A stretch of DNA of 64,000 nt from an uncultured Phycisphaerales bacterium (lineage in GTDB: Bacteria > Planctomycetota > Phycisphaerae > Tepidisphaerales > Tepidisphaeraceae). Below the pieces are notes generated by a model. That model worked only from the letters and a program-made list of their open reading frames with translations. It did no database searches and was not told where the DNA came from. The first letter of the stretch is position 1; the number at the start of each line of letters is the position of its first letter. Where the stretch lies: positions 1,856,001 to 1,920,000 of the forward strand of contig CAVWLP010000002.1 of the NCBI GenBank assembly GCA_963755915.1. The letters run 5' to 3'. The position numbers were made by a program, and so were the translations under genes. Of this stretch, positions 1-64,000 are shown one piece after another.

Positions 1-679
1 GAAAATTTCGATGCGGAACAGCCCTGATCTTGCGTGGCAAACGGTGTGGCACATTCGGTATGTGGCGATCGTGTGGCCGGCGGTGTGGCTGGCGGCGGCG
101 GCGCTGATCGCGCGGCTGCCGACGGCGGGGCTGCGGATCGCGGCGGTGGTGATGATCTGCTCGTTTAATCTCGTGAATGGGTTGGCGCGGCAGGTTGAAA
201 CCACGGAGGTTCCGCTGGATCGGGTGATGGGGGATGTTTTCAGCTCGCAGCCGAATTCGGCGACGCGGACCTATTTTGACCTGGACCCGCTGTTGCACAG
301 CACGTTTTTTGCGCCGATGGCGATGTATTACGCGAGCATCGCGGCGCGGCTGCAGCCGACGCCGGAGGAGTTTCGCGTGGATGAGTCCTGGCCGTTTGAA
401 TACGGCGATGCGGCGCGGCAGTTTAAGAGCGAGTGTATTTACAATGATTCGATCTCGTCGGATCAGATTCGCGGAGATATCGCGGGCGATCGACGGATTT
501 CGCGGGTGATCGTCTGGGAAGTCACCCAGTCGGGGGGCGACTGGCTGTTCGATCCGACGGACGGGTCGGGGCTGAATGGGCCGTGGAAGCTGGCGTCGGA
601 TGAGCAGATTGATGTGTATTGGAATTGGGATTGGACCTCGCGGTGGTCGCTGCGGCGGCGGGAGTTTGACAGGCAGTAG
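1..679 (+). CDS. C-terminal part of a membrane protein, possibly a GT-C/ArnT-like glycosyltransferase (5' partial)
   Basis: ORF runs in from the window edge; two hydrophobic helices ('RYVAIVWPAVWLAAAALI') followed by a soluble domain. Confidence 0.45.
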   Translation, partial: KISMRNSPDLAWQTVWHIRYVAIVWPAVWLAAAALIARLPTAGLRIAAVVMICSFNLVNGLARQVETTEVPLDRVMGDVFSSQPNSATRTYFDLDPLLHSTFFAPMAMYYASIAARLQPTPEEFRVDESWPFEYGDAARQFKSECIYNDSISSDQIRGDIAGDRRISRVIVWEVTQSGGDWLFDPTDGSGLNGPWKLASDEQIDVYWNWDWTSRWSLRRREFDRQ

Positions 680-687
680 GCGCGGCG

Positions 688-794
688 CAAAATCCGAATT
701 CCGAAACCAGAAATCCGAATCAAACCCCGAACGACCGAATCACGAAACCATAACGGGAATTTTATTGGTCGATTGGAATTGCGATTTACGATTC
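688..794. repeat. Degenerate heptamer tandem-repeat tract (AAATCCG-like, then its complement)
   Basis: aaatccgaattccgaaaccagaaatccgaat ... gattggaattgcgatttacgatt between convergent genes. Confidence 0.6.
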
Positions 795-2471
795 TCAGCC
801 GTTTCCGGGCGTCAAGATCCAAGTGGGTAGCCGGCGTTTCTCAGCGGTCAATTGTATTCCCAGTTGCGAGGCGATCTGGTCGAGAAGCATCTGGGTTTTC
901 TGCTCGGCCTCGAGCGGTGAAAGGTTTCGGGTGCTGAGTTTGGGGGTGGTGAATTCCAGTCGGACATATTTGCACCCGGTCCACTCGTTGATAACGGGGC
1001 GATGCAGCGCCTCGCCGAGGCGGCGGAAATAGTAGTAGACATCGCCGGCCTGGCGGGTTCGGCCTTTGTCGGTATCGAGCGCAATCGAAATTAAATCGTT
1101 GGGCGCGTCGCCCTTGTGGTAAACGCCTTGAGCGACGACCACATCGCGATCGATCGTTGCCTGCACGGCGATGAAGGCCGCGGGGGTGCCCCGGCAAATC
1201 GCTTCAAATGCCGGGAGTTTCTGGTCCGGTGTGGCCCCTTTGCGGATGACCCAGTCGCCTGGAACCTTTAACGCGGCGAGCGCGTCGGGGATCATCGTCT
1301 GGTCAGGAGTGAGGCCGACGAGATTTACCATCAGGCTGTCCACCTGCCAGTAACGATCGTTGGACCGTGTCCAATGTTCGACGCGATGGGTCGAGGGATT
1401 CCACTGGAGGAAAAATGCCGCGACGGGTTTCTGATCTTCGACCTTCAGGTCGGCGATGGTTCCGTTGCCGTGGTTCGGATCGTCGACTTGGTCAAGGTCG
1501 TAAACGTCGTGAACAAAACCGTCGCGCTGGGGGATGTAGGGGGGAAGGATGTTGCGCAGGACCTCGCCGGGCCTGAGGGTGTAGATCGCGTCGAAGCCTT
1601 CGCGCCAGGCAGGCTGGGTGGAGGGGGGAGGAGTAGAAGGCTGATCGGCGGATTGTGGAGCGGCAGGAGCGGTGGCGGTGGGGCTGGAGACAGCAGATTT
1701 TCTGGTTGATGAAAGCAACACCACCGTTGCGGTGGCGGCGATGGCGAGAAAAAGGGCGATGATGGCGGCAAGTGCCTTGGCCTGAGCAAGAAGCATCAGG
1801 CGCGCGGCGCCGCGGGCGATGGCGCTGGCGGCGGGGCTTTGCGGCGCGGCGGCGACGGCCGAGCGCAGGTGGGCCGGGGCCGGGTTGATGGCGTTGGCCG
1901 TCAGGGCTTCGCTCAGTGCCGAACCCGTGCCGGCGCTGCCAGCGCCGAGCATGGCCCGCAATTTCTCGAGCGCGCGGTTCGATCGCTTGGTGGCGGCGGC
2001 GAGGGAGATGCCCATCTCGGCAGCGACCTGGGCGTGGCCTTTGCCGTGGAAGAATCGCAGGATGATGACTTTCCGCTCTGCGTCCGGCAGACGATTCACG
2101 GCTTCGTCAAGCGTCGCGGAAATCGTTTCCCAGTCGGCGGAGGTGGCGTCTGGTTTCATTTCGGCGGCCCTTCTTTCGTGGCGGAGTCGGTTGGCCTGGG
2201 TGCGCAGGGCGTTGGCGGCGCAGTAACGAGTGGCACGGTGAAGCCAGGCGGGGATGACGACGCCGGATCTCAGCGATCGCGCCTTGCGGGCGAGGATGAG
2301 GAATACGGCCTGGGTGACGTCTTCGGCGAGGTGCGGATCGCGGACCTGGCGGCGGGCGGCGGAATAGACGGCGTCGATGTTGCGGGCGACCAGGGCGGTG
2401 AAGGCGGAGTCGGAGCCGGCGACGTATTGGCGGAGAAGGTCGTGGTCCGAAATCCCGGTGTCCGTGGTCAT
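795..2471 (-). CDS. ECF sigma-70 factor with transmembrane helix and large C-terminal extracytoplasmic extension
   Basis: Sigma regions 2 and 4 (DPHLAEDVTQAVFLIL, WLHRATR, LPDAERKVIILRFF), TM helix near aa 232-253, Pro/Ala/Ser linker, ~270-aa C-terminal domain. Confidence 0.9.
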   Translation of the reverse strand: MTTDTGISDHDLLRQYVAGSDSAFTALVARNIDAVYSAARRQVRDPHLAEDVTQAVFLILARKARSLRSGVVIPAWLHRATRYCAANALRTQANRLRHERRAAEMKPDATSADWETISATLDEAVNRLPDAERKVIILRFFHGKGHAQVAAEMGISLAAATKRSNRALEKLRAMLGAGSAGTGSALSEALTANAINPAPAHLRSAVAAAPQSPAASAIARGAARLMLLAQAKALAAIIALFLAIAATATVVLLSSTRKSAVSSPTATAPAAPQSADQPSTPPPSTQPAWREGFDAIYTLRPGEVLRNILPPYIPQRDGFVHDVYDLDQVDDPNHGNGTIADLKVEDQKPVAAFFLQWNPSTHRVEHWTRSNDRYWQVDSLMVNLVGLTPDQTMIPDALAALKVPGDWVIRKGATPDQKLPAFEAICRGTPAAFIAVQATIDRDVVVAQGVYHKGDAPNDLISIALDTDKGRTRQAGDVYYYFRRLGEALHRPVINEWTGCKYVRLEFTTPKLSTRNLSPLEAEQKTQMLLDQIASQLGIQLTAEKRRLPTWILTPGNG

Positions 2472-3607
2472 TCCATCAGAATATGTAACCTGACGGCGAA
2501 ATCAGACAACGGAACGTCGAAATCCAAAAGCTCAAATGATGTTGGAGGCCCGGCGCTGCGGCGCATTGTCAGGGCAACCGCACCGACGCCCAGCAGGCCC
2601 AGCGATGCCGGTTCCGGCAGGGCGTAGACGTAGAGGTCGGAGCCGTCGTAGAGGAAGAGGTAGTTGCCGTTGCCGCTAACGGTCATCCCATTGTTTGGGA
2701 CATCGTAGGGATAGAAGTCCGCTCCATCCGGATTGATCGTCCCGACCTGGGAATAGTTGGTGGTGTTTATTTCAAGGATTTCGTCGGAATTGAAAGAGGC
2801 GTCGTAGAGGATGGGGCGCGTCGGGTCATAGGCAATCCCCCCGCCAGCATCGGTGAGGGATTGGATGACGGAAAGAGTGGAAGCGTTGCGGGCGGCGAGG
2901 TTGACGTTGAATCCGCCCAATGTGATGACGGAATCGTTGGGGGAAATCGCGACGCGCAGCCCGTTGAGGGGCGTGTTAAATTGCGTCTGTATGAGATTGC
3001 TGTCGCTGGTCGCGGAGAAAACACCGACGCCACCTGAGGAAAGTTCCGTGTCATTTTCGAATAACGTGGTGTAGTCGTAACTGCGGGTAAGCTGGTACTG
3101 GGGGTCGACGGTCTGCACCTGGCCACCGACGGTGAAATCGCCGATTGCCCAGGTGGTGAGGTTGATGGAGCGCAGGTTGGAGGCATTGCCGGTGTAGTTG
3201 GAATAGGAGGAGAAGATCGCCTGGTTGTCACTGAGGGCGACGATCTGATCGGCGCCGGCGTCGAGGTTTTCGATGGGATAGGTGAGATCGGTGACCGCAT
3301 TGGTGCTGAGGTTCACGCGCTCGATGGTGCCCATCCCGTTGCTGACGGCCGTATCGGCCGCGAGGAGATATTGCCCGCCGGGTGTGATGTCGATCGACTG
3401 GATATCCGTGCCGACGTTGATGGGGGAAAGAAACGTATTTGTCGCCGGGTTGTAACGCTCGACAACGCCGGTGCTCAGCGAGATGTAAAGTATGTTATTG
3501 TTGTTGTCGTAAACCTGGCTCGTCCAGTCGGAAATCGCGACTTTGTTTGCAGCCAGCGCGGAAGAGGCAAAAGATGCGGCCGCAAAAATTGTGATGAGAT
3601 AGCGCAT
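2468..3607 (-). CDS. Secreted beta-propeller (YncE-like) PEP-CTERM protein
   Basis: Signal peptide, Asn/Thr-rich beta repeats, LPEPASLGLLGVGAVALTMRR sorting motif; true stop probably ~2532 (likely 1-nt error near 2555). Confidence 0.8.
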   Translation of the reverse strand: MRYLITIFAAASFASSALAANKVAISDWTSQVYDNNNNILYISLSTGVVERYNPATNTFLSPINVGTDIQSIDITPGGQYLLAADTAVSNGMGTIERVNLSTNAVTDLTYPIENLDAGADQIVALSDNQAIFSSYSNYTGNASNLRSINLTTWAIGDFTVGGQVQTVDPQYQLTRSYDYTTLFENDTELSSGGVGVFSATSDSNLIQTQFNTPLNGLRVAISPNDSVITLGGFNVNLAARNASTLSVIQSLTDAGGGIAYDPTRPILYDASFNSDEILEINTTNYSQVGTINPDGADFYPYDVPNNGMTVSGNGNYLFLYDGSDLYVYALPEPASLGLLGVGAVALTMRRSAGPPTSFELLDFDVPLSDFAVRLHILME

Positions 3608-3741
3608 AGTCTCCAACCCTCTGTAAATTAGACCTTGATGCCGTTTCGTCGATTGCGAGCCGTCTGACGTGACAGGCCCGAGCCCTCTGGCCCCAAGCAG
3701 AATCTAATATAGCAGATTTGGCTTCAAATACCCAACGAAAT

Positions 3742-5673
3742 CTACATCTGATCCGGGTGCTCAATTCCCAGAAGATCAAGCCCAAGTTCCAAAGTCCGAG
3801 CGGTTAAATCACACAGGGAAAGGCGGCTGGCGCGGGTTGGGGGCTCGCTCTGAATCACCGGGCAATTTTCGAAGAAGCCGCTGAAGCGGGTTGCGAGTTC
3901 GTAGAGGTAGGTACAAAGGTGGTGGGGCTTGAGTTCGCGGCCGACGACTTCGATAACTTCGCCCAATCGCAAAATGTGTTTGCCGAGGGCGAGCTCGAAA
4001 GGGGATTCCAATCGAATTGCGCCGGGTTTTGCGTCGCCGGCCTTGCGGAAGATCGAGCGGACGCGGGCGTGGGCGTACTGGAGGTAGGGAGCGGTGTTGC
4101 CGTCGAGGGCGAGCATCTTGTCAAACGAAAAGACGTAATCGCTGACGCGGTCCTTGGAGAAGTCGCCGTACTTTACAGCGCCGATGCCGACGGCGTGGGC
4201 GATGGCGCGGCGGCGGGTTTCATCGAGATCCGGCTGTTTGTCGGTGACGACGCGAAGGGCGCGCTCCTCGGCTTCGTCGAGGAGTGCCTTGAGTTTCACG
4301 GTATCGCCGCTTCGCGTGCGGAAGGGGCGGCCATCATCGCCGAGGATAGTGCCGAAGGGGGCGTATTCGAGGGCGACGTCCTTTGCCCAGCCGATCTTTT
4401 GCGCCGTCCAGAAGACCTTTTTAAAATGTTCGTATTGCCGGCTGTCGTGGGTGTAAACGATCCGCTGGGCGTCCAGCGTCTTGATGCGATAGCGAATGGC
4501 GGCGAGGTCGGTGGTTCCGTAAAGGAATCCGCCATCGGATTTGCGGATGATCAGCGGGGCTGCGTAGCCGGGGACGGGGACGACGATTGCGCCTTCGGAT
4601 TCGACGGCGACGCCTGCGGACATGAGTTCATTGACGACACCGGGAAGGTCGTCCTGGTATGCGGATTCGCCGCGCACGTCGGAAGGCTTGAGTTTTACGT
4701 CAAGCTGGGCGTAGATGCGGCTGACCGTTTCAAGCGTCACATCACGGGCTTTTTGCCATGCGAGGCGCTCCTGCTGGTTGCGGGGGTCATTGGGGTTTTG
4801 GATAAACGTCGTGAGTCGCCGCGGGATTTCTGCCAAGGAATACCCCTCAATGATCTCCTTCTCTGCCGCTGGGTTCTCCGTCGCGGCGGAGACGAACTGA
4901 TACATTCGTTCAAGTATTAGAAGCTCAATCTCCCAATCTCTTAGCGCCGGCTCAAATATCTTTGTTCCGTCCGGATCAGCTGCAAGCATTTGACGGTGCA
5001 TATCCGCCAACTCGTGCACTATTTCTGCTTTGGCACCCTCGGTCTTGGCTTCTGTCATCCTGCGCATCAGGTCGTGCCGTTCAGTGGCTCGTCCCAATGG
5101 CTTGGCCATAGCGTGATACCAGATCGCCAGCACCACGCGGCCGAACTGTGTTCCCCAGTCGCCTATGTGGTTCTGGCGGGTGATGCGGTTCTTCTGAAAT
5201 TTCAGGACCCGGCTCATGGCATCGCCGATGATCGTGCTGCGCAGGTTTCCGACATGCATCTCCTTGGCGATGTTGGGGCCGGAGTAGTCGACGACGATGT
5301 TCTGAGGAATCGCGGCGGGTTCGATTCCGAGGCGGGGGTCGGGCAGGATTGCGTTCAGTTGTCCGGCCACCCAGGCGGGGGAAAGGCGGACGTTGATGAA
5401 GCCGGGGCCGGCGATTGTTACTTCGGAGGCCATTTCGCCCAGGTCGAGCTTTGCCTTGATCTGCTCGGCGACGGCGCGGGGGTTGCTCTTGGCGCCGGTT
5501 TTTTCCATGACGGGCTTGGCGAGGGTCATGGCGGCGTTGGACTGGTAGTCGCCGAACTTCTCGTTCTGGCTTACGCCGACCAGGGCATCGCATTCGAGGC
5601 CAAATGCATCGGCAACTCCTTTGCGGACAATTCCATCGAGTTGTGCCAAAACGGTCTTCATTCTGGGTTCCAT
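3742..5673 (-). CDS. argS: Arginine--tRNA ligase
   Basis: FGDYQSN, AGPGFIN, VDYSGPNIAKEMHVGNLRSTIIGD, NHIGDWGTQFG, GNTAPYLQYAHAR. Confidence 0.98.
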   Translation of the reverse strand: MEPRMKTVLAQLDGIVRKGVADAFGLECDALVGVSQNEKFGDYQSNAAMTLAKPVMEKTGAKSNPRAVAEQIKAKLDLGEMASEVTIAGPGFINVRLSPAWVAGQLNAILPDPRLGIEPAAIPQNIVVDYSGPNIAKEMHVGNLRSTIIGDAMSRVLKFQKNRITRQNHIGDWGTQFGRVVLAIWYHAMAKPLGRATERHDLMRRMTEAKTEGAKAEIVHELADMHRQMLAADPDGTKIFEPALRDWEIELLILERMYQFVSAATENPAAEKEIIEGYSLAEIPRRLTTFIQNPNDPRNQQERLAWQKARDVTLETVSRIYAQLDVKLKPSDVRGESAYQDDLPGVVNELMSAGVAVESEGAIVVPVPGYAAPLIIRKSDGGFLYGTTDLAAIRYRIKTLDAQRIVYTHDSRQYEHFKKVFWTAQKIGWAKDVALEYAPFGTILGDDGRPFRTRSGDTVKLKALLDEAEERALRVVTDKQPDLDETRRRAIAHAVGIGAVKYGDFSKDRVSDYVFSFDKMLALDGNTAPYLQYAHARVRSIFRKAGDAKPGAIRLESPFELALGKHILRLGEVIEVVGRELKPHHLCTYLYELATRFSGFFENCPVIQSEPPTRASRLSLCDLTARTLELGLDLLGIEHPDQM

Positions 5674-5999
5674 ATGCCCGGATTATGCGCCGGGGCTTCT
5701 TTTATCGGCCGAAACTATTCGGCTCGGCTTGTATGCTACATTGGAGAGATGCGCCGAGCCATGTTGGCCCGGAGCGGCTATGCAAAGATGGCGCTAATTG
5801 CCGATAACGCCAGTGCTAAGGAGTCGGGATTGGCTCCCTGGCTGTCGGAAATCCCTGTGGGAAAATAGGTTTGATTCTGAAGATTAACCAAGCTAATGTT
5901 TTTGGTTCGGGGCGCATGGATGCAACATAGGAGGCGGTCTCCGTCGTTGGGGATAGCCGTTTCAATGCGCGATAAGCCAATCTCGTCTAAGGTGAATCA

Positions 6000-8285
6000 A
6001 TGAAATTGAAGCTGAGCCGGGTACTGCTGGGCGTAGGGTGTGGTGTCTGCCTGACGCTCGGCATGTCGTGCAAAACGTCGCCCAGCGCGGTTGCGGCTGA
6101 TTCTCCTGATGCGGCGGGGCAAACGCCAACGGCGGTTGCACCGACGACACTGCCCTCGCTGGCGACGCCGTACGGGCTGGAGACGGCGGCCGTTCAGTCT
6201 GCTCGGGAGGGGGAATTTGATCAGACGAACAATTACCTGATGCGGGCGGTGAGCCTGAACCACGATTCTGAAGCCCAGCAGATGGAGAAGTGGGTCGCGG
6301 ATTTTGAGAGTCAGAGGCAGGTTTTCGACGGGCAGCGGCACGACCAGTTCGTCAAGACGGAGGCAGACGCGAAGCTCCTGCTTTCCAAGAAGATGGACAC
6401 CTTCGCGACCGACCAGATTTCGCAGGCATATCTGCTGGCGGACAACAAGGATACTTTCGTTCATGAGAAATGGGTCAGCGACCTGATTCAGGAATCGATT
6501 AACTCGGCGGATACGGATGAAGCCAACGGGCTGTGGCTCAAGGCCTGGAAGATGTACCAGGACCTGAGCGTTATCCAGCCGCTTAATCCTGAGTGGAAAA
6601 ATAAGCTGAAAGTCGTGGCGCTGCGCCTGCGGCTGCTGATGGTGTACGCGCCGGACCGGATGAAGAAACTTGAAGAGGCCGAGCGGAAGGAACGCGATGC
6701 GGCCGATGCGCTGCTGCTCGGTCCGACGACGCAGCCCGCGGTCACGGCGGCGGACGAGGGGGATGCCATTCCCACGGATTGGCATCAGGTGGTTAAGGGC
6801 GTGCAGTTTGAAATGCTCTACAGCTCGCTGGCGCTGGCGGCGCAGGAATATTACCGCGACGTGACCCTCCAGGGGCTGTTGGAAGGGGGGCTCAATGGGC
6901 TGGAAACGGTTGTGACGACCGACGGGCTGGATGAAGCGTTTCCGGGGCTGGACGATCGGGATGCGCAAGCGGTTTCTGGATGATCTGGAAGACTGGAAAG
7001 ACAAAGCGGCCGCGGTGAGCAATGACGATGCGGACCGGGTTGTGGCGGAGGCGCTGACGGATCTGCGGGACATGAACTCGCGGACGATCAAGCTGCCGGA
7101 AGAGGTGTTCGTCAGTGAATTTGCGGATGGGGCGTTTTCGAAGCTGGATATGTTTACCACGGTGATCTGGCCGTACGATGCGCCGGAGCTTGAGAAGACG
7201 ACCGAAGGGGAGTTTGGGGGCGTGGGAATTCAGATCAAGGGTGATGAGAGCACGGGGGACATTGTTGTTGTGCAGCCGCTGCCGGATACCCCGGCTTTTG
7301 CGCGGGCATTCGGCCGGGTGATGTGATTGCGAAGGTGGATGGCAAATCGACGATCGGGCTGACGCCGGACGGGGCGGTTAAGATTATTACGGGCGAGATT
7401 GGGACGCCGGTCACGCTTACCATGCGGTCGCTCAACGGCAACGTGAAGGATTACGTGCTGAAACGGGAGTTGATCAAGGTCGAAAGCGTGAAGGGATGGA
7501 CGCCCAAGGATGACGGCGACTGGAATTACATGCTCGATCCGGACCAGAAGATCGGGTACGTGCGGCTGACGGGATTCAGCAAGACAACCGGCGACGATCT
7601 GAGCCGGGCGCTGGATGAGCTTAAGTCGGAGCAGGCACGGGCGATTATTCTTGATCTGCGGGACAATCCTGGCGGGTTGCTGGATACGGCCCGCAAGGTC
7701 GTCAACGAATTCATCGATCATGGGGTGATCGTTTCCACCCATGCGGATCGGCCGACGAGCAATCCGCCGTCGGAGCTGGATGCAGATCCGCGGGACCTGG
7801 AGACGACGCTGCCGCTGATCGTGCTGGTGAACCAGTATTCGGCGAGCGCGAGCGAAATCGTGTCGGGTGCGTTGAAGGACTGGCATCGGGGGCTGATCGT
7901 GGGGCAGCGGACGTTTGGCAAGGGGAGCGTGCAGATGCTCTTCCCGCTGGACTCCAAGCGCGACGCGTACCTGAAGCTGACCACGAGCCACTATTATCTG
8001 CCCAGCGGGCGATGCATTCACCGCGAGGAGAACAGCACGACGTGGGGCGTCGATCCGGATGTGACGGTCGAGATGACGCCGCGGCAGAAATATGACCGCG
8101 ACAGCGCGCGGCTGGAACTGGACGTGCCGGACAAATGGGCGAACGTGGGCAACAAGCCGACGACGCGGCCGACGGCGCAGGATCTGCTGAAAGTGGATCC
8201 GCAGCTTTCGGCGGCGCTGCTGATCATGCGGCTGCAATTGGCGGCCAGCGAGACGCCGCTGGCGAATCAGTCGGCGATGAGATAA
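6000..8285 (+). CDS. S41 family carboxyl-terminal processing protease with PDZ domain (frameshifts near 6965 and 7300)
   Basis: [42 protein letters not shown] across three consecutive ORFs; lipoprotein-like N-terminus. Confidence 0.9.
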
Positions 8286-8329
8286 ATTGTGTGCAGCCGC
8301 CGGGCCTGCGGGGCGCGGGGCATCCTCGT

Positions 8330-9339
8330 ATGCGACGGCTGCACCAATACGCCGCTTTCACCCTTGTCGAGCTGCTCGTCGTTGTGGGCATCATCGCGAT
8401 TCTGATCGCGATTCTGCTGCCGGCGCTCAACGGCGCTCACCAGCAGGCGACGCGGATCAAATGCCTTTCGAACCTTCGGCAGATTTCGATCGCATTCATT
8501 GATTACAGTGCGGAAAACCTGGGGAGTGTCGTGCCATCTTTCAATCTGTCGGGGACGGCGGGGTCGGCCACGAATTATATTGCCACACCCGATTCCACGA
8601 TTATGGACGGCTGGCCGGCTATTCTGGATCGTGATGGTTTTTTGCCTCCGATGCATTGAGCACGTCGACGGCGTTCTATTGCCCGGAGACGGTTGATATC
8701 GACGGGATGGCCACCGGACAGACGGGAACGTATGCGGCGAATCCGCGCGGGTGGATTGAGTGGCCGATGGAGTTCGCGGGACCGACGGGCGGAGACAGCG
8801 ACCCGCAGATTCCGGTGGCGTGGCCGGCGCAGGCGTTCAATAAGATCATTCGGTGCAGTTACTGGGTCAATGCGTACAACCCGATCGGGGGTTCGATCTC
8901 TACGCCGCTTTCGCAAAACGATCTGTATTACACGGCCTGCATCGGTTTCGGGCCGGATCCGAACGGAGCTTATATCAAGATCCACAAAACGACCGGGATC
9001 AAACACTCGAGCTTCCTGATCGTCGTAGCGGATGGCCTGTACATGGGGCGGCAGTCCGTGGATCAGCTGAATATGAAAAATTCTCGTATCGGGTTCCGGC
9101 ATTCGGGGCCGAAGGGTTCCTACACGCTGGCGAATGTGGGCTTCGCCGACGGGCACGTGGAGTCGCTCAATTCAGCGGAATTTCCCTGTTCGTATGCGAA
9201 ATCATCGAGCTATGCTTCGAATCTTGGCACAACGACGCTGGCGCAGCAGGAGGCGCTCAACCTTGCTGGGCCGACAGTGTATGCGGATCCGGAATCGGCA
9301 CTGCAAATCTTTTCCAATGCCAACCCCGGGGCAAACTGA
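8330..9339 (+). CDS. Prepilin-type N-terminal cleavage/methylation protein with H-X9-DG motif (DUF1559-like; frameshift near 8648)
   Basis: [35 protein letters not shown]...[11 protein letters not shown]. Confidence 0.88.
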
Positions 9340-9356
9340 AACGCGAAAGAAACTGG

Positions 9357-10818
9357 TTATTTGCGGCCAATATCGCGCCGGGTTACTTCTTGTTTTAGCA
9401 TAGCCACCACGTCGTTAATAACGGCTTCCCAATCCCCCTCCCTGGGCTGCCGAAAGAGGCGCATGGTCGGATACCACGGCGAATCGTGCCGATCGAGCAG
9501 CCAGCGCCAATCGGGGTAATGGAGCAGAAGGGTCCAGACGGGGCGTCCAAGGGCGCCGGCGAGGTGCGCCGCGGCCGTGTCGATTGAAATCACAAGATCC
9601 AGATTCGCGGTCAGCGCGGCGGTTTGGGCGAAGTCGCGCAGATCTGCGCCAGTCGACGAGTGGCACCTGGGGCGGCGCCTCAGTGTCGGGATCGTGGGGC
9701 TGCACGCAGAAGAAGACCACGTTATCAACCTCCGCAAACGGGGCCAGGAGGGGGCTTGGAATTGATCGATTTCCGCCGTCGGCAAGCATGCGCCGGCCGG
9801 ACCAGGCGAGCCCTACCTTTAATTTGCCGCCATACGGCGCCATTTTTCCTCGCCAGTGCTCGACCAGCGCTGGGTCGGTGTGCAGATAGGGGTTGTCTTT
9901 GGGGATGTGGTGCAGATCGGGACAGAAAATCTGTCCGAGGCTCAGCAGGGGGCAATGCAGATCGAACGATGGAATTGGCCGGCCTGTGGGGACGATCTGT
10001 TCGATCCCGCGCAAGCCGGCGAAAAGTCCTGCCAATTCGGGCAACGACTGAAGCAGGACGCGGCCGCCGCGATCGGCAACGAGCGGGGCAAAACGCGCAA
10101 ATTGGATCATGTCTCCGAAGGCCTGCTCGATATGCAGATATACCCGCTGGCCGGTTAGAGGTTGTCCCATCCACTGCGGCTGCGCGAAATTCCGAGGCGG
10201 GCATAGCGAGGCAATGCGCCTGCGCCATTCGTATTCCGCCCAGCCTCTTTTCAAATCCCCATGTTGAAGGAGCAGGAGGGAATAATTCCAATGTGCTTCG
10301 GCAAATTGGGGTCGTGCCGCGATCGCCCGCTCAAAGGCCCTGCTTGAGTCGGCAAAACGCCGCAGGCGGCGCATTTCATTCCCGATCCGAATATGCGCTT
10401 CGGCCAGATTGCTGTCCAGCGCAACGGCGCACTGGAATTGCGTTATCGCCTCGTCGGTTTTTGACTGATCTGCCAGGACGATTCCAAGGTTGTAATGTGC
10501 CGCGGCGTGATCGGACTGGAGGGCAATCGCATGCTCCAGGCTGGCCACGGCCCGGTCCAGTTGGCCCATTCTTCGGTGGAATTCGCCAAGATTTACGTAG
10601 TAGTCCGCGGCGAGCGGCTTGATCGAAATTGCGCGATTGATCAGGGCTACTGCCGAATCAAGACGATCCGATCCGGCTTCCACGAGGCTTTGAAGCTGGA
10701 GCGCGTCGACGTTGTTCGGATCCTGGGCCAGCACCTGCGTGCAAAGCGACCGAGCCTCGGCCAATCGACCGCGGTTAAAATGATTTAGCGCGAGGATGAC
10801 CGCGTTTTCGAGAGTCAC
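9357..10818 (-). CDS. TPR-repeat glycosyltransferase family 9-like protein (frameshift near 9648)
   Basis: TPR repeats, GWAEYEWR, EQAFGDMIQFARF, LDLVISIDTAAAHLAGALG, DSPWYPTMRLFRQ. Confidence 0.88.
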
Positions 10819-10874
10819 GATAGGGATAGTACCGCGATGTGCGGGATCGAAAAACAAACGGGCGCTGCCGGCGA

Positions 10875-11402
10875 TCATGGCATTGTTACCGGCCAAATTC
10901 CGCAATTGGCTCTTCCGAGGATTTTGGCGAGGACGGTTCCATCATCAAATTCCACGTGTCCATCGCCAAAGAGAATGTTTGCTCCGCCGTTGGGCTGGGC
11001 CGGGAGTTCGTAGGCGATGATGTCGTCCGGCCTCACCGTCATGGTGGTGAATCCGCGGCCCAGATAAACGTAAGAGACATGAGCCGAATCGGCCAGTTGA
11101 TCTGCCGCGGCCTGAGTTGTCGGTCCACTCGCCGGCGTCTCGGATCGCGAGGGTGAGACAAAGACGGGGCTGGTGATGTCCTCATTCAGAAGGATTGTGC
11201 CGAAGGAATCCGGGTATTGGCCGTTAAAGTCTTGGGTGTAGAGCAGGATCGCCTGGCCGATCTGGCGAAGATTCGACATGGATTTGACGCGCGGCGACGT
11301 GTTCGGCTCTTTGTTCTGGCTTGGCAGCAGGAATAGACTCGCGGCGCCGATCGCCAAGACGACCAATATTCCGCCTATCCAGAATGAGCGTTTGGCGGTC
11401 AT
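10875..11402 (-). CDS. Short DUF1559-like H-X9-DG domain protein with N-terminal TM anchor
   Basis: SNLRQIGQAILLY and GGANILFGDGHVE motifs. Confidence 0.8.
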   Translation of the reverse strand: MTAKRSFWIGGILVVLAIGAASLFLLPSQNKEPNTSPRVKSMSNLRQIGQAILLYTQDFNGQYPDSFGTILLNEDITSPVFVSPSRSETPASGPTTQAAADQLADSAHVSYVYLGRGFTTMTVRPDDIIAYELPAQPNGGANILFGDGHVEFDDGTVLAKILGRANCGIWPVTMP

Positions 11403-11480
11403 CAACACTGCTCATTGGGGATAATGCGCCAAGTTGCGATTCGGATTTCGAATTCGATTCGAAATCCCCCCGGATTTCTG

Positions 11481-11509
11481 TTGTCACCATCACACTGGCC
11501 GGTTAAAAT
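11481..11509 (+). promoter_or_regulatory. Sigma-70-type promoter of the ankyrin gene
   Basis: TTGTCA-N17-TAAAAT. Confidence 0.6.
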
Positions 11510-11513
11510 TTAT

Positions 11514-11641
11514 TCGGCCGGTCAGGCGGCCGACGGTCCGCGTGAAGGGAATGTCCCACCTGCTTAAACAATTCAACAGGCGGTCTTGCGACCCCTTCGG
11601 CCCTAAAGTGCGGACTAACGGGCAAAACAGAAGGAGTCGTC
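11514..11641 (+). promoter_or_regulatory. Candidate structured 5' leader RNA
   Basis: Hairpin 11514-11533 plus nested stems 11536-11541/11610-11615, 11544-11549/11593-11598, 11556-11562/11577-11583; SD AAGGAG at 11631-11636. Confidence 0.5.
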
Positions 11642-13185
11642 ATGTTGACGCCCAATTCTTCCGTTCGTTCGATTCCCCCGCGGCCTGATCTGGAGCGCGA
11701 TCGAAAGCAGGCCAAGTCGCTTCTCGATGCTGCGAAGCGCGGTGATCCTGCGGCGCTGGGGCAGTTTAAATCGTTTCATCCTCGATTTGCGGAACTTGCC
11801 GGTGGCGAAGAATTCGCTCTTCACAACGCGCAGCTCGTGATTGCCCGTCAGTACGGGTTTGCAAGCTGGCCGCGGTGGAAGCAGTTTGTCGAAACACGGC
11901 GGCTCGATCGCGCCGGCACGCGGCAGAGCTGATCAAAGCGGCCTCCTCGAACGACGTTCGCAAGGCCCGCGTGATGCTGGAAGCCGAGGCGGATCTCGCG
12001 AGATTTGATCTGGCGACCGCCTGCGCGTGCGGCGAAGTTGAAACGGCTGGCCAAATCCTTGGTCGCGATCCGGGGCTCGCGAAACATAAATTCGGGCCCC
12101 TCAACATCGAGCCGATTCTTTACGCGTGCTTCAGCCGATTCCTGCGGGCCGATCCGGCCCGTGCGCGTGGAATCGTCCAGTGTGTGAGATTACTCCTGGA
12201 CAACGGTGCCGATCCCAACTCGCACTACTGGACCGATTGGGGAAAGGAATCCTGGCTGCAATCGACGCTCTATGGGGCGGCGGGGATCGCCAACAACATT
12301 GAGCTGACCACCATGCTTCTCGACGCCGGCGCTACGGTCGATCCGCACGACGAAGAAGAGGTTCTCTATCATTCGACGGAATTTCCGGACCCGACGTGCC
12401 TGCGATTGGTGCTTCAGCGCGGCAAGCCGCCGGCAAAGCAGGTCAATTACTGCATCGGCCGGGCGACGGATTTTGAATATCCGGAGCACGTTCGGCTGTT
12501 TCTGGAGGCCGGCGCGGACCCGAATTTCCGGGTGAAGTGGGACGGCCTTCGCACGCAGCTTCACAAGGCGGTTTATTTGTCGCGATCCGCGGGCATTGTG
12601 AAGATGCTCATCGACGCCGGGGGTGATGCGAACGCGGTTGATGAGGGCGGCGTCAGCGTCCTTCGCTCCGCGGTGCGCAATGGGGATCGGGAAGTCATCG
12701 AACTCCTGCAATCGCGCGGAGCGCGCGATGAAAGCATCACCGAAGACGACAATCTAAAGGGCGATCCGATTACGCTCTGCCTGGCGGCGAGTCGAAACGA
12801 TTTAAGCACGATCCGCCGGCTGCTGGACGGTGGCGCCGATCCGAACCGTCCGGCTGCGCCGGATCAAACGCCGCCGTTACACTGGGCGGCCTGGCGGGGA
12901 CGGCTGGCGGCCCTGCAGCTTCTGGTTGATCGCGGGGCCGACATTCATTGGCTTAACTCCTACGGCGGCAATGCGATTGGGATGGCGATCCATGGCTCAT
13001 GCCACTGCTTCGACCCCGAAGGCGGGGGAGGCATGAAACTGCCCGAGGAGGCCCTTGCGGGCGAATATCCGCAGATTGTTGAATTTCTGATTTCGCGGGG
13101 GGCAAAACTGCCTGAAAAAATCCAGGGCGGCAGCGAAGCGGTACAGGAAGTTCTGCGTCGTCAGGGAATACCGGATGCGGAATAA
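11642..13185 (+). CDS. Ankyrin-repeat protein with N-terminal 'RPDLE..RKQAK..L / ARQYGFASW' domain (frameshift near 11915)
   Basis: Multiple ankyrin repeats (LLLDNGADPN, TPPLHWAAWRG); N-terminal domain in ORF 11642-11932. Confidence 0.88.
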
Positions 13186-13236
13186 TCTCGCTTCGACCGC
13201 TTTTTGCGCGTCGTCGTGAATGCGTTGATCAGGCGT

Positions 13237-13479
13237 CTAAGACGCCCTTCGCTGCGACCCGTCTCTTCCAAGCGGAATGGGTTGTTCAACGCCGGCAACA
13301 AGTAGGAGATCCAGTGTGGCTGCATAAAGCTGCATCGCCACAACGATGATTCTCCCGTTCCTGGTCATCGCGAGATTCTCGCGACGGTGCACGTCATATC
13401 GGCTGCCATCTGCGGTGACGATACGAAAGGGCTCAAAGGGCTGCTTTTGCCTTAATCTTTGAATTTGCTGAATCGTCAT
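13237..13479 (-). CDS. Small hypothetical protein ('PFEPFRIVTADG.RYDV' type)
   Basis: 80-aa ORF with a motif resembling small planctomycete proteins (from recall). Confidence 0.65.
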   Translation of the reverse strand: MTIQQIQRLRQKQPFEPFRIVTADGSRYDVHRRENLAMTRNGRIIVVAMQLYAATLDLLLVAGVEQPIPLGRDGSQRRAS

Positions 13480-13521
13480 AACTGGATTGTAATATGAATG
13501 TTGATTTCGCTCGTCGCATTC

Positions 13522-13972
13522 CTATGGATGCAAATTCGGATTTTCCACCTGCAATCCTTCGGCGATAGCGGCAGCATTTAATTCATCGTCGGCGGAAACA
13601 AGATAGAAACTTGCGGATGCAGGCGGTTCCGGACTAGAAAGCAAAGCACACGCAAGTTGAAGCGCATCTGCCGCGCCAGTGCGTGCGCCGCGGCCAATGC
13701 CACGGCGCGGGCGATTACCGGGCCTTGCAGCTCGATAATCTCAAAGATTTCTTGCATCTCCCGATCAAGCGTCGTCAGCGCGTTGTAACCTGTTCCGGTG
13801 TTATGCCACGCTCCCGGCCGCGGCGCACGATGGCAGAAGTTACCTCAATATGTGCCAGTCTTGCCACGACAATACGCTCTGATACCCCAGGCAAATTCAG
13901 CATCCACTGACTTCCCGCCTCACGCCGATAGCGCTTTAACAACGCCGATGAATCCAGGAAATACTGGGGCAT
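13522..13972 (-). CDS. vapC: VapC/PIN-domain toxin (two 1-nt frameshifts near 13780 and 13675)
   Basis: YFLDSSALLKRY..E.GS N-terminus; manual re-framing gives ADALQLACAL and LVSADDELNAAAIAEGLQVENPN. Confidence 0.85.
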
Positions 13973-13977
13973 GAAAA

Positions 13978-14253
13978 TTAGCGTCGATCGCGAATCAACT
14001 CATCGGAGAGCGAGCCGCCAGGCATTTCAATCGGTCTCCACGCCATGAAACGCGCCAGGACTTCCGGACTTGGTTTTGGAGGAACTGTTCGTACCACGCC
14101 GCGCTGCCGGAGCAAGTGATCCAACTGCTGCTCGCTTTGTGGTTGAGCCTGCAGGACAGCACGCTCATTAAGCAGACGCACAAGCTGCTCGCGCTCCGCG
14201 TCATTTAGCGCTTGCGCCGCTTGGAAGAGCTTATTCACGTTTTGGCTGACCAT
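13978..14253 (-). CDS. Putative cognate antitoxin
   Basis: 91-aa ORF directly upstream of the PIN toxin, ending GGSLSDELIRDRR, typical of VapB-like C-termini. Confidence 0.75.
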   Translation of the reverse strand: MVSQNVNKLFQAAQALNDAEREQLVRLLNERAVLQAQPQSEQQLDHLLRQRGVVRTVPPKPSPEVLARFMAWRPIEMPGGSLSDELIRDRR

Positions 14254-14308
14254 GTTTCGCTCTTATTTTGAGATTGTACCATCGGAACAGGCAACGCGCA
14301 AGAAAAAC

Positions 14309-14340
14309 AAAAAAGCCCGGAGTCTTTGGACTCCGGGCTT
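14309..14340 (-). terminator. Rho-independent terminator of the 16S unit
   Basis: aagcccggagtc-tttg-gactccgggctt hairpin followed by a T tract on the minus strand. Confidence 0.85.
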
Positions 14341-14480
14341 GGGCTTGTTCTTCAACAAATGAATAGTCGGAAAACCATTCACCGATGTTGCCACCGGCGT
14401 TTTCACGGTTCTGCACCGCGAACGAGATTGTGCTGACGATAGGCTTTTACAGATTGCTCTGCAAAAGATTCTAAGTAATC

Positions 14481-15990
<1,510 letters not shown>

Positions 15991-16442
15991 TATTTCTTGG
16001 ACCCGATCGCTCCTCCAGCACGGCGTGACGCGGTGAAGCGCTGGCCGTGACTAACGGTTTCGCAATCGGGGTTATCCTCGAAACGAGTTTGCCCACCGAT
16101 CGATTTAAGACAAATCAATCGGATGTTTCTGCCCCTTTGCCGGCTTGGGCAAAAGGGTCAGTCCCGATCCACCGATCCAAACAACAGACCGGCTTCTCGA
16201 GAGCAAGGCTCAAACATCTTCGATGGCTTACTTACTCAAACTAATGATCAAGGAAGATCACTTGGCAGAACCGGACGTTTGACGGTCCAATCCTGCCGTT
16301 TGCGTGTAACCACAAGGATGCTTGAGAAAAAAACTTCAAACCCGATTGTCACCGGCCTAAAGGTCGTGAAACCTGAAAACCGGCACGTTCGGATTCGTCC
16401 ACGGCGAAATGTACACCAATTCGCCTGGACACACATCCTCGC

Positions 16443-16473
16443 GGTTATCCGACTATTCACTTGTCAAAGAACA
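16443..16473 (-). promoter_or_regulatory. boxA-like element and 5' arm of the 16S processing stem
   Basis: TGTTCTTTGACAAG on the minus strand; 27/31 inverted match with 14346-14376. Confidence 0.75.
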
Positions 16474-16562
16474 GAGAAACAATCATAAACCACCGCGGCA
16501 AAACAGGTTGCCGCCGTGATTGCTCCCACAAAAAGCTTTTTGAACTTCAGCGGGGGAGGCAG

Positions 16563-16590
16563 ATGTTATCCTTTGTTTAGCGGTTGTCAA
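16563..16590 (-). promoter_or_regulatory. 16S promoter (proximal); a second candidate lies at 16792-16820
   Basis: TTGACA-N16-TAACAT; distal TTGACG-N17-AATAAT with an upstream A tract. Confidence 0.65.
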
Positions 16591-17126
16591 TCCAAAGCGG
16601 AAAAATCAACAGCTAAACCGTCCCATCAGTCAAAACGGAAACCTCTTATCGGCTCAAAGGGCCGATGAAGGCCAGTTCCATCCTGATTTTCAGGTGTTGC
16701 CTAGCGCAACGGACAGCAAAGGCCTTTTAAGTTTGCCGCAGTTCAATCACCGCAGCCGGGCCGTTGCCGGAGGAAAGGTTAAACCAACAGCATTATTCGC
16801 ATGTGGAGGGGCGGCGTCAAGTTTTTTTTGGGAATCGTCGGTCAGTGGGTGTGACGCAGAATGTTGGCCGCCGACGAAGAGCTCCGTAAAAAAGGGCGCA
16901 CGGCGAAGAGAAAATGTTAGACGCGATAGGCTTTGTTCATCGCGGATGGATTGCTCTAAAACCCCCAAGCTCATACAATAATTTGTTCGCCCCAATTGCG
17001 GTGGACGTTCCGCCTCAGGGCAATATTAACATTGTGCGATCGGCAGCGCGTGGATGCCGGCCGTGGATTTTTGGTCACGCAAAACAGAGGCATGGGCAGG
17101 AACTTAGAACTGCCGCATTTGGTTTT

Positions 17127-18893
17127 ATGGTCGATTACAATCTGATTAATTCGCTGGGAAATCTGGACGCTGATGTGGATGCCGCGGTTGCGACCGCGCT
17201 GGGGGACGCAGCCAACGATCTTTCGAAACTAGTGGCAGGAGACGAGGTTCAGGATTTCACGCCGGGGGCGATTCTTAAAGGGAAAGTTTCCAGTACTGCC
17301 GGGGATGATTTTGTCGTGGAGCTGGGGCTCAAGAGCGAGGGGATTCTTGAGCGATCGGAATTCGATGAGCCGGACAACGTGAAGGTGGGGGATGAAGTTC
17401 GCGTGCTGCTGGAAGATGTGGAGGGAGACACGGGGCTGGTCAAGATCAGCAAGCGCAAGGCGGACCGCATCATCAATTGGGAAACGATCATGCAGTCCAA
17501 GAAAGAGGGGAATCCGGTTTCGGGGAAAGTTACCAAGAAGATCAAGGGTGGGCTGCTGGTGGATATCGGCGTGCCGGTATTTCTTCCGGCCAGCCAGGTG
17601 GATATCCGCCGGCCGGGCGAAATTTCCGATTGGATCGGGCGCACGATCGACGCGGTCATTCTCAAGATCGACGAAGAGCGGCGAAACATCGTCATCTCGC
17701 GCCGGAAGATGATCGAACAGCAGCGCGAGGAGCTGAAGCGCAAGACGCTGGACGGGCTGCAGGTCGGGGAGGTGCGCAAGGGTATCGTCAAGAACATCGC
17801 CGACTTCGGGGCGTTCATCGACCTCGGCGGCATCGACGGCTTGCTGCATATCACCGACATGAGCTGGGGGCGGATCAATCATCCCAGCGAAGTGCTGAAG
17901 ATCGACCAGGAAATCGAAGTGAAGGTTCTGTCGATCGACAAGGAAAAGGAAAAGATCGCCCTGGGGCTGAAGCAGAAGGAAGCGAGCCCGTGGGAGAATA
18001 TCGAGCAGCGGTATCCGGTCGGCAGCGTGCACGAGGCGGAAGTCGTCAACATCATGTCGTACGGCGCGTTCTGCAAGTTGCAGGAAGGCGTCGAGGGGCT
18101 GGTGCATATCAGCGAAATGTCGTGGACGAAGCGCATCAACCATCCGAGCGAGGTGGTTACCCAGGGCCAGCACGTGAAGGTGAAGGTGCTGGAGATCAAC
18201 AAGGACAAGCAGGAAATTTCGCTGGGGATGAAGCAGGTGGAGGAGAATCCGTGGGAGCGCGTGGCGGAGAAGTATCCGCCGGGATCGGTGGTCGAGGGCA
18301 AGGTTCGGAATATTGCCAACTACGGGGCGTTCGTTGAGATCGAAGAAGGGATCGACGGCTTGCTGCACGTTTCGGATCTTTCGTGGACGAAGAAGATCGG
18401 GCATCCGAGCGAGGTGCTCAAGAAGAGCGAATCGATCAAGGCCGTGGTCCTTTCAGTAGATCAGGAAAAGCAGCGGATCGCGCTGGGGCTGAAGCAGATG
18501 CAGGAGGATCCGTGGAAGACGGTGATTCCGGCGAACTATCAGCCGGGTATGGTCGTGAAAGGACACGTTACCAAGATCGCCAACTTCGGCGTGTTCGTGG
18601 AGCTTGAGCCTGGGCTTGAGGGGCTGCTGCATATCTCCGAGATTTCGGACCAGAAGGTGGAGAAGCCGGAGGATTTGCTGAAGGTGGGGCAGGAGCTGGA
18701 AGTGAAGATCCTGCGCGTGGACAGCGAAGAGAGGAAGATTGGGCTGTCGCTGAAGCGTGCGCAGTGGGCGCAGGAAGAGGAGGCGCGGGAAAGCGCGCGT
18801 GCGCAGCGGGCCGAGAAGCGCGGGTTGCGCGGCGGGCTGGAAGGCGGGGAGCAAACCCGCGGGCTGGGCGATATCGACATCACCGACGAGTAA
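17127..18893 (+). CDS. rpsA: 30S ribosomal protein S1
   Basis: Six S1 repeats (FGAFIDLGGIDGLLHITDMSW, EGLVHISEMSW). Confidence 0.98.
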   Translation: MVDYNLINSLGNLDADVDAAVATALGDAANDLSKLVAGDEVQDFTPGAILKGKVSSTAGDDFVVELGLKSEGILERSEFDEPDNVKVGDEVRVLLEDVEGDTGLVKISKRKADRIINWETIMQSKKEGNPVSGKVTKKIKGGLLVDIGVPVFLPASQVDIRRPGEISDWIGRTIDAVILKIDEERRNIVISRRKMIEQQREELKRKTLDGLQVGEVRKGIVKNIADFGAFIDLGGIDGLLHITDMSWGRINHPSEVLKIDQEIEVKVLSIDKEKEKIALGLKQKEASPWENIEQRYPVGSVHEAEVVNIMSYGAFCKLQEGVEGLVHISEMSWTKRINHPSEVVTQGQHVKVKVLEINKDKQEISLGMKQVEENPWERVAEKYPPGSVVEGKVRNIANYGAFVEIEEGIDGLLHVSDLSWTKKIGHPSEVLKKSESIKAVVLSVDQEKQRIALGLKQMQEDPWKTVIPANYQPGMVVKGHVTKIANFGVFVELEPGLEGLLHISEISDQKVEKPEDLLKVGQELEVKILRVDSEERKIGLSLKRAQWAQEEEARESARAQRAEKRGLRGGLEGGEQTRGLGDIDITDE

Positions 18894-19164
18894 CACCAAA
18901 TTGGAGACTGGGGTTTTGGAGTAGGGCGCAAAAGCGCACCCCTGCGGGGTTGCGGCTAAACGGGGAGGGCAGTGTCTCTTGAACGCGCGCCAACTTAGGG
19001 ATTCGGGTTATTCTGTTTATCCGATTTGCCGCGCCGATCCTGCGGACAAGCGAAAGTACGCGCTATGTTAAACCGATGACTAGTAAGGCACTGTCGCGTC
19101 TCGGCTTTTGGAATCTGGCTCGAACCGGGCCGGTCCGATAAGCGTAGTGAACAGTGCCCATCCT

Positions 19165-19989
19165 ATGTCAACCACCGCCGTACAGTCGGGATTGCAGCTT
19201 TATCTACGCCAGATCAATGGCAATCCGCTCCTCACTGCCGAGCAGGAGAAGGAGCTGGGTCGCCGGATCGTTCGCGACAACGACCCCGTTGCGCGCGAGC
19301 AGATGGTGAGGTCGAACCTGCGTCTGGTAGTCAACATCGCGAAGCATTACGTGAATCGGGGGCTTTCGCTGCCGGACCTGATCGAGGAAGGAAACATCGG
19401 GCTGCTGAAGGCGGTTGAAGGGTTCGATCCGGAGAACGGGGCGCGGTTCAGCACTTACGCGAGCTGGTGGATCAAGCAGGCGATCAAGCGGGCGCTGATC
19501 AACAGCGTTCAGCCGATCCACATTCCGGCTTACATGATCGAGATGATGTCGAAGCTGAAGGCGGCGGTGCGCGATCTGGAAGAGCAGCTTGGGCGGATTC
19601 CGAATACGGAAGAATTGTCGAAGCACTTGAACGTTCCGGCGAAGAAGCTGAAGATCATACGGAAGGCCGTGAAGGCGTATCATTCACCGACGCAGTCGGG
19701 CAGCGCCGACGGAGAAGTCACGATCAACGAGCTGGTCGCGGACACGCACAATCCCGGGCCTGACGAGGTGGTGCGCGACAGCGACGAGCTTCGGCAGCTT
19801 GAAGAGCTGATGACCGACATGGACCCGCGAGCGGCGAAGATCCTCAAGCTCCGCTACGGGCTGGAAGGGGACGACCCGCTGACGCTGAAGGAGATCGGGC
19901 AGCGCGTGGGCCTGACGCGGGAGCGCGTGCGGCAGATCGAGCATGAGACGCTGGCGCGGTTGCGCGATGCGATGCTGGTCGGCGCGTAA
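19165..19989 (+). CDS. RpoD/SigA-family sigma factor lacking region 1.1
   Basis: [57 protein letters not shown]. Confidence 0.93.
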
Positions 19990-20088
19990 TATGGCGGCGT
20001 CGCGTGATCCGAACTTAGAAAAGCAAAGCGCTTCCCTGGATGAGCTGGCGCTCCGCTTGGGGGGTCGCGGCTAAACAATACAGATGCG

Positions 20089-20909
20089 ATGAAACAATTC
20101 ATCAAGGGAATGGTGAAGTCGGCTTGGCGGACTGTGTTGCCGGCGAGTGGCGCAGCTCGCTTCGGCTTTGGGTTCTGCTGGACACACCTGATTTTTCTCC
20201 GCGACTTATCAAGGAATTTACGTCTGAGCCTGTCGTCGTTCTGGCCCCGCATATGGATGACGAGGTGATCGGGCCCGGTGGAGCAGTTCTGCGGCATCTG
20301 CAGGCGGGGGCGCCGGTGAGCTTTGTGTTCATGACCGATGGGGCGGCGGGCGGGGCGAGTCCTGATCCGGGTCTGCCGGAGGTTCGGAAGGCGGAGAGCC
20401 GGAAGGCGGCGGAGATCCTGGGGGTTAAGCAATTGATATTCCTTGACGGGCCGGATGGATCGCTGGACGATTCGCCGAAGATTGTGTCGGCGCTGCTGGG
20501 GATTTTGAAAGAGCGCAATCCGGGCGTCATTTACGCTCCGGCGCTGTCGGATCATCATCCGGATCATTGGGCTACGAACCGGATTCTTCGGAAAGCGGTT
20601 GACGAGTTGCCGGGCGAAATCGCGGACAAGCTTTTGATTCGCGGGTACGAAGTCTGGAGCACGGCGCCCGTCAATCGGATGATCGATATCACCTCGGTGG
20701 CGGATACCAAGCGGGCGGCAATCGACGCGTTTGTCTCGCAGACCAGCATGGTCGATTACTCGCGGGCGATCCTGGGATTGAATCAGTACCGCTCGATGCG
20801 CCACATGGCGGGGCATGGGTTCGCGGAGGCGTTTCTGGAGACGACGCCTTGTGAGTACAGGCGGCTGTTTGATCAGATCAAGATAAAGAGCTCGTTTGAG
20901 GAAAAGTGA
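20089..20909 (+). CDS. PIG-L/LmbE family deacetylase (probable frameshift near 20150)
   Basis: APHMDDEVIG, MTDG, DHHPDH motifs. Confidence 0.88.
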
Positions 20910-21119
20910 GTGACGCCGCGGCGCGAGCGGTTGATATCCCAGAATATCTCACTTTATCACACATTTCAGGGATATAGCCGGGGGGATTGGATTGTGACAA
21001 GGATTTCCCACTATTCCCCAAAATTCCCCATAATTCAGGAAGATGGGCGGCTATCCGCGGCGCTTTGTGATGGGAAACAGCGTTCATCTATATACAGGTC
21101 CAAAAGGTGTACGTTTTGT

Positions 21120-22607
21120 TAATCCCGTTCGGCACGCAGGCTTCATCGGAGCATTCCAAAGCTGTGGAGGACGCGAAACAATTGAAGCTTAGATACTTTT
21201 ACTTTCCCCTGCTGCACGCCGGCGTCCGCAAGAGCGCAGCATCAACCGCGAGGTCTCCGCGGCGACGGATTCCCCTTCAGTTTACTCCCAGTTTTTTCAA
21301 GGCCTCCGCTCTTGCCCTCAGCTTAATCCCGGTGTTATCCGGCTTGTTCAGGAATCGAAGCACGTCCTGTTCCTCGGCCAGCCCCAGCAGATACCAGCCG
21401 ATCATGTTCCGCATCGCCTTGTTCGGCTTCCTGCCGCTGATCAGCTGAATCAGCACGCAGACGATCAGCGCGCAGTGGATTTGGATGTCGATCCCCTCCT
21501 GGCGTTGGCTCAGCAGGTGACGCATGCCCAGCAGTTGCTTGAAGATCCGGAAGAACAACTCAACGGTGTAGCGGTACAGATAAATCAGGGCGATCAATTC
21601 CGCCGGCAGGTCCAGCAGGTTCGTGTACAGGATGATCAGGTCCGTCGGCTTGTTGCCGCTGCGCGTGCGGCGCGGATGGGGTTTCACCTGCACTTCCACC
21701 CGTCGCACCACCCTATCCGCCGCCGTCTCCAGGCCGTCGAGTTTCACCAGCGCGTCTCGCACCACGCCGCCGTCCAATGCTTCCTGTGAAAGCAATCGTT
21801 CTTCAAACAGCTCAAACACCGAGTTTTCCGCGGCCCGCATCACAAAGGAGCTTTGCGCCGCGGCGATGTCCGCAAAGAGGCTCCGGTCGGCGTAGCCGCC
21901 GTCTCCTACATAGCACCGTCCTGCTTCCAGGCTGCGCCGCAGGACGTTGTTTTCACGGTTGGCCCCCGCGTTGCGAGCGCCAGTGCGGTCGAGGCGATGG
22001 ACTTTGAACGTCTCCAGATCGAATTGAACGTGCAAACGCCAGCCATAGACCGCTTTCCCGTCCCGGGAGGTGTTGTAGGCGCATCGATGCCGCAAGCGGA
22101 TTTGGCCAGCCGACTCAGCGCCGTCAGCACCGTCCCGTCGACCAGCGTGATCGCCTGCCCAAAGTCCGCAAGACGCGGATCGGCGCCTGGGGCAGTTCCC
22201 CCGCCAATTCCTCAATCAGCGGCGTCAAACGCCCCGGCTCGAACACCCGAACCGATTCAGAGAAACTGCCCACGGAAAAACGCTTAATTCCCAGCGCCTT
22301 GGCCACCTTGGGCAGTTCAGCAACCTCCTGAAGATCCCGCAGGGATTGGATCAGCGGATTCCAGGTGTAAAGCAAAACCAGCTTGCAATAATCGTCGAAG
22401 TGAAGCTGGCGGTTCCCGGCTCGATCCCGCTCACAGCCCACATCCCGCAGCGTGGGCAGCAGCGCGAAGACGCGCCGCAGATGTCCGAGGCACAGGATCT
22501 CTTTTTCCTTCAGTCTTGCCTGCACGTCCGGCAGCATGCCATAAAAAGATCAAAGGCGCAATCTCAATATCTTGCTGCTTGCGCGAACCCCGTGCCGAAC
22601 GGGATTA
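21120..22607 (-). mobile_element. IS4-family insertion sequence, 1488 bp
   Basis: Perfect 17-bp terminal inverted repeats TAATCCCGTTCGGCACG; 9-bp target duplication ACGTTTTGT at 21111-21119 and 22608-22616. Confidence 0.93.
21277..22537 (-). CDS. IS4-family DDE transposase (frameshifts near 22187 and 22080)
   Basis: LVDGT, VGDGGY, YLYRYTVELFFRIFKQ (YREK-type signature). Confidence 0.88.
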
Positions 22608-22711
22608 ACGTTTTGTACCTATTTTTCAAAATGTTGGAATTTTTTTTGTGCGATGGGTGAGAATGCAAAGAATCTGATAGGCGTGGCCAGGAGTTTTTAA
22701 GGTCGAGCAAA

Positions 22712-22751
22712 CCCCCTCCCCAGCCCTCCCCCGGAGTACCGGGGGCGGGGG
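22712..22751. repeat. REP-like palindromic repeat (CCCTC.CCC..CCCTC.CCCGGAGTACCGGGGG.GGGG family)
   Basis: Related copies at 25528-25591, 25618-25657, 28553-28573+29966-29984, 62257-62297 and 62322-62376. Confidence 0.8.
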
Positions 22752-22780
22752 AAATGGGAGACGCGCGTGAACTGATCAAG

Positions 22781-24676
22781 TTAATTGGAACCGTGAGCGC
22801 CCAAGCTGGGCACGGGGGGTTGGGGAGGGGGTGATTCGTCGGTTTCGCGGATCAAAAGGGGCTGGGCCATCTGATGAATTTGGCGCAGGGCTTCGTCAAA
22901 CTGCGTCGCAAGCTCGGCGTTGGCTTCGCTGGTCAGGCGATGGCGAAGCTTGTCGGTAATTCCCTGCACATGCCAAAGGCCGATGACCAGGCGAATCTCC
23001 GGTAGCTTGGCGCGGACGCGTTTGCAGACGTATCGGGCGTGGGCGGCGGCGCCGGGGGGCATGGCGGAGATGACGACGACGTCGACCTTTTCGCTCGAAA
23101 GAACCTCCACGCGCTCGCTGGCGAGGGAACTGGCCGAGATTGGGGTGACGGTGTATCCCAGCCCCTGGAGGAGGCTGGCGAGCATCAGGCCGGCGATTTC
23201 CTCGACGCGGTTGTGTGCGGGGAGCAGGGCGATTCGAATCGTGGCATCCCGGGGCACTTTTACGGTGTCGTCCTTCTTTTCCGCGACCTGGGCGGATTTT
23301 TCGTCGGGCTGACCAGCATCTTCAATCTCATCGCTCATGACCTGCAGGATGAAATCCAAACGGCCCTCGTCGAGAATTCCGGCGCGGAAGTCGCGCTGGG
23401 CCATGACCAGGGCGGGGAGCATGATCTGGCTGAAAAGCTGCTCGCGATTACGGTCTTTCTCGAATTCATCGAGCAGGTCCTCGGCTTCCTCGGCGTCTTC
23501 GGCAAGCAGGCGCTGGTAATAGCGCTCGGGAGGACTGAGCACCGGCTGGTCGCCCAGCAGAATATCGAGAAAGGCGAGCTGGGGGACGTATTTTCCGGCG
23601 ACGGCGAGAAGGACGGTGAGCGGCGTAGAGAGGAGCAAGCCGATGCCGCCCCAGAGCCAGGTCCAGAAGACAGCGGCGACGAGAATCGCCAGCGGGGAGA
23701 GGCCGGTTCGGGCGCCGAAGAGGAGAGGCTCGACGGCGTTTGCGGCGACAATCTCGAGTAGGGCGAAGAGTCCGAGGGTGAGAAATGGGCGGGCGGTGTA
23801 ATACCCCTCCGGCAACACGGCGGAGAGGATGATGGGAAAAAGTGCGCCGATCCAGATTCCAACGTAGGGAACGAATCGGAGCAGGGCACAGAGCAAACCC
23901 CACAGTGGGGCGTTGGGGATGTGAATGAGATAGAGGCCGAGTGCGACCAGAATTCCGTAGATGCCGTTGACGGCGGATTGTGCGGCGAGATAGCGGCTGA
24001 TGCGGGTGGCGGCTTCGTCGAGGGCGCGGGTAGTGACGGTCAGTTGTCCGTGGCCGACCAGGCGGATCACGCGGTCGCGGATGTCTTCGCGCTGGATGAG
24101 CATGAAGACCACAAAGACGATGACAACCAGGAACTGGGCCATGGGCGCGATGATGTCCAGGGCGGAGCGGACGGTTCCCAGAGCTGATGGCGTTTCCGGC
24201 GACGAGGTAATTTCGACGGCGACGGGATTTTCTTTGGTTCCGCGGTTTGCCCAGGTTTGCCCAACGCCGTCCGGCTGGGTGGTAACCACTTCCTTGGCCA
24301 TGGTGGCGATTTCACTCGACGCCTTGGCCCAGACGCCGCCTCCCAGATAGTGATGGACGCCGGCGATCTTGTGCTCGATGTCGGCCTGATAATCACCGAG
24401 TTTAACGGCCAGTTCGGTGGCCTGATCTGAAATGACCCATCCGATGCCGCCGAGGAGGGCGAAGGAAAGGGCGACGACGATGAGGACGCTGGGGGTGCGG
24501 CGGAGGCGGAGGCGTTCGAGACGATGGACCAGGGGGGCGAGGAGAAAGGTCAGGAGGAGGGCGACGGCGAGGGGAATGAGGACGGCCCGGGCGAAATAGA
24601 GACCGGCGACCACGCCGCAGATGGCCGCCAGGGCGAGAAATCGCCCTGACTTGCTGCTTGCGGATGGTTCGCCCAT
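22781..24676 (-). CDS. AI-2E/PerM family transporter with C-terminal cytoplasmic (B12-binding/REC-like) domain
   Basis: Multi-TM, LRFVPYVG, LSPLAILVAAVFWTWLWGGIGLLLSTPLT, YYQRLLA. Confidence 0.88.
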   Translation of the reverse strand: MGEPSASSKSGRFLALAAICGVVAGLYFARAVLIPLAVALLLTFLLAPLVHRLERLRLRRTPSVLIVVALSFALLGGIGWVISDQATELAVKLGDYQADIEHKIAGVHHYLGGGVWAKASSEIATMAKEVVTTQPDGVGQTWANRGTKENPVAVEITSSPETPSALGTVRSALDIIAPMAQFLVVIVFVVFMLIQREDIRDRVIRLVGHGQLTVTTRALDEAATRISRYLAAQSAVNGIYGILVALGLYLIHIPNAPLWGLLCALLRFVPYVGIWIGALFPIILSAVLPEGYYTARPFLTLGLFALLEIVAANAVEPLLFGARTGLSPLAILVAAVFWTWLWGGIGLLLSTPLTVLLAVAGKYVPQLAFLDILLGDQPVLSPPERYYQRLLAEDAEEAEDLLDEFEKDRNREQLFSQIMLPALVMAQRDFRAGILDEGRLDFILQVMSDEIEDAGQPDEKSAQVAEKKDDTVKVPRDATIRIALLPAHNRVEEIAGLMLASLLQGLGYTVTPISASSLASERVEVLSSEKVDVVVISAMPPGAAAHARYVCKRVRAKLPEIRLVIGLWHVQGITDKLRHRLTSEANAELATQFDEALRQIHQMAQPLLIRETDESPPPQPPVPSLGAHGSN

Positions 24677-24796
24677 GGAGGCGATTGTAAGCGACCTTAC
24701 TCATTGGCGGAGCGGGGAAATTATCCGGACCGCGTTGGGGGCTGATAATCCATACCCGCAACGAAAATCAGGGCGAGATGGCCGATAGAGTTAGTC

Positions 24797-25498
24797 ATGA
24801 GATTGGGTAGGTGCGGGATCAGGCGTTGGTTGGATAGGCCCCAGGATGGCGGCTCGACTGTCTTCGACCCTGAGGCTCAGACCCGAAGGGAGCTCGCCGA
24901 AGTCCATCCTGGGGCTTTGGGCGCGGTGACTGGGGTTGTTCTGACTCTTGTCGTGCTGCTGGGTGTGGGGGAGGCTTCGGGGCAGGCCACGCGGCCCGAT
25001 TCGGATGCTTCGCCGACGTGGGCGAAGGCCGTGAGCTCTATTGCGGCGGCGGCGGCGGGGCACGATGCGCAAACATTGCAGTCGCTGATCGATCCAAATT
25101 GCCAGATCAAGCGTTTCAACGCCGAGGGGGCGGGCGATGTTTCCGACTTCACGGATTTCGCGACCGGGACGTCAATCATCGGGGATCACGCGTATGTATT
25201 TCCGGATGTCAGCGCGATCGCCGACATCGCGCGCGATATCGATTTATCGCCGCTGGTGAGCGACTACCAGCGGAAGGAGCTTTCGATGGGGGACGCGAAT
25301 CAGAAGTCGGGGGTGATGCGGTGGATCGCGCAGTCGCTGGATGCGCAGGATGGGGAGCTGATCGGGGTGATCGTTTTGTGGGATTCGCGTGCGGATACCG
25401 ACGACATGCACCGACCGAATTTTATTTTGATCAAGGCGGAGAAATCGGATGGGGGATTCAAGCCTACGCAGATTGTTTATGGGGATCCGCTGCAGTAA
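24797..25498 (+). CDS. Hypothetical exported protein
   Basis: 233-aa ORF with a hydrophobic signal followed by QATRP; N-terminus contains in-frame micro-repeats. Confidence 0.65.
   Translation: MRLGRCGIRRWLDRPQDGGSTVFDPEAQTRRELAEVHPGALGAVTGVVLTLVVLLGVGEASGQATRPDSDASPTWAKAVSSIAAAAAGHDAQTLQSLIDPNCQIKRFNAEGAGDVSDFTDFATGTSIIGDHAYVFPDVSAIADIARDIDLSPLVSDYQRKELSMGDANQKSGVMRWIAQSLDAQDGELIGVIVLWDSRADTDDMHRPNFILIKAEKSDGGFKPTQIVYGDPLQ
24861..24890. repeat. 30-bp palindromic micro-element nested in a GGCTCGACTG|AGCTCGCCGAAGTC segment
   Basis: TCTTCGACCCTGAGGCTCAGACCCGAAGG matches 26/29 with the IS481-interrupted copy at 28574-28590+29953-29964. Confidence 0.75.
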
Positions 25499-25527
25499 GT
25501 AGGGACGCAAAATGACTGGGGATGTCT

Positions 25528-25657
25528 TTCCCGTCGCTCGGTACGCGGGACGCAGTCATCAAGGAGAGGGCAAGCGCAGCGCGGGTGAGGGAAGTTTTCT
25601 GCGTAATTCGCTCAAGGCCCTCACCCCAACCCTCTCCCGGAGTACCGGGGGAGGGGG
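25528..25657. repeat. Inverted pair of REP-like repeats (REPIN-like)
   Basis: ...gagaggg...gggtgaggg followed by ccctcaccccaaccctctcccggagtaccgggggagggg, between convergent genes. Confidence 0.7.
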
Positions 25658-25698
25658 TAAAGAAATTAGGGGAATCATTTTGCGTTCGAAGTTAGCAG

Positions 25699-26604
25699 CT
25701 ATTTCACTTCAAGCACGATGATGGAAAGATCGTCCTTCGGGGCGAGGCTTCCCGTCTCGCGATCGATATTTTCGGCAAGCTCCTGAAGCAATTGCTCTGT
25801 CGGCATATCGCGGCGGTTTTGGAGCTCTTTACGCCATTGCTGGGTATCGAGGAGCTGGTCGTCGGCAAAGGCCACTTCGATGCCGTCGGTGTAGATGAAG
25901 AGGCGGTCTCCCGAGCGCAGTTGTACCTGGGCGTGGCAATATTTTTCTTCGCGGAAGATTCCGAGGAGGGGGCCTTCGCCGTGGAGGTTCATGACGCTTC
26001 CGTCGTGCGCATGAGCAGCGGGGGGGGGTGTCCAGCGCCGGCGTAGCGGCAGACCAGGGTGCTGGCGTTGACGGTGCCGTAAACGGCGGTTGCGAAGGTT
26101 GCGTGGGTGAGGTTCTGGTCGACGAGGGAGGCGTTGAGGCGTTCCAGGGTTTCGCCGGGATCGAGAAGGCGATAGCCGCCGGGGGTGATTTGTTTGGTGA
26201 CCAGGGCGTTTTTGATGAACATGGTGAGGAGGGCCGCGGGCATTCCGTGGCCGACGGCATCGGCCATGTAAAAGCAGACGTGGGTTTCGTCGAGGCGGGC
26301 GACATCGTAGAGGTCTCCGCTGACGTAACCGGCGGGGCGATAGAGGGTGTGGAAATGGATGGGGCCGATCTGGGGAAGGGTCTTGGGCAAAAAGTCCTGC
26401 TGGAGGCGGGCGGCAAGGCGGAGCTCCTCGTCGAGGCGGTGCATGTAAAAGTTGAGGGTTTCATCGCGGCGGCTCATCAAATTGATTTCTTTGCGCAGGG
26501 CTTCGAGCTCTGCGCAGGGTTTCAACCTGGGCCAAGGCCGCGTCTTCGATTTTGGGCTCGGAAGTTTGCTCGGTTGTCGTGCCCGCCACGGAATCCTCTC
26601 TCAT
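25699..26604 (-). CDS. PP2C/SpoIIE-family serine phosphatase (frameshifts near 26512 and 26008)
   Basis: VSGDLYDV, ADAVGHGMPAAL, AGHPPP, GDRLFIYTDG, DDLS. Confidence 0.9.
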
Positions 26605-26646
26605 CGGATTTCGGTCAGGGGCGATAAAAACTTGAATGAGGCGGGG

Positions 26647-27087
26647 CTATTTTTGCGGGGGGAGGGTTATATGGTCGCCGACGTGCAGATTGAGCCGGGC
26701 GGCGGTGCCGGCGTTGAGCTCGATGACATATTGGGCGGGGACGTCGCTGGAGATGCCTTTATCGCTGAATGCGTCCATGTGCTTGATACTTACAATCGTG
26801 CCATCGGGCGAAAGAAAGAGGTTATCGAGCCCGAAATGGACATCGTGATTCCAGAAATTCTGGACGAACGGGTGATCGTTAATAAAGATCATTCCATGGT
26901 CGGAGTCGAGGTGATCGCGGTGCATCAGGCCCACCTCCTGGTCGTGGAATGATTGGGCGATCTCGATGTTGAAGGTTTGGCCGCCGATGGTGATTTGCTC
27001 AACGGGGAGGGAAGAATCGCTTTCCCTGGAGCTGCAGGACGTAGCCAGGAGCAGGATCAGGAAAGTGGGTGCGAGGCGGATTTTCAT
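26647..27087 (-). CDS. DUF192 family lipoprotein
   Basis: Lipobox-like LATSC; GLMHRD, GMIF, YVIELNAG. Confidence 0.88.
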   Translation of the reverse strand: MKIRLAPTFLILLLATSCSSRESDSSLPVEQITIGGQTFNIEIAQSFHDQEVGLMHRDHLDSDHGMIFINDHPFVQNFWNHDVHFGLDNLFLSPDGTIVSIKHMDAFSDKGISSDVPAQYVIELNAGTAARLNLHVGDHITLPPQK

Positions 27088-27425
27088 GGTTTGTGGGTAC
27101 GTTCGCGTTTGAGCTTCATGGTCAGATGAATATCGATCGCCACGAGAATGATGATAAGCATTAGCAATAAAATCGCACTGGTCCAGACGGCGAGGTAAGC
27201 GCCGGGATTTCGCTGGTCATTGACGGTATTGAATCCGGCGAAACAGGCGACGGCCAGCAGAAAAAGCGACGCCCCGCAAATGCGGCGGAGGACGATGCGG
27301 AGGGAATTGCGTCCCTGGGGCTCGAGACCGGCGAGGCGTTTGGCGGCGTTGGAGGAGAAGAGGTAGAACCATCCAGCGGCGGCACAGGCGAGTGCGAAGA
27401 TGTCCGCGATGGCCGCCTCGTTCAT
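27084..27425 (-). CDS. Small membrane protein (3 TM)
   Basis: Hydrophobic ORF in operon with maf and DUF192. Confidence 0.7.
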   Translation of the reverse strand: MNEAAIADIFALACAAAGWFYLFSSNAAKRLAGLEPQGRNSLRIVLRRICGASLFLLAVACFAGFNTVNDQRNPGAYLAVWTSAILLLMLIIILVAIDIHLTMKLKRERTHKP

Positions 27426-27435
27426 GACGGTCAAT

Positions 27436-28046
27436 TTACCTGATTCGCGGTTGGGCATGAACCCCTGCTGATTTGAGCATTTCGGCGGTGGTCGTCATCG
27501 GCAGGCCCATGATGTTGGTATAGCATCCTGCGGTGCGGCGGACGAAGGGATCGCGATCCTGAATTCCGTAGGCGCCGGCTTTTCCCTGCCAGTCGCCGGA
27601 GGCGATATAGGCGTCGATTTCGGCGGGGTGCAGTGGTTTCATTTCGACCGTAGAAATAACGACGCGGGAAAGAAACAGGTTGTCGCTGTGCCGAACAAGT
27701 GTGACGGCGGTGATGACCTGGTGGGTTGTGCCGGAAAGAGAGGCGAGAATTCTTCGGGCGTCTCGAGCGTCGCTGGGTTTGCCGAGAATTTCTTGGCCGA
27801 GGGAGACGACGGTATCGGCGCCGAGGACGAGCGAATCGGGGAAATTTTCCGCGACCTTTTCGGCCTTTAGGCGGGCCAGCTCGGCTGCGAGATCCTGGGC
27901 TGGCCATTTTCGCTGGCTGGTAATTGCCTCTTCATCGACATCGGCGGGATGAACTTCGAATTCGTAGCCGGCCTCGCGTAGAAGGGACTGGCGGCGCGGG
28001 AGGCGCTGGCGAGAATTAATTCTGCCGAGTTGGATTGATTGGCCAT
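27436..28046 (-). CDS. maf: Maf family nucleoside triphosphate pyrophosphatase (frameshift near 27996)
   Basis: LILASAS(PRR), VLGADTVV, LGKP, GKAGAYGIQ, NIMGLP. Confidence 0.9.
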
Positions 28047-28049
28047 TAC

Positions 28050-28469
28050 CTAATGAATGAGCCGCACGGCGACGTCACCGATGGCGGGCTCGCGCCCGCC
28101 CTTGCCGGGGGGATCATATTTGACAGTCAGAGAATTCTCGGTGACGGCCTCGACTTTTCCCATGGTCAGGACTTTTCCATTGGAATCCAGGAAGGTAATG
28201 ATGTCTCCCTCGGTGAAATCCTTGACGGGAACATCGGAGACGGAAGCGAGGTTAGAGCTGGAGAGAACGGCGGTCACTTCCCCGACGCGGGCATCGGGAC
28301 GCTGGTTGCGATAGGTTTGCTGCAATTGAGTCAATTGCTCGGGGGTTACCGGGGGGGCGGGGGGTGGGCTTGCCGTTGAGCAGCCGCTTAATGCCAAAAC
28401 TAGCCCGGCCAGCGTGGCCACCGTCAATCCATGAATGCAGACCTTGTTCATGTCGCCTAGTTTAACCAA
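28050..28469 (-). CDS. Hypothetical lipoprotein
   Basis: Lipobox LSGC after a hydrophobic stretch. Confidence 0.7.
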   Translation of the reverse strand: MVKLGDMNKVCIHGLTVATLAGLVLALSGCSTASPPPAPPVTPEQLTQLQQTYRNQRPDARVGEVTAVLSSSNLASVSDVPVKDFTEGDIITFLDSNGKVLTMGKVEAVTENSLTVKYDPPGKGGREPAIGDVAVRLIH

Positions 28470-28590
28470 GTTTATGGAAATCGGAAATTGGCAATGTCGC
28501 GAAGGGGCAGCCGTTATAGTGCAATCGCATATGGATTGAAAAATGCCGAAGGCCCCCCACCCTAACCCTCCCCTCTTCGAGCCTGAGCCT

Positions 28591-29947
28591 TGTATAGACC
28601 GGAGACATGGGTAACAGGTCTCTCAGGACATAGGTAACACATTTCATTTTGGGTATCACGGCCAAAAAGGAGGCCGATGCCCTGGAAGGAATGTGTGACG
28701 AACGAAGTTCGCGGTGAGTTTGTGCAACTGGCTATGCGGGCGGATGCTAACCTGGCAGCGCTTTGCCGACGGTTCGGAATCAGCCGGCGCTGTGGTTACA
28801 AATGGCTCCGGCGTTATCGTGCCGAGGGTCAGGCGGGATTGTTGGATCGTTCGCGTCGCCCGCACGCCAGTCCCGCACAGGTGGACGGCCGGATGAGGCA
28901 GGCGGTTGTGAGGCTTCGCATGAAGCATCCGGTGTGGGGAGGCCGCAAGCTGAGGAAGCTGCTGGAGAATCAGGGTCGGGATCCGGCGACGTTGCCTGCG
29001 GTGAGCACGATCGGGCGTATTTTATTTCGCGGTGGACTGATCGATCCGGCTCGATCATCACAGCACCGGGCGTTTCAACGCTTTGAGCACGATCAGCCCA
29101 ATGACCTTTGGCAGATGGACTTCAAGGGACATTTCGCCTTGGGCAACGGGCGGCGTTGCCATGCCCTGACGGTGCTGGATGATCACTCACGTTATTGTCT
29201 TTGCCTGCAGGCATGCACGGGTGAGACCGAGCAGGATGTGAAGCCCGCATTGGTGCGACTATTCCAGCAAAATGGCCTGCCGCTGAGGATTTTGTGCGAC
29301 AACGGTCCTCCGTGGGGCACCTGGCATGGGCAGGAACGGCAAGGGTACACGCGTTTGGGTCTGTGGCTGTTGCGTCAGAACGTGGGAGTATGTCACGGCC
29401 GTCCGCGTCACCCGCAAACACAAGGCAAGGACGAGCGTCTGCATCGAACGCTTAAAGAGGAGCTGCTGATGCGTCAGCCGCTGGCCAATATGGCTGATGC
29501 CCAGAAGCATTTCGACCCCTGGCGTGAGCAGTACAATTGCGTGCGTCCCCACGAGGCGTTGGGTCTGGCGGTTCCGGCCAGCCGCTACGGCAAAAGTCCT
29601 CGGGCTTACGAGCCTGATCTCAAGGTGGAGTACCTTGCCGGTGACCAGGTGAGAAAGGTGGATCGCAATGGGCTGTTCGCCTTCCGGAGCATCGAGTGGC
29701 GTTTGGGCATTGCCTTTGCGGGCGAGACGGTAGCGATTCGGTTGACCGCGGCGGATGGAATAATGGCCGTGGTCTATGCCAGACAAACAGTGGCGGGCGT
29801 CAATCTGAAGGAAATCAGCCGAGGCCGTCGGCGAGTTGTGTGCTGTGCCGAGCCTCCGGTCGCTGCGCTCCCTCCGGCTCGGCACAGCACACAAAAAGTG
29901 TTACCTATGTCCTGAGAGAGGTGTTATCTATGTCCTGGAACAAAACA
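28591..29947 (+). mobile_element. IS481-family insertion sequence, 1357 bp
   Basis: TGT...ACA ends, repeated internal GACAT(A/G)GGTAACA sites in both inverted ends, 5-bp target duplication AGCCT (28586-28590, 29948-29952). Confidence 0.92.
28677..29915 (+). CDS. IS481-family transposase (intact)
   Basis: HTH (LCRRFGISR..GYKW), WQMDFKG, LDDHSRY, DNG, PQTQGKDER. Confidence 0.95.
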   Translation: MPWKECVTNEVRGEFVQLAMRADANLAALCRRFGISRRCGYKWLRRYRAEGQAGLLDRSRRPHASPAQVDGRMRQAVVRLRMKHPVWGGRKLRKLLENQGRDPATLPAVSTIGRILFRGGLIDPARSSQHRAFQRFEHDQPNDLWQMDFKGHFALGNGRRCHALTVLDDHSRYCLCLQACTGETEQDVKPALVRLFQQNGLPLRILCDNGPPWGTWHGQERQGYTRLGLWLLRQNVGVCHGRPRHPQTQGKDERLHRTLKEELLMRQPLANMADAQKHFDPWREQYNCVRPHEALGLAVPASRYGKSPRAYEPDLKVEYLAGDQVRKVDRNGLFAFRSIEWRLGIAFAGETVAIRLTAADGIMAVVYARQTVAGVNLKEISRGRRRVVCCAEPPVAALPPARHSTQKVLPMS

Positions 29948-30102
29948 AGCCTCAGAGCCGAAGGCCGGAGTACCAGGGGAGGGGTGATAGGGGCAGATGC
30001 GATTGCCCTGGCAGCCGTTATGGCGCGTGGCGGCAAAAGCTTGAATCTTCCGATGGAAATTCGATTGGTTTATTGAACCGTTGAACTTAGAATTCGGCTC
30101 CC

Positions 30103-30648
30103 ATGACGAATGTTACACTCGATCCCGTCGGCATCGACGGCGCAAAACTGACGAAACTTACGGTTTGGGAAGATGAACGCGGGTCATTTTTCGAGGCCTT
30201 CCGCGCCTCCTGGTTTGCTGAGCAGCGGCAACGCTGGATGCAGTGGAATGTTTCGCGCTCCACGGGCAGCGTGGTGCGCGGGCTTCATTTTCATAAGCTT
30301 CAGACGGATTACTGGCACGTGGTCGCCGGCAGGGTGCTGGTCGGGCTGGTCGATCTGCGGCCGAAATCGCTGACGTATAAGGTTGCCAAGTGCATTACGC
30401 TCGACGCGGCGGATCCCCAAGGGCTTTATATTCCGCCGGGGGTTTTGCATGGATACAAGATTGAGAAAGACGCGACGATCATGTATCTGGTTGACGTCGA
30501 ATATACGGGGAAGGACGAGTATGGCGTCCGCTGGAACGATCCGGCGCTGGGGCTGCCGAAGGAATGGTATGAGGGGCCGGAGCCGGCGGTGTCGAAGCGG
30601 GATTCGACGGCGCCGATGCTGAAGGATTTGAAAGCGAAGGCGGAGTGA
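30103..30648 (+). CDS. rfbC: dTDP-4-dehydrorhamnose 3,5-epimerase family protein
   Basis: DERGSFFE, VRGLHF, DLRPKS.T, IPPGVLHG, WNDP. Confidence 0.9.
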   Translation: MTNVTLDPVGIDGAKLTKLTVWEDERGSFFEAFRASWFAEQRQRWMQWNVSRSTGSVVRGLHFHKLQTDYWHVVAGRVLVGLVDLRPKSLTYKVAKCITLDAADPQGLYIPPGVLHGYKIEKDATIMYLVDVEYTGKDEYGVRWNDPALGLPKEWYEGPEPAVSKRDSTAPMLKDLKAKAE

Positions 30649-30657
30649 TTGCGAACG

Positions 30658-31047
<390 letters not shown>

Positions 31048-31125
31048 TTATAGACAACCCAGGTCCGACATCCAATCGGGAGCGGATTGACTCCTTGTGC
31101 GGGCCTCTCGATGATTCACAGCGGC

Positions 31126-31641
31126 ATGGCGGAAATTTCTATTCGATTCATCCGCAAGTCTGACTTACCGGCATTCAAGGCGCTGCGGCTGGAAGCGCTC
31201 CGCGGGCATCCCGACGCGTTTGGGTCGGATCATGAGGAAAATCTCGACCGGCCGGAATCTTTCTGGATCGAGCGCGTGGAGAAGCTCGTCGACAACCCGC
31301 ATGGCTGCGCCGTGGTGGCGGAATCCGGAGAGGAATTGGCCGGGATGGTCGGTGTCTGGCGGGAAGAGGGGCGGAAGTGCCTGCATAACGCGCATATCTG
31401 GGGCGTCTATATTCGCCCCGCTCATCGCGGAAAAAAGCTGATGGATCGGATGATTGATCGCGCGATCGAGTGGTGCCGTGGCAATGGAATTCGGATCGTC
31501 AGGCTGACGGTCGCCACGCATAACGCGAGTGCGATCCGCTGCTACCTTCGCTGCGGGTTTGCGGTGTATGGGGTCAGCCCGGCGGAGTTGCTCGTTGATG
31601 GGCGATTTATCGACGAGCTACTTTTGTTTCGAAGGATCTGA
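31126..31641 (+). CDS. GNAT family N-acetyltransferase
   Basis: LRLEAL..HPDAF, VYIRPAHRG, N..A...Y..CGF. Confidence 0.88.
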   Translation: MAEISIRFIRKSDLPAFKALRLEALRGHPDAFGSDHEENLDRPESFWIERVEKLVDNPHGCAVVAESGEELAGMVGVWREEGRKCLHNAHIWGVYIRPAHRGKKLMDRMIDRAIEWCRGNGIRIVRLTVATHNASAIRCYLRCGFAVYGVSPAELLVDGRFIDELLLFRRI

Positions 31642-31851
31642 AGATTCGGCTGCGCTGGGGCCTGGGGCCGATTTTCTTTGGGATTCGAATTGGCGAACGA
31701 GGCGGTGTGCCTGCTCGAGCCACTCGAGCTTCTGTGCGAGGGAAAGCTTTGCCATTCGGAGCAGTTGCAATCGCTCGTGTTCGTCCCATCTCCGTTCCCA
31801 GACGCGCTGCTGATCGTCGGCGTTATCGGCGTCGCTCATTGGCGGCTCCAA
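31618..31851 (-). CDS. Small hypothetical protein
   Basis: 77-aa helical ORF directly downstream of the LamG gene. Confidence 0.5.
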   Translation of the reverse strand: MEPPMSDADNADDQQRVWERRWDEHERLQLLRMAKLSLAQKLEWLEQAHRLVRQFESQRKSAPGPSAAESSDPSKQK

Positions 31852-31863
31852 CCCATTTGGTAA

Positions 31864-32634
31864 TCATTTCTGGGTCGTCGCCCCAGGCAGGGCGGCTGGC
31901 CCGGCCTTATACGCCGCCGCGATGTCATCGCCGGCGAGGGCATTGTCATAAACGCGGAATTCGCTGATCGTGGCGCTGAGGCCCGGGTCGTTGTCATAGG
32001 CCGATCGGCCGATCCACGCGTGCTTGGTGCTTACCTTGTCGAGCGTGTTGTCGCCCAGATCGGCCGGGGTTCCGTCTTCCTTGCCGTCGACGAAAACATG
32101 CAGCTTTTTGGCGGCGCCGTCTACGACGATGGCGACCATATGCTGCTTGCCGTCGTCGAGGCGGTCGTTGTCGATGTTGGTCTTCGACCCGGCGTCGGTT
32201 GCAGTAATGGCTGCGCGGGACTGGTCGTCGCTGTCGCGGGGGGTGAAGTAAATGAAGGCCTGGCCTTCGGAATTATTCTGGTCGCCGAGGTCGAGGACTC
32301 GCGAGAAGGCCGGTGCATCGCTGGCGGTGAACCAGACCACGAGGCTCACGCTGCCGGTCTTGGGAAGGATCGGCTTAGTGAAGGCGACGTATTGAACGTC
32401 ATCGTCGTCGCTGTTTTTGCCGTCGTTTTTCAGCGTCAATGCGCCGTTGGCAATCGAGGCGCCTTTCAGGTTGCCGTCGGCGGTTCCGACCGAATCCTTC
32501 ACCGTGCCGGCTTGCTGAAAGCTGTAGCGGTGAATCAAGTCCGCCTGGGCGTGGCAGGCAAAAAACCCGATTGCGGCGACGACAATCGCCACCAACCGGG
32601 AAAGGAGTTTCTGCGGAAGTGTTTGCGGAATCAT
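31864..32634 (-). CDS. Secreted LamG/concanavalin-like domain protein
   Basis: Signal peptide, LIHRYSF, WIGRSAY, ISEFRVYD.AL. Confidence 0.85.
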   Translation of the reverse strand: MIPQTLPQKLLSRLVAIVVAAIGFFACHAQADLIHRYSFQQAGTVKDSVGTADGNLKGASIANGALTLKNDGKNSDDDDVQYVAFTKPILPKTGSVSLVVWFTASDAPAFSRVLDLGDQNNSEGQAFIYFTPRDSDDQSRAAITATDAGSKTNIDNDRLDDGKQHMVAIVVDGAAKKLHVFVDGKEDGTPADLGDNTLDKVSTKHAWIGRSAYDNDPGLSATISEFRVYDNALAGDDIAAAYKAGPAALPGATTQK

Positions 32635-32685
32635 CGATTTTCCTCCGGCGAATAACGCACGATCTTAGTTCGCGGCGGGATGAGT

Positions 32686-33423
32686 TCAAGCTGAAGGAGC
32701 TGCTTCGGGCTTGCGGGCGGTGGCGAGGAGAAGCTCGGGGTGCGATTCCATCACCGATTGGGGGGTGAGCCACTGTTCGAGGCCCATTCGAAGATTGAAG
32801 AAGAGATAGATAATCGGCCGGAGCCAGCCGGTGAGCGGCACGCGCCGGGTGAGGCCGCCGAGCGCAATCGAGCGGAGATGCGTGGAGTTGGCGACGATTC
32901 CGATGCGCGGTTCGATGGTCTCCACGCGAAATCCGGCCTGCTCGAGCTCGTATTTCAGCCCGTCGATGGTCCAGCGTCGAAAATCGGTGGGATGACGGTG
33001 AAGGATAAAGGCGCCGTGGGTGGAGAGATAAAGGAGACCGCCGGGCCGGAGGAGGCGGAAGGCCTCGCGCAAATAGGCCTGGACATCGGCGACGTGCTCG
33101 AGCACCTGGGTGCTGAGAACGGCATGAAGGCCGCCGTCGTCCAGTGGAACGCGTCCATCGGGGCCGATCGCTAGAACTTCGGAATTTTGGGGCTCGATAT
33201 CGGCGCGAAGGAGGGTGATTCCCGCGTCCTGGAAAATCGCCGCATAAGGGGAAACGCCTGCCCCCAGGTCCAGGGTCTTGCCGCCGGCGAGTTCGTTGCG
33301 ATGGCGCTGGAGAAATTGTGCAGCCCCTGCAAGGAGATGGCGGAGGGTCCAGTAGTCGCGATGAAAGAGATGTGGCCGGCTGCGATCGACATAATGCGCC
33401 TGCCCGAGCCGCTGTTCCCACAT
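32686..33423 (-). CDS. Class I SAM-dependent methyltransferase
   Basis: LDLGAG, STQVLEHV, LRPGG, HPTDFRRWT. Confidence 0.88.
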   Translation of the reverse strand: MWEQRLGQAHYVDRSRPHLFHRDYWTLRHLLAGAAQFLQRHRNELAGGKTLDLGAGVSPYAAIFQDAGITLLRADIEPQNSEVLAIGPDGRVPLDDGGLHAVLSTQVLEHVADVQAYLREAFRLLRPGGLLYLSTHGAFILHRHPTDFRRWTIDGLKYELEQAGFRVETIEPRIGIVANSTHLRSIALGGLTRRVPLTGWLRPIIYLFFNLRMGLEQWLTPQSVMESHPELLLATARKPEAAPSA

Positions 33424-33558
33424 TCAAACGATTGTATCAGCCCCAAGTAATTTGCCGACTAAATTGGGGACCACGATTCGGGGACATCGAATGACGCGCC
33501 CCGCAAGCGAGGGCGGCTACACGTGGAGAGAGATTATCGTTGAATCGCGGTCTGCTAT

Positions 33559-34340
33559 TTAGACTGACGCCGCGCTGGCCGGGCGACTCGATGTGAGGGT
33601 CGATCCATCGCTTTCATATCCCAGGGCCCGCAGGCTTCGCTGGAGCAAATGGGTCAGTTTCTCCCCCTGTTTGGGCGTTAATTCCCTCTTCCATCGGCCC
33701 ACTTCGCCGGTACCGATGTGGTTGTCATGCAGCAGGGTTGTGCGGTCGCGGCGATGAGAATCGAGGATCACGTCCACGTCTTTGTCGGTGCGTGCGCCCA
33801 ATCCCTCGCAGACCTTGCGGCTGGCGCGGATGTTGGTTTGAGCGTCGATTGCCTCGGCGTCCTTCTGGTCGAGCGAGATCTTCAAATAAGCGGCGATGCG
33901 CTTGATCTGCCACATGCGGTCTTCCATCATTTCTTCGTAACGGATGAAGAGGGTGCGGCCGAAGTCCTGGTAATCGGCGAGATATTTGATGCTGGAAACG
34001 ACGCGACTGATGGAGGCGTCAAACCCGGCGCCCCAGAAGACGATGTCGGAGGCAATGCAATGCGCGGGTCGCGGATGGTGCAGACGGCCTTGGCGCGGCC
34101 GGTGTGAATCCAGTCCAGGGCGACCGGGCCAAGCTCGTGCCCCTTGACGATTGCCGGGCCCTCGCGGACGTAGGCCTGGGTGACGAGAAATTGGTCGAGA
34201 GTGTTTCGGTCGAGATAGGCGCTGCCGTGGGCCTGGCCGCGCCGCTTGGCGAGAAGGTCTCCCATCAACCGGCAGACGTTGAAGGACCAGGTCGATCCTG
34301 AGCGGATCATCCCATCACAAATAACGATCGGCGATACCAT
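33559..34340 (-). CDS. Sulfotransferase-domain protein (frameshift near 34063)
   Basis: GMIRSGSTW 5'-PSB loop, RDPR, RYEEM, GRWK.EL. Confidence 0.8.
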
Positions 34341-34515
34341 TGACTGTAACTACGATTGAGTTCCCCGCTCAACGCGCCCGGCAAACGGACGGGCATGCCT
34401 TTTCATGAAGATTATATTATCATCCAAGTCGCGCTCAAAAAAGGGAAAAGGGGCAGTATTCGCCGGAAACGAATAATGTGCTGCTCCGGAATTTTGGGAA
34501 GCTGAGGAAGATTGG

Positions 34516-35265
34516 ATGAACGGTTGGAGAATCTCGTGGGCTCTCGGCATCGTCGTTTTAACCTTAAGCGTCAAATCATTTGGGCAAGGCGGACCACCAC
34601 TTATCGGCGATGATCCCGGCACTCCCGGTAACAAACACTGGGAAATCAACGTCAGCTATCAGTATTTCCAGTCGCCGGGGATCTCCAGCATGGATGTGCC
34701 GCTGCTGGACCTGAACTACGGCTTGGGGGACCACATCGAGCTTTCCTATTTAGGCGGCTGGTTGTTCGGAGAAAACAACGGCACCTGGCAAAATGGATAT
34801 GACGACTCGCAGCTTGGCGTGAAGTGGCGCTTCCTCGACCAGGATAAAACCGGCGTGGATATGTCCGTCTACCCGCAATGGACTTTTAACACGACCAAAT
34901 CCCTGACCACCACAGGTTTCGTTGAGTCCGGGAACGGCGTTTACGTTCCGTTCGAAATCGCCAAAACCATCGGCAAGCTCGAACTCGACGGGGAGGCCGG
35001 GTTCCAATGGTGGGAATATGATCGCGACCAATGGGCCGGGGGGCCGATCATCGGGTATCTCTTAAACGATCGGATCGAGCTGCTTGGCGAAGCCCGGTTC
35101 ACGTTCGATGAAAGTTTTCGCACCTACGATCTGATCTTGGACGGGGGCGGGCGCTTCACGATCAACGATCACATGCAAATCCTTTTCTCAGCCGGGCGGA
35201 GCGTGCGCAGCGGCGACAGCAGCGTGCGGCTGTATCTATTTTCCGGCCTGGGATTCACATTCTGA
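34516..35265 (+). CDS. Putative outer-membrane beta-barrel (MetA-pathway/transporter-like)
   Basis: Signal peptide, GGPPLIGDDPGTP, GVKWRF, C-terminal Phe. Confidence 0.75.
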   Translation: MNGWRISWALGIVVLTLSVKSFGQGGPPLIGDDPGTPGNKHWEINVSYQYFQSPGISSMDVPLLDLNYGLGDHIELSYLGGWLFGENNGTWQNGYDDSQLGVKWRFLDQDKTGVDMSVYPQWTFNTTKSLTTTGFVESGNGVYVPFEIAKTIGKLELDGEAGFQWWEYDRDQWAGGPIIGYLLNDRIELLGEARFTFDESFRTYDLILDGGGRFTINDHMQILFSAGRSVRSGDSSVRLYLFSGLGFTF

Positions 35266-36939
35266 GTATCCCAATGCGCGAGCGGGCTGGGCGCACAGGG
35301 CCCGAATGGCCAGGAGATCGTCGCGTCCCAGAAGTTCGCGCCGGCGCCGAATCAGCGAGGGCTCAATTGAGGCCGCCTCTCTGCCGGCGGGCAAACCATC
35401 CAATATTTTTGCCAGCGCCTGCCGCGGATTAGTGACGAGGTCTTCGTAGCGAATCAAAATCAAACGATCCGACGATTCGAGAATGAGATTGGCCAGGAAC
35501 CGCCACCAGGCGGCCCGGCGAGAAGCCGGATCGATGATCGCGGCGATGGCCCGCAATTCCTGCTGCTGGCGAACCGTCAGCCAGGGATCGATCGGGTTTC
35601 CAATCGGCTGGCGTACGACTTCGGCGATATTCAGATGCCCAAAACTTCCCTTCCACGAGGCAATCGTATCGAGGGGATTTCGCACGCAGGCGACGAAGCG
35701 GGCGCTCGGGAATATCTGCCGAAGCATCGGCAGGCGGGTTAAAAATGGGAGCGTTTCCTTGATCCCCAGGACGAAATTCGGCGAGTCAACCTGCGGCGTG
35801 TACGTTTCGAATTTGTCGAGCTTGGCGGTGTCCTGAATGATTTGCCCGCCTTCGACTTTGTTGGCGATGGGAACGCCCAGGAGCACGTCGCGACGGCGGT
35901 CGCGCAAGAAATTGGCCAGTGCGAGGGGCGATTTTGTATTTCGCAAAAGCGGAATTGCTTCGGGCGGCTCATTGAGCGCGACGCAGTTGCTCATGCAGTG
36001 AAGCAGGTGGCAAAGATAACTGGTGCCGCTGCGGGGGATGCCGCTGATGATGATCTCGGGAGTCAAAACGTGGCCGGGGCTGATTTCTTTCGACGAAGGG
36101 ACGGCCAGGGTGATTACCCGCTGCCACGACGCGTCGCCGGCGGTGAGGTCGCGCAGCTCGGGATAATCACCCAGCAGCTTGGCAAGCAGGAGCAGCAGGC
36201 TGGGCTCGCGGGCGATATTTTCCGGGTTGTCGTAGCGCGCGAAGATCGGCGGGTTGCGCTCGTCGATCGGCCGCAGCCAGATTGGCTGCCCATAGCGTTC
36301 GTCAAGGACATCGACGTCCAACTGCGATTTTGCAGCGGCAACCGCGAGCGCGACGTTGCGGATGTCCGAGGCGGATTTCTTGGATTGAGTCTGGCGAATG
36401 GTTTGGAAACTGTGCCGCCAGACGTCGCCGAATCCGGCGTTCGCGGGGACGGCGACAAAGCCGGGATCGAAACAGAGCGGGAAAAATTGGCCGGTGTGCT
36501 CGGAGAATCCGCGTGTTCCGGGCAGATGCGATCCGCACAATTGGAAGATCGTGCGCCAGGCCGATTCGTCGCCGATGTCCGGCGGCTGAATGGCGGGGCA
36601 GGCGTTGAAGGCAATCGAAAACCGCGGCGCGTCCTGGAAATCTCCCAGCAGGAGTTGGGCGGGGTTCAGCAGCACCAGTTTTTCGCAAACGGTGTTTACC
36701 CGCAGGCATTCAACGTCAATTTCTTCGGCATCGCCGGCGAGAATTCTCCGCACACCCAGGCGGTCAAACAATGCCAGTGTCGAGGATTTGCAAGCCAATC
36801 CCTCTGAGGATTGCGCGACCACGGCGATAAGCTCACAGTGGCTCCGCACCGAACGCGCCAGCGATGCCGCCAGAAATGCCGATCGGATTTCAATGTCCCC
36901 CGGCACGCATGCAAACGCGAATGCGAACGACCGACTCAA
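35236..36939 (-). CDS. Two-domain protein: N-terminal glycosyltransferase-like domain plus C-terminal sulfotransferase
   Basis: GIPRSGTSYL, VRNPLDTIASW, RYEDLV in the C-terminal half; N-terminal assignment tentative. Confidence 0.75.
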   Translation of the reverse strand: MSRSFAFAFACVPGDIEIRSAFLAASLARSVRSHCELIAVVAQSSEGLACKSSTLALFDRLGVRRILAGDAEEIDVECLRVNTVCEKLVLLNPAQLLLGDFQDAPRFSIAFNACPAIQPPDIGDESAWRTIFQLCGSHLPGTRGFSEHTGQFFPLCFDPGFVAVPANAGFGDVWRHSFQTIRQTQSKKSASDIRNVALAVAAAKSQLDVDVLDERYGQPIWLRPIDERNPPIFARYDNPENIAREPSLLLLLAKLLGDYPELRDLTAGDASWQRVITLAVPSSKEISPGHVLTPEIIISGIPRSGTSYLCHLLHCMSNCVALNEPPEAIPLLRNTKSPLALANFLRDRRRDVLLGVPIANKVEGGQIIQDTAKLDKFETYTPQVDSPNFVLGIKETLPFLTRLPMLRQIFPSARFVACVRNPLDTIASWKGSFGHLNIAEVVRQPIGNPIDPWLTVRQQQELRAIAAIIDPASRRAAWWRFLANLILESSDRLILIRYEDLVTNPRQALAKILDGLPAGREAASIEPSLIRRRRELLGRDDLLAIRALCAQPARALGYSECESQAGK

Positions 36940-37221
36940 ACGCCTCCCGACAGAGCTTTCAGGGGCACGCCGCCAGACGTACGGAGGGTGCGATCCATCC
37001 GGCAGTGAAATCGAACTTTAATATCAGCCGCGGCCATTAAGATTCCCGTGATGCGGCATTCTACGGGTAGCGCTGTCGAAAAACATCGCTTCGTCCGGTA
37101 ACCCGCACTTTTTCGCCCTCATTCACGCGCTATTTTCTCTATCTTCCTAAGCGCCGGCAAAATCCACGACGATAGTTCACAAGGCAGCGCAGCCGGTTTT
37201 TGCGCAATAATCGGAACGATT

Positions 37222-39060
37222 ATGAATCAGACCAACCCATCGATGGATTATCTCTCCCAGGACATAACCGAACGCTCGCGCGAGCAGCGCGATGCAATGC
37301 GCACCGGCGGCCCCGCTGCCGCCAAACCGCCCAAGAGCGGAATGACGCGCACGGTTGCGCGGCGGCTGATCCCCGCGTGCATCGTGACGCCGGCCTTGCT
37401 GTGGTGGATTCTCATCTTCGGTGTCCACCGCAACTTGTATGCCCTGGAAACCTGCTTCATTCTATTCGTCTATTCGGTGACGGTGGTTTTCGGCGTGATC
37501 GTCTGCCTGAACCTGAGGAAGCTGGCGAAAATGGACGCCGAGCAGGTCAAATCGCAGGAGCAGCTGCGGCAGTCGAAGGAAGCTGCCGAGGCGGCGAATC
37601 GGTTTAAGTCGGCCTTTTTCGCGAACATCAGCCACGAAATTCGCACTCCACTCACGGCGATCAACGGCTTCGCGGAGCTGCTCATGAGCGACGGGCGAAG
37701 CGAAGAGGAACGGCGCTCCGACGCTCGGGTGATTCGCCGCAACGGCGAGCACCTGCTTACGCTCATCAACGACATTCTCGACCAGTCGAAGATCGAGGCC
37801 GGGAAGATGTCGGTCGAGCCGATTCTGTGCTGCCCGGCGGCAATTGTCGGTGAAGTTTGCTCGATGCTCACCCCGCGGGCGGCGGAAAAGGGCCTGTCGC
37901 TGAGCATGAAATTCGAGGGATCGATTCCGAAAAAGATCCGCACCGATCCCACGCGTTTGCGGCAGGTGCTGATCAACCTCGTCGCCAATGCGATTAAGTT
38001 CACCAAAGAGGGCGGCGTCGTGCTGACGACGTCGATCAAGCCGGCGATTACCGCTGCGAATCCGATGCTGGAGGTCAAAATCACGGACACGGGCATCGGC
38101 ATCTCCGCTGAGCAGCAGGCGTTGCTCTTCAAGCCGTTCATGCAGGCCGACGCCTCCATCAGCCGCCACTACGGCGGATCGGGGCTGGGCCTGGCGATTT
38201 CAAAACATTTTGCCCAGGCGCTGGGCGGCGACATCAGCGTCTCCAGCGAGGCCGGCAAGGGGAGCACGTTCACCGTCGCTATCACGACCGGGCCCCTGAT
38301 TGGAGTGGAGATTCACGATCGCCCGCAGGAGGCGACGCAGCCGCAGGAAGATTTCAGCGGGCCGAAAGTGCGCATCACCGGCAGCGTTCTGGTCGCCGAG
38401 GACGGCATCGACAACCAGGCGCTGATCGCGGCCAAACTGCGCGAAACCGGGTTGAAGGTCGAGGTGGCCGAAAACGGCAAACTGGCCTGCGAAAAGGCGC
38501 TTTCGGGTTCGGCGTCTTTCGACCTGATCCTGATGGACGTGCAGATGCCGGAAATGGACGGCTACGCCGCCACGCTGCACCTGCGCAGCAAGGGGTATCG
38601 CGGGCCGATCATCGCTCTTACGGCCAACGCGGGCGAGCGCGACCGGAGCAAGTGCCTCAACGCCGGCTGCAACGATTTCGTGACCAAGCCGATCAGCATG
38701 GAAAAGCTGATCAAGGCGATTGGTCGTCACCTTGCGATGGTGAGGGTTGCCAAGCCGGCGCCGCGAGGTGAAGGCGCCGCGGCTGGAGCCGAGGCCCTGG
38801 CGCAGAAGTTTTACCAGGAGCTTCCGGAAGAGGTGGAGCAGATCGAGCAGGCTGTGGAGCGGGAAGATCGGGTTCAGCTGAAGGAAGCGGCGCAGCTACT
38901 GTTGGGGAAATCTTCGGCCGCGGGGCTTAAGGACGTTGCGGCAAAGGCGGCGCGGCTGCTGCATGCCGCGGAGAATGAGCTGTCGTGGGAAGCGCTTCGT
39001 GAGACCGCGGGGGAATTCATTCGCGAATGCCAGCCGGATTCAACGCGGCAGGCGGCGTAA
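37222..39060 (+). CDS. Hybrid sensor histidine kinase (HisKA-HATPase-REC-Hpt-like)
   Basis: SHEIRTPL, NLVANAIKFT, DTGIG, GSGLGL, LMDVQMPEMDG. Confidence 0.93.
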   Translation: MNQTNPSMDYLSQDITERSREQRDAMRTGGPAAAKPPKSGMTRTVARRLIPACIVTPALLWWILIFGVHRNLYALETCFILFVYSVTVVFGVIVCLNLRKLAKMDAEQVKSQEQLRQSKEAAEAANRFKSAFFANISHEIRTPLTAINGFAELLMSDGRSEEERRSDARVIRRNGEHLLTLINDILDQSKIEAGKMSVEPILCCPAAIVGEVCSMLTPRAAEKGLSLSMKFEGSIPKKIRTDPTRLRQVLINLVANAIKFTKEGGVVLTTSIKPAITAANPMLEVKITDTGIGISAEQQALLFKPFMQADASISRHYGGSGLGLAISKHFAQALGGDISVSSEAGKGSTFTVAITTGPLIGVEIHDRPQEATQPQEDFSGPKVRITGSVLVAEDGIDNQALIAAKLRETGLKVEVAENGKLACEKALSGSASFDLILMDVQMPEMDGYAATLHLRSKGYRGPIIALTANAGERDRSKCLNAGCNDFVTKPISMEKLIKAIGRHLAMVRVAKPAPRGEGAAAGAEALAQKFYQELPEEVEQIEQAVEREDRVQLKEAAQLLLGKSSAAGLKDVAAKAARLLHAAENELSWEALRETAGEFIRECQPDSTRQAA

Positions 39061-39070
39061 GAATCTCATT

Positions 39071-39379
39071 TTAAAAATAAGTACCCGGATTATCTCGCGA
39101 TGATCGGGGTTCCTGATTAACGCTGGCAGTGACCTGCTTTCCCGCTGAAGCAGTATCTTTGACCCGTTTGCTCCTGGCTTCCAAAGCGGCTTCAACTCCG
39201 CGGAAGAACCCATCGCCCAATTCTGATCCGGCATTGCGAAAGAGGGTAATCAGGTCTTTGGTTGAGATCGGCTTGGGGATGACGCGTTTGATGGTTTGGC
39301 TGAACGATTCGTTTTCGTGCTGCACGGTTTTCAGGCGGCCGTACGCTTCCATGTCGATCGTGATGGTTTTGGTTGCCAT
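39071..39379 (-). CDS. VapB-like antitoxin (orphan); C-terminus derived from duplicated 5S sequence
   Basis: MATKTITID.EAY.RL....ESFSQ.IKR motif; upstream palindrome GTATGTGT-N4-ACACATAC at 39393-39412. Confidence 0.8.
   Translation of the reverse strand: MATKTITIDMEAYGRLKTVQHENESFSQTIKRVIPKPISTKDLITLFRNAGSELGDGFFRGVEAALEARSKRVKDTASAGKQVTASVNQEPRSSRDNPGTYF
39083..39157 (-). repeat. Direct-repeat copy of the 5S rRNA 3' end plus terminator hairpin
   Basis: 70/75 identical to 39446-39520. Confidence 0.92.
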
Positions 39380-39436
39380 CAAAAATCTCCGTGTATGTGT
39401 GTGTACACATACCTCGCTGTGGGCGCCGGAGCAAGC

Positions 39437-39476
39437 AAAAAAAGAACCCCGATCATCTCACGACGATCGGGGTTCC
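39437..39476 (-). terminator. Rho-independent terminator of the 23S-5S unit
   Basis: gaaccccgatc...gatcggggttc hairpin followed by T7 on the minus strand. Confidence 0.85.
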
Positions 39477-39482
39477 TGATTA

Positions 39483-39593
39483 ACGCTGGCAGTGACCTAC
39501 TTTCCCGCTGAAGCAGTATCATCGGCCCGGCAGGCTTAACGACCGTGTTCGGAATGGGAACGGGTGTGACCCTACCGGTGTAGCCACCAACGA
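39483..39593 (-). rRNA. rrf: 5S ribosomal RNA
   Basis: Reverse complements of CCCGTTCCCATTCCGAACACGG and GTAGGTCACTGCCAG; terminal stem. Confidence 0.96.
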
Positions 39594-39715
39594 AGTCCCG
39601 AAAGGAGGGTTAGCCCCGATCGGGATGTTATTTCGAAGGAATATGAGGTTCTTCCGCGTTATCGAACACTCTTTTTGGAAACGTCTATTTTGAGATAGAC
39701 AGTTCTCGATAAAAG

Positions 39716-42658
<2,943 letters not shown>

Positions 42659-42895
42659 CATTTATCGATCACTGTCTAAGAGACTTCACTGCCAGGTCCT
42701 ATAAAATAGGCCCCAACAGCTCTATCTCCCGGGCGGGCGTGCCCAAAAACAGAACAAACGACCGATAAAGATCAAATTCGCCAAAAAGGTGCTCGACGAC
42801 TCCTGCCCGAAACGGGCCAACATGCACCCATTCCCAGACGGAAAAACCAAAAACCAATGGGCAGAAGTCGCGGAGGTTTAATTGCTTTAAACCTT

Positions 42896-42923
42896 GAACC
42901 TCATATTCACTTCTCAAAGAGCA
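42896..42923 (-). promoter_or_regulatory. boxA-like element and 5' arm of the 23S processing stem
   Basis: TGCTCTTTGAGAAG on the minus strand; 42896-42908 is the exact inverted complement of 39639-39651. Confidence 0.7.
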
Positions 42924-43199
42924 AATTCACCGGCCAAACAGCACCGGAAAACTTCCCGCCGAACGCGGGTCAACTGGTCCAGCTTGCTTCGGGGCCAATT
43001 GATCCAAATTCGGCAAAAAACTGAGCCTCAGCCGTCTGGCTGATTTTCAATTTCCATCGCCACCTCGTGGCGACCTCAATTTTTGATGGGAATCGCTACG
43101 AAGGACGGCGTGAAATTACGGGTTGAATTACGATCAAACCTGCTTTCCTTAAAGACTGTCCTCGTTTCCAATGCCTTGGCGGCGAACCAAGGGTGCGGA

Positions 43200-43227
43200 A
43201 GTATACGCGTCTATTTCGACCCGTCAA
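43200..43227 (-). promoter_or_regulatory. Promoter of the 23S-5S unit
   Basis: TTGACG-N16-TATACT. Confidence 0.7.
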
Positions 43228-43322
43228 GGCCCTGTGCTGAAATTTTTAGCCTCTCGCTAAGAACGAATCGTAAATCCATTCCCCATATGGCTCAAAGACT
43301 TACGTCGCGACCTGTTGAATGT

Positions 43323-44033
43323 TCAGAGGCTTTTCACCGCCGCCTCAAGCTTGGCGGCGATCTCGTCCCATCCCTGGCGCTTGTCCTCAATCCCGTCAAA
43401 ACTCAGGCTGGGGCCGATTCTCATCCGAATCTTCTTCGGCCGCGGAACACGCTTCCCCGGCGGCAGGGAATCAAAAGTCCCCTCCAGCCGGCAGGGCACC
43501 ACCGGAACCGCCGTCCCCGCGACGATCATCTCCAGGCCCGACTTGAACTTCCCCATCTCCCCGGTTCGGCTCCGCGTCCCTTCCGGGAAGACAATGTAAA
43601 TGCAGGCCCGCCCAACCAGCCGCTGACGCAAATCCGCAAGCTCGTGCGCGATTCCCCGCCGTTTTCGCCACATCGGCAGGGCGTTGATGACCACCGCCGA
43701 AGCGACGGCCACAATCGGCGTCTCAAAAAAAGTATCCCCCGCGGCAATCGGAAACGCATTGCATCGCAGCCGCCAGTTCAGGGCGCTCGCCAGGACGGCC
43801 ACGTCGAGATGGCTGGAATGATTCGAGGCCAGAACAAACGGCCCGTTTTTCGGCAGGTGCTCCCGCCCGATGATTTCCATCCGGTGATACAGCCGCAGGA
43901 TCACCTTTACCCAGACCGAGCAAATCAGATGTACGAGATATGGGATCAGCCCCTGCTCGCGTTCAACGCTCCGCAGCCGGGCGCCCAGCGGGAGGCCCAA
44001 ATCCTGCGCCGGTTCCAACTTCCAAGAATCCAT
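43323..44033 (-). CDS. Lysophospholipid acyltransferase (PlsC family)
   Basis: NHSSHLD and FPEGTRS motifs. Confidence 0.92.
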   Translation of the reverse strand: MDSWKLEPAQDLGLPLGARLRSVEREQGLIPYLVHLICSVWVKVILRLYHRMEIIGREHLPKNGPFVLASNHSSHLDVAVLASALNWRLRCNAFPIAAGDTFFETPIVAVASAVVINALPMWRKRRGIAHELADLRQRLVGRACIYIVFPEGTRSRTGEMGKFKSGLEMIVAGTAVPVVPCRLEGTFDSLPPGKRVPRPKKIRMRIGPSLSFDGIEDKRQGWDEIAAKLEAAVKSL

Positions 44034-44045
44034 TCCAGGTTCCGA

Positions 44046-45074
44046 TCATCCCCCGAAAAATCCCCCAAAGAATCCATTGCTGAAAATCCGCACCTCGCCC
44101 CCCAGCCCAACGCCAATATGATACCCCACATAATGAAACACTGCCGGGCAAACGAGTAGCAGGCTGTTGAACCGATCCAAAACGCCCCCATGCCCAGGCA
44201 ACGTCGCGGCCATGTCCTTGATCCCCAGGTCGCGCTTCACGCTCGACATCAGGAGATCGCCCAATTGCCCCAGAACGCTGATCATGATGCCGAGCATCAG
44301 CGCGTGCTGCCACTCGGCGATGATCGTCCCCGCGAATACGAAATGCGCCAAGATGGCACCGAGAATCGTCGTTAGCAGCAGCGCCCCCAGCGCACCGCCA
44401 ACGGTTTTATTCGGGCTGGTATTTCGCGCCAGCTTGATATGCCCGAACGATTTTCCGCAGATAAAAGCGAAGACGTCGTTCAGTTCCACGCAAAGCAGCA
44501 GCCAGCAGAGAATCGCGCGGTAGCGAAGGTCATTGCAGAAAAAGCAGAGATGCCCCAGGCAGATTCCAAAGAGCATGAAGGCCAGAACGCCCAGGCCCAC
44601 GCGCTGGATAAAGCCTTTTGGCTGATCGTAAAAAATCGTGATGACCGCGATGACCCCGACCGTCAGCGGCGAAAGCGCCGCGAAAAATCCATACCAGTCG
44701 TCGAGGCACGCATACGTAACCATCAGGATCCCCACGACCACCACAAAGCTGATGGTCCGCTCGCGAAACAGCCCCGTCGCCCGGGCAAATTCGCGGTAGC
44801 AGAGGAGGCTCAAGGCGCAGACGGCGATCATGGCCGCAAACGCCCCCAGCAGAATCGGCCCGATGATCAGCGGCGCGAGAATGAGCCAGGAGATATATCT
44901 TTCCCACAGCTCGCGCCGCAGCTTGTCGTTGAGTTTTCCGGCCCGGTCGAGGAGGCGAAAGACGATCGGCGTGGCAATCAGAATCGAGACGACCCCGATC
45001 GTCAGGCCCAAAACCAGGCCTGAATCGAAGGCGTTTCGCACGCCAAAGAGCCGCTCGTGCGTTGCTTCGGTCAT
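44046..45074 (-). CDS. Phosphatidate cytidylyltransferase (YnbB/CdsA-like)
   Basis: SPNKTVGG, GDLLMSSVKRDLGIKD, PGHGGVLDR. Confidence 0.92.
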   Translation of the reverse strand: MTEATHERLFGVRNAFDSGLVLGLTIGVVSILIATPIVFRLLDRAGKLNDKLRRELWERYISWLILAPLIIGPILLGAFAAMIAVCALSLLCYREFARATGLFRERTISFVVVVGILMVTYACLDDWYGFFAALSPLTVGVIAVITIFYDQPKGFIQRVGLGVLAFMLFGICLGHLCFFCNDLRYRAILCWLLLCVELNDVFAFICGKSFGHIKLARNTSPNKTVGGALGALLLTTILGAILAHFVFAGTIIAEWQHALMLGIMISVLGQLGDLLMSSVKRDLGIKDMAATLPGHGGVLDRFNSLLLVCPAVFHYVGYHIGVGLGGEVRIFSNGFFGGFFGG

Positions 45075-45730
45075 GCGTTTGCCCTCAGGGTTTTGGCGAT
45101 ATGTGAGAGTCTTCGCCACCCGGTGACGGCACTGCCGATGCAAATGATCGCCAGTGCTACATTCACCGGCTGCCAGGCCAGCCAACTAACCGGCAAAAGC
45201 GCGCACAGGGCGCACAGCACGGTTACCACAAACATCCGATGCTGTTTTCCCATTGGCCCGCCGAAATCCGAACCCGCCCCGGCTGATTTTCCCAGCACCC
45301 GCACATAGGCCGTCAGCACCGCCAGCAGCGCCGCCAGCCAACCGAGCCAGGGGATCGCCCCGGCGGCATATCCCAGGCCGATGAAAATCGCCGGATCGGA
45401 AATCCGGTCCGGGACTTCGTTATACAGTTCTCCAACCGCCGAGGCCTTTCCGCCCGCGATTGCGACCATTCCATCGAGCAGATTCGCCTGAAGCCGAAGC
45501 TGTGCCCCCAGCGCGCCGCAAATCCATAGCAGCCGAGCCCAGGGATTGGGCGTGACTCGCGTTAACGCCAGCGCCGCGCCCGCCACAATCGCGCACACGA
45601 CTCCTCCAACCGAAATCGCATTCGCCGATGCCCCTTTCTCTGCCAGTTTCCGCGCGAGATTCTGAAAAAAAGGCATCTCCCGCGCCTTGATCGGCCGCCG
45701 ATCGGTGACTTGATATCCGCTTTCGCCCAT
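45071..45730 (-). CDS. CDP-alcohol phosphatidyltransferase family (YnbA-like)
   Basis: NLLDGMVA...GELYNEVPDRISD, GPMGK. Confidence 0.88.
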   Translation of the reverse strand: MGESGYQVTDRRPIKAREMPFFQNLARKLAEKGASANAISVGGVVCAIVAGAALALTRVTPNPWARLLWICGALGAQLRLQANLLDGMVAIAGGKASAVGELYNEVPDRISDPAIFIGLGYAAGAIPWLGWLAALLAVLTAYVRVLGKSAGAGSDFGGPMGKQHRMFVVTVLCALCALLPVSWLAWQPVNVALAIICIGSAVTGWRRLSHIAKTLRANA

Positions 45731-46078
45731 TCAGCGTCCCATCAGATACATCCCCATGACTAGGGCTGCCATTCCAAGAACATTTACCGCCTTGATCGGC
45801 GTTCCAAAGGCGAACCACGCGATGATGGCCGCCCAGATAAACGTGCTGGCGTAAATCGGGTAAAGGGCGGCCAACGATCCGCCGCGCTTGAACGCCGCCA
45901 CGAAAAGGACCATGACGGCCACATAACAAACCACTCCGCCCACGAGCGGCACGTTCAGGAGATATCCGGCCACCGAATTGCCGGCGCGATCGGCTCCGAT
46001 TTTATATAGGTATTGCCCAACCGCACCAAAAAGCGCCGCGGCGGCGAACAAGGCGATTGATGTGACAGGTGTTTTCAT
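45731..46078 (-). CDS. Small DMT/EamA-superfamily membrane protein
   Basis: 115 aa, four TM helices. Confidence 0.7.
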   Translation of the reverse strand: MKTPVTSIALFAAAALFGAVGQYLYKIGADRAGNSVAGYLLNVPLVGGVVCYVAVMVLFVAAFKRGGSLAALYPIYASTFIWAAIIAWFAFGTPIKAVNVLGMAALVMGMYLMGR

Positions 46079-46140
46079 GGTATTGCCCGAAAATGGAAAT
46101 CGCCTGGGGGATGAAGCCCAGGCGATACCATGATACCACG

Positions 46141-46213
46141 TGACCCCGACGGGATTCGAACCCGTGTCGCGGCCTTGAAAGGGCCGTGTCCTAGGCCTCT
46201 AGACGACGGGGCC
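46141..46213 (-). tRNA. tRNA-Glu (TTC), CCA not encoded
   Basis: GGCCCCGTCGTCTAGAGGCCTAGGACACGGCCCTTTCAAGGCCGCGACACGGGTTCGAATCCCGTCGGGGTCA cloverleaf. Confidence 0.96.
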
Positions 46214-46337
46214 AAATTCTTGTCGAATCGAATTTCAACTGCCTAGGAGCGGGCACAATATGCAGATGTTGTTGGAAAGGTCAATTGAGCTCGCAACCAG
46301 GAGCTTAGTGGGGCATCCTGCCCCCGGCGTCCTGCCG

Positions 46338-46443
46338 ATGCGGAGTACCGCTCCTCGCCTCCGGCTGAAGAGATTGGGCCTCCGGCCCCACGGCCCCACG
46401 GCCCTCCGGGCCTATGCGGAGTACCGCTCCTCGCCTCCGGCTG
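46338..46443. repeat. Two identical 30-bp direct repeats
   Basis: ATGCGGAGTACCGCTCCTCGCCTCCGGCTG at 46338-46367 and 46414-46443. Confidence 0.9.
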
Positions 46444-46485
46444 CGGGGATTTGGCAATCGGCAATCGGCATTTCATAATCCCCCC

Positions 46486-47226
46486 ATGCTCCATTTCCAC
46501 AAATTCCGCCAGGAACTTTTTGCCCCTCAGCCCGCCAAGGACGTTTACATCAAGCGTCCTGCCGGCCGGGGCTGGCCGGAGGAATGCCCGCCGATCCGGG
46601 CCGCCAACGCTTTCGGCTTCGATATCCTCGCCAACTTCGACATCACCTTCATCCAGAAGCGCGGGAAGTGGAGCGTGCAGAAAGACATCGTCCTGCAAAG
46701 CGACTTCGATTACGCCACGGCAGAGGATTCCCCCGGCAAACCGCTCGCCCAGCAATACGCCTGGTTCTGGGAGAAAGGGCAGAAGCTTCCGCACGTGATC
46801 AGCGACAATGTCTACGCCCAGATCAGCAACCAGGTGAAGGTCAGCTCATTTCTCTTTCTCAAGACCGATCCCAATGAGCTGCTGCTGATGACGGATTCGC
46901 CGAATCAATCGCGCCCGTTTCGGGCGATGTCGGCGATCATCGAAACCGACTGGTACCCCGCCAGCTATCCCTGGCACGTGGTGCTGGAACTGGACCGCCG
47001 GGAAAAGCGGATTCGTATACGCAAGGGAGAACCGATCTGCCGGATTATTCCGCTTAAGCGCGAAGCTTATTTTGCCGGCGAGATGTCGCAGAGCGATTTC
47101 GACGATTTTTTCTACCGCGGCCAGAAATGGCTCGCGACCCACGGCAAATTCGAGCATGAGGGCCGCATGGACATCACCCGCACCTACGTCCGCCAGCAGA
47201 TTCGGCCGAAGTTTGTGGTGATGTAA
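46486..47226 (+). CDS. Hypothetical protein, DUF6065-like
   Basis: CPPIRAANAFGFDI, SAIIETDWYP, KGEPICRIIP. Confidence 0.7.
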   Translation: MLHFHKFRQELFAPQPAKDVYIKRPAGRGWPEECPPIRAANAFGFDILANFDITFIQKRGKWSVQKDIVLQSDFDYATAEDSPGKPLAQQYAWFWEKGQKLPHVISDNVYAQISNQVKVSSFLFLKTDPNELLLMTDSPNQSRPFRAMSAIIETDWYPASYPWHVVLELDRREKRIRIRKGEPICRIIPLKREAYFAGEMSQSDFDDFFYRGQKWLATHGKFEHEGRMDITRTYVRQQIRPKFVVM

Positions 47227-47256
47227 CGGCCGGGCATCGACGACCGATTTCTAAAT

Positions 47257-48366
47257 CTATTCGTTATGCGATTCGATTACGGTAACCTTGGGCAAATTCT
47301 GGTCCGCGAGGTTTTGCGTAAGTGTGTTGATTAGCGGAACCACATCCTGAAGCTGTGAATCGATTCGATCGAAACTCGCGCGAAGCGATTCCTCCGATGG
47401 AAACCGCTGCATCTGATCCAAAACCCGGCTGAAGCGCTGGAGGCGGGCTCCCACCGCGTCCGACCGCGCGTGTAACTCGGCCAGATCGATGGAAAGAGAT
47501 AAAAGCTCCTGGTTCCACTGGCTCAGCAGGTCGGCGCCGGCGGCTTTCGCCGCCGCGTCCTGGCGCTCCAGCAGCGCTGCCTTTGCCTGGGCCAAATCGG
47601 CGGTGGCTTCATCGAGCTGCTGGGGTGTCGCCGTGCCCTGGCTCATCAGGGATTTGATCCGATCCATTTCCTTTTGCCGTGCATCGACGACGTCCTGCAA
47701 CTGCTGGGCGATGGGATCAGCCTGGATCTTGGCGGAGATTTGCAAGTTCAATCTTGCCATGGCATCGGTGAGTGCGCCCCGGCGCGCCGTTTTACCGGCG
47801 ATGTCGAGCTGAGCGGTCTCGTCCTCGGAATCGAGCGCTCGACCCAGCGTGCGAATCCCGTCTTCCGATGAATCCGCTAAATTACCTGCTGAACCGCGTA
47901 TCTCGTTCAGTTCCGCCAACTTGTCCGCGACTTCCCCCCGTAAATCAAGCAGATGCCGATCCGTCGCCCTGGCCTGGCTCAACTGGTTTCGCCAGTCTTC
48001 GCGCATGGCTTCGGTCTGATCCGCCAGTTTCTGATCGATTGTCTGGACATACTGATCCGCTTCCGCAGGCGCATCCTGGAAAAAAGAACCCGGACCAACC
48101 ATCAGCGGAGGGCGCTCTTCGACGGTTACTCTGACGACCACCCCATTGGGCACGGCCTTTTGCTTAACATCAACGGTGCCGTAGGGAACGCCGCCAATTC
48201 GGCCAAAATTGAACGACACGACTGCGTCCGCATACTCCGGCGGAGAATAAATGTGCAAGACGCGGATGGCTTTGACAAAGGGCGTCGGTTTCGTGGTGGG
48301 AGAATCGCCCATTGCAGCGGCCGCGCTAAGCCAAATTCCCAGTGCGATTATTTTTGCGATTTTCAT
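47257..48366 (-). CDS. Secreted coiled-coil hypothetical protein
   Basis: Signal peptide and long heptad-rich helices; third gene of the ECF operon. Confidence 0.7.
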   Translation of the reverse strand: MKIAKIIALGIWLSAAAAMGDSPTTKPTPFVKAIRVLHIYSPPEYADAVVSFNFGRIGGVPYGTVDVKQKAVPNGVVVRVTVEERPPLMVGPGSFFQDAPAEADQYVQTIDQKLADQTEAMREDWRNQLSQARATDRHLLDLRGEVADKLAELNEIRGSAGNLADSSEDGIRTLGRALDSEDETAQLDIAGKTARRGALTDAMARLNLQISAKIQADPIAQQLQDVVDARQKEMDRIKSLMSQGTATPQQLDEATADLAQAKAALLERQDAAAKAAGADLLSQWNQELLSLSIDLAELHARSDAVGARLQRFSRVLDQMQRFPSEESLRASFDRIDSQLQDVVPLINTLTQNLADQNLPKVTVIESHNE

Positions 48367-48901
48367 GATTCGTTTCCTTTGTGTTCGATGGTTCCGATGT
48401 GCGCCTGGGCAATCGCGGCCGCCGGTGAGTGCGGAAACTTTTTGATCGCGGCCTCATAGTCGCCCAAAGCCGCCGCCCGATCGTGAAAGCGCGCGTTCAT
48501 CACATCGCCGCTGTGGACCAGAATGAGCGCGGCCCGATTTGTCTGCTGGGAAAGGTTCCAGAGGTATTCATCCGCCGCCATCGTGCTGGCCGGCTGCGAT
48601 TCCCGCTCGTGCTTTTCAAGCAAATCCGCGATCATCTGGTGCAATTTCGCATCCGCTTCGATTGCGCGAATATCTTCGATAGGGGCGCGGAGATGACTGC
48701 GAGCGTGGGGTGTGGCCTGCTTTGCATAAGCGAAGTGGCGGTGAGCGCCAGTGTAATTACGGTCACTATCGCCGCGCCCGTCCGCAGCATGCGCCGGCGC
48801 CGATGCACCCGGCGAACGCGCCCGGCCATATCCGCGGCAACGCCCGGCGCTTCCGACATCGCGTCCGTCCTTCTGAGGATTTCCGCCAGCGGATCATTCA
48901 T
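48363..48901 (-). CDS. Putative single-TM anti-sigma factor (frameshift near 48686)
   Basis: Directly after the ECF gene; RRRR-TM, then a TPR-like 'IKKFPHSPAAAIA' segment. Confidence 0.65.
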
Positions 48902-49403
48902 GGAGCACCTTCCGCAACTTCTCCCTCGCTCGGTGCAGTCGCACGTCGATCGCCCCGGCCGATGTTTTCGTCCGCCGGCTTATCTCGGCTACCGTCCACT
49001 CTTCCAGGTAGTACAGCACGACAACTTCTCGATCCCGATCCGGAAGAGCGGCAACCGCATCCCGGACTTTCTGAACCGTCTCATCCCGCTCCATCGCGAG
49101 ATTCAGCCCGGCCGAACCGTCGGCCTTGGCGCGCGTGAGCCATCTGAATTCCAGCAATCTCCTCCGCCGATGCGACCGGCAGCGATTGATGGCGATGGCG
49201 GCCAGCCAGGTCCACTCAGACGACTCGCCGCGGAACTGATCGAATCGGCGCAGCGCCATGAGAAAGACGTCCTGCACGATATCGTCCACCTCGCCGCGCC
49301 AGCCGAGCAGTCGGTAGACGAGCCGGGCCACGCGCTGCTGATGCCGGGCGACGAAACGGTCGAACGGATCTTCCGCCCTTGGCGCGGATTGCCTCGCTTC
49401 CAT
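48894..49403 (-). CDS. ECF RNA polymerase sigma factor
   Basis: DDIVQDVF, TWL..IA.N, LPDRDREVVVL, VRLHRAR. Confidence 0.9.
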   Translation of the reverse strand: MEARQSAPRAEDPFDRFVARHQQRVARLVYRLLGWRGEVDDIVQDVFLMALRRFDQFRGESSEWTWLAAIAINRCRSHRRRRLLEFRWLTRAKADGSAGLNLAMERDETVQKVRDAVAALPDRDREVVVLYYLEEWTVAEISRRTKTSAGAIDVRLHRAREKLRKVLHE

Positions 49404-49487
49404 TGCCGCGGATGAGCCGGATGGCAGCCAGTGCACGGGTCTTTGCTGGATTAGACGCGCCACGGAGTCGAACCTTACATGAATGGA

Positions 49488-49772
49488 TTATTTATGCCCC
49501 TTCGGCCGCTTTTTCCCTAGATATTTCCGGCCGATCGCGGCTGAAAGATCCACGTCATTGATATTCGCCAGGGTGCAGAGCCACGCGATCACATCCGCGA
49601 ATTCCTCCTCCAGGTTCGCGCGATCGTCGCCGTTCAGCGCCGTCGCCAGTTCGCCGATTTCCTCGATGAGCCAGAGAAACGTCTTGGGCGTTCCGCGCTT
49701 GCGATCGACTTTTTCGTATTTGTCGGAGATCTGTTTTTGGAATTGGGAGATGGTGAGCTTGCTGAAGTCCAT
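49488..49772 (-). CDS. MazG-like nucleotide pyrophosphohydrolase
   Basis: WLIEEIGELA..EEFADV. Confidence 0.88.
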   Translation of the reverse strand: MDFSKLTISQFQKQISDKYEKVDRKRGTPKTFLWLIEEIGELATALNGDDRANLEEEFADVIAWLCTLANINDVDLSAAIGRKYLGKKRPKGHK

Positions 49773-49795
49773 CCCCGCATGATAACCGCCGCAAA

Positions 49796-52415
49796 TCAAT
49801 TCGGCTGCGTGGCAGCCGCCGCGTCCATCTTCGGCGCCAGTCGGCTAGCTCGCCAATGACCCGCTTCTCGCGGGCTACGCCATCGGCGTCCCCAAGCTTC
49901 TCGTCAACTTCCTCCAGGATCTTGTGCGCGTCCGGATCATAAAGATCCGTATACATCGCCCGCCGCGCCCAGGGCAGCGCTTCCTGGGGCTTGCCGCAAT
50001 TGAGGTATGCCCGCGCCGCGGCTTTCCCATAAACATTGCTCTGAATCTCCACCGCCGCCAGAATCGCCAGTTGGTCCGCCGACTTTTCGGGCTCGTTGCA
50101 CACTTTATACAACCCTGCCAGGCGCTTATGCGGCAGCAGGTCCATCGGCCGCAGCCGCTCGATTTCCTCCCACACCGGCAGCGCCTGCGGATACTGGTCC
50201 TGTTTGATCAACGCCTCCCCCTCGTCCTTCAGCATCTCGCATTTCTCCGTCGTCTTCTGGTCATATCCCCACCCCGCGATCTGCGATTCGCACCAGGCCT
50301 GAAATTCATCCGAGAACTGGGCTTCACTTTCATGCAGGACGTTCTGGAAAACTTCATCCTCGGTGTGCCCGAGCCGATATTCGTTCATCATCCCCAGGAT
50401 CGCCTGGTGGCCGTAGGTCTGCTCGATGAACTGGCAAATCCAGCTCGACTGGGCATAAGCCAATTGCCGATCGATCGGCTGCCTTGGCCTCACGAATGCC
50501 CACGTCAGCTCGTCGATCGCAAACAGATGGTGCTTGCTGACAGCGTCGTACAGCATCGGCACCCATTCCCACCGCAGCGGCGAGTGTTCCTGCTGCACCG
50601 CCAGGCCCTCTGTAAACCAGTGGGAAATGCGGTTGTCGGTCGCGCCCAGCGTTACGGTGTGCGTGAATTCATGCCGCGTCACCTGGCTGAAATTAAACGG
50701 CCCCGTCGTGCGCTCCCCAGCGCGCGGGCGCACAGCGCGATGATCCGCCCCGTGCTCGCCCCCACGGTCGGCAGCCATGGGCCGCCGGTGGTCCGAACCG
50801 CGAATTCATCCTGCGTCGGAAAAACCTCGATCAGCGTTTTCACTTTCGGCTCAAACTGATACGCCCGGCAAACCGCCGGATAAACGCTCTCCAGGTAATC
50901 GTTGAAATATTCGGGAACGATCGGGTCCTGCACCGGGTCATACATCACGATGAAATGGGCCGATTCCCGGCGGGCGAAGTTGTCCATGACGTCGAGCAGG
51001 CGAAGGTAATTCGTTGTGCTGTAGTTGAACGGATCGAGCATGTGCGCCGCGCCCAATACCCGACGGGCCGAAGCCTCATCGCCGCTTTGCGTGTAGAGCA
51101 ATCCGAGCCCGTTGCGGGCCGATGTCCACCACGGCGCCCGCGCGACGGCCACCTGGTACATCGCCTCCGCCCGCGGATATTGCCGCATGGTGGCGAGCTG
51201 CTCGGCCACCTCGAAATAGGCGACCGCGCTCTGCGGCGCGATCGCATCTGCCTGCTTCAGCACCGCCAGGCACTGGTCATCCTGCACAAGCATCGCATCG
51301 GCCGCTGCCAGGAGGCCGAGGGCTTCCAGGTTTTTCGGCTGATGAAACAGCGCATCCCGCAGCGGCGGCAGGGCCAGCTTCGGCATCTGCTGGGCCAAAA
51401 GGTTCCGGCCCTCCAGCACGTCCGCATCCACCGACTGCGGATTGACATCCCGAATCGCGCTCACCGCCTTGTCCACGCCGTCAAAATTGAACTGCCCAAG
51501 CTGCATGCGCCCAAAGAGCACCCAGCTCCCGACGTTGTGCGGGTTGGCGCTGAGCGCGGCCGTCAATTCGTCCGCGGCCGAGGGGGGATCATCATGCGAG
51601 AAAAACATTTCCGCGGCGGCAAGATGCGCCGGCCAATAGCCCTGGTCGATCTGGTCATACGCCCGCACGAAGATATTCAGCACCACGTCGTGCAACTGCT
51701 TTTCGCGCTGATAGGCCATCGTCAGCGTCGCCCACCGATCGATCGCACGGCCCATGAGGGTCACTTCTTCCGGATCGTCAAACGATTCCGGATGCTCGAT
51801 CCACTCCTGGAGGTAATTCCGCGGCCCATCGATGAACCAGTCATACTCCGCCGTCGCCCCGGCGACGTCCCCCAGCTTCTCGCGGTAATCCCCCAGATAA
51901 TAATGAATCGCGACGAGATCCGTGTCTCGGCGAAGCTGCCTCTGGAGGATGCCGATGGCCGCCATGTATGCCCCCTGCGCCGCCATCACCCGGGCGCGAA
52001 GAACCTGGATCGGTACGCTCTCCTGAAACTGCGGCGCGTCCAGGGTTCTGAGCGCATCGGCAAACCGCCCCAGCTCAAGCTGGCACTGGCCGCGAAGCAG
52101 CGCCACCTTTTCCGGCCTCTTGCTCTTGACCGATTCCAGCACGACCAGGGCCCGCCGATATTGCCCCGCCCAAAAAAGGTCCTGCGCCTGGGCCAGGGAA
52201 CTGCCCTGGTCGTAATCCGGAATGCTTAGCTGTTCGCCCTGCTCTGGAAGCAGCGGCTTGATCCATTTGCCGGGAATCGTCTGATCGTCGTAAGCCCCGG
52301 CAAAGACTGCCGGCGCCGCACCACAAAGAAGCAAAAGAAAAAGAGTTAACCGCCAGGGCGCCAAGATCGCCAAGAAATTCCGCCCGTAACTCGCAACTCG
52401 CAACGCGCAACTCAC
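49796..52415 (-). CDS. TPR protein with peptidase MA-like metallohydrolase domain (frameshifts near 50727 and 49834)
   Basis: TPR repeats; HEFTH zinc motif followed by WFTEGLA. Confidence 0.85.
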
Positions 52416-52441
52416 TTCCTGATATTATAAGTCACCAGACC

Positions 52442-53596
52442 ATGAACGCGATCAACGATTTCATCGGCAATCCCGAGCAGTTCCCGGTCCTGCGGCAATG
52501 GGCGTTTTTCAACCATGCCGGGGTGGCGCCGCTGCCGCGCGCGGCCGGCGACGCTTTGCGGGCCTTTGCAGACCAGGCCGAATCGGCCGCCTATCTCGAA
52601 TCGGGATGGTATCAGGACGTCGAAAAGCTGCGGCAGGAAACGGCCGCCTTCATCGGCTGCCATCGCGACGAAATCGCCTTCATTAAGAACACCAGCGAGG
52701 GGATTAACATCGTCGCCAAGGGAATCGATTGGCAGTTTGGCGACCGCATCATCACGACAAACGTCGAATACCCCGCCAACATCTACCCCTGGATGGCCCT
52801 CACCCGCGAGCGCGGGGTGAAGCTGGTGATGGTGGAGGAAGAAGCCGGTCCCGATGGTTCGCGATATGTCCCGGTTGAAAAAATCCTCCAGGCCGCCGCC
52901 GAACCGAAAACCCGGCTGGTCACCCTTTCCCACGTCGAATTCGCCAGCGGGCAGCGCCACGACCTGGCCCGCATCGGCCAATTCTGTGCCGAGCGCGACG
53001 TCCTCTTCTGCGTCGACGCGATCCAATCCCTCGGCGTTTTGCCGCTGGATGTCTCGAGCATGTTCATCGACTTCCTCTCCGCCGACGGGCACAAATGGCT
53101 CCTTGGCCCCGAGGGCGCGGGAATTTTCTATTGCCGGCGGGGACTCATCGAGCACACCCGCCCGATGATGATCGGGTGGATGAACGTCGTCGATGCCCAG
53201 AACTTCGGCAATTACGATTCGACCCTCCGCCCCGACGCCGGCCGATTCGAATGCGGCAGTTACAACGTCCCCGGCCTCATGTCGCTGCGCGCTTCGCTCC
53301 AACTGATCCAGTCGATCGGCATCCCCGCCATCTCCAACCGCGTGAAAGCACTGGGCGACCTGCTCATCGGCGGGCTAAAAGACAAGGGATACAAAATCAT
53401 CAGCCCCCGCCTGGGGGAATCGTGGAGCGGTATCGTCAGCTTCGCACATCCGACGCACAGCCATGAAAAGATATTTCAGGATTTGCGTGCGAAGCGGATC
53501 GAGATCGCGCTGAGGGTCAACCGCCTGCGCTGCTCGGCGCACTTCTATAATACCGAGGCGCAGATTCAGCAGCTTCTCGCGGCCCTGCCGGCGTGA
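52442..53596 (+). CDS. Aminotransferase class V PLP-dependent enzyme
   Basis: NHAGVAP, NTSEG, DAIQSLG, DGHKWLLGP, SAHFYN. Confidence 0.92.
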   Translation: MNAINDFIGNPEQFPVLRQWAFFNHAGVAPLPRAAGDALRAFADQAESAAYLESGWYQDVEKLRQETAAFIGCHRDEIAFIKNTSEGINIVAKGIDWQFGDRIITTNVEYPANIYPWMALTRERGVKLVMVEEEAGPDGSRYVPVEKILQAAAEPKTRLVTLSHVEFASGQRHDLARIGQFCAERDVLFCVDAIQSLGVLPLDVSSMFIDFLSADGHKWLLGPEGAGIFYCRRGLIEHTRPMMIGWMNVVDAQNFGNYDSTLRPDAGRFECGSYNVPGLMSLRASLQLIQSIGIPAISNRVKALGDLLIGGLKDKGYKIISPRLGESWSGIVSFAHPTHSHEKIFQDLRAKRIEIALRVNRLRCSAHFYNTEAQIQQLLAALPA

Positions 53597-53604
53597 TAGG
53601 CAAT

Positions 53605-54758
53605 TTATTCCGCCCGCGCGGGAATGGATCGGTGCTCAAGCTCAAAATCCGCCGACGGCATCTTCGCGTAAAACGCCTTGCTCCTGGGATTCAGGTATTC
53701 CGTCAATTCATCCCCGTCGAGCATCAGTTTTCCCGTGCTGGGATATTTGATCGCCACCGCGGCCGGCGCCTTGGGGGCGTCGATCCGCTGCGGGGAGCGA
53801 AAAATCCACACCCGGTCGGCCAGATTCTGCTTCAAAAAACTGTCGGCCAGCTTTCGCCCCGGTTCCACCAGCAGATGGACCAGCCCGCGCTTCCCGAGCT
53901 CATCCAGCAGATATTCCAGCGACAGCCCGCCATGCTCGTCGGCCGGGATCGGCAGGACTTCAACCTCGCGGGTGTTCAGCTCGGAGACCAGGTCCGCGTT
54001 CTGATTCATCGTCGCCTGCGAGCAGCAGATGACCGTGGGAATCTTCTTGGCAGTGCGAATGATCTGGCTGTCGAACCCGAGCCGAAGGCGCGAATCCAGC
54101 ACGATTCGCAGAGGGGTCGTACGCGGATTGGAGACGCGCGCCGTCAATAGCGGGTCGTCAGTCAGCGCCGTTCCGATGCCCACAAGAATCGCATCGCAGC
54201 GTGACCGAAGCTGATGCACCAGTTCCTGCGAGGCTTCGTTGCCGATCGCAACCCGCTTGCCGCCGGGCCCGGCGATCTTGCCATCCGCGCTGTGCGCCCA
54301 TTTCAGGATCACGTAGGGCCGGCGCTGTGTCCGGGCTTTGAAATAGGCGGCGTTGAGCTGCCTGGCCTCTTCATCCCGCAATCCTTCTTCAACGGTAATC
54401 CCCGCCTCACTGAGCATGTTCAGCCCCTTGCCGCAGACCAGGGGATTGGGATCAAGGCACGCCGCCACCACGCGCGAAACCTTCGCCGCGATCAGCGCCG
54501 TGCGCACGCCGGGGTCTTCTTATGTTCGTGCGGGCAGCAGGGTTCCAGCGTCACATACGCGGTCGCGCCGGCGGGATCGGCGCACGCCGCCAGGGCGTTG
54601 GCCTCCGCGTGCGGGCTGCCGAAACGCTGGTGATATCCCTCTGCGATGATCTGCCCATCGCGCACCAGCACGCACCCGACCATCGGGTTGGGCTCCACGT
54701 TTCCGCGGCCCCGCATGGCGATCTCAATCGCACGCATCATGGGATCAGATTCAGACAT
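53605..54758 (-). CDS. ribD: Bifunctional riboflavin biosynthesis deaminase/reductase (frameshift near 54503)
   Basis: PNPMVG, HAE, TLEPC, KWA.S.DGKIA, DDPLLTAR. Confidence 0.95.
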
Positions 54759-55266
54759 GGCCTTGCTGTCCCTCACTCTTGCGAACATGGTCCGAAATCA
54801 GGGTGTAAATCACCATCAGCGAAACACCCACACATAAAAAACTATCGGCCACATTGAACACCCATGGGAACAAATTCTGCCACGCGGGAAAGATATGAAT
54901 CATATCCCGCACATAACCCCTGGTGATTCTGTCATAAAGATTACCGACGACACCGGCCAGAAGCAGCCCCAGCAATATCTGGTATCCCCACCGATTTTTA
55001 CTCGCAGCAAAAAGATAAGTGAGAAAAATGATCGCCCCGAAGGAAACGATCACAAAGATCACCCGTCCACCCTGCCCCAGCCCGAAAACCGCCCCGTGAT
55101 TTCTCACCACGTCAAACTGGAGCCACCCCGGAATAACCTGATAAGGCTCCCCCGGCGTCAGGTTGGCAAACGCCAGCACCTTGGTCCAGAGGTCCAGGGT
55201 AACGCCGATTCCAGCGACAAGAAAAAACCGGCACAGCGCGGCGGGGGAGCGAAAGGGTTCTGGCAT
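54751..55266 (-). CDS. lspA: Lipoprotein signal peptidase II
   Basis: DLWTK, NHGAVFG, GNLYDR, VRD, FNVAD. Confidence 0.93.
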   Translation of the reverse strand: MPEPFRSPAALCRFFLVAGIGVTLDLWTKVLAFANLTPGEPYQVIPGWLQFDVVRNHGAVFGLGQGGRVIFVIVSFGAIIFLTYLFAASKNRWGYQILLGLLLAGVVGNLYDRITRGYVRDMIHIFPAWQNLFPWVFNVADSFLCVGVSLMVIYTLISDHVRKSEGQQGHV

Positions 55267-55296
55267 GCACGCGGATTCTAGGGAGAACTAGGGGAA

Positions 55297-55470
55297 AATT
55301 CGAATGACGAAACTCGAATGACGAATCAAACTCGAAATTCGAAACCGAAGAATTCGGACATTCGAATTTCGAATTTGATTCGTCGGAGCCGCGGACGGCT
55401 CCGGGCCGTAATCGGCGAGTACGCCCCGGAGGCGTCCGCACCTCCGAGTTTCGAATTTCGGATTTCCCCT
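55297..55470. repeat. Heptamer (TCGAA-rich) repeat tract interrupted by a GC-rich palindromic insert
   Basis: aattcgaatgacgaaactcgaatgacgaat...ttcgaatttcggattt with an insert at about 55384-55446. Confidence 0.7.
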
Positions 55471-55476
55471 TCGGGG

Positions 55477-56124
55477 CTATATTACTCCGTGCCGCTCGAT
55501 CTTCCTGGCGTACTCGATCGAGTATCGCGCCCACGGCTGCGCCTCCAGCCGCGCCCGGCTGATCGGCTTCCCCGTCCCTTCGCAGATTCCGTACGTTCCG
55601 TTCTGGATCTTGGCCAGCGCGTCGTTCAAATCGCGAAGCAGCTTGCGGTCTTTTTCCATCAGCCCCAGCGTGAATTCCTGCTCGTAATTGTCGGTGCCCA
55701 TGTCGGCCATGTGCAGCGGCAGATTGGAAAGGTTCGTCCCGCTGCTGCGCAGGGCCTCGCGTTCCATGGAGCTCATGTCGCCGACGATTTCCCGCCGCTT
55801 GGCCAGGATCGCGTCGCGAAAGCCTTCCAGTTCCTTGGGGGTGATGCCCGCGAGGTTCTTTCGTGGCCGCCCGTTGGTGGGAACGGCATCGGCCTGGGGA
55901 ATCTCAACCGGCGGCTCTTCCGGCGGGGCAATCCGCGGAGGGGCAATCGCCGAACGCGCCTTTCCTTTGCCTGGGACGCGATCGCCCAGTTTTGGCGCAG
56001 ATTTTTCTTCGCTTGTATGCGCCCTGTTCGCGCTGACTTTCGCCTGCGTCAGTTTAAGTTTTGGTTGACCGGCGACCTTCGACGCCTTCGGTGGCGACGC
56101 CTTTTTTTTCACTGACTTTGCCAC
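55477..56124 (-). CDS. TraR/DksA family regulator
   Basis: Lys/Pro-rich N-terminus, HMADMGTD, GTYGICE..GKPI...RLEA.PW. Confidence 0.9.
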   Translation of the reverse strand: MAKSVKKKASPPKASKVAGQPKLKLTQAKVSANRAHTSEEKSAPKLGDRVPGKGKARSAIAPPRIAPPEEPPVEIPQADAVPTNGRPRKNLAGITPKELEGFRDAILAKRREIVGDMSSMEREALRSSGTNLSNLPLHMADMGTDNYEQEFTLGLMEKDRKLLRDLNDALAKIQNGTYGICEGTGKPISRARLEAQPWARYSIEYARKIERHGVI

Positions 56125-56274
56125 AACACCCTCGTGCTTCCAAAGCTCCCCGTTGTCAAAAAAACCAAAGAACAGCGATCTTAACACGTTATCGGCATTT
56201 TGTCAAAAGCGGTGGAGGTTTGACTTACGCATCGACGGCATTAAAACCATTGCCCGCAGCGCAAGGAAAAGTGC

Positions 56275-58256
56275 ATGAAAATCAGCCTCCACTGGCTCAA
56301 GGACTTTCTCCCCACCGGCCTGCCTGACGCGCCGGCGGTCGCCGACGCCCTCACTGCGGCCGGATTTCCCATCGAATCCATCGAGACGCATGGCGACGAC
56401 ACGGTCATCGACGTCGAGGTCACCAGCAACCGCGGCGACTGCCTGAGCCACGCCGGCGTAGCGCGGGAACTCTCGGCCATCCTGCAAATCCCCCTCCACC
56501 TCGATCCGCACTCCGCCCCGGAAGGCTCCGACGCCGCGAGCGCCGCCGTCAGCGTTCGCATCGACGCCCCACAGCTTTGCCCCCATTACACCGCCCGCCT
56601 GATCCGCGGCGTAAAAATCGGACCCTCTCCCGCGTGGATGGCCCAGCGCCTCGAAGCCGTCGGGGTGCGCCCGATCAACAACGTCGTCGACGTCACCAAC
56701 TACGTTATGCTGGAAATGGGCCAGCCCCTGCACGCCTTCGACTTCGCCAAAATCGCCGGCGGGCAGATCGTCGTCCGCAGCGCCGCGCGGGGCGAATCCA
56801 TCACCAGCATCGACGGCCGTAAGCGCGAGCTGGCCGGTTCGATGCTCGTCATCGCCGACGCCCAGAAACCGGTCGCTCTCGCCGGCGTGATGGGCGGTCT
56901 GGAAAGCGAGGTCACCGAAAAAACAACGGATGTGCTTCTCGAATCCGCCCGCTTCGACGCTCTCTGCGTCCGCCGCACCGCTCGCGCCCTGGCGATGAAA
57001 AGCGAAAGCTCCTATCGCTTCGAGCGCGGCATCGATCCGTCGCTCCCGGCTCGCGCCAGCCTGCGCGCGCGCAGCTCATCCTGCAAACCGCTGGCGGACA
57101 ACTCGCCAAAGGGATGGTCCAGGCCGGGTCCGATCGGGCCGAAGCGCGAAAAATCTCCCTGCGCCTTTCGCAGCTCAAACGAATCCTCGGCGTCGAGCTT
57201 CCCACCGATTCCGTCATTGCCGCCTTCAATCGCCTCGGTTTTGCGCCGGTGCTGGCAAACGATCGCATCGAGACAATAGTTCCCACCCATCGCCTCGACG
57301 TGAACACCGAAATCGACCTCGTCGAAGAAGCCGCCCGGCTGATTGGCTACGACAAAATCCCCCTGCGCGATGAGATTTCCATCCGCCTCTCCCCGCCGGA
57401 CCGGGACTGGACCACGCGCGAATCAATCTGCGAACTTTTGGTCAGCGGCGGATATTTCGAAGCCGTCACCTTCAGCTTTATCAGCGATTCCCTGCGCGGC
57501 GACTTCGGCGCCGCCCCCTTGCGCGCCGATGCCAGCGTGCGCAAGACCGACGCCGCCCTGCGCCCGAGCCTGATTCCCGGATTGCTCGAAGCCGTGCGCT
57601 TCAACGAAAACAGCGGCAACGCCGACGCGCGGCTTTTCGAAGTGGGCGCGGTCTTCACCGCCGGCAGCGAGCGCGCCGCGGTCGCCTGGGTTGGGGGCGA
57701 CGCGCGCGAAGTCCGCGGCATGGCCGAAACGCTCCTCTCCCGCCTCGATGCGGAAAAGGAATTCGCCGTCGTCCCCGATTCCCGCCCCGGCTTCGCCGCC
57801 GGCGCCGGCGGGAAAATCGTCTGGGACGGCCAGGAGATCGGATTCCTTGGCCAGATCGATTCCGCCGTCGCCGGCAAACTTTCCCTGCGCGAAACTCCCG
57901 CCGCCGCCGAGCTCGATCTCGCCCCGCTCCTCGCTGGGACACGAACGACCCCCAGGCTCAAACCCCTGCCGCGCTTCCCCGCCGTCCGCCGCGACGTTTC
58001 CCTGATCGTCGCCGAGAACGTGCGATTCGAAAAAATCGAATCTCTGATCCGCGGGCTGAGCCTTGAGTCGCTCGAATCCGTCGATTTCGTCACCACCTAC
58101 CGCGGCAAGCCGCTGGAGAAGGGGCAAAAGAGCGTCACGATCACCCTGGTTTTCCGCTCGCCGACCACGACGCTCACCAGCGAACAGGTGGAAGCGTCCG
58201 TGCAGAAGGCAATCGAAACCGCAAAGCGCGATCTGGGAGCCAGTTTGCGAAGCTGA
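56275..58256 (+). CDS. pheT: Phenylalanine--tRNA ligase beta subunit, short form (frameshift near 57068)
   Basis: NRGDCLS, NNVVDVTNYV, RFERG, DLVEE.AR..GYD, FPAVRRDVS. Confidence 0.96.
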
Positions 58257-58312
58257 GCGGCTTCCCCCTCTCCCCCCGCTGCGAGCTCTGCGCCTCTGCG
58301 TGAGATTAATCC

Positions 58313-58876
58313 TCATTGAATTGAAAAATCCGTGACCTTGGATTCAGTCGTGTGAAGCTGAAAGAAATGCTTCCCGCTCCCGGTCTGAAGGTCGCCGCGG
58401 ATGGTCGCCATCGTCGTGCCGTTGTTTGAATCGGTAGTGACGTAAAGGACGGTGACTGATTTAAGTCCGCCCCAGCTTTGAATCTGCGCCGCCGCCGAAT
58501 CCAGCCGGTCGGCGGCGACGCCGAGGCAATCCTGCCGGGCCTGATCGACCGCGGAATTCAGATCGAAGAAAAATCGGTGCGCCGCCGCGCGTCCGGCGCG
58601 CTCAAATCAGCGATGATCCAGAAGAAAATCGTCCAGCCGACGATATTCAGCAGTCCCAGCACGATCGCTCCCCACGCCAGCCGTCGCCCGCGATATTCCC
58701 CGCCGACTGTCTGGCGAAGGCCGATGACCGCCAGGGCGATGGCGCACAGGCCGGAAATATAAGGAACGATCAGAAATATTCCGCACGCCAGGCCGGCGAT
58801 GGAGGGCAGGCTCCATGTCGTCTGCCTCGGCGGGGGCGGTGGCGAGTTGGCCGGCGTCAGAGCTTATGGAAGCCAT
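58313..58876 (-). CDS. DUF4190-like membrane protein (several frameshifts)
   Basis: Manual translation SIAGLACGIFLIVPYISGLCAIALAVIGL...GRRLA, then QIQSWG; paralog of the upstream gene. Confidence 0.6.
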
Positions 58877-59511
58877 TGGTAGGAATCGACCTTTCTGCTT
58901 CCCCCGGTTTCCGAGAGGGTCATCGTGAATCGATGTTGTCCGCCGCCCGAATAGACGCAGGCCCCGCTGAGTTTCACCGTCCCGTTCCCGTTCATATAGT
59001 TCCAGGATTGCGGAACCACGAAACTTCCCTGAAACGTTCCCCAGCTTTGCATCTGTTTATAGTCGGAGTCCAACTGGTCCTTGGCGACGTTGGACGTCGA
59101 GTTCTGGACGCACTTGTCGATCCGGCCATGGGCCAGATCGGTGATGTAGCTCTGCGCAAAGATCCGCTGCGGCGTGGAACGCTGGAGGACCGTGTACCCC
59201 TCGTAAAACGCCCCGCTCCAGCAGACCAATGAGAGGAGCCCCAGCACCAGCCCGACAATGGCCAACCCACGGCCGCGAACCGTGGGGTTGCCGGTGACGG
59301 CCAAGGCAATCAATCCCGTGACCAGCGCCACAAATCCGGTGGCAAAGGGGATACAGATCAGCATCCCGCAGACGAGGCTGGTCACCGCCAGCCCGCTCAA
59401 CCGGCTCTGGGGCGGCAGCGAATACCCCGGTGGCCCAAACGGTGGCGTGCCGGGTGGAAAATTGGGGGGCGGATACCCCGGCCCCTGCGGTGGTGGAGGA
59501 TATTGCGACAT
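58864..59511 (-). CDS. DUF4190 domain protein with Pro-rich N-terminus
   Basis: SGLAVTSLVCG...GRGLAIVGLVLG. Confidence 0.85.
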   Translation of the reverse strand: MSQYPPPPQGPGYPPPNFPPGTPPFGPPGYSLPPQSRLSGLAVTSLVCGMLICIPFATGFVALVTGLIALAVTGNPTVRGRGLAIVGLVLGLLSLVCWSGAFYEGYTVLQRSTPQRIFAQSYITDLAHGRIDKCVQNSTSNVAKDQLDSDYKQMQSWGTFQGSFVVPQSWNYMNGNGTVKLSGACVYSGGGQHRFTMTLSETGGSRKVDSYQWLP

Positions 59512-59737
59512 GTGGTTGGCTCCGAGGTTTGGAACGTCTATATGGTAACAGCGGTGAAGAGAATTGCCGAATGCCCATTGCCAATTGCCGAATGAAATGG
59601 CGAGTGAGGGCGCGAGAAGCATGGTACCGTCGCACTGCTCGCCCTTTTTGTCTTCAAATCGGCAATTGGAAATCGGCAATCGGCAATCGCATTTTGCCCC
59701 GGAGTTTGACGCCTCCGCCGTACCCGGAATACATTGG

Positions 59738-62221
59738 ATGTTGATGCGGATTTTTCTGGCCGGGCTTATGATTTTGGGTTTGCCCGCGGCTGCCCTCGCG
59801 CAGGCCCGCGGCCAGGTCCTCTCCCTGGGCTTCAACAACCATTACCGCCCCGATTGCTGGGTCCCCATGCTCATCCAGCTCACCAGCCAGAGCGCCGATT
59901 CCCAGGATTTCCAGATCCAGGTCGTTCAGAAAGACATCGACCGCGACCGCGTCGTCTATACGCAGATGGTCACCCTCGGCGGCAACGTCGAAGGCCGCCC
60001 CGCGACCACGGAAAATTTCTGGGTCTATTTCAAGCCCACGCCCGTCGATCAGGGATTGCCCGATGCCACCGACATGTCCAAAAATCTGCAATCCCTCAAC
60101 GACGAGTTGAAAGTTTTTCTCTGCGACAAAGATGGCAAGCAGATCTGCACGCTGCCGATGACGGCGACGATTTTAAACGTCGACCCAACCCGATCGTTGG
60201 GCGACGCCGCCCGCAGCACCAAGCTGATTCTTTTTGTAACCGACGGCGCCGACAAACCCGAGATTTCCGATTACACCATGCAGAAGGGTGTCTTGCAGGA
60301 TGTCGACGCCATCGTGGTCGCCCCGCGCGATCTGCCCTCCAAGGTCATCGGATACGAAGCCGTCGATGACATTGTCTGGCTGGACGCGGATGCGAATTTC
60401 CTGGTCAGCGGCACCCGTACACCCTCCCTCGAGGCGCTGCTTCAGTGGGTCAAGCAGGGGGGCGACCTGGTCGTCTGCGAGCCTGCCGAAGCGGTGAAAC
60501 TCAAGCCCTTCGAGCAGATTCTTCCGGTGGGGGGGCAGATCAACGGCGAATGGACCATTCCCACCGTCGATCGCGACGACATGGACGTGCTTTCGCGGAT
60601 TGCTCACCCGGTAAGCAACCGTTTTGTTCCCGATTGGCCCAAAAACCTTGGGACATTCAAGGTCGGCCGCGTGCCGGCGCTGCAAGGGTCCAAAGTCGAT
60701 GAATGGATGGAGTGGAATGACGCCGGCGTGAAATCGTTCACGCCATGGCTCGCCCGGCGCGGGTATGGACTCGGCGCGGTCACGTGGGTCGCCCAGGACC
60801 TGGGCAACGCCGCCCTGACCGAGAAAGCCAAGGGGGGCTGGCGCTATGTCTGGGACCGCGTCTTCGACTGGAACAATCCCTCCGACGTTGCCGAGGACGC
60901 CACCCAGATGGGCGGCTTCGACCCCTTTCCCGCCGCCGACGGCGCGCTGGACCTTGGTTCGCAGGTCATCCGCAACGGGCTCGACGAGTCGAGCACGGCC
61001 GCGGCATTCCTGGCTATCGCCGGATTTTTCTTCGCACTCTACTGGGGCATCGCAGGCCCGGGGCTTTATCTCGTCCTGGTCCTGAAAAAGAAGGCGAATC
61101 TGAGTTGGACGTTATTTGGCGCTACGGCGGTGGCGGCGACATTGCTTACCGCCTTGCTCGTGAAAATCGTTTTGCGCGGACCCCCGAAGTTGCAGCATGT
61201 GAGCATCGTGCAATACGCGTTTGGCGAAGATGACGGAATCATTCACAGCCGATTCGGACTTTATATTCCGCAGGATGGGCTGAAGGAGATTGCCCTTCCG
61301 GACACCGATCCCCACCAGATCAGCTACCTGACGCCCCTCAGTTTGCATCCGCAGTACGTGAACTCAACGGAGCTGCCGTCGTTTTCCACCTATGATATCT
61401 CGGTGCCCGATACCTCCGATCCGACGGAGGTCTCCGCTCAGATTCCCTATCGCAGCACGTCGAAAAAGCTGGAAGCCCAGTGGGTGGGAGACGTCAAGGC
61501 TTCGATCGTTCCCGCCGCCGACAGGCAGATGGTCAAGGTTTATCCCGGCGACAAGATCGAGGGCACCCTCATCAATCACACCGGCGTGGACCTGTGGCAC
61601 ATCTACTTCGGATTCAAGCAGCCGAGCTATGACCAGGTGGATGCGGACAACCACGATGTTGATAGAATCATCTACGTTCAGTCCTGGCCGAAAGAATACG
61701 CGTTGAAATTGGGCGACCTCATGAAACATGACCCCACGCATTCCACCCTGATGGACCTCGACAACCCCGACAAACAGAAGTACATGATGGGCGAGCAGCC
61801 GATGTATGGCAAAATCGGCGCCGCCAACGATAAGGGCAGCACCGACTCTGGCGATTCCTGGAGCCGCTACTGGCAGCAGCAGGGGGGTCACATGGAGGAC
61901 ACCTTCGATTTCGCCCTGCCCATGCTGACCTTTTTCGAACGGCTGCCCCCGATGGAAGTCACCACCGATGAGAAAGGCGCCCGCTACGAATTTCGCCGTC
62001 GCGGCGGACGGGTTTTGGATCTCTCCCCCGCCATGAGCGCAGGCAATTTAGTCATCTGCGCCTTGGCGAACAAGAATGGCGCCCCGGGTCCGCTGCCGAT
62101 GCCCCTGACCGTTTCCGATGAGCCGGTGGCCGGAAACGGGACCACGATCTATCAGTTCGTTCTGCCCCTGGACCGCTCGGCGGTTTCGGGGCCGCCCAGC
62201 ACGCAACCGAGTTCGGAGTGA
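59738..62221 (+). CDS. Large membrane protein associated with the ABC transporter (GATase-like domain plus 2 TM)
   Basis: Signal peptide, GYEAVD.IVW, WVKQGG.LVV, GLGAV, TM pair. Confidence 0.75.
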   Translation: MLMRIFLAGLMILGLPAAALAQARGQVLSLGFNNHYRPDCWVPMLIQLTSQSADSQDFQIQVVQKDIDRDRVVYTQMVTLGGNVEGRPATTENFWVYFKPTPVDQGLPDATDMSKNLQSLNDELKVFLCDKDGKQICTLPMTATILNVDPTRSLGDAARSTKLILFVTDGADKPEISDYTMQKGVLQDVDAIVVAPRDLPSKVIGYEAVDDIVWLDADANFLVSGTRTPSLEALLQWVKQGGDLVVCEPAEAVKLKPFEQILPVGGQINGEWTIPTVDRDDMDVLSRIAHPVSNRFVPDWPKNLGTFKVGRVPALQGSKVDEWMEWNDAGVKSFTPWLARRGYGLGAVTWVAQDLGNAALTEKAKGGWRYVWDRVFDWNNPSDVAEDATQMGGFDPFPAADGALDLGSQVIRNGLDESSTAAAFLAIAGFFFALYWGIAGPGLYLVLVLKKKANLSWTLFGATAVAATLLTALLVKIVLRGPPKLQHVSIVQYAFGEDDGIIHSRFGLYIPQDGLKEIALPDTDPHQISYLTPLSLHPQYVNSTELPSFSTYDISVPDTSDPTEVSAQIPYRSTSKKLEAQWVGDVKASIVPAADRQMVKVYPGDKIEGTLINHTGVDLWHIYFGFKQPSYDQVDADNHDVDRIIYVQSWPKEYALKLGDLMKHDPTHSTLMDLDNPDKQKYMMGEQPMYGKIGAANDKGSTDSGDSWSRYWQQQGGHMEDTFDFALPMLTFFERLPPMEVTTDEKGARYEFRRRGGRVLDLSPAMSAGNLVICALANKNGAPGPLPMPLTVSDEPVAGNGTTIYQFVLPLDRSAVSGPPSTQPSSE

Positions 62222-62256
62222 AATGTGCGGATGGGTCCAGTTTCCAATAGGCTTTA

Positions 62257-62376
62257 CCCCCTCTCCCGGTAATCCGGGAGAGGGTTGGGGTGAGGGCCTT
62301 GGAAAATCTGACGTACTTAAGGCCCTCACCCGCGGGCCAAGGCCCGCTTGCCCTCTCCCTGGGTACAGGGAGAGGG
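62257..62376. repeat. Inverted pair of REP-like repeats; second copy carries a palindromic micro-insert
   Basis: ccctctccc...gggagagggttggggtgaggg and ccctcaccc[gcgggccaaggcccgc]..ccctctccc...gggagaggg. Confidence 0.8.
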
Positions 62377-62389
62377 AAGAAGATTCGAT

Positions 62390-63324
62390 ATGGCTGCCGT
62401 AATAAAAACCGTTAACCTCACGAAGCGCTACGGCACACTCGTCGCGCTTTCCAACCTCAACCTCGAAATCAACGAGGGCGATTGCTTCGGCTTCATCGGC
62501 CCCAACGGCGCCGGCAAAACCACCACCATCAAAATCCTCGCCACCCTCCTTCAGCCGACGTGGGGTGAGGCGCGTGTCTGCGATTACGTCGTCGGCTATC
62601 AATCCCGCTCCATCCGTCCCCTCATCGGTTTCGTCCCCGACTACTTCGGCGCTTACGAAGACATGGTCGTCCAGGAATATCTCGAATTCTTCGCCGCCGC
62701 CTACAACATCAACGGCTCCCAGCGCACCAAGATCGTCAACGATGTCCTCGATCTCACCGACCTGGGCTACAAGCGCGACGCCCTCGTCGACGGCCTTTCC
62801 CGCGGCATGAAGCAGCGCCTCTCCATCGCCCGCGTTCTCGTCCACGACCCCAAAGTTCTTCTCCTCGACGAACCCGCCGGAAACCTCGACCCCCGCGCCG
62901 CATCGAAATGCGCGAGCTGCTTAAAGAGCTCCGCCGCATGGGCAAAACCATCCTGATCTCTTCGCACATCCTGCCCGAATTGGCGGATTTGTGTAACACT
63001 GTCGGAATCATCGAGCAGGGCGAGCTTCTCTACAGCGGCCCCGTCGCCGACATCGTCCGCCGCGCCAAGGCCGGCACCGTCGTTCACGTTGGCGTCACCC
63101 GCGCCCCCGAGCAGGCGGCCGCCCTTCTTGCCCAGCATCCCAGCGTCGAAGCCGCCGCGCCCAACAACGGGTTCATCGAAGTCTCCCTCAAAACCGGCGT
63201 GCAGGATTTCAGCTTCATTCCCACGCAGCTTCTGGCCGCTGGTTTTCAAATCAACCTCCTGCGCGAAGAGGAAGTGAACCTCGAAACCGCCTTCATGCGC
63301 CTCACGAAGGGGATGGTGCAGTAG
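62390..63324 (+). CDS. ABC transporter ATP-binding protein (frameshift near 62898)
   Basis: GPNGAGKTT, LSRGMKQR, LLLDEP, SSH. Confidence 0.95.
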
Positions 63325-63325
63325 C

Positions 63326-64000
63326 GTGCTGGGGATCGCAGATTATTTCTGGCGGCTGGTGCCGGGGAATCCGATCCTTCGCCGCGTCGTCGGCAACGCC
63401 GGGAAAAAAAAGCGAGATTTGGTCATCCGCTGCGCCTACCTCGGCGCGCTCGTTGTCGTCGTGCTTTGGCAGCTCTGGTTCGGCAACGCCGATCCCACCA
63501 ATCTCGCCGATCTTTCCAAGACATCCATTCAGCTTTTTCAGTACATGTCCTATCTCCAGCTCGGCCTGGTGGCCCTGCTGTCGCCGATTTTTACCGCCGG
63601 CGCCATCACCCAGGAGAAGGACAGCCAGACCTATGACATTCTTCTCTCCACGCCGCTGACCAACGGCCAGATCGTCATGGGCTCGCTGCTGAGCCGCGAA
63701 TTCTTCGTCATCGCGCTGCTCGTCAGCGGCATTCCCATCTTCGCGGTCACGCAAATCTTCGGCGGCGTGGCCATCTCCAGCATCGTCTACAGCTTCCTCA
63801 TCGCCGCCAGCACTGCGATGGTTACCGGCGCCATGGCGATGGCCATCGCGACCTTCAAGATCGGCACCCGCCGGACGATTTTCAGCTTTTACCTCTTCAT
63901 CGTCGTCTATCTCGTTGGTGGATATCTGCTGGACCGCGTCGACTATTTTCATCTGGGATATTTCGACAGTTCGGGAGCCTACACGCTCACATCCACGAGC
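63326..64000 (+). CDS. ABC-2 type transporter permease (3' partial)
   Basis: Open frame from GTG: NPIL, AGAITQEKDSQTYDILLSTPL...IVMG. Confidence 0.85.
   Translation, partial: MLGIADYFWRLVPGNPILRRVVGNAGKKKRDLVIRCAYLGALVVVVLWQLWFGNADPTNLADLSKTSIQLFQYMSYLQLGLVALLSPIFTAGAITQEKDSQTYDILLSTPLTNGQIVMGSLLSREFFVIALLVSGIPIFAVTQIFGGVAISSIVYSFLIAASTAMVTGAMAMAIATFKIGTRRTIFSFYLFIVVYLVGGYLLDRVDYFHLGYFDSSGAYTLTSTS

Follow-up and report, generated by a model that had tools for sequence, protein, structure and literature searches.

A widespread structured leader RNA outside Rfam 15 linked to a basic N-terminal module of ankyrin-repeat proteins

The leader upstream of an ankyrin-repeat gene in an uncultured soil bacterium of the Phycisphaerales is a real member of a large structured RNA family that lies outside Rfam 15. 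It is located in a 64,000-nucleotide stretch of contig CAVWLP010000002.1 (assembly GCA_963755915.1), which was analyzed as a whole and is called the window below. As a transcript, the window leader would measure ~126 nt (about 11516–11641); members of the family span about 110–150 nt and combine two pseudoknots with a variable linker. Very probably, the family represents a new means of translational control. To our knowledge, large, widespread and uncatalogued structured leaders are now rare. The leader also offers a first functional handle on a large bacterial family of ankyrin-repeat proteins without a known role: it would set the timing of their synthesis, and knowing its trigger would hint at their function.

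Membership in the family was established with a covariance model (R1) made from 7 leaders, the window excluded, which matches positions 11511–11647 with 55.9 bits (E = 7e-13). A second model, R2, gives 76.4 bits, a score that includes the contribution of the window's own row in the alignment from which R2 was derived (A5, 101 leaders). A strict pattern search recovered at least 120 leader copies from many phyla. Among its matches are the cultured genera Rhizobium, Ensifer and Amycolatopsis, so the mechanism is directly testable. Whole-genome model searches of four samples, each of 151 genomes from one major soil phylum or class, detected the RNA in 8–13 genomes per sample, or roughly 5–9%. Single genomes can contain many paralogous members (up to 4); the window's own genome holds a single copy of the leader and a single copy of the downstream module. 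The window leader is 90.7% identical to that of a genome of the same genus (G001), compared with 79% at third codon positions and 47% upstream. A plasmid collection searched with the Rhizobium leader copy returned no match.

The original prediction recognized no riboswitch in this region, in agreement with Rfam 15. At gathering thresholds, the window yields rRNA and tRNA only, with nothing between 11350 and 11750, and a scan of that interval at E ≤ 10 gave 0 matches. Seventeen other leader loci likewise gave 0 matches at gathering thresholds. At E ≤ 10, two of the loci (L009 and L018) produced weak matches only; the assignment of L009 to BcKCsr2 was rejected, as it scores 17.3 vs 40 bits and the alignment is misaligned. 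A full-text literature search found no relevant paper, a search that a motif present solely in a supplementary table would escape. Mimicry of rRNA by the core 17-mer was also considered. Allowing up to 3 mismatches, this 17-mer occurs in the window in the leader and at one other place (54425–54441), outside the rRNA genes, and this single extra match is within the chance number obtained from shuffles; the idea was rejected.

Promoter and conserved fold of the leader

The features of the locus are listed in Table 1. The sigma-70 promoter claimed at the outset is present, and its position relative to the RNA is conserved. In 90 of 100 leaders, a TANNNT box begins 9–24 nt ahead of the first base pair of P0; a control interval shifted 25 nt farther upstream contains one in 8 of 100. 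The boxes of the family cluster at −14 to −11 (87), where that of the window also falls (−12). G001 retains TTGTGA-18-TATAAT at the promoter position, within surroundings of only the low upstream identity given above. RNA synthesis is predicted to start at about 11514–11517.

Table 1. Features of the leader and the gene downstream (window coordinates)
Feature	Position	Strand	Details
Sigma-70-type promoter	11481–11509	+	10 of 12 matches, TTGTCA-17-TAAAAT; −35 TTGTCA 11481–11486, 17-nt spacer, −10 TAAAAT 11504–11509
P0, 5′-terminal hairpin, 7 bp	11514–11533	+	11514–11520 with 11527–11533; loop GUCAGG 11521–11526
PK1, 5′ side CAGG	11523–11526	+	in the P0 loop; pairs with CCUG 11559–11562
P1, 5′ strand GUCCGC	11536–11541	+	pairs with GCGGAC 11610–11615
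Purine junction	11542–11546	+	GUGAA in the window, GGRAA in the family
P2 hairpin GGGA/UCCC	11547–11557	+	11547–11550 with 11554–11557; loop AUG
PK1, 3′ side CCUG	11559–11562	+	after P2; RNAalifold proposal plus covariation
Variable linker	11563–11588	+	differs among members in both length and sequence; holds CAGGCGG 11577–11583
Anti-SD pyrimidine tract	11589–11598	+	CGACCCCUUC in the window, ACCUUCUUUC in most members
P3 hairpin GCCC/GGGC	11600–11623	+	11600–11603 with 11620–11623; loop carries the P1 3′ strand GCGGAC 11610–11615
SD region	11630–11644	+	GAAGGAGUC; GGAG 11633–11636; ATG start codon 11642–11644
Module ORF	11642–11932	+	96 codons as the window reads; TGA 11930–11932
Ankyrin-repeat part	11875–13185	+	−1 frame; Ank families E 1e-26 to 1e-13
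Frame break, module vs ankyrin frame	11913–11929	+	window one base shorter than two public soil-run contigs

The conserved fold, as derived from the alignments, consists of the P0 hairpin, PK1, P2, P1 as a pseudoknot into the P3 loop, and the anti-SD tract. In the comparative data, every conserved helix is backed by covariation. Over the 101 leaders of A5, 90.8% of cells are paired, compared with 83.8% after shuffling, and the covariation score is 0.281 vs 0.161, a value reached by 0 of 500 shuffles; controls with slid strands give 0.056–0.096. A second alignment, A8, made of 40 pattern-independent leaders, behaves similarly (94.1% paired vs 80.6%; covariation 0.425 vs 0.180), with changes on both sides at 28 of 34 pairs. 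The frequent G-U pairs fit the sense strand, as their complements on the opposite strand would be A-C mismatches. A MAFFT alignment of 33 leaders (A3) was unusable for stems that shift register, and model-based alignments were used instead. The PK1 and P1 pairs are part of neither covariance model.

Among the individual helices, P0 corresponds to the 7-bp TCGGCCG/CGGCCGA hairpin of the original prediction, and it covaries in A5 (9:32, GC70/AU16/UA6/CG3; 11:31, CG47/UA22/UG9/AU7/GC7) and also in A8. The pairing of its loop in PK1 covaries in A5 (22:84, AU66/GC18/GU9/CG3) and in A8 (21:71, AU29/CG6/GC3; 16:72, CG22/AU8/UA3). P1 is paired in 100% of the A5 cells, its outer pair being GC85/AU11/GU4 with none unpaired; in A8, 98.7% of cells are paired and 4 of 6 pairs have changed on both sides. 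Such variants can be followed by eye, as in GUCUGC/GCAGAC (L150) and GCCUGC/GCAGGC (L165). P2 is paired in 99.8% of the A5 cells (61:74, CG72/AU21/UG6; 59:76, GC90/AU8/GU2/CG1) and in 100% in A8. P3 covaries in A5 (137:204, CG56/UA30/UG11; 135:209, CG87/UA9/GC3), is 94% paired in A8, where each of its 5 pairs has two-sided changes, and is included in the window's own minimum-energy fold. The purine junction is nearly invariant: columns 52–56 of A5 (n = 101) read G101, G99, A73/G28, A101 and A101. A search for a covarying partner of GGRAA found none.

The original prediction drew the leader as a hairpin followed by three nested stems. All four stems are in the sequence, and the hairpin and GTCCGC/GCGGAC are conserved; the other two are not. 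The drawing was half wrong, and it missed both pseudoknot topologies, P2, P3 and the anti-SD tract. GAAGGG (11544–11549) and CCCTTC (11593–11598) pair in 82.9% of cells vs 83.1% in shuffled controls, and a slide of −1 raises this value to 90.1%. CCACCTG (11556–11562) and CAGGCGG (11577–11583) pair at p ≤ 0.05 in 4 of 101 leaders. This duplex is lineage-specific, with −8.6 kcal/mol (z = −4.2) in the window and G001, and it clashes with the covarying pseudoknot.

Beside P3, the pyrimidine tract is complementary to the SD. In the window, its duplex with the SD amounts to −14.9 kcal/mol; the family mean is −13.4 kcal/mol, and shuffled tracts reach −7.0. Among all linker windows, the tract ranks first as SD partner in 93 of 96 leaders. 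In A8, an alignment that was fitted to this helix, the 10 pairs of the anti-SD helix are paired to 91.7%, and 9 have changed on both sides. The fully folded leader is thus predicted to hide the ribosome-binding site in an anti-SD:SD helix stacked under P3. Computationally, this is the arrangement of an expression platform, with the SD helix under P3 and the P3 loop forming P1. Alternative pairing with covariation, as might describe a ligand-free or open state, was searched for and none was found; all helices are mutually compatible.

Coupling to the N-terminal module and the proteins that carry it

The expectation of comparable leaders in front of further genes for the same N-terminal module was fully borne out: the module is encoded next downstream in 98 of 101 pattern-found leaders. 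The same holds when the RNA is searched for first in whole genomes (E < 1e-5). Among 61 relatives, the module follows the leader at 14 of 15 places. The phylum of the window (151 genomes) gave 14 of 14, that of an Acidobacteriota MAG (G456; 151 genomes) 13 of 14, with the remaining match at a contig end, the phylum of the Amycolatopsis genome 7 of 7 and the class of the Rhizobium genome 12 of 12. In total, two matches have no module directly behind them, of which one is module-less and one is at a contig end. Searching protein-first, the leader is found at 23 of 30 module loci, and at 23 of 24 among the best module scores (E ≤ 4.5e-17), with L151 as the exception. The module genes without a leader are divergent (L151 and L155–L159); L160 has only a weak one. 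Conservation, covariation and coupling, all of which were tested, were found, as expected for the conserved cis-regulatory leader tied to this module that had been predicted.

One leader, in G055, stands apart. It is well formed (45.5 bits with R2) and carries compensatory P1 changes, and there is no module behind it; the ORF that follows has 27 codons and is coupled to a second, unrelated one of about 290 codons. A module profile search of the G055 genome, which is 93% complete, found no module. Clustering of the neighboring genes in about 120 loci revealed no conserved neighbors. Recurrent neighbor "families" seen there were rejected as antisense shadow ORFs.

The module is a basic N-terminal domain of ~85 residues, with a mean net charge of +3.3 and a pI of 9.4, and it is net positive in 90% of copies; the remainder of the module-bearing proteins is acidic (pI 6.0). 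Its AF2 model contains five helices (pLDDT 78.9). The window copy belongs to no Pfam or NCBIfam family. In a profile search of the PDB, designed helical repeats were all that appeared, with E ≥ 0.002, Foldseek against the PDB gave a best E of 4.1 with TM below 0.3, and the ESM Atlas contained only unnamed clusters. The closest profile is PF20066 (Glyoxalase_8, "Glyoxalase superfamily protein"), which the module resembles over the first ~80 profile positions. This part is touched at E ≤ 1 by 39 of 105 family modules (best 4.1e-5), and residues 8–83 of L079 align to positions 5–80. However, the best score of 21.9 bits is under the Pfam cut-off of 23.7, the window copy has no match, and most members of the module family carry ankyrin repeats rather than a VOC domain. 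A full-text literature search with the PF20066 accession found no paper.

The leader and the module remain constant while the C-terminal domain varies: Ank occurs in 81 of 92 proteins and glyoxalase in 3, and TPR, LRR and DUF4440 are also found. In the window protein, the ankyrin assignment is clear (PF00023, 88.9 bits vs a cut-off of 21.1, with related Ank families). PADLOC gave ankyrin-type matches only. Matches to the NCBIfam equivalogs of Legionella Dot/Icm Ank effectors (39 bits vs a cut-off of 600 and similar) were rejected as likeness at the repeat level only.

A fusion of the module to the ankyrin repeats had been proposed for the window gene. As it stands, the window has two overlapping ORFs in its place. 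In one soil-run contig (X3), 16 letters follow 11914 compared with 15 in the window, and another (X4) is the mirror image at 11913; by our reading, the extra base would join the two frames. Full-length homologues are single ORFs, and the break in the window is probably an assembly error. The G001 frame also breaks at the same spot, by a different indel. Parts of 11564–11930 have no contig cover in some public soil runs.

Candidate effectors and relation to known systems

We tentatively propose that the leader controls translation initiation of the module-ankyrin gene and that the effector is the protein's own basic module, an autoregulatory reading that we hold with somewhat less than even confidence. 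The covarying fold, the masked SD, the −10 box at a fixed distance and the near-constant company of the module all speak for it. The promoter would give an RNA that starts at the P0 hairpin and folds into the double-pseudoknot core. The module would then bind the conserved core (the GGRAA junction, P2 and PK1) of its own leader and lock the SD-sequestering fold, shifting the balance between closed and open states. Promoter, leader and module would together form a self-limiting expression cassette for varied binding domains (ankyrin, VOC, LRR, TPR). With a shade more reserve, we suggest that the leader and the ~85-residue module may be a new RNA-protein pair, with the module acting as an RNA-binding domain of a new type for a double-pseudoknot operator on its own message. 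The portable cassette of promoter, operator and domain would then have been combined with different target-binding domains and have spread through at least 4, and probably 8 or more, phyla. The sole indirect sign that the module binds RNA is its positive charge. Several observations argue against autoregulation by the module: it matches no RNA-binding fold or family in the searches above, G055 has a leader without it, divergent module genes have no leader, no covarying open fold was found, and the core nucleotides are near-invariant across several phyla. Near-invariant core nucleotides are more usual in metabolite-binding aptamers than in protein operators.

Conversely, the double-pseudoknot core might be the aptamer of an orphan riboswitch for a small molecule or ion, whose ligand would stabilize the SD-hiding fold and so switch translation off. 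Its regulon would consist solely of the module-bearing proteins, and the module would define the function that answers the ligand. We consider this explanation less likely than autoregulation, even though the anatomy fits, with invariant unpaired GGRAA purines, two pseudoknots and the SD inside the fold, the same core in several phyla, and a copy in a genome without a detectable module gene (G055); given the lack of an Rfam match, such a riboswitch would be a new class. Against it, among about 60 RNA-first matches in the four phylum or class samples, a gene without the module was downstream only once, and a transporter or enzyme gene was never found there, although widespread riboswitches usually control such genes. 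The gene context, with its lack of conserved neighbors, suggests no ligand, and the alternative ligand-free pairing has no covariation support. Either effector would be new, as a riboswitch class with a ligand to find or as an RNA-binding domain together with the operator it recognizes.

It is less probable still that the leader answers a different conserved cellular factor (a helicase, a ribosomal component or an RNase) or temperature, or that it protects the 5′ end and mRNA stability. The conserved fold includes a strong, constitutive SD helix, P0 is right at the predicted start, as is typical of stabilizing 5′ ends, and the G055 copy stands without a module, all of which would suit this explanation. 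However, thermometers and stabilizers need neither two covarying pseudoknots nor invariant junction purines, features that set the leader apart from the simple SD-masking hairpin of an RNA thermometer, and the near-obligate link to one protein module would be left unexplained. Chance complementarity, or an operator or palindrome at the DNA level, is highly improbable: the single window sequence does fold no better than shuffles (z = −1.02; 33 of 200 fold as well) and P0 resembles a terminator on the minus strand, but compensatory changes with G-U pairs occur in every helix, pairing partners are up to about 75 nt apart, and the gene on the minus-strand side is divergent and runs away from P0, leaving nothing to terminate.

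The leader can be compared with three groups of known systems. SAM-II (RF00521), preQ1-II (RF01054) and preQ1-III are pseudoknot riboswitches that sequester the SD. They share with the leader a 5′ UTR pseudoknot and SD burial in one fold, conserved unpaired nucleotides and occurrence across phyla. In contrast to them, the leader has no Rfam match, is larger, contains two pseudoknots and a variable linker, and accompanies one protein module instead of a metabolic regulon. Autoregulatory mRNA operators include the E. coli rpsO/S15 pseudoknot, the ribosomal-protein leaders and the phage T4 gene 32 operator. Like operators of the rpsO/S15 type, the leader places a pseudoknot beside the SD, is associated nearly one-to-one with a gene for a basic domain, and is predicted to act on translation. 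It differs from them in that its partner is a module without a recognizable fold relative instead of a known RNA-binding protein, and in its occurrence in several phyla, its paralogues of up to 4 per genome and its one module-less copy. The orphan motifs yjdF and raiA are each associated with essentially one gene family and are similar to the present case in being complex conserved leaders of this kind. Their sequence and structure are unrelated to those of the leader described here, whose fixed partner is an N-terminal domain that is joined to varying C-terminal parts.

A leader family tied to one protein module

The leader belongs to a family that is linked near-obligately to one N-terminal protein module, the basic domain encoded directly downstream. 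A strict pattern derived from an alignment of relatives' leaders matches once in the window and never in 100 shuffles; across bacteria and archaea, sampled at one genome per species, it matched at least 120 stretches. Among the matches listed, and judged by record title, Acidobacteriota form the majority, accompanied by Actinomycetota (Amycolatopsis, Nocardiopsis, Rugosimonospora, Solirubrobacterales), Gemmatimonadota, Alphaproteobacteria (Rhizobium, Ensifer, Sulfitobacter), Planctomycetota, Armatimonadota, Poribacteria and others. The covariance model R1, built from seven pattern-found leaders with pairs supplied only for P0, P2 and P3, gave 101 matches in 100 sources, scored the window's leader at 55.9 bits and recovered two relatives' leaders that the pattern had missed.

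The original prediction suggested that similar leaders stand before other genes with this module, and this was wholly confirmed. With a profile made from alignment A7 (E ≤ 1e-3), the module is found within 420 nt 3' of the leader in 98 of 101 pattern-found cases; of the other three, L088 is cut by its locus end, L031 is a truncated gene of which only the first ~24 codons remain, and L012 is a degenerate copy. In RNA-first whole-genome searches, counted at E < 1e-5, the module accompanies 14 of 15 places in 61 relatives, and all 14 places in the window's phylum (10 of 151 genomes) abut module matches. For three samples whose centre genomes were picked for possessing the RNA, the figures were 13 of 14 places in the phylum of an Acidobacteriota MAG (13 of 151 genomes; the remaining place lies at a contig end), 7 of 7 in the phylum of an Amycolatopsis genome and 12 of 12 in the class of a Rhizobium genome (8 of 151 genomes). 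The Amycolatopsis sample holds an eighth, weaker leader match (27.9 bits) without a module, the eight together occupying 8 of 151 genomes.

From the protein side, of 401 genomes from the window's phylum 31 encode the module (at most four copies each), and 23 of 30 loci examined carry a leader at E < 1e-5. Six of these loci lack any leader match. One is L151, whose module scores high (E 2.7e-18); the other five are among the six weakest module matches. The remaining weak one, L160 of genome G154 (1767-1905, -), has a low-GC leader copy (0.42) with a doubtful 10.5-bit match; by eye it shows a P1 of the form UCCUA/UAGGA ahead of a divergent module gene, which hints that the family may extend beyond the reach of the models. 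With the window's module as query, 61 related genomes yielded 9 places in 8 genomes, the window's own included, and a recognisable leader stands at all 8 foreign copies regardless of the protein remainder (ankyrin repeats, a VOC/glyoxalase domain or other). Several genomes carry 2-4 leader/module copies, and the Acidobacteriota-type contig L101 has two leaders less than 4 kb apart on opposite strands (1814-1949, -; 5690-5827, +).

A double-pseudoknot fold that buries the Shine-Dalgarno region

The predicted promoter, 7-bp hairpin, GTCCGC/GCGGAC stem, SD and ATG are all present in the window (Table). As a single sequence, the window's leader folds no better than shuffles (z = -1.02). Across the leader family, conservation and covariation were found in both alignments. 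Paired cells in the first set (101 leaders) amount to 90.8%, against 83.8% in shuffles, and a covariation score of 0.281, attained by none of 500 shuffles, compares with 0.161 for shuffled alignments and 0.056-0.096 for slid partners. The second set, 40 leaders from protein searches or whole-genome model searches and none from the strict pattern, has 94.1% paired cells (shuffles, 80.6%) and a score of 0.425 (shuffles, 0.180), both sides having changed at 28 of 34 pairs; these model-made alignments are biased to P0, P2 and P3, and the second also to the SD helix. PK1 and P1 covary despite their absence from both models. PK1 shows AU66/GC18/GU9/CG3, and P1 covaries at 4 of 6 pairs in the second set (its inner pairs being fixed by the strict pattern in the first), with variants such as GUCUGC/GCAGAC and GCCUGC/GCAGGC seen by eye.

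Features of the leader and downstream gene in the window
Feature	Position	Strand	Basis
Promoter-like site, TTGTCA-17-TAAAAT	11481-11509	+	sequence
P0, 7-bp hairpin	11514-11533 (11514-20 with 11527-33)	+	sequence; covariation
PK1, P0 loop CAGG with CCUG	11523-26 with 11559-62	+	covariation
P1, GTCCGC with GCGGAC	11536-41 with 11610-15	+	covariation
Invariant purine junction, GGRAA in the family (GUGAA in the window)	11542-46	+	
P2	11547-50 with 11554-57	+	covariation
Linker of variable length and sequence, between P2/PK1 side and anti-SD tract		+	
Anti-SD tract	11589-98	+	pairs with SD region
P3, loop holding 3' strand of P1	11600-03 with 11620-23	+	covariation
SD region	11630-38	+	
SD GGAG	11633-36	+	sequence
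Start codon ATG of module ORF	11642	+	sequence
Module ORF, 96 codons, TGA at end	11642-11932	+	ORF reading
Ankyrin ORF, -1 frame relative to module ORF	11875-13185	+	ORF reading

Two of the originally proposed stems, the hairpin and GTCCGC/GCGGAC, are thus conserved and covarying, and the other two fell away. GAAGGG/CCCTTC is paired in 82.9% of cells against 83.1% in shuffles, and a one-column slide gives 90.1%; the complementarity is of a generic purine-pyrimidine kind. CCACCTG/CAGGCGG forms a strong stem in the window and in the same-genus genome G001 (-8.6 kcal/mol, z = -4.2); as a family stem it reaches p ≤ 0.05 in only 4 of 101 leaders and competes with P2 and PK1.

The conserved fold buries the SD. 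Pairing of the SD region with the 14 nt 5' of P3 averages -13.4 kcal/mol (shuffled tract, -7.0; window, -14.9), and in 93 of 96 leaders no other window of the linker is a better SD partner than this tract. Since the resulting helix stacks under P3, all helices can coexist, and complete folding therefore yields the closed state.

This conserved double-pseudoknot leader is predicted to lie at the extreme 5' end of its message. In 90 of 100 leaders, the first P0 pair is preceded at 9-24 nt by the start of a TANNNT box, which in 87 of these falls at -14 to -11; a control stretch gives 8 of 100. Judged from this set distance, transcription very probably starts at the foot of P0, in agreement with the start implied by the predicted promoter. 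Between the window and G001, the leader is 90.7% identical (117/129 columns) and the coding sequence 89.6% (third codon positions, 79%); the DNA 5' of the hairpin is 46.9% identical, and the -35/-10 pair is nonetheless retained at the same place. A perfect 11-nt inverted repeat, GGATTTCGAAT / ATTCGAAATCC with 3 nt between the arms, lies directly 5' of the -35 box between divergent genes (11443-11467); one arm is retained in G001, and it may be a transcription-factor operator.

Candidate mechanisms

We consider the leader very likely to be a functional cis-acting structured element, and it would govern translation initiation. We tentatively propose that the module would act on its own leader, in a predicted autoregulation. 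The linkage persists in four phylum/class samples while the protein remainder varies, and no other kind of gene is recruited behind the leader, the G055 copy apart. The positive charge of the module also favors autoregulation: its mean net charge is +3.3 and its pI 9.4, 90% of copies being positive, and the protein remainder is acidic (pI 6.0).

An orphan riboswitch is a less probable candidate. The architecture is compatible with one, and the junction nucleotides are near-invariant across phyla. It would also accommodate genome G055 (93% complete), where a search with the module profile found no module. Its leader (L165:1276-1496, -), the sole clear case without one, is well formed, with all helices present and a P1 of GCCUGC/GCAGGC, in which two pairs have changed in both strands. 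The stop of a 27-codon ORF behind it overlaps the start of a ~290-codon ORF that is unrelated and has no Pfam family. Control by another factor or a physical signal is less probable still.

An SD-masking structured leader is a known kind of element. What is new, as far as checked, is the leader family with its fold and its association with the module. Rfam 15 gave no match to the window's leader at gathering scores or at E ≤ 10, and no family or known riboswitch class for any copy tested. No description was found in the full texts of the literature; the family may be listed under another name in supplementary tables of RNA-discovery papers.

The module-ankyrin gene and its surroundings

Ankyrin repeats occur in 81 of 92 full-length downstream proteins; other C-terminal domains are glyoxalase/VOC (3) and, singly, TPR, LRR and DUF4440. 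The module lacks a dedicated Pfam family, and a Pfam search of the window's module ORF returned none; PF20066 (Glyoxalase_8) gives matches at E ≤ 1 (best 4.1e-5) to 39 of 105 copies, within its first ~80 positions. Its AlphaFold model has five helices (pLDDT 78.9), with no relative among PDB sequences or by Foldseek (best E 4.1). Family loci share no conserved neighbor gene. Two tandem module copies in one frame, as separate profile matches, occur at L190, L200 and L206.

The proposed ankyrin fusion holds in more distant homologues, which are single long ORFs. In the window assembly, the ankyrin repeats found by Pfam lie in a second ORF, in another frame. Four soil-metagenome runs from a single study supply public contigs of at least 99% identity, which bear out the leader (no difference over 11400-11563; one over 11410-11837, at 11825 in the coding part). 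The match to the contig of run X3 ends after 11914, followed by 16 letters against 15 in the window, and that of run X4 is its mirror image, at 11913. By our reading of these contigs, one extra base in each would join module and ankyrin in a single ~514-codon frame. In G001 a different indel interrupts the gene at this GC-rich spot, and genomes G000 and G001 combine few contigs with low completeness (81% and 66%), which fits indel-prone assemblies. Together with the single-ORF homologues, this fits an assembly error at the window's frame break, which we infer to be such an error or a strain variant.

The adjacent TPR-repeat gene (9357-10905, -) is apparently split too, as would fit an indel-prone assembly. 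Its 496-codon ORF (9415-10905), whose C-terminal part resembles out-of-frame sequence, overlaps a 142-codon ORF in another frame (9357-9785). Two small adjoining ORFs at 13775-14253 (-) read, from their translations, like a PIN-type toxin and antitoxin. The 16S rRNA gene (14487-15990, -) lies ~24 kb from the 23S-5S pair (39484-42657, -), so the rRNA genes are unlinked in the window.
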